From Hydrurus foetidus (lineage: Eukaryota): a stretch of DNA of 20,000 nt. Positions within the stretch are counted from its first letter, which is position 1. Every line of letters begins with the position of its first letter. The notes beneath the pieces were generated by a model that saw nothing but the letters and a program-made list of their open reading frames with translations, did not search any database and was not told the origin of the DNA. This document shows positions 1-20,000 of the stretch, one piece after another. Both the position numbers and the translations under genes were made by a program. Location of the stretch: contig UYFQ01000596.1 of NCBI GenBank assembly GCA_900617105.1, forward strand, positions 46,367 to 66,366, in the 5' to 3' direction.

Positions 1-559
1 GCAAGAAGTATCGCTGTACAATAGCCGTCCACTGGATCTCAACAAAAGGTTCGTGATTAAACATTCTTGATTTCCATAGCTGGCACCACTCAGCACGCAA
101 TAGCGGCAGGTGGTCGCCGCTTTCGTCATCTTGGAGTTGTAACCTCGCTTCTTTCCGCTCGGAGATTGATTTGAAAAGCGGAAATTTTGCGACACTCACA
201 GGGGTCGCGGCGACAGGATCATAAATGTGCTTGGAGTGCAACTTGAAAGTTACATTGAAGAGAGGGTCAAACTCGTTGATGACCTCATCCCATAGTGCAG
301 TTGGATTTATGACAGTCACCGATATTGTGCTACCAGAGTCCCGATCTTTGCCGCTAAAAATCGTTCGATGTAATCCCCGGTCACTACTGATACATTGATC
401 GCTGAACACGGTCTGACAAGCCTCAAGAAATATGGCGTTTATAGTTTGTCCACTCTCAAAATTATCCTCCACCCGGTAAAATGATAGTGATGTCGCTGCT
501 GCAGGAGACAACGGCAGCGCAGTATCGGGATCAACAAGAGCTAACTTCAAAGAGACCAT
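1..559 (-). CDS. 5' part of a hypothetical protein gene, open to the window edge (186 codons, MVSLKLALVDPDT...)
   Basis: ATG at 559-557 in a CAAAATGG context. Manual translation shows no stop down to position 1, so it is absent from the ORF track. No recognisable domain. Confidence 0.55.
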   Translation of the reverse strand, partial: MVSLKLALVDPDTALPLSPAAATSLSFYRVEDNFESGQTINAIFLEACQTVFSDQCISSDRGLHRTIFSGKDRDSGSTISVTVINPTALWDEVINEFDPLFNVTFKLHSKHIYDPVAATPVSVAKFPLFKSISERKEARLQLQDDESGDHLPLLRAEWCQLWKSRMFNHEPFVEIQWTAIVQRYFL

Positions 560-1423
560 TTTGACGGGGGAAAAGACTTCGGTAAACGATTCGGGAAGAT
601 GACGATGCTGGACAGTTGCTGTAAATGTTGAACCATGAAGTTTCTATGTCTAGTGTGCGACGCGCAATGGAATGTGACGATCGATAATGAACATCGAGGG
701 AGAATCGAGAGTCAGAGATTGGGATCGTGGGTTTGATTCCGTATCAGGAATTTTTGATTAATTGTATGGTACAAGATCCCTGACTTGGAATTAGGTCCGA
801 GGTCCTCACACACATTACATGTTATACTATCTCTCAAACGACGGAGACAAAAATAAAAATTTCTGTCTCACCAAAGTAGCCAAATTTGTTCTGCAATTTG
901 CCCTAAAGGGTTAGAAGCCAAGCTATCCGTATCCAAACATGTTTTGGAAGATATTTTTGGAGCTAGAACTCGGCTCAGTTGAAGACAAATGCTTTATAAA
1001 AAATCGTTTCAGTCTTCGATATTCAGTAACGCTCCGATGCCAGCTACTGTGTACCACACATACCGCTTATATAATCGATAAGAGCAAAATCTGTCTTAAT
1101 CTTGTACCACATTTGATTTATATCACAAACTGCCGATTATAAAATTGGCCAGTCAAAAAGGAAAAGCCTAACCTGACGTAAGTAGCGCATTTCAGACTAG
1201 CCTGGAGCCAGTAAGCATGCATTGGGTAGGCTGGGAGGGCTTAAATTAACAATATCCCTAAGTTTCGCGAATCTCAAAAAGTTTCGTGGTTTGGCCGTGA
1301 GGGGGGGGGGGTACGCGATTATTTTAGATAATACTCCGCCGCCCAGGGTACAAGATCCTAGTCTAATCCGGACAGAACTGGTCTGAAACTTGAAACTCTC
1401 TATCGAGTTACAGTAGCAGTTCC

Positions 1424-1814
1424 TCTTCGAATAAGTCTGCCTTTCGGATCCTGGATCCAGTCAGAGCACCTGGTTGATAGCAGTGGTTCGTTCAGAACAC
1501 ACTTTGCTTTCAGCTAGTCGACCAAGTCGTTCCAACAGCTCACTCAAGTGTAGGTATAATGGCTCACAGCCATATAGTCTCTTTTAATTAGAAGTGCTCA
1601 TCATGTCAAAACAAAGCAGTTCATGGCTAGCTATACTAGCTATAGTTGACTGTTCACAGTCATCATCAGTTGCAACTTCCAGTACAGTTCGAGTGATGGT
1701 CTTGAGTCTGAAAACGCTACCCTCGCTCCTCCGCTTGGGCTTAGATGATATTACCCCAAAGGGATTTCCCCCAAGGGGATCGTCCCCGTAGGGATAGCTA
1801 TGCTATATCCAACA
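1424..1814 (-). repeat. E1 3' LTR (391 bp; sense ends TGTTGG...TTCGAAGA)
   Basis: Identical to 6913-7303 except at 1428 and 1445; bounded by the TSD and the PPT. Confidence 0.95.
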
Positions 1815-1824
1815 CACCCCTAAT
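1815..1824 (-). other. E1 polypurine tract (ATTAGGGGTG)
   Basis: G-rich tract abutting the TGTTGG start of the 3' LTR; E3 has the same GGGGTG ending. Confidence 0.8.
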
Positions 1825-1978
1825 GTCATAAGCATTCAGGCGGTACATTTGTATTTCCTCGTGAAAATGTAACACAAATCATGTTTGTATCTATCGTAAG
1901 CTATAGTGATCAGACAAGTTTTGTTGCTAATAAAAATTTGAAAAAATAGCTCAACTGTAAGTCAATAATGTGAAGTAC

Positions 1979-4900
1979 TTAATTTCCTAAAATTTTCTTC
2001 ACCATCTTGGAAAAAACTGTTCCTTGCAATGGTTTTGTGAAGTAATCAGACGTCATATCCTCGGTTGGAACGTAGACAATGTTTACAGCACCGATGCGGA
2101 TGTAGTCTGATATCCAGAATTTTCGCACCTCAATGAACCGGGTGGTTTCTGCGGTAGACCGACCTTTTGTAAGCAGCGTGATGCATGATTGATTGTCTTG
2201 TTCCAGCCTCACTGGAATCTTGCCGTGTCCTTGGTAAGCAATAAATCCTGCAAGCCAGAGCGGAATGTTCATGCCGTCAGATACTGCAATGATCTCAGAC
2301 TCTGTACTTGACTTGGAATTTAGCTTCTGGACCTTGGAACTCGAAATGAAATTCCCCACCCCTAATGTGACACACATTCCTGAGGTTGATTTCATCAAAT
2401 CACGGTTGGCAAATGCAGCATCAATGGATACTGTTACTGTCGGGGGCAAAGTACACCCCAGTCGTAATGGCTTGTCTCTGGTAGCCCTCAGATAGCATAT
2501 GAGCCTATCGAGTTTCTTGTCGTCTTCAATTGTTGGTGCCTTTACACGTTTGCAAAGTTCACCCAACACTAATACAATGTCTGGGCGAGTTCGGTTCCCC
2601 AGGTAGAGTGCTGTAGCAACGTCGGTATGGAAGGTTTTAGCATCTTTCTCACTTAGGAATTCGCAGTCCAAGGTCCGCTCAAATAGGTGTGGGGCACCCG
2701 GTGATGATGGGTTCCCGATGAGCTTCATACCTCGTTCAGCATGGCTCTTTTCCCTTGATGAGATCAGATCTTGAATCATTCCAATCTGCGTGACGTTCAC
2801 AAATCCTGGCTCATTGTAATCCCACATGCATCCTAGGTACGGTAGAACTCGCTCTTGAGTGGTACGAAATTGACCGTACGTTCTCAGCAAAATTTGCTCC
2901 ATGTCAAGAACCGCTTTCTTGTCCACACACGTCATCTTTAAGTCATCTACGTAGACTAGGATCGTGAATTGGTTGCCTTTGACGTCCTTATTAAAGACGC
3001 AAATATCGCGCGGGTTAGCCGTGAAACCATTGGACCGTAAAGTTCCGGCTATTTCGTTATACCAGAGTTTGGCGGACTCGATACACCCGTAAAGTGCTTT
3101 GTCTAGTCTCACTACTAGGCCTCCATTGTGTCTTCTGTAACGTAAGAAAGAGATGTCTTGTTTGATGATTGCGTCGGCCACATTCTTATCAATATACATA
3201 TGGAGTATTTTATCCGGTTTTTCCATCGGCATATCAGCGTTGAGGTATGCGGACCCAACGTCCCCGACCATGACGAAACGGTTTTCTACAGCAGCAATCT
3301 GTGCAACTGTAAAGATGGCAGCTATGCTCGCTGTTGGTGATTCAACTTCATCTGGTGCATAGTCCTCTCTAACTTGAGCACGCCCGTCCACACAGAACCG
3401 CGCCTTGACCTTGTCGATTTGGCGATCACCATCAGAGTTTACCGTTGGAAGGTATTTCTCCACAACATTCATGTTTGAACGCAGTATCTTCTGCTTCTGT
3501 GTAGGCGACAGTTGTTCCATGTGCACCCCCGAAAATGTCCCCTTTGCAAGTAGTGATTTGACCTCTGACTCAATTGCTGCAGTAGCCTTGTCCGGAAAAA
3601 GTTTCAGTGCCCGAGTAACTGTCATAAATGACCACTCACCCCTAATTCCTTCTTTCTGCGTTGGAATAGGTAGTTTGTCGGCTACTAAGTTGAGTCGGTC
3701 TGGTGGCTTTCTGGTTCTCGTTGATTTCTGGCGCATTTCAACAGGTGCACTGGGTACGTACGTACGCACAGTGGTAGTAGGTGGTGCCGCTGGTTGCTCC
3801 TCCGGTACTGCTTCAAATGTAGTTTCTGGTCCGGATACTTCGTCAGAAGCTGGGATGGTATGGTTTGTGTCGACCGCTGATTCCATTTCACCCCGAATCT
3901 CAATTTGGTCTTGAGTAATTTGAGGTTCCATCACGGTATCAAGCGTGTCGGTCTCATCCGGGAACACCGGTAAAATTGGAGGTGTGTGTCGGAACTGGAT
4001 AGTAGGCTCCTCATCTGAAGGTGTATCCATTATGACCACATCATCAACTGCATCTCCAGTGATGTCTCTATCATGGAATGTGAATGTTGGTTCTTTTGAT
4101 GTGTGTATTTTATTCTTCGATGCCCACCCGTTTACAGTGGTAATGACGAGCGGAGGTATCGGTAACACCACGTAGTGGTTGGCTGATATGACACTCCTTG
4201 TGTCAATGCGCATGAAGGTATGAGTACCTGTTCCATTCATCTTTGGCTCTAGGTATAGGCATCCAATGGTTCGTGGATCCATGCTGTTGCTAAGCACCCT
4301 GCCGGTGACTTGGCAGTATGAGCCGAATGGAGGTCCGATATCTTTTTTCGTGTCAGCCTTTCTGCCGAAGAATGCTTCGAAAGGAGAAATCCTATCTGTT
4401 CTTGTTGATGAGGGAAAGAGCAAAAGCTTCTTCGCCGAGCTCATCACAAGGTGAGGCATGAGTATATCCGGTAGCAAGTATGGTAGACTGAAGATGGTAC
4501 ACCGGATGGTCTCCTTTAAGTGCCTGATCATTCTTTCAATAACATGATCGTGTTGCCCTGGACCAACGGCAATCACCTCTACTCCCATGGCATTCATGTC
4601 ATTGACTAGTGCCGCAATGCCACGTTCATTATCACTTGTAAATTTCACGATGGAAATGCGTCGGGACCCGATGGTACCGAACATGCGCCTGATACTCTGC
4701 CTGAGTACCGGTGTCGTGAGGTTTTCAGTGCATGCTACCAAAACGATTCCCAATGGGTGAGTAATCGATACTAAGTAGGGCTGTCGATTTACAAACATGA
4801 TATCGCAATGCATGTGTTGGTCGTCGAAGTGACGGGCCGTCGTAGGTAGTTGAGGTGGCGTCATAGGCCTCAGCCTGGTAGTGCGTCCTTTGAGTGCAGC

Positions 4901-6886
4901 AGCGTTTGCTCCCCAAATTTCTGTGGCACGCGTGACATCTTCAGGTAAGATGTCGCAGTTTAGAAATGTCCCAGCTCTCAACGCGGAAATGAATTTCTGA
5001 TCTGGTGGGAATCCCAAACTCGCTTGCAAACGGCGTGCATCGATGCTTCTCTGAACTTCGCGTTTCGAGAATTTGGCTTCGTTGGCTTCCGTTGTGGCAA
5101 GTTTTGTAGAGTATAATATGTTCATAGATGATGTTTCTATCACCACGGAGTGAGCATATGCAGTTCTGCGCTCTGCGGCGTCAGAATATCTCGGCTCTGG
5201 AGGCGTTGCCAAATCGTTGACATATAGCCCTCCACGATGTTGAAATTTGTAGGTATTCTGATCAGTATGAAGCAAAAATGCATCTTGATCTATTGTAGAA
5301 CCCTGGCGAAACTCCCAGTTGTGTCCTTGCAGCAGACAATCCGATGCCGAGATGATGGAGAGTCCAGCACGTGGGTCGAAGTGAACGATGCCAATGTCGC
5401 GAAGGTTTGCTGTTTTAGTTACAGTGAGAGAACCATGCAAGCCATTGAATACAGTTGGAGTGCATGTCACAATGTTACTCAGCACATCTGCACATGTGAT
5501 GATGGTGCCTGTAGCTCCTGTGTCGAAGATGGCCTCCGATGTACTTCGTTGATTGATGTTACGGTTGGCGGAAAAATCGGTCCGAGGACCGAGGGTTGCG
5601 AGTTTCACCGGTGAGGTGGTGTAGCACACACTACAGTTCCTTTCGCCATATTGATTCTTGTCATCCTCTTGATCCCACATTTGGCCAAAAGCAGTGTAGA
5701 CATCATCTGAAGCACTGGAGTCAACTCCGTCAGTTTGTCTCCTGGCCAAATATGATATTTGTGGGGCTGAAGGGGGCTCTCCAGCGGCCTTCTTTCTGCA
5801 CTCACTAGCACGATGCCCAGCCTTTCCACAGTGGTAACACGTTCCACTGAATTTACCCTCCTTCACATCTTTAGCAAACGTGACTTTAGGTTCCTTGATT
5901 TTCGCTGGGTTAATTTTCTTGGCTTTTTCTTTGACGGGTGATTTCTCTCCCTTTGGGGACCCACCCGGTTTGACGGGGTTCTTCGCTGCAAGTGCCGTAT
6001 GGGGGTCACTATCGCTGATTGCAATGCGCTACCCTTTGTCCCACGATGGAATCTAGTTGCTCCATTAATTGCCTCCACCAGAGTCTTCGGATAGATGTCA
6101 ATTGCGGTGCACTCCAGGGAATTACTGAGGTAGTTTTTGTAGTCGTGGTAGACCTGCACGGTACTACTCAGACCATCAATGAACCTCATAGATTGTTGTT
6201 TTGCATCTGGAATTTGTGCTGCTGGAACTCCTGTTGCAGCGAGTCGATCAAAAGCTTCACCGCACGACGTCCGTACGTTACGATGTCTTCGCCCGTACTC
6301 ATGGTGAGTGTATACCAATCCCGTAGGGCCTGGGACCGCTCTAATTCCTGATTCCCATCACATCTTGATGTGACTACTGACTTGATTACATCAAGTAGTC
6401 CAAGTGGGTCGTCAAATTTGACAGCGATGAAGTTTGCCTCCACTACCAGAATTGCATTGAGTGATGGTGAACACATCGATCGAATCAGTCGATAAGCTGA
6501 TCTACGGTCCTCCATTTGCTTTCTCCTCATCTTTGTCACGACCGCTCTGTCGTTATTCAGGTCTGCCATTATTAACTTGGCTCGAAATCCTTTTGGATCA
6601 GTGATTTCGTCCAACGCCTCCAATGCAGTGAAGTCTGGTTCCGAAAATAGGTACACCTCGTAGGCCGGTTTTAGGGTCAGCATCATAGGGTCGGGACAGA
6701 TCGACTCGAGATCCTGAAAGTTGACTCTCATGTACTCTTTCAGTCTCTGAATGTTATCGTCCCATTCTTTCCACCCGTTGTGAGTGATCTCAGGGAGACT
6801 CTCTGGCCTCACACCATCTCCAGGCGTGGTTTTTCGGCCTTCTCAGATTTGGATTGGGCAGCGCCCTTCTCGCCTTGCTTGCTCAT
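1979..6886 (-). CDS. E1 Gag-Pol polyprotein, with three apparent 1-nt frameshifts in gag
   Basis: ATG at 6886; zinc knuckle CYHCGKAGHRASEC; protease IFDTGAT; integrase D-D-E (HCDIMF/TSDNE/IERMIR); RT KALYG and YVDD; RNase H IDAAF/QDNQS/SDYFTKPL. The frame breaks at homopolymers 6830-6834, 6250-6253 and 6001-6005. Confidence 0.93.
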
Positions 6887-6901
6887 TCTGAGCAGCTCAC
6901 G

Positions 6902-6912
6902 ACTTCTAATTA
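6902..6912 (-). other. E1 primer-binding-site position: TAATTAGAAGT, non-tRNA-like and complementary to its own LTR
   Basis: Directly follows the 5' LTR; does not start with TGG; exact reverse complement of LTR sense sequence ACTTCTAATTA (7084-7074). Confidence 0.8.
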
Positions 6913-7303
6913 TCTTGGAATAAGTCTGCCTTTTGGATCCTGGATCCAGTCAGAGCACCTGGTTGATAGCAGTGGTTCGTTCAGAACACACTTTGCTTTC
7001 AGCTAGTCGACCAAGTCGTTCCAACAGCTCACTCAAGTGTAGGTATAATGGCTCACAGCCATATAGTCTCTTTTAATTAGAAGTGCTCATCATGTCAAAA
7101 CAAAGCAGTTCATGGCTAGCTATACTAGCTATAGTTGACTGTTCACAGTCATCATCAGTTGCAACTTCCAGTACAGTTCGAGTGATGGTCTTGAGTCTGA
7201 AAACGCTACCCTCGCTCCTCCGCTTGGGCTTAGATGATATTACCCCAAAGGGATTTCCCCCAAGGGGATCGTCCCCGTAGGGATAGCTATGCTATATCCA
7301 ACA
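6913..7303 (-). repeat. E1 5' LTR (391 bp; sense ends TGTTGG...TTCCAAGA)
   Basis: Direct repeat of 1424-1814, followed on the + strand by TSD GTTCC. Confidence 0.95.
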
Positions 7304-7528
7304 GTTCCCGTTGGCAATTACCGTGTCGAAATTTCCGTGATTCTGGTTGTTGTCAAAATCCTAATCTCACTTCAAAATGGCAAAAGAGTAGGCACTCGAC
7401 GGTCGACGGTATATGCTCCAGATTGGAGATGATCTCCAGCTCCAATTCCAGTTCAATTTCATGCTGTGCACTTAGGAGTAGAGAGTTACAAGAAAATCTA
7501 ATGAAATTGATTTGCGCTTGAAGTACTG

Positions 7529-8479
7529 ATGCACAACCGTGTTGCTATCAGCGAAGATAAAATCCTTGATGCTTATCCCGTGTCTAGGGTCACACCTGCA
7601 GCTCTTCATCATGATATGTTCGCACTCAATTTTAGAAATAAAAATCCCATAATTCTCGACGGTGCAGCGCTGCCATGGTTCGGAATCTGTGGCTGTACCG
7701 ACGATCCGGCAGAAAAAGTGATTGAGAACCTCGAGGAATGTGAAGCTGAAATGTTACTAGCTCTGGATGGAAAGAATTTCCTGCAGCGTTCACTGTGCAG
7801 CAGCAGAGAAGTAAATCTCAAAGAGGAAACGAGGAAAATCTTTTCGGAACATGGCATCTTTCAATCCCGCGAAAATCTATCTGTGGAATCGGTACCACAG
7901 CGGAAGTATATTCGCATTTACTTTGACTCGCACACGAAGCTGCTTCACAGAATTGATCTATCTTACTTAAAATCATTGGCCACAAATGCCTCTCCTACCA
8001 CAACCTCGATTGTCACGGAGCCCAGGGAAAACAAGTCTGATTGTATTGTGCCATTTAAACTGAGGAATATCGGTTTGTGGATGAGCAGTGAAGGATGCGT
8101 GACACCTCTCCATTTCGATAAATGTCACGGTTTTCTCGCTCAGATAATTGGCATCAAAACCTTTTTGTTGGCATCAAGTGCAGAGTCTGACTTGTTGCGA
8201 TACTGGAGGGAAGAAAGCGATGGTTACTACGAGAACGGAACCACTAGCTCTGTCAATCTTGGGCTCTGGCTCGAAGGGAATATCAATGAGAGGGTAAAAC
8301 ACCCGCTTATTGAAGATGTGGCGTGGTTTATTGCAAAACTCTGTCCTGGTGACATACTCTACACACCTCCAGGCTGGTGGCACTATGTGATCAGTGAGAC
8401 AGCATCTGCATCTATACTAATCCCTTTTGATCCGCAGCCATCTACTGAGACTCTGCCGAGGAACGTCCTGCTTTCCTGA
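7529..8479 (+). CDS. JmjC/cupin-like 2-oxoglutarate Fe(II) oxygenase (JMJD5/FIH-like)
   Basis: 316-aa ORF with LWM, the TPLHFD HxD motif, QIIGIKTF, and LCPGDILYTPPGWWHYV carrying the distal His. Start codon uncertain. Confidence 0.85.
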   Translation: MHNRVAISEDKILDAYPVSRVTPAALHHDMFALNFRNKNPIILDGAALPWFGICGCTDDPAEKVIENLEECEAEMLLALDGKNFLQRSLCSSREVNLKEETRKIFSEHGIFQSRENLSVESVPQRKYIRIYFDSHTKLLHRIDLSYLKSLATNASPTTTSIVTEPRENKSDCIVPFKLRNIGLWMSSEGCVTPLHFDKCHGFLAQIIGIKTFLLASSAESDLLRYWREESDGYYENGTTSSVNLGLWLEGNINERVKHPLIEDVAWFIAKLCPGDILYTPPGWWHYVISETASASILIPFDPQPSTETLPRNVLLS

Positions 8480-9434
8480 AGATGATGCGCATCGCATTCA
8501 TCAGCGATACTTGAGAGGAGGCAAATGCATGGCAGTTCAACTATTTTTCAACTATTTTTCAGTTCTTATGATGAAATTTTCTTTTAAGAAATTGCCGCAT
8601 TTGCGAGAAACGTAAGCGCAAGGAAAATCGTGGCATGCTTCGGGATTTGTCCTGAGACAGTTATTTGTCATTTTAATTTTTTGTGTTCGTATTGAAGGGG
8701 TATTTACCAATGATGGTGCTCGACAGACTAGATCTTCTAAAAATGATATCAGCTGTTGGTCCGAGGCATCGACGTTGCTGGACGGCGCACGTTGAGAGGA
8801 TGTCAGATTACGCCCATTGTCGTGATTGAAGTGCCATGAGTGGAAATTTAAAGTCTCATTTGTGATGGAGAAAAATAATGGAGGATACTGCTGAACGTGA
8901 TATGGAAAGTTTTATAAATCCTGCTGGGAAGACAGCAGTTCTTCTAATCTTACATGTCACACCTTGAAAGTCATCTGCCTTATCAACTGTTATCTATTAA
9001 TCTTTGATGCAATCCACTACACGGATTAGACGGCAGCCGCGATTGGAAGAACCCGCGGATTCTGAAAGCAGGAATCCGAATTGCAGGGGAATCCGAAATA
9101 AAGCTGTTAATCTCGAGCTTGATCGGATCTGCAGCATTGTTCTGCAGACACAGTTTTCAGTTTTCAGTATAAAGTAATACCGTATAGTTATCCGTATCGT
9201 TTTCTATTATCAGAGAGACCAGTACTTACGCCTAAAATACATGAAAAAGTTCGAAAAATCGCATGAAAAAGCACTTTCAGAACATAAATAGTGCTTTGTT
9301 ATCTGTCAATCCAATTGCAGTTATCCCATAAAGGGAAAAGCTCCATTACGACTAATCAAATCTCGGGCTCCATTTCTGGTTTCCTCAACGTGAAGCTGAA
9401 GGTTTCGAGACAAGATAGCATCTGTAGACACAGG

Positions 9435-10925
9435 ATGGAAAACATCGGTCATCATGAGACTAAAAAAATTATCCGTTCAAGTAGCGAGAAGGAGATGCTT
9501 GTGCAACCTTCTTCTGGTAACCGTTTTTCCGAAATGAAGTTGCTGGGCTCCGGTACGTTTGGTGAGGTATGGAAAGGTTTCGATGGTAAACTCAAATGTT
9601 GGGTGGCTATTAAGACATTTCAGGAGGTGTCCTCGGACAATTTAGGAATCAATATGATGGTTATCCGAGAGATTTCGCTCCTGAGGAAATTGAACCATCC
9701 CAATATAATGAGGATGTTAGATGTGCTCATCGGGGGAAAAGTTGACAGCAAAGGCCTCTTAATAGTGATGGTGAGGGGAAATGCCTTGGAATGATTGTAT
9801 GGAACTTTCTAATCTTAATGGCTAACGGCAGGAACTAGCAGAGATGGACCTTCACGACTATCAGCGCAAATTTGGAAAGTTTCTCTGCCTAACCAAAGTA
9901 GAATTCATAATCAGGCAAGTTCTGGAAGGATGCTCCTACCTGCACAGTAACCATGTTATGCACAGGGACTTGAAGCCAGACAACATCCTGATATGTAGTG
10001 CTACCGGCATGACAAGAGTCGCTGATTTCGGATACGCTCGCACCTTCTCGAACATCAACTCTGCCGCTGCATGCTCATCCCGGTACAGCTGGCCTATCCA
10101 GGTAACTTTCTCCTTGATATGAGAATCATCCTGATCACTGGTCGCCATCACTACCCTAAAATCATCCTTCAGGCTCCATCTTACAAGGCCCCTGAGGTCT
10201 TGCTGGGGTGCGATTGTTACACATCAGCGGTAGACGTATGGTCTATCGGGTTAGTCCGTGTTCCTGTCCACCGTCACATTTAGCTTCATCAATTCATCTA
10301 ATCTCTTCGGAACCATTGTCATCAGGTGTATGTTTTGTGAGTTGCTATCTGGGGGACGGAAGCTTTTTGGTGCTGCGGGAGTTGCTCCTTGGGTGGAGCC
10401 AGAAAGACGCAGCAATCGGAAAAGGGGGCGGCGTGAAGACTCTGTCGTGGTGATGAGTCAGCCAAATCAGATTTACAGACTCTCCAGTGGTGTGCAGATT
10501 GATTCCGTGTCGTCCAGTTGTGAAAGGAATGGAACGCTTGTCTCATCACTCACAGCGATATTCAAGGTGCGTTGGGGGCATATTTATTCATTCTGACTGT
10601 GCAGTTCATTGACACAAGACAGAAAACATTTTTGTGACAGATATTCGGCCCACTGAGTGACAGCCACGCGCCTGCTCTGCGTCACCTGTCCTTGTTTAGG
10701 AAGTTTGCTGCTGCAAAGAGTGATGTATGTAGTGGACAAGAGAAGGACGTTGTCCGTGTCGCTAGGGACATTTTTTATGATTTGGTTGAACCGCATATGC
10801 GCGATGCCGCTGCGATAAGGCTACTCCTTCAATTACTCTGTGTTGATCCGGTCAGGCGCGTCACCTGTTCCTCGGCATTAAACAATTGTTTTTTTAACTC
10901 TGCAACTTGGTCTGCGGCCGAGTGA
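9435..10925 (+). CDS. Divergent cyclin-dependent kinase-like Ser/Thr kinase; exons 9435-9770, 9832-10101, 10173-10249, 10326-10566, 10641-10925
   Basis: LGSGTFGEV, VAIK, GINMMVIREISLL, HRDLKPDN, ADFG, YKAPE, VDVWSIGC and DPVRRVT motifs join in frame across four GT-AG introns of 61-76 nt; CTAAC branch point in intron 1. Confidence 0.85.
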
Positions 10926-11260
10926 AGATGGTCAGTAAAAGCTTCGGTTTCGTTGTGTTAAGCAAAACATCTTTAGATTAGAAATTGTTGTTTAACATTG
11001 GGCATTTGAATGCTGTTGTGCTTTTTGTGAAGCAGTCTGTGGTAGCAGATTAAAAATGAACATGGAATTTCAGATGATTTCGGGCTGATGGTGTGCTATT
11101 GGGCGCAGCAAAAGATGTGAAGGCGCACTAGCTGTGCCGTGCCGATCGTCTAAATGGTACTTACTATTTGCAGGTGCCTTCGCGTAGCGAATATAATGTG
11201 CTTCACAGGAGAATTGGTAACATTTTCGTACAATTTTTTCACTTTAGCCGGATAAACGTG

Positions 11261-12004
11261 TCACTGGGATAATTTTGGCTTGGGTCTCCAGGCCAGTGCC
11301 CAGCCGTGACTCTTCGGTGGCGATGTCTGAGGTGTTGTGGGTGTCTTTAAGCTTAGTGAGCTGTCGATGACGCCGGTTGTGGAGTTCTTCGTGATGTACG
11401 AATGTGGCGGTAAACTTTTCCTCCCGAAGTCACTGTCTTCCCCATTTGTTGATTGTTCCACGTCGAAGCCATATTTTCCCGTCGTGTCGTTAAGATACTC
11501 TTCGTCCCCGCTCTCCTGAAAAGATACTCCTGAGTTGTCCCCGCTGGTAAACGATTTGTCTCCGAGACTGCTCGTGTACTCAGCTAGCCACTGTTTGCGT
11601 TCATGGTCGTGTGGTTGATACAGTTCGAAGATGGCCTCTTTCGCTGTTATTCCACGTGATGTCAGGTGCGCACGAAGTTCGTTAACTGCATCGTGCTTGA
11701 ACCGCACGTACTCCTCCGCTTTCCAAAACAAATCATTCATAAGTGGTTTCATTTCGGTACGTGACAGCACGAGACAAATGTGAACTGTCGTCGAGAATTT
11801 CAAGTTCAATTTCACTTTCTTTTCAGCTGGGTCCGAGTTACGGTTCGTAGATGAGAGAGCGGAACGCAGTCCCGGCGCTGGTGTCATTTTCGATGTTCTC
11901 GTTGGCGAGGAGTCGGGGGATGAGTCACCGTCATCTGCTGAAAGAAAGGAGTCCTCTGTGCTGTAGCTGTCTTCACTGGCGTCATCGAGATCGTAAGTTT
12001 TCAT
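11261..12004 (-). CDS. Hypothetical protein (247 aa), low-complexity ends with an ordered core LKFSTTVHICLV...LFWKAEEY
   Basis: Intact ORF, AAAATGA start context, protein-like composition; function not recognised. Confidence 0.65.
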   Translation of the reverse strand: MKTYDLDDASEDSYSTEDSFLSADDGDSSPDSSPTRTSKMTPAPGLRSALSSTNRNSDPAEKKVKLNLKFSTTVHICLVLSRTEMKPLMNDLFWKAEEYVRFKHDAVNELRAHLTSRGITAKEAIFELYQPHDHERKQWLAEYTSSLGDKSFTSGDNSGVSFQESGDEEYLNDTTGKYGFDVEQSTNGEDSDFGRKSLPPHSYITKNSTTGVIDSSLSLKTPTTPQTSPPKSHGWALAWRPKPKLSQ

Positions 12005-12388
12005 TTTGTGCGTAGAACGGTTGTGATCGACAGTTACAGGTGCGCAGCCTGTGATGATAGTGAATAGTGGAGACTTCTATGATGCCATCAGCGAATGGAT
12101 ACGTCCCAATTTCAAAATGCTGTGCGTGAAGGGAGTCTGCTTTTAGCACCACGTCATCGCTCCGGGAGAAGATCGCAGATTTCTGATGATTTTTAGACGT
12201 GCGTATGTGCGTATGCTGAAAACTTCAGAAACGTACCGTACGCTTTTACATACCTATTTTAATTTATTTTTTTTGAAAAAGCACAGATCGATCATAGATC
12301 GAGATCCGATGGATTGATCCCATAGCAAGTTCAGTAGAACAGTAGAACATGAAACTCAATCCAGAGCCGAGCAGCACGATGAAGGGTA

Positions 12389-12706
12389 TGTTGGAGTATC
12401 CGGAGAAAATACACTGCTGTAGTTGTATAGTATATGTATGGATCCTGACGGTCAGCGGTATGCGTCCTGGGGATGTGGACCGTGGACCGTTAGTTGTTTG
12501 GGCTCGTGGAGCCGTCCATTCATCTATCTTCAACATGGATAGAACATGTGCAATTGCCTTGATATGTAAAGCTTCGTTGCCGTCTTGATTGATGCCGGTG
12601 CACAAGTTTAATTATCAAGTAATTACACAATACAAGTCTATTTTACGAGCCTTGGGTCACCGGTCACAAGAGTCACTAAGCATCCGGAAGTCGAGGATTC
12701 CCAACA
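12389..12706 (+). repeat. E2 5' LTR (318 bp; TGTTGG...CCAACA)
   Basis: Terminal inverted repeats TGTTGGAGTATCC / GGATTCCCAACA; ends 26 nt before the gag ATG, as in E1. The second copy is not in the window. Confidence 0.8.
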
Positions 12707-12716
12707 TAATTAAACT
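12707..12716 (+). other. E2 primer-binding-site position: TAATTAAACT, complementary to its own LTR
   Basis: Exact reverse complement of AGTTTAATTA at 12605-12614; no TGG start. Confidence 0.78.
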
Positions 12717-12732
12717 AGATCAGCGCATCGAG

Positions 12733-14991
12733 ATGCCGCCGAAGAAACAAGAAGAACCAAAATCAGGTGCAGAGCAGTGCATGCTGAGAATCGGACGTTA
12801 CAACAACGTGGTGCAATGGAGGGAAGACATGCAGAACGAGGCATGCGGCCTGTACGGGATGACCGGCACGTTCTTCACCACCAACAAAAGCTACGTCCAC
12901 CCGTATCCTCGCGAGGAGGATTACAATCCCACCTTTCAAACAGTGGAAGTCGATATTCCGACGGCGGGTACCGAAAATGAAGACGAGGAAGACGAGTCCG
13001 TAGACCTCGAAAATGTCATGATCGGGCCACAGCTCCCACCAGCGCCTCCTGCCGTGTACTCCGAGGCACTCATCGACAAGCTGCGAGCCAATGCGTTCGA
13101 AGGACGCCGCAAGGCAGTCGAAACGCAAAAAGTCGATGAGCAAAAGCTCTTTCCACTGATGTGGTCGAGAATGTCGACCGGGTCCAAATCCAAGGTGCGC
13201 GAGGAGCCAGGCTTCGAAGCGGCTCGCCTCAGACTGGACAGTGTAAAACTGTGGGAGTACATTCGAAGAAGTCACCTAACTCACATTTACGGTGAAGACG
13301 ATTCGATGCGAGCGATGAATGTGCACGAGCAGACCATTAGGTACAACTACCTCAGACAGGGTGAGCGTGAGGTAATCGGCGATTTTAAGACACGCTTCGA
13401 TAACCAGGTATTGGCCAACAGAGGTGTTGGTATGACCGAAGTTGAAGAACCGATTAGGGCAATCGACTTCCTCAGTAAGTTAGATCCGAAAAGGTATACC
13501 ATGTTGACTCTAATGCGTAACAACGCCGTACAAAACCTGCCGAATAGTTTCCCTTCTACCTTAGCCGGAGCCTACAGGGTAGCGTCAGCTCGGAGGGTAG
13601 CGTCCTGGACCAGCTCGGGCGGAGGAGTCCCCCTCGGCGCCGAGCAACATTCCGCATTCCTGACGGATTCTTTGATAGGTACAAAGGAAAAAGTCGCGGG
13701 AAAAGGATCGAAGGGGAAGACAGCTGGAACGAAAAAGAAGTCATCGTCAGTGATATGCTTCGTATGCGGAAAGACAGGACATTTCGCAAGAGACTGTGAA
13801 CAGCGCAAAGATGGAGAGCATGCGCTGCTCACTAATGTTGAAGAGGATGTCGAAGAAGATGACGAGAGCATCGAGGCAGATTTTGTCACGACAGAAGAAG
13901 TCGCACTGTTCACACAAAGTCATGTGCTGCTGGACAATCAGGCCTCGGTGAACATCTTTTGTAACCCGGCGCTGCTCACAGACATTAGAAGATCGCAGCA
14001 TGCAATCCTCCTCAATGGAGTCCAGTCAGGTGCGAAGGGTGTCCGAGTCAATCAGGAAGGAAACTTCGGCGACATCGGACCAGTCTACTTCAGTCGCGGA
14101 GCGACCGCCAATATACTATCATTCGCGGCGATGGCAGACAGCGGAGCAGACATAAGCTACAACCATGAGAGTGGGTGCTTCACCCTACGACCAGCCGGCA
14201 GCAGGACAACGTACAGCTTCAGTAGACAGACCCTTCCCGGATCGACAGGGAGATTCTACGTATGGGACGCGAGCAGCGTGGCGAGCGTTTGACCTCCGGA
14301 AGAGGTGCTTGTGACGACTGTCCAAGACAACATGGCACGCTTCACGAAGCGCGAGATTGCATCGGTAGCAGCAGCCAGAGAGCTGCTAGCTCGAATGGGT
14401 TACCCTCCAGTCGAGATGGCAATTGCAATGATCAGGGGAGGGAACAACTTCAGTGTCTCCGAGGGAGATTTCAGAAACGCGCATACGATCTGGGGTAAAT
14501 GTCTCGCCAGCCTCAGAGGCAAGACCCACAAGAAATCGTCACCAGTGGCTGACATTTCACTGACACCTGCACCAGCGCAGCAGCAGCAAGTGTTGAGTGT
14601 AGACATAATGTATCTGGAGACAACAGCGATACTTATCGCCGTTTCTACCCCGTTGGATATGACCCTCGCTGTGAGCCTTATCCGACTCGACACTGAGAAG
14701 ACCTCGCGAGCTGCTGCAATAGTGAAACCTGAATTGAACGAAATGATATCTGTTCTCAAATCCAGGAACTTCTTGGTGCAAGTGATCATGTCTGACGGAG
14801 AAGGTGCTATCGGGAAAATGAGGGTTGATTTGCTGGCACTGGGGATAGAGGTAGATGTCAGCGCAGCTGGCGGACACGTAGCCAGAATCGAACGACGAAT
14901 TCAGATGATGAAGGAGCGAGCACGTGCTCACCTCAACGGTAGAATCCCATTCACTCCAACAGAACTCTGCCTAACATATCTAGCTCTATAC
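12733..14991 (+). pseudogene. E2 Gag-PR-IN (partial), with an in-frame TGA at 14290-14292 and truncation by E3
   Basis: MPPKKQEE start; CFVCGKTGHFARDC; protease LLDNQAS; integrase SVDIMY/MSDGE/IERRIQ. ORFs 12589 and 14305 share a frame. Confidence 0.85.
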
Positions 14992-15270
14992 TGTTGGAAA
15001 TCTGGGCGATTTACACGGAATTTCTTCCGAGTTCCCAAACGATCCCTGCACTTCCGACTGCTAGCAACGCTTGCTCAAAAGAGAAGAAGACGTTCTATTC
15101 GGTAAGTTGGATTAAACGACAGTGACATGCTGTCGATTACATCTAGCTAGCATAACATGAGTGCGAGGGTTGCGGTCAATGCTATCGCTGAATGTACGTA
15201 CACCCGTGCATGAAAACAATCATACATCACGCAGGGTACCGGATCCTAGTCTAATCCGGATATCACAACA
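14992..15270 (-). repeat. E3 3' LTR (279 bp; sense TGTTGTG...TTTCCAACA)
   Basis: TGTTG/CAACA termini; preceded by PPT ATGGGGGTG; E2 integrase similarity ends exactly at its left boundary. Confidence 0.8.
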
Positions 15271-15279
15271 CACCCCCAT
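15271..15279 (-). other. E3 polypurine tract (ATGGGGGTG)
   Basis: Abuts the LTR start; same GGGGTG ending as the E1 PPT. Confidence 0.75.
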
Positions 15280-15780
15280 GATGGTTATTGTTTGAATAAG
15301 TGAATATGTTAATTAGCATATGCTTATATAGTATACTTATTGGTTATTGTTCATAATGTTTCACACAACACTCAGATAGGGAACTTAGTGTTAGGGTATG
15401 GTAAACAGTAAATTTTCTTAAAAATATTTTTCACGGAATTTTTAATATTGACAAGTTGCGTCGTGATATGGTGTAAAATAAAACATGGGTGGTTGGATTA
15501 GTAAATGGGTATTACTCGAGAAAAACTATTTCTAAACCGTCAAAAAAGCCTCAGCTGGTGACCGGTCTCGAGTTCGATCCAACCGATGTTGGTGCCCTTA
15601 AATCCGCTAAAACGTCGACATTCGATGTCGCAAAAGCGGTGCATCGATGTCCCTCGCGGTCCTATCAAACAAATGTTGATTTAAAGCGAAATCAGATTTT
15701 TATTTTTATTTTGTAATTTATCTGGAAAAAGCGCTATAAGTGGGTAAGTCAAAATCAATAAATAACTCCCCTGAATTTCT

Positions 15781-18700
15781 TTATACATTGAGCACTTGGT
15801 CGCGTAGCTCTTGGAATAGCTTCCCCTGCAGTGGCTTGGTCAGCAAATCTGCAATCATTTCTTTAGTACTCTTGTAGGTTACAATAATATGGTCTGATTT
15901 AATTCGGTCATGCAGGAAGAAAAACTTGATGTCTATGTGTCTAGTTCTTTCACTGTTGGACCTACCGTTCTTAACTAACTGAATTGTGGATAGGTTATCT
16001 TGGTAAATTAAAGCTGGACCTACCTCATACTCTTGATGGATAAGGAAATTCCTAGTCCATAAAACCTGATTACCTGCTTCAGTCATAGCTACTAGTTCTG
16101 CCTCTGTGCTAGACGTAGTATTTAATTTCTGTGTGGAACTCTTACCATATATTGCTCCCTTACCTAGTGTTATAATACAGCCAGTGTGACTCTTCTTATC
16201 TGCATGTACAGCGTATGATGCATCTATATAGGCTATAACCTTAACCGGAGTATCTACCTCTAGGGTCAGCGGCATAGCTCTGGTCTCTCTGATATACCGT
16301 ATAGTATGCGCTAACTTATTCCAGTCGTCGGTTCTAGGTTCTAAGACTCTTTTAGTTAGATATGCTATACATGTCAGTATGTCTGGTCTGGTTCTCTTAC
16401 TTAAATATAACAACTTAGCTGTTAGTGAGTGGAATCTCTCACGTTCTTTATCTTTCAATAAAGGACTGTTAAGATCGATCTTGAATAGATTATCGTCGGC
16501 AGGTGTTCTAGACACCCCCACAATCTCTATGCAATCGTCTAACAAGTCTTTTATGAAACCTTCCATGGATATGACAACTCTGCCTAACTGCTCAAAGTTA
16601 AAAGTCATACCTATATAATTCAACACTCTGCCTCTACTCTTAGTCAAGCCTGGGTATAGTTTTTCTATCTCTGAAATTATACTATCTATACGCTTCTCAT
16701 CCCTACTGCTGATCATCATATCGTCAACATGGATAACTAAAGTAGTCTGAGTGGAATCTAGCTCAGTCCTATTGAATACACATATGTCTGATGGATTTAC
16801 CTTATAGCCTAACTGTGTTAAGTCTGATGATATTTTATCGTACCATAACTTAGCTGACTCTACACATCCATATAATGCTTTCTTAAGCTTAACTACTACT
16901 GTTCCTTTCTCATTTACATACTTCTGATAAGACTTGTCAATGCTAACTAATATGTTAGTCAAATATTTATTCAGTCTCATCAGCACTGCATGGTCACCGT
17001 CTAGTGGCATATCACTGTTGAGGAATGCACCAGGAAAATCGATCGTAGCGACCGCTCGATTTTCACTAGCAGCAATTGCAGCAACAATAAATACGCTAGT
17101 GGTGCTAACAGTTGGTGATGAACCGTTATCATATATATTTCTATCTTGTAAGTGACCTCCTGCTACAAGTCTAGATTTTAGCTTATCAAATTTACCATCT
17201 GCTGTATACTTATCTTTTAAAAACATACTGCTGGTTATGATACTTTTCCTCTGATTGTAACTAAGACTGTTGAGGTGAACTGCCTCCCACACATTCTTAT
17301 CACACATCTGTTGTAACTCTTTTTAATGGAATCTACGGCTATCTCGCCTAATTTCTGTACTCCTTCTGTTACGGTCATGTTCATCATGTACTTACACATA
17401 ACTGAATCTTTGTAGCTAGGTATACTTAAACCTACTAATCTCTTATTCCATCTACCTGGCTGATGGTTTCTAGCACTACGTCTGGGTTGTTTATCTAGAA
17501 TTTCCTCTGACTTGCTATTTTCTGTGGTGGGGGTATCTACCTCATCATCACTGTCTACACCAAATATATCATTCATTAATGCATCGGGGTCAGTTGGTGT
17601 ATCGTCATACACTACATCCTCTCCTTCATTAACGTATATATCATTTGGTATGTATTCTGTTAATTGTTCGAACTCTGATTCGTAAGCTACATCAGAATTG
17701 CCATCGTATGAGTCAAAATTATTTGCTATCTCATGATGCACAAATTCGTCTTCTGTAGGGTAACTATACGGTGTTATCATGTCAGGTGTCTGCAACTCAA
17801 ATTCATCGTTGGAGTAATCATTTCCATCGTCTTCGAGGATTTGATTACTCTGTTCGAAAATAGGTTGCTTGACATTCACTGACATATTTAATTTCCTCTC
17901 AGATGCTAACTTATCGAGGTAACTGATCACATCATCTGTCATAGGTAGGCTAGTAGCCTTTGTCCTCTTACTACTTTTAAGTTAGCTAACAGCAGATAAT
18001 ACCATGAACCTTCTAGGTTGCCTGCACTAACTAATGCTATTGCTGCCTGTGATCTGGGTTTAGTCGAGTTGTCCACGGAATCGGTATGTACTTGTACGTA
18101 ATCACCGAAACCGTGTTTCAACTCCTTATCTACGTTAATCTTTCTACCGTATAATTTCTCTCTGGGGCTGACGTAAGCTACACTGTTTCTAGTTGGTACT
18201 AAATTTAATCTGTTCACAACATATCTAAGTAACCAACTTTCTAGTAGCTCACTCAGTGAAAAAGGTACCGTGTTGATGATGGCACGAACACGTTCCTTGA
18301 TCACTCTGATCTTCCTCTCAACTACAGCTACTGCTTCTCCTGCTCCAGTACTGTCTAATATAATACCTAGTGCGGCTAGCTTACTCTCAAAACTTATAGT
18401 GTTAACTGCCGACTCTCCGTCTATTCTTATCATAGTTATCTTAAATCCATACTTAGTAATGTGATGTATGTTGCTCTCTAAGTTCATCCATAAGGAAGAC
18501 TTGTTTTTACGTGAGAGTTTACATATCATCACATATTCTAAGGGATTTGTAACAGTGACTAGATAGGGTATCGAGTTCACAAACATCAAATCTATGTACA
18601 TAACCTGGTTCAGGAACTGCCTATCTACAACTGGCATCTCTTCCTCTAACTCAGTTTTGTGACTAGTTGTTTTCCCCTTAAGGGAACCCAAATCTGGTCC

Positions 18701-20000
18701 AAAAATATCTAATGCTCTAACTACATCTTGTGCTGTTATGTCACTCTTATCTAATTTCCCTGACCTATTAATTTAATTAACTGTCCTGGGCTGGCGTAAC
18801 CTAACTTTCTCTGATACTCTCTAGCTAACTCTGCTGACTTAACTTGTCTAGCTGTATACAGTTTCTTCTTATCCTTAACTGTCATGACCATGATCGATTT
18901 ATCGAACGATACATTCTTGTAACTGACATTTCTGTCTAAGTCGCATAGATATATGTTCGTAGACTGATCATGGACAAATCTATATACAGGTCCTAACTTA
19001 ATCATCCTAACTTTGTAACAATCCTGGTCACTGTCATAGCTAACTGACTCGCTCGAGCTGACTATGTTACCGAAGGATAATATATTTGCTATACAATTGC
19101 TATCGTAGTAAACTGTTCCGAAGTCCGTCTCGCCACACTCCGTGATTATCAAGGGTTCCCCCTGAGGGTTCACTCCATTAATAATCATCGGGGTAGCGGA
19201 CGGCATAATACTATAAAATAAATCTCCACTACAAAATACTGACTCTGCTGCACATGTATCTAACAACACTTGTCTCTCTGTGAATGTGGAACTGTGTGTA
19301 TATACATTCGCACTAAAAATCACAGGGTCACCCCCACAATTTTTACTGTTCAGTGGACAAAAATTCTCCAATCTGCATGCTTTATCTAACAATGGCACAA
19401 ACGCAGGGTAACCGGTCGACGTTGCAAATACGTCATGCAGTCCGGTTTCCCCACACGGAACATTTACATCCTTAGCTAGTGAATCAGGTAAAGAAACATA
19501 TAAGGGACTTACTTTTCCGAGGAAGGGTGACGCGCAGGTGCGTTCTTCCTCGGGGGCTTCTTACACTCGTACCCATAGTGGCCCTCCTCCCCGCAGTTGT
19601 TACAGGCTCCGTAACGGGTACCGTACTCCTGTACGGCACCTCCTCTCTCTCTCTGCGGGGTGGCCTCCCTATCCCTATAGGGAGTGCCTGCCCTCGCTGT
19701 ACTCTCGCTGCCGGGGGTATCGTACCCTCCCTTCTCAGCTCCCTGACTACCTCCGCGGCCTCTGCCGCCTCTCCCACCGGAACCCGCTCTCCCACCCCGA
19801 CTGGCCGCGAAAACGTTTCGCTTCTCCGAGTTCGGGGGAGCTCCTCCGTGGACGGGCCTTCCCATAAGGAAGTTGGCCGCGTCCTGGTTGGCATCGGCCA
19901 TGGTCTGCGGCCATGACCGAACCTTATTTTTAAACGTATTTATATATTCTGAATAGTTTGAATTCAGTCCAGTTATAAATAATACAGAATAGAACTCATC
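15781..20000 (-). CDS. E3 Gag-Pol, 5' partial, in five frame segments
   Basis: The gag frame is open to 20000; RGG tract and CNNCGEEGHYGYEC; protease LLDTCAA; integrase YIDLMF/RIDGE/VERKIR; RT KALYG and HVDD; RNase H YIDASY/QDNLS/ADLLTKPL. Breaks near 19513-19516, 18755-18757, 17968-17969 and 17320-17324. Confidence 0.9.

What the first reader, a model, noticed from the sequence alone, without database searches (positions are those of the whole stretch)
6902..7084. Candidate self-primed (tRNA-independent) Ty1/copia element: the E1 PBS pairs with its own LTR
Seen: the 11 nt after the 5' LTR (TAATTAGAAGT, 6912-6902) lack the TGG of a tRNA PBS and perfectly complement LTR sequence ACTTCTAATTA (7084-7074). 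The 3' end of that 11-mer would sit exactly at the LTR boundary, as a minus-strand primer must. Its first A lies in an initiator-like CACTTC context. Rough chance level is 391/4^11, about 1e-4 at uniform base composition. Established: this geometry is the self-priming mechanism of fission yeast Tf1, a Ty3/gypsy element whose first 11 transcript nt anneal to the PBS and are cleaved off in an RNase H-dependent step; copia elements normally use tRNA or half-tRNA primers. Inference: a copia lineage uses a convergent self-priming system. I recall palindrome-based self-priming being suggested for some diatom copia elements, so novelty needs a literature check.
Basis: partly seen in the sequence, partly recalled or inferred. 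Interest (0 to 1): 0.93.

Follow-up and report, generated by a model that had tools for sequence, protein, structure and literature searches.

The report
Self-priming copia retrotransposon in freshwater eukaryote
A recently inserted copia-type jumping gene has, where such elements usually bind a host tRNA, 11 bases that pair with its own terminal repeat; two neighbouring elements and nearly all distant relatives examined keep such a pairing with different letters, so the group likely starts copying itself from the front end of its own RNA, a mechanism shown in yeast Tf1 and already predicted for one plant copia lineage.

Summary
Observation confirmed. E1 is a young copia element (391-nt LTRs differing at 2 sites, GGAAC target duplication). 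Its first 11 nt after the 5' LTR perfectly complement LTR 7084-7074 (chance about 1e-4). The pairing is a lineage trait. A second copia in the window (E2) has a different self-matching PBS. For a third (E3) I named two candidate PBSs in advance from its LTR, and a public contig matched one exactly. Among 35 relatives (about 31-39% RT-RNase H identity), 32 have a perfect match of at least 10 nt to their own LTR, against 2 of 1332 cross pairs. The tract starts at a C|A initiator-like step in 32 of 34 (background 17%). Best reading: Tf1-like self-priming (0.85); start site and cleavage are untested. Tf1's flanking stems were not found. This scan already reported the trait on other DNA, mostly diatoms (31 notes, at least 6 genomes). 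E1 is only 34% identical to named diatom RTs. Real and testable, but not new in kind.

The parts
6913..7303 (-). E1 5' LTR, 391 nt, TGTTGGA...TTCCAAGA (non-canonical GA end)
   Evidence: boundary loose ends at 6913 and 7303
7074..7084 (-). predicted self-primer ACTTCTAATTA, starting at a C|A initiator-like step (predicted transcript nt 1-11)
   Evidence: complementarity shown; start site inferred from C|A at the tract start in 32 of 34 elements
6902..6912 (-). E1 primer binding site TAATTAGAAGT, flush with the LTR end
   Evidence: duplex present in the MFE fold of 7084-6860
6901..6910 (-). PBS nt 3-12, also complementary to the tRNA-Arg(UCU) anticodon arm (rival reading)
6029..6886 (-). gag region, ATG at 6886; this copy is frameshifted (three frames against intact relatives)
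1979..6028 (-). open frame, 1349 aa: zinc knuckle, then protease (DTG), integrase-type D,D,E (read by eye), RT (YVDD) and RNase H motifs, i.e. copia order
   Evidence: Pfam RVT_2 E 2e-17 and zf-CCHC; motif order
1815..1821 (-). polypurine tract AGGGGTG
1424..1814 (-). E1 3' LTR (second copy of the primer tract at 1595-1585)
7304..7308 (-). target site duplication GGAAC, 5' side
1419..1423 (-). target site duplication GGAAC, 3' side
12389..12706 (+). E2 5' LTR, 318 nt, TGTTGG...CCCAACA; tract AGTTTAATTA at 12605-12614
   Evidence: (pair I17)
12707..12716 (+). E2 PBS TAATTAAACT, 10-nt perfect complement of its own LTR tract
   Evidence: chance 6.7e-4
14992..15270 (-). E3 3' LTR, 279 nt; tract ACTGTCGTTTA at 15123-15113 is the complement of the 11 nt that follow this LTR in a family contig
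   Evidence: prediction written; contig loose end in run X5; coordinates

Best explanation
E1 is a copia-type LTR retrotransposon whose primer site pairs with its own LTR, and it likely primes minus-strand DNA synthesis with the predicted first 11 bases of its own RNA instead of a tRNA. Shown: the element's anatomy, the flush 11-bp complementarity, and its retention with changed letters across the lineage. Inferred steps: (1) Pol II starts at the C|A step at 7084. (2) Transcript nt 1-11 fold onto the PBS, closing a 161-nt loop. (3) A cut after nt 11, by analogy with Tf1 probably made by the element's RNase H, frees a 3' OH exactly at the LTR end. (4) RT makes about 161 nt of strong-stop DNA, which jumps to the 3' LTR copy. 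(5) Plus-strand synthesis would copy the primer back into the PBS, which would let tract and PBS drift together and could explain why all 37 PBS 10-mers differ. This copy has a frameshifted gag and would need proteins from intact family members.
For: Exact 11-bp match at offset 0, p about 1.3e-4. E2 has a different PBS with a 10-bp match to its own LTR. E3: one of two candidates written in advance was matched exactly, 11 nt starting at C|A, by a contig of run X5 (depth 182); the majority loose end in run X7 resembles it. Relatives: 32 of 35 have a perfect match of at least 10 nt to their own LTR, against 2 of 1332 cross pairs and 0 of 87 shifted controls at 8 nt or more. All 37 PBS 10-mers are distinct and none has TGG in its first 6 nt. 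With G-U pairs allowed, the own LTR is the best partner in 33 of 37, and L075 then gives a 15-bp duplex. C|A at the tract start in 32 of 34 against 17% background, consensus about YTC|ATTYT. The duplex is in the MFE fold in 30 of 34. RT-RNase H identity of the relatives to E1 is only about 31-39%. E1, E2 and E3 meet the self-primer criterion of Neumann 2019 (at least 10 bp, 0-5 nt from the LTR).
Against: No RNA evidence: all runs laid were contigs, so the start site and cleavage are unseen. E1's PBS nt 3-12 also fit tRNA-Arg(UCU). The two flanking duplexes that Tf1 needs (pretzel) are not conserved: U5-end pairing 16 of 34 against 423 of 680 shuffles; own-versus-other rank 0.1 or better in 5 of 34 (leader) and 1 of 34 (U5 end). 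L052 shows no self-match (5 nt) and L016 only 9 nt. By duplex energy, E2's own LTR is beaten by 7 of 36 others and L059's by 9 of 36. In 21 of the 32 C|A cases the predicted +1 A itself is unpaired. No DNA was obtained for E1's closest relatives (60-77% identity), so covariation within its own subclade is untested. The absence of listed variants in the tract among family contigs is not significant (about 0.5 by chance). For 29 of 35 relatives the junction was set with the stem position in view, which is partly circular.
Confidence: 0.85

Rival explanations
1. E1 is primed, only or additionally, by the 5' half of tRNA-Arg(UCU) pairing with PBS nt 3-12 two bases from the LTR, as for Candida elements whose PBS matches an internal region of that tRNA. 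The LTR tract would then be a relic or a competitor.
For: PBS nt 3-12 are a perfect 10-nt complement of GACTTCTAAT, the anticodon arm in 30 of 30 tRNA-Arg(TCT) genes checked (viral copies, not the host's tRNA). Internal tRNA-Arg(UCU) PBSs exist in Candida (PMC4139406, passages), and half-tRNA primers exist in plant copia (PMC6317226).
Against: E2, E3 and all 35 relatives have other PBS letters. The tRNA base after the 10-mer is C in the 20 commonest contexts, so PBS nt 2 would not pair, whereas the self tract pairs all 11. The lineage's A-Y-T-Y start and common ...TAA/...TTA tract end already fix most letters of this 10-mer, so a chance match in one of 37 elements is plausible (inference).
Confidence: 0.07
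2. The duplex is a conserved RNA structure of the 5' leader (packaging, dimerisation, translation or transcription control), and priming uses something else.
For: Covariation shows selection on pairing, not its purpose. Fungal GalEa copia have a conserved hairpin at the PBS position with no fitting priming model (PMC5445492). Tf1-type flanking stems are absent.
Against: The 3' arm starts at or within 2 nt of the LTR end, where a primer's 3' end must lie, and the 5' arm starts at an initiator-like step. No TGG-type PBS in any of 37.
Confidence: 0.06
3. A chance match of AT-rich sequence that also serves as TATA-like or poly(A) signal (TAATTAAAAG / ATTAAA at 7079-7070).
For: The tract overlaps such motifs (seen in the sequence; the motif names are recalled). 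If TAATTAAAAG were the TATA box, the tract would lie upstream of the start site.
Against: p about 1e-4 for E1 alone; 34 of 37 own matches against 2 of 1332 cross matches; the E3 prediction was met.
Confidence: 0.02

Closest known systems
Tf1/Tf2 of Schizosaccharomyces pombe and the Tf1/sushi group (Ty3/gypsy chromoviruses), self-primed reverse transcription
   Same: An 11-nt tract in the 5' LTR complementary to a PBS next to the LTR. In Tf1 the first 11 bases pair with the PBS and RNase H cuts between bases 11 and 12 (PMC7175516, passage).
   Different: E1 has copia domain order and an RVT_2-type RT; no chromodomain hit. The two flanking duplexes of the Tf1 pretzel (bioRxiv 10.1101/2022.12.06.519325, passage) are not detectably conserved. 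The predicted primer is 10-17 nt across the lineage, 15 in 19 of 32.
Plant Ty1/copia TAR lineage (Houba, Osr-1), predicted self-priming
   Same: Copia superfamily; at least 10 bp of PBS-to-LTR complementarity in place of a tRNA PBS; predicted from sequence (PMC6317226).
   Different: The 120 best protein hits of E1 (down to 36% identity) are almost all unnamed metagenome proteins, none with a plant name. Its RT carries ALYGC[IV][EQ]S rather than the LYGLKQ motif recalled for plant copia. Whether the two share an origin was not tested.
Diatom copia elements (CoDi groups, Maumus et al. 2009, PMC2806351)
   Same: A starred 17-row subclade of the self-complementary relatives is 53-68% identical to RTs named from Nitzschia inconspicua and Fragilaria crotonensis. 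The nearest Atlas clusters of E1's RT are eukaryotic, commonest Bacillariophyta or Rhodophyta on 1-3 records.
   Different: E1 itself is only 34% identical to those diatom RTs and sits on a separate branch. The passages read give no PBS analysis, and no CoDi reference sequence was available to assign a group.
Hemivirus-type copia primed by tRNA halves (Candida elements with an internal tRNA-Arg(UCU) PBS; Osser, Bianca)
   Same: No TGG; E1's PBS nt 3-12 complement the tRNA-Arg(UCU) anticodon arm.
   Different: The PBS is not conserved across the lineage and tracks each element's own LTR instead.
Fungal GalEa copia with a Conserved Hairpin Site (PMC5445492)
   Same: Copia without a tRNA PBS; a short palindrome just after the LTR (CTAATTAGT there, TAATTA in E1 and E2).
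   Different: The authors found no complementary LTR tract. Here the LTR tract is the defining feature.

Membership tests
Ty1/copia (Pseudoviridae) | pol order protease-integrase-RT-RNase H | tested here: met
   Motif order DTG 169, D/D/E 408-497, YVDD 1026, RNase H motifs 1202-1327. The integrase was read by eye; Pfam gave no integrase hit.
Ty1/copia (Pseudoviridae) | copia-type RT (Pfam RVT_2) | tested here: met
   E 2.3e-17, 63.9 bits against cut-off 31.6; 15 of 15 close relatives
Ty1/copia (Pseudoviridae) | two LTRs, PPT, 5-bp target duplication | tested here: met
Ty1/copia (Pseudoviridae) | TG...CA LTR termini | tested here: not met
   E1 LTRs read TG...GA. Common but not universal: PMC2806351 reports it in 23 of 26 diatom families; 30 of 37 junctions here end in CA.
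self-primed LTR elements (mechanism) | at least 10 bp PBS-to-LTR complement starting 0-5 nt after the 5' LTR | tested here: met
   E1 11, E2 10, E3 11 nt; 32 of 35 relatives; criterion from PMC6317226
self-primed LTR elements (mechanism) | the tract is the 5' end of the transcript | tested here: inconclusive
   C|A initiator-like step at the tract start in 32 of 34; no raw RNA reads among the runs found
self-primed LTR elements (mechanism) | RNase H-dependent cut after the primer; strong-stop DNA joined to it | not testable with these tools
   needs biochemistry; RNase H motifs are present
Tf1/sushi group | Ty3/gypsy domain order and chromodomain | tested here: not met
   copia order, no chromodomain hit
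Tf1/sushi group | three-duplex pretzel around the PBS | tested here: not met
   Flanking stems no better than shuffles or cross pairs across 34 elements. E1's own MFE fold has a stem next to the PBS, ranking only 0.18-0.21 against other LTRs.
plant TAR lineage | RT/RH/INT clusters with TAR references | not tested
   no TAR reference sequence was returned by any search; an outgroup search found nothing
half-tRNA-primed copia | PBS complementary to a host tRNA 5' half and conserved in the lineage | tested here: inconclusive
   E1 matches a generic tRNA-Arg(UCU) arm, but the PBS is not conserved. Host tRNAs unavailable (no genome; none in the window).
diatom CoDi groups | RT clusters with CoDi references | tested here: inconclusive
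   34% identity to named diatom RTs, separate branch in an unrooted quick tree; no CoDi references available

The most novel reading that the evidence does not exclude
E1-E3 belong to a large, old copia lineage of aquatic microbial eukaryotes, spanning diatoms and other hosts, that abandoned tRNA priming wholesale and independently of both Tf1 and plant TAR. It uses an initiator-anchored 10-17-nt self-primer without the Tf1 pretzel, and therefore a different rule for recognising and cutting the duplex.
Probability: 0.45. Interest if true: 0.7.

Novelty: new variant of a known kind. Interest (0 to 1): 0.5.

Why it matters
Self-priming is described as experimentally shown for the gypsy element Tf1; for copia, the papers I saw offer only a sequence-based prediction in one plant lineage. 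A deep aquatic copia lineage in which PBS and LTR tract covary makes copia self-priming directly testable, with exact predictions (start at 7084, cut after 7074, 161-nt strong-stop DNA). If true, tRNA independence is widespread in LTR elements. That bears on whether self- or tRNA-priming is ancestral (discussed in PMC3601003), and such elements would escape host control through tRNA fragments (inference). Practically, annotation tools that require a tRNA PBS would likely under-call these elements (inference). The score is moderate because the mechanism is known, it was already proposed for copia, and this scan has noted the trait many times.

Tried and rejected
No host genome is held, so there was no copy census and no host tRNA search; the window has no tRNA gene. 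RT-motif scans of viral contigs were empty, so the tree has no outgroup; monophyly and convergence are untested, and the tree is the quick version. The Tf1 pretzel was tested and not supported. Within-family conservation of the tract is uninformative: none of 26 listed LTR variants falls in it, chance about 0.5, and 19 rows were not shown. Runs X19 and X20 had small word shares (0.13, 0.05) and are contigs, so they say nothing about expression or start site. The Atlas search with the neighbouring JmjC protein did not identify the host. The bacterial promoter scan was irrelevant and empty. The PDB search gave only weak zinc-knuckle and Gag hits. Papers not held: Lin & Levin 1997 and 1998, Levin 1995 and 1996; Tf1 details come from reviews. 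Nine searches listed no paper describing self-priming in diatom or other protist copia. They cover open-access text only; the Maumus 2009 supplement was unreadable, Neumann's supplements were not opened, and Repbase/GyDB entries could not be seen. Searches of earlier scan notes by place and by sequence were empty.

Full report
Anatomy. The finding lies at the 5' end of a minus-strand LTR element, E1. Its LTRs are 7303-6913 and 1814-1424, 391 nt each with two differences, flanked by the duplication GGAAC; a purine tract AGGGGTG precedes the 3' LTR. The frame 6028-1979 (1349 aa) carries a zinc knuckle and Pfam RVT_2, with protease, integrase-type, RT and RNase H motifs in copia order (integrase read by eye, no Pfam hit). 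Gag starts at 6886 and is spread over three frames in this copy compared with intact 1,628-1,641-aa relatives. Both LTRs end in AAGA rather than CA. The boundary is fixed by the duplication and by eight contigs with loose ends at 6913. Holders of the sequence are mostly freshwater and sediment metagenomes plus one coded organism; the host group was not established.

Observation. TAATTAGAAGT (6912-6902) follows the LTR with no gap and complements ACTTCTAATTA (7084-7074) for exactly 11 nt, with chance 1.3e-4. Folding 7084-6860 gives this duplex in both the MFE and the centroid structure (z -2.1).

Two more tests inside the window. E2 (+ strand; LTR 12389-12706; best stored protein hits 22-33% identical) has a different PBS, TAATTAAACT, with a perfect 10-nt complement at 12605-12614. 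E3 has only its 3' LTR (15270-14992) in the window. Before looking, I noted two candidate tracts that start at a C|A step. Laying public contigs on that LTR end gave one contig in run X5 (depth 182) whose loose end equals the tract at 15123-15113 for exactly 11 nt. The majority loose end of 16 contigs in X7 resembles it, a variant subfamily in X1 and X5 has the same first 10 nt, and the other loose ends look like flanks. So three families in one window each pair with their own LTR through different letters.

Relatives. Forty-three held only about 640 nt or less. Of the 78 longer loci, 10 were off-frame non-RT hits and 31 had no LTR-PBS junction (14 inspected by eye, among them L031, whose LTR end is not followed by a gag frame that I could see; 17 judged too short from coordinates). 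L033 and L037 were left out because their LTR end was ambiguous (9- and 12-bp stems), and 35 were scored. An unguided search for the longest perfect stem put its 3' arm at an LTR-end-like motif in 28 of them. For 29 the junction was then set with that stem in view, which is partly circular; for 6 it was set from the end motif. Results: 32 of 35 (34 of 37 with E1 and E2) match their own LTR for 10-16 nt. L016 gives 9, L075 7 and L052 5. Cross pairs reach 10 nt in 2 of 1332, and shifted controls never exceed 7 (n = 87). All 37 first 10-mers differ and none has TGG in its first six bases. With G-U pairs allowed, the own LTR is the best partner in 33 of 37; L075 forms 15 pairs and L052 stays negative. 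The tract starts within one base of a C|A step in 32 of 34 (background 17%), 65-244 nt before the LTR end, consensus about YTC|ATTYT, which resembles an initiator (recalled). These loci are about 31-39% identical to E1 over RT-RNase H. A starred 17-row subclade is 53-68% identical to RTs named from Nitzschia and Fragilaria, whereas E1 is 34% identical and on a separate branch. The tree is quick, unrooted and without outgroup.

Results against. The Tf1 flanking duplexes are not conserved (16 of 34 against 423 of 680 shuffles; cross-pair ranks near chance). The predicted +1 A is unpaired in 21 of 32. E1's PBS nt 3-12 also complement GACTTCTAAT, the anticodon arm in 30 of 30 tRNA-Arg(TCT) genes checked out of 119 loci, and Candida elements have PBSs matching an internal region of this tRNA (PMC4139406, passages). 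I rate this rival low because the relatives have other PBS letters, the next tRNA base (C) would not pair, and lineage-wide constraints on the tract ends already supply most of those letters. It is not excluded for E1 without host tRNAs and close relatives. There is no RNA-level evidence.

Mechanism. Shown: geometry and covariation. Inferred: start at 7084, fold-back, a cut after nt 11 (RNase H-dependent in Tf1, PMC7175516 passage), 161-nt strong-stop DNA, first strand transfer to the 3' LTR, and copying of the primer into the PBS, which would explain the fast joint drift. Confidence 0.85.

What is known. Tf1/sushi self-priming (PMC4600332, PMC7175516 and bioRxiv 10.1101/2022.12.06.519325; passages) is the working model, but E1 is not a member of that group. 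Self-priming is already predicted for plant copia TAR, Houba and Osr-1 (PMC6317226, passages). Fungal GalEa have a PBS-position hairpin without an LTR partner (PMC5445492, passages). Maumus 2009 (PMC2806351, passages; supplement unreadable) and PMC5776459 (passages) give no PBS analysis; PMC3601003 (passages) speculates that hairpin priming is ancestral. Nine searches of open-access text listed no description for diatom or other protist copia. This scan's own notes report the same trait on other DNA, 31 notes in at least 6 genomes, 7 of the 8 shown about diatom-type copia. My reading was written before I saw them; they are unchecked and are not counted as support.

Verdict. A real feature, most likely a self-primer, in a copia branch outside the diatom subclade. 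New variant of a known kind; interest 0.5.

Noticed in passing
window 6913-6916 and 1424-1427: Both E1 LTRs end in AAGA instead of CA, flush with the 5-bp duplication; no family variant at this base was listed. Four relatives were called with AA ends, so this lineage's integrase may tolerate non-CA ends.
   Followed up: partly
window 12389-20000: Nested elements: E2 (+ strand) breaks off in its integrase region at 14991, where the 3' LTR of E3 (- strand, 15270-14992) begins. E3 is frameshifted in several places and its 5' end lies outside the window.
   Followed up: partly
window 14992-15110: E3's LTR has far higher summed contig depth in run X6 than E1's LTR (about 7e5 against 2e5), which may mean a much larger family; summed depth is not a copy number.
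   Followed up: no
window 7036-7102: More distant contigs in runs X1, X4 and X19 match E1's LTR only over about 7036-7102, a conserved island around the predicted start site, primer tract and ATTAAA motif.
   Followed up: partly
window 1344-1372: A 29-nt piece 93% identical to the start of E3's LTR lies about 50 nt from E1's 3' end, possibly a remnant of an E3-like LTR.
   Followed up: no
window 7511-8479 and 9288-9794: Host genes next to E1: a JmjC/cupin protein (Pfam Cupin_8, E 8e-19) whose open frame begins about 200 nt from the insertion, and the first part of a protein kinase.
   Followed up: partly
L008, L010, L015, L018, L022, L046, L063, L065, L067, L068, L070, L078, L079, just after the PBS: The diatom-type subclade seems to carry a short extra frame of about 100 codons between the PBS and gag (seen by eye), absent from E1 and E2, whose gag ATG lies 27 nt after the LTR.
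   Followed up: no
L075 oriented, about 290 nt before the LTR end: Self-pairing of 15 bp that includes G-U pairs and is missed by perfect-match searches; DNA-level searches will undercount self-primers.
   Followed up: yes
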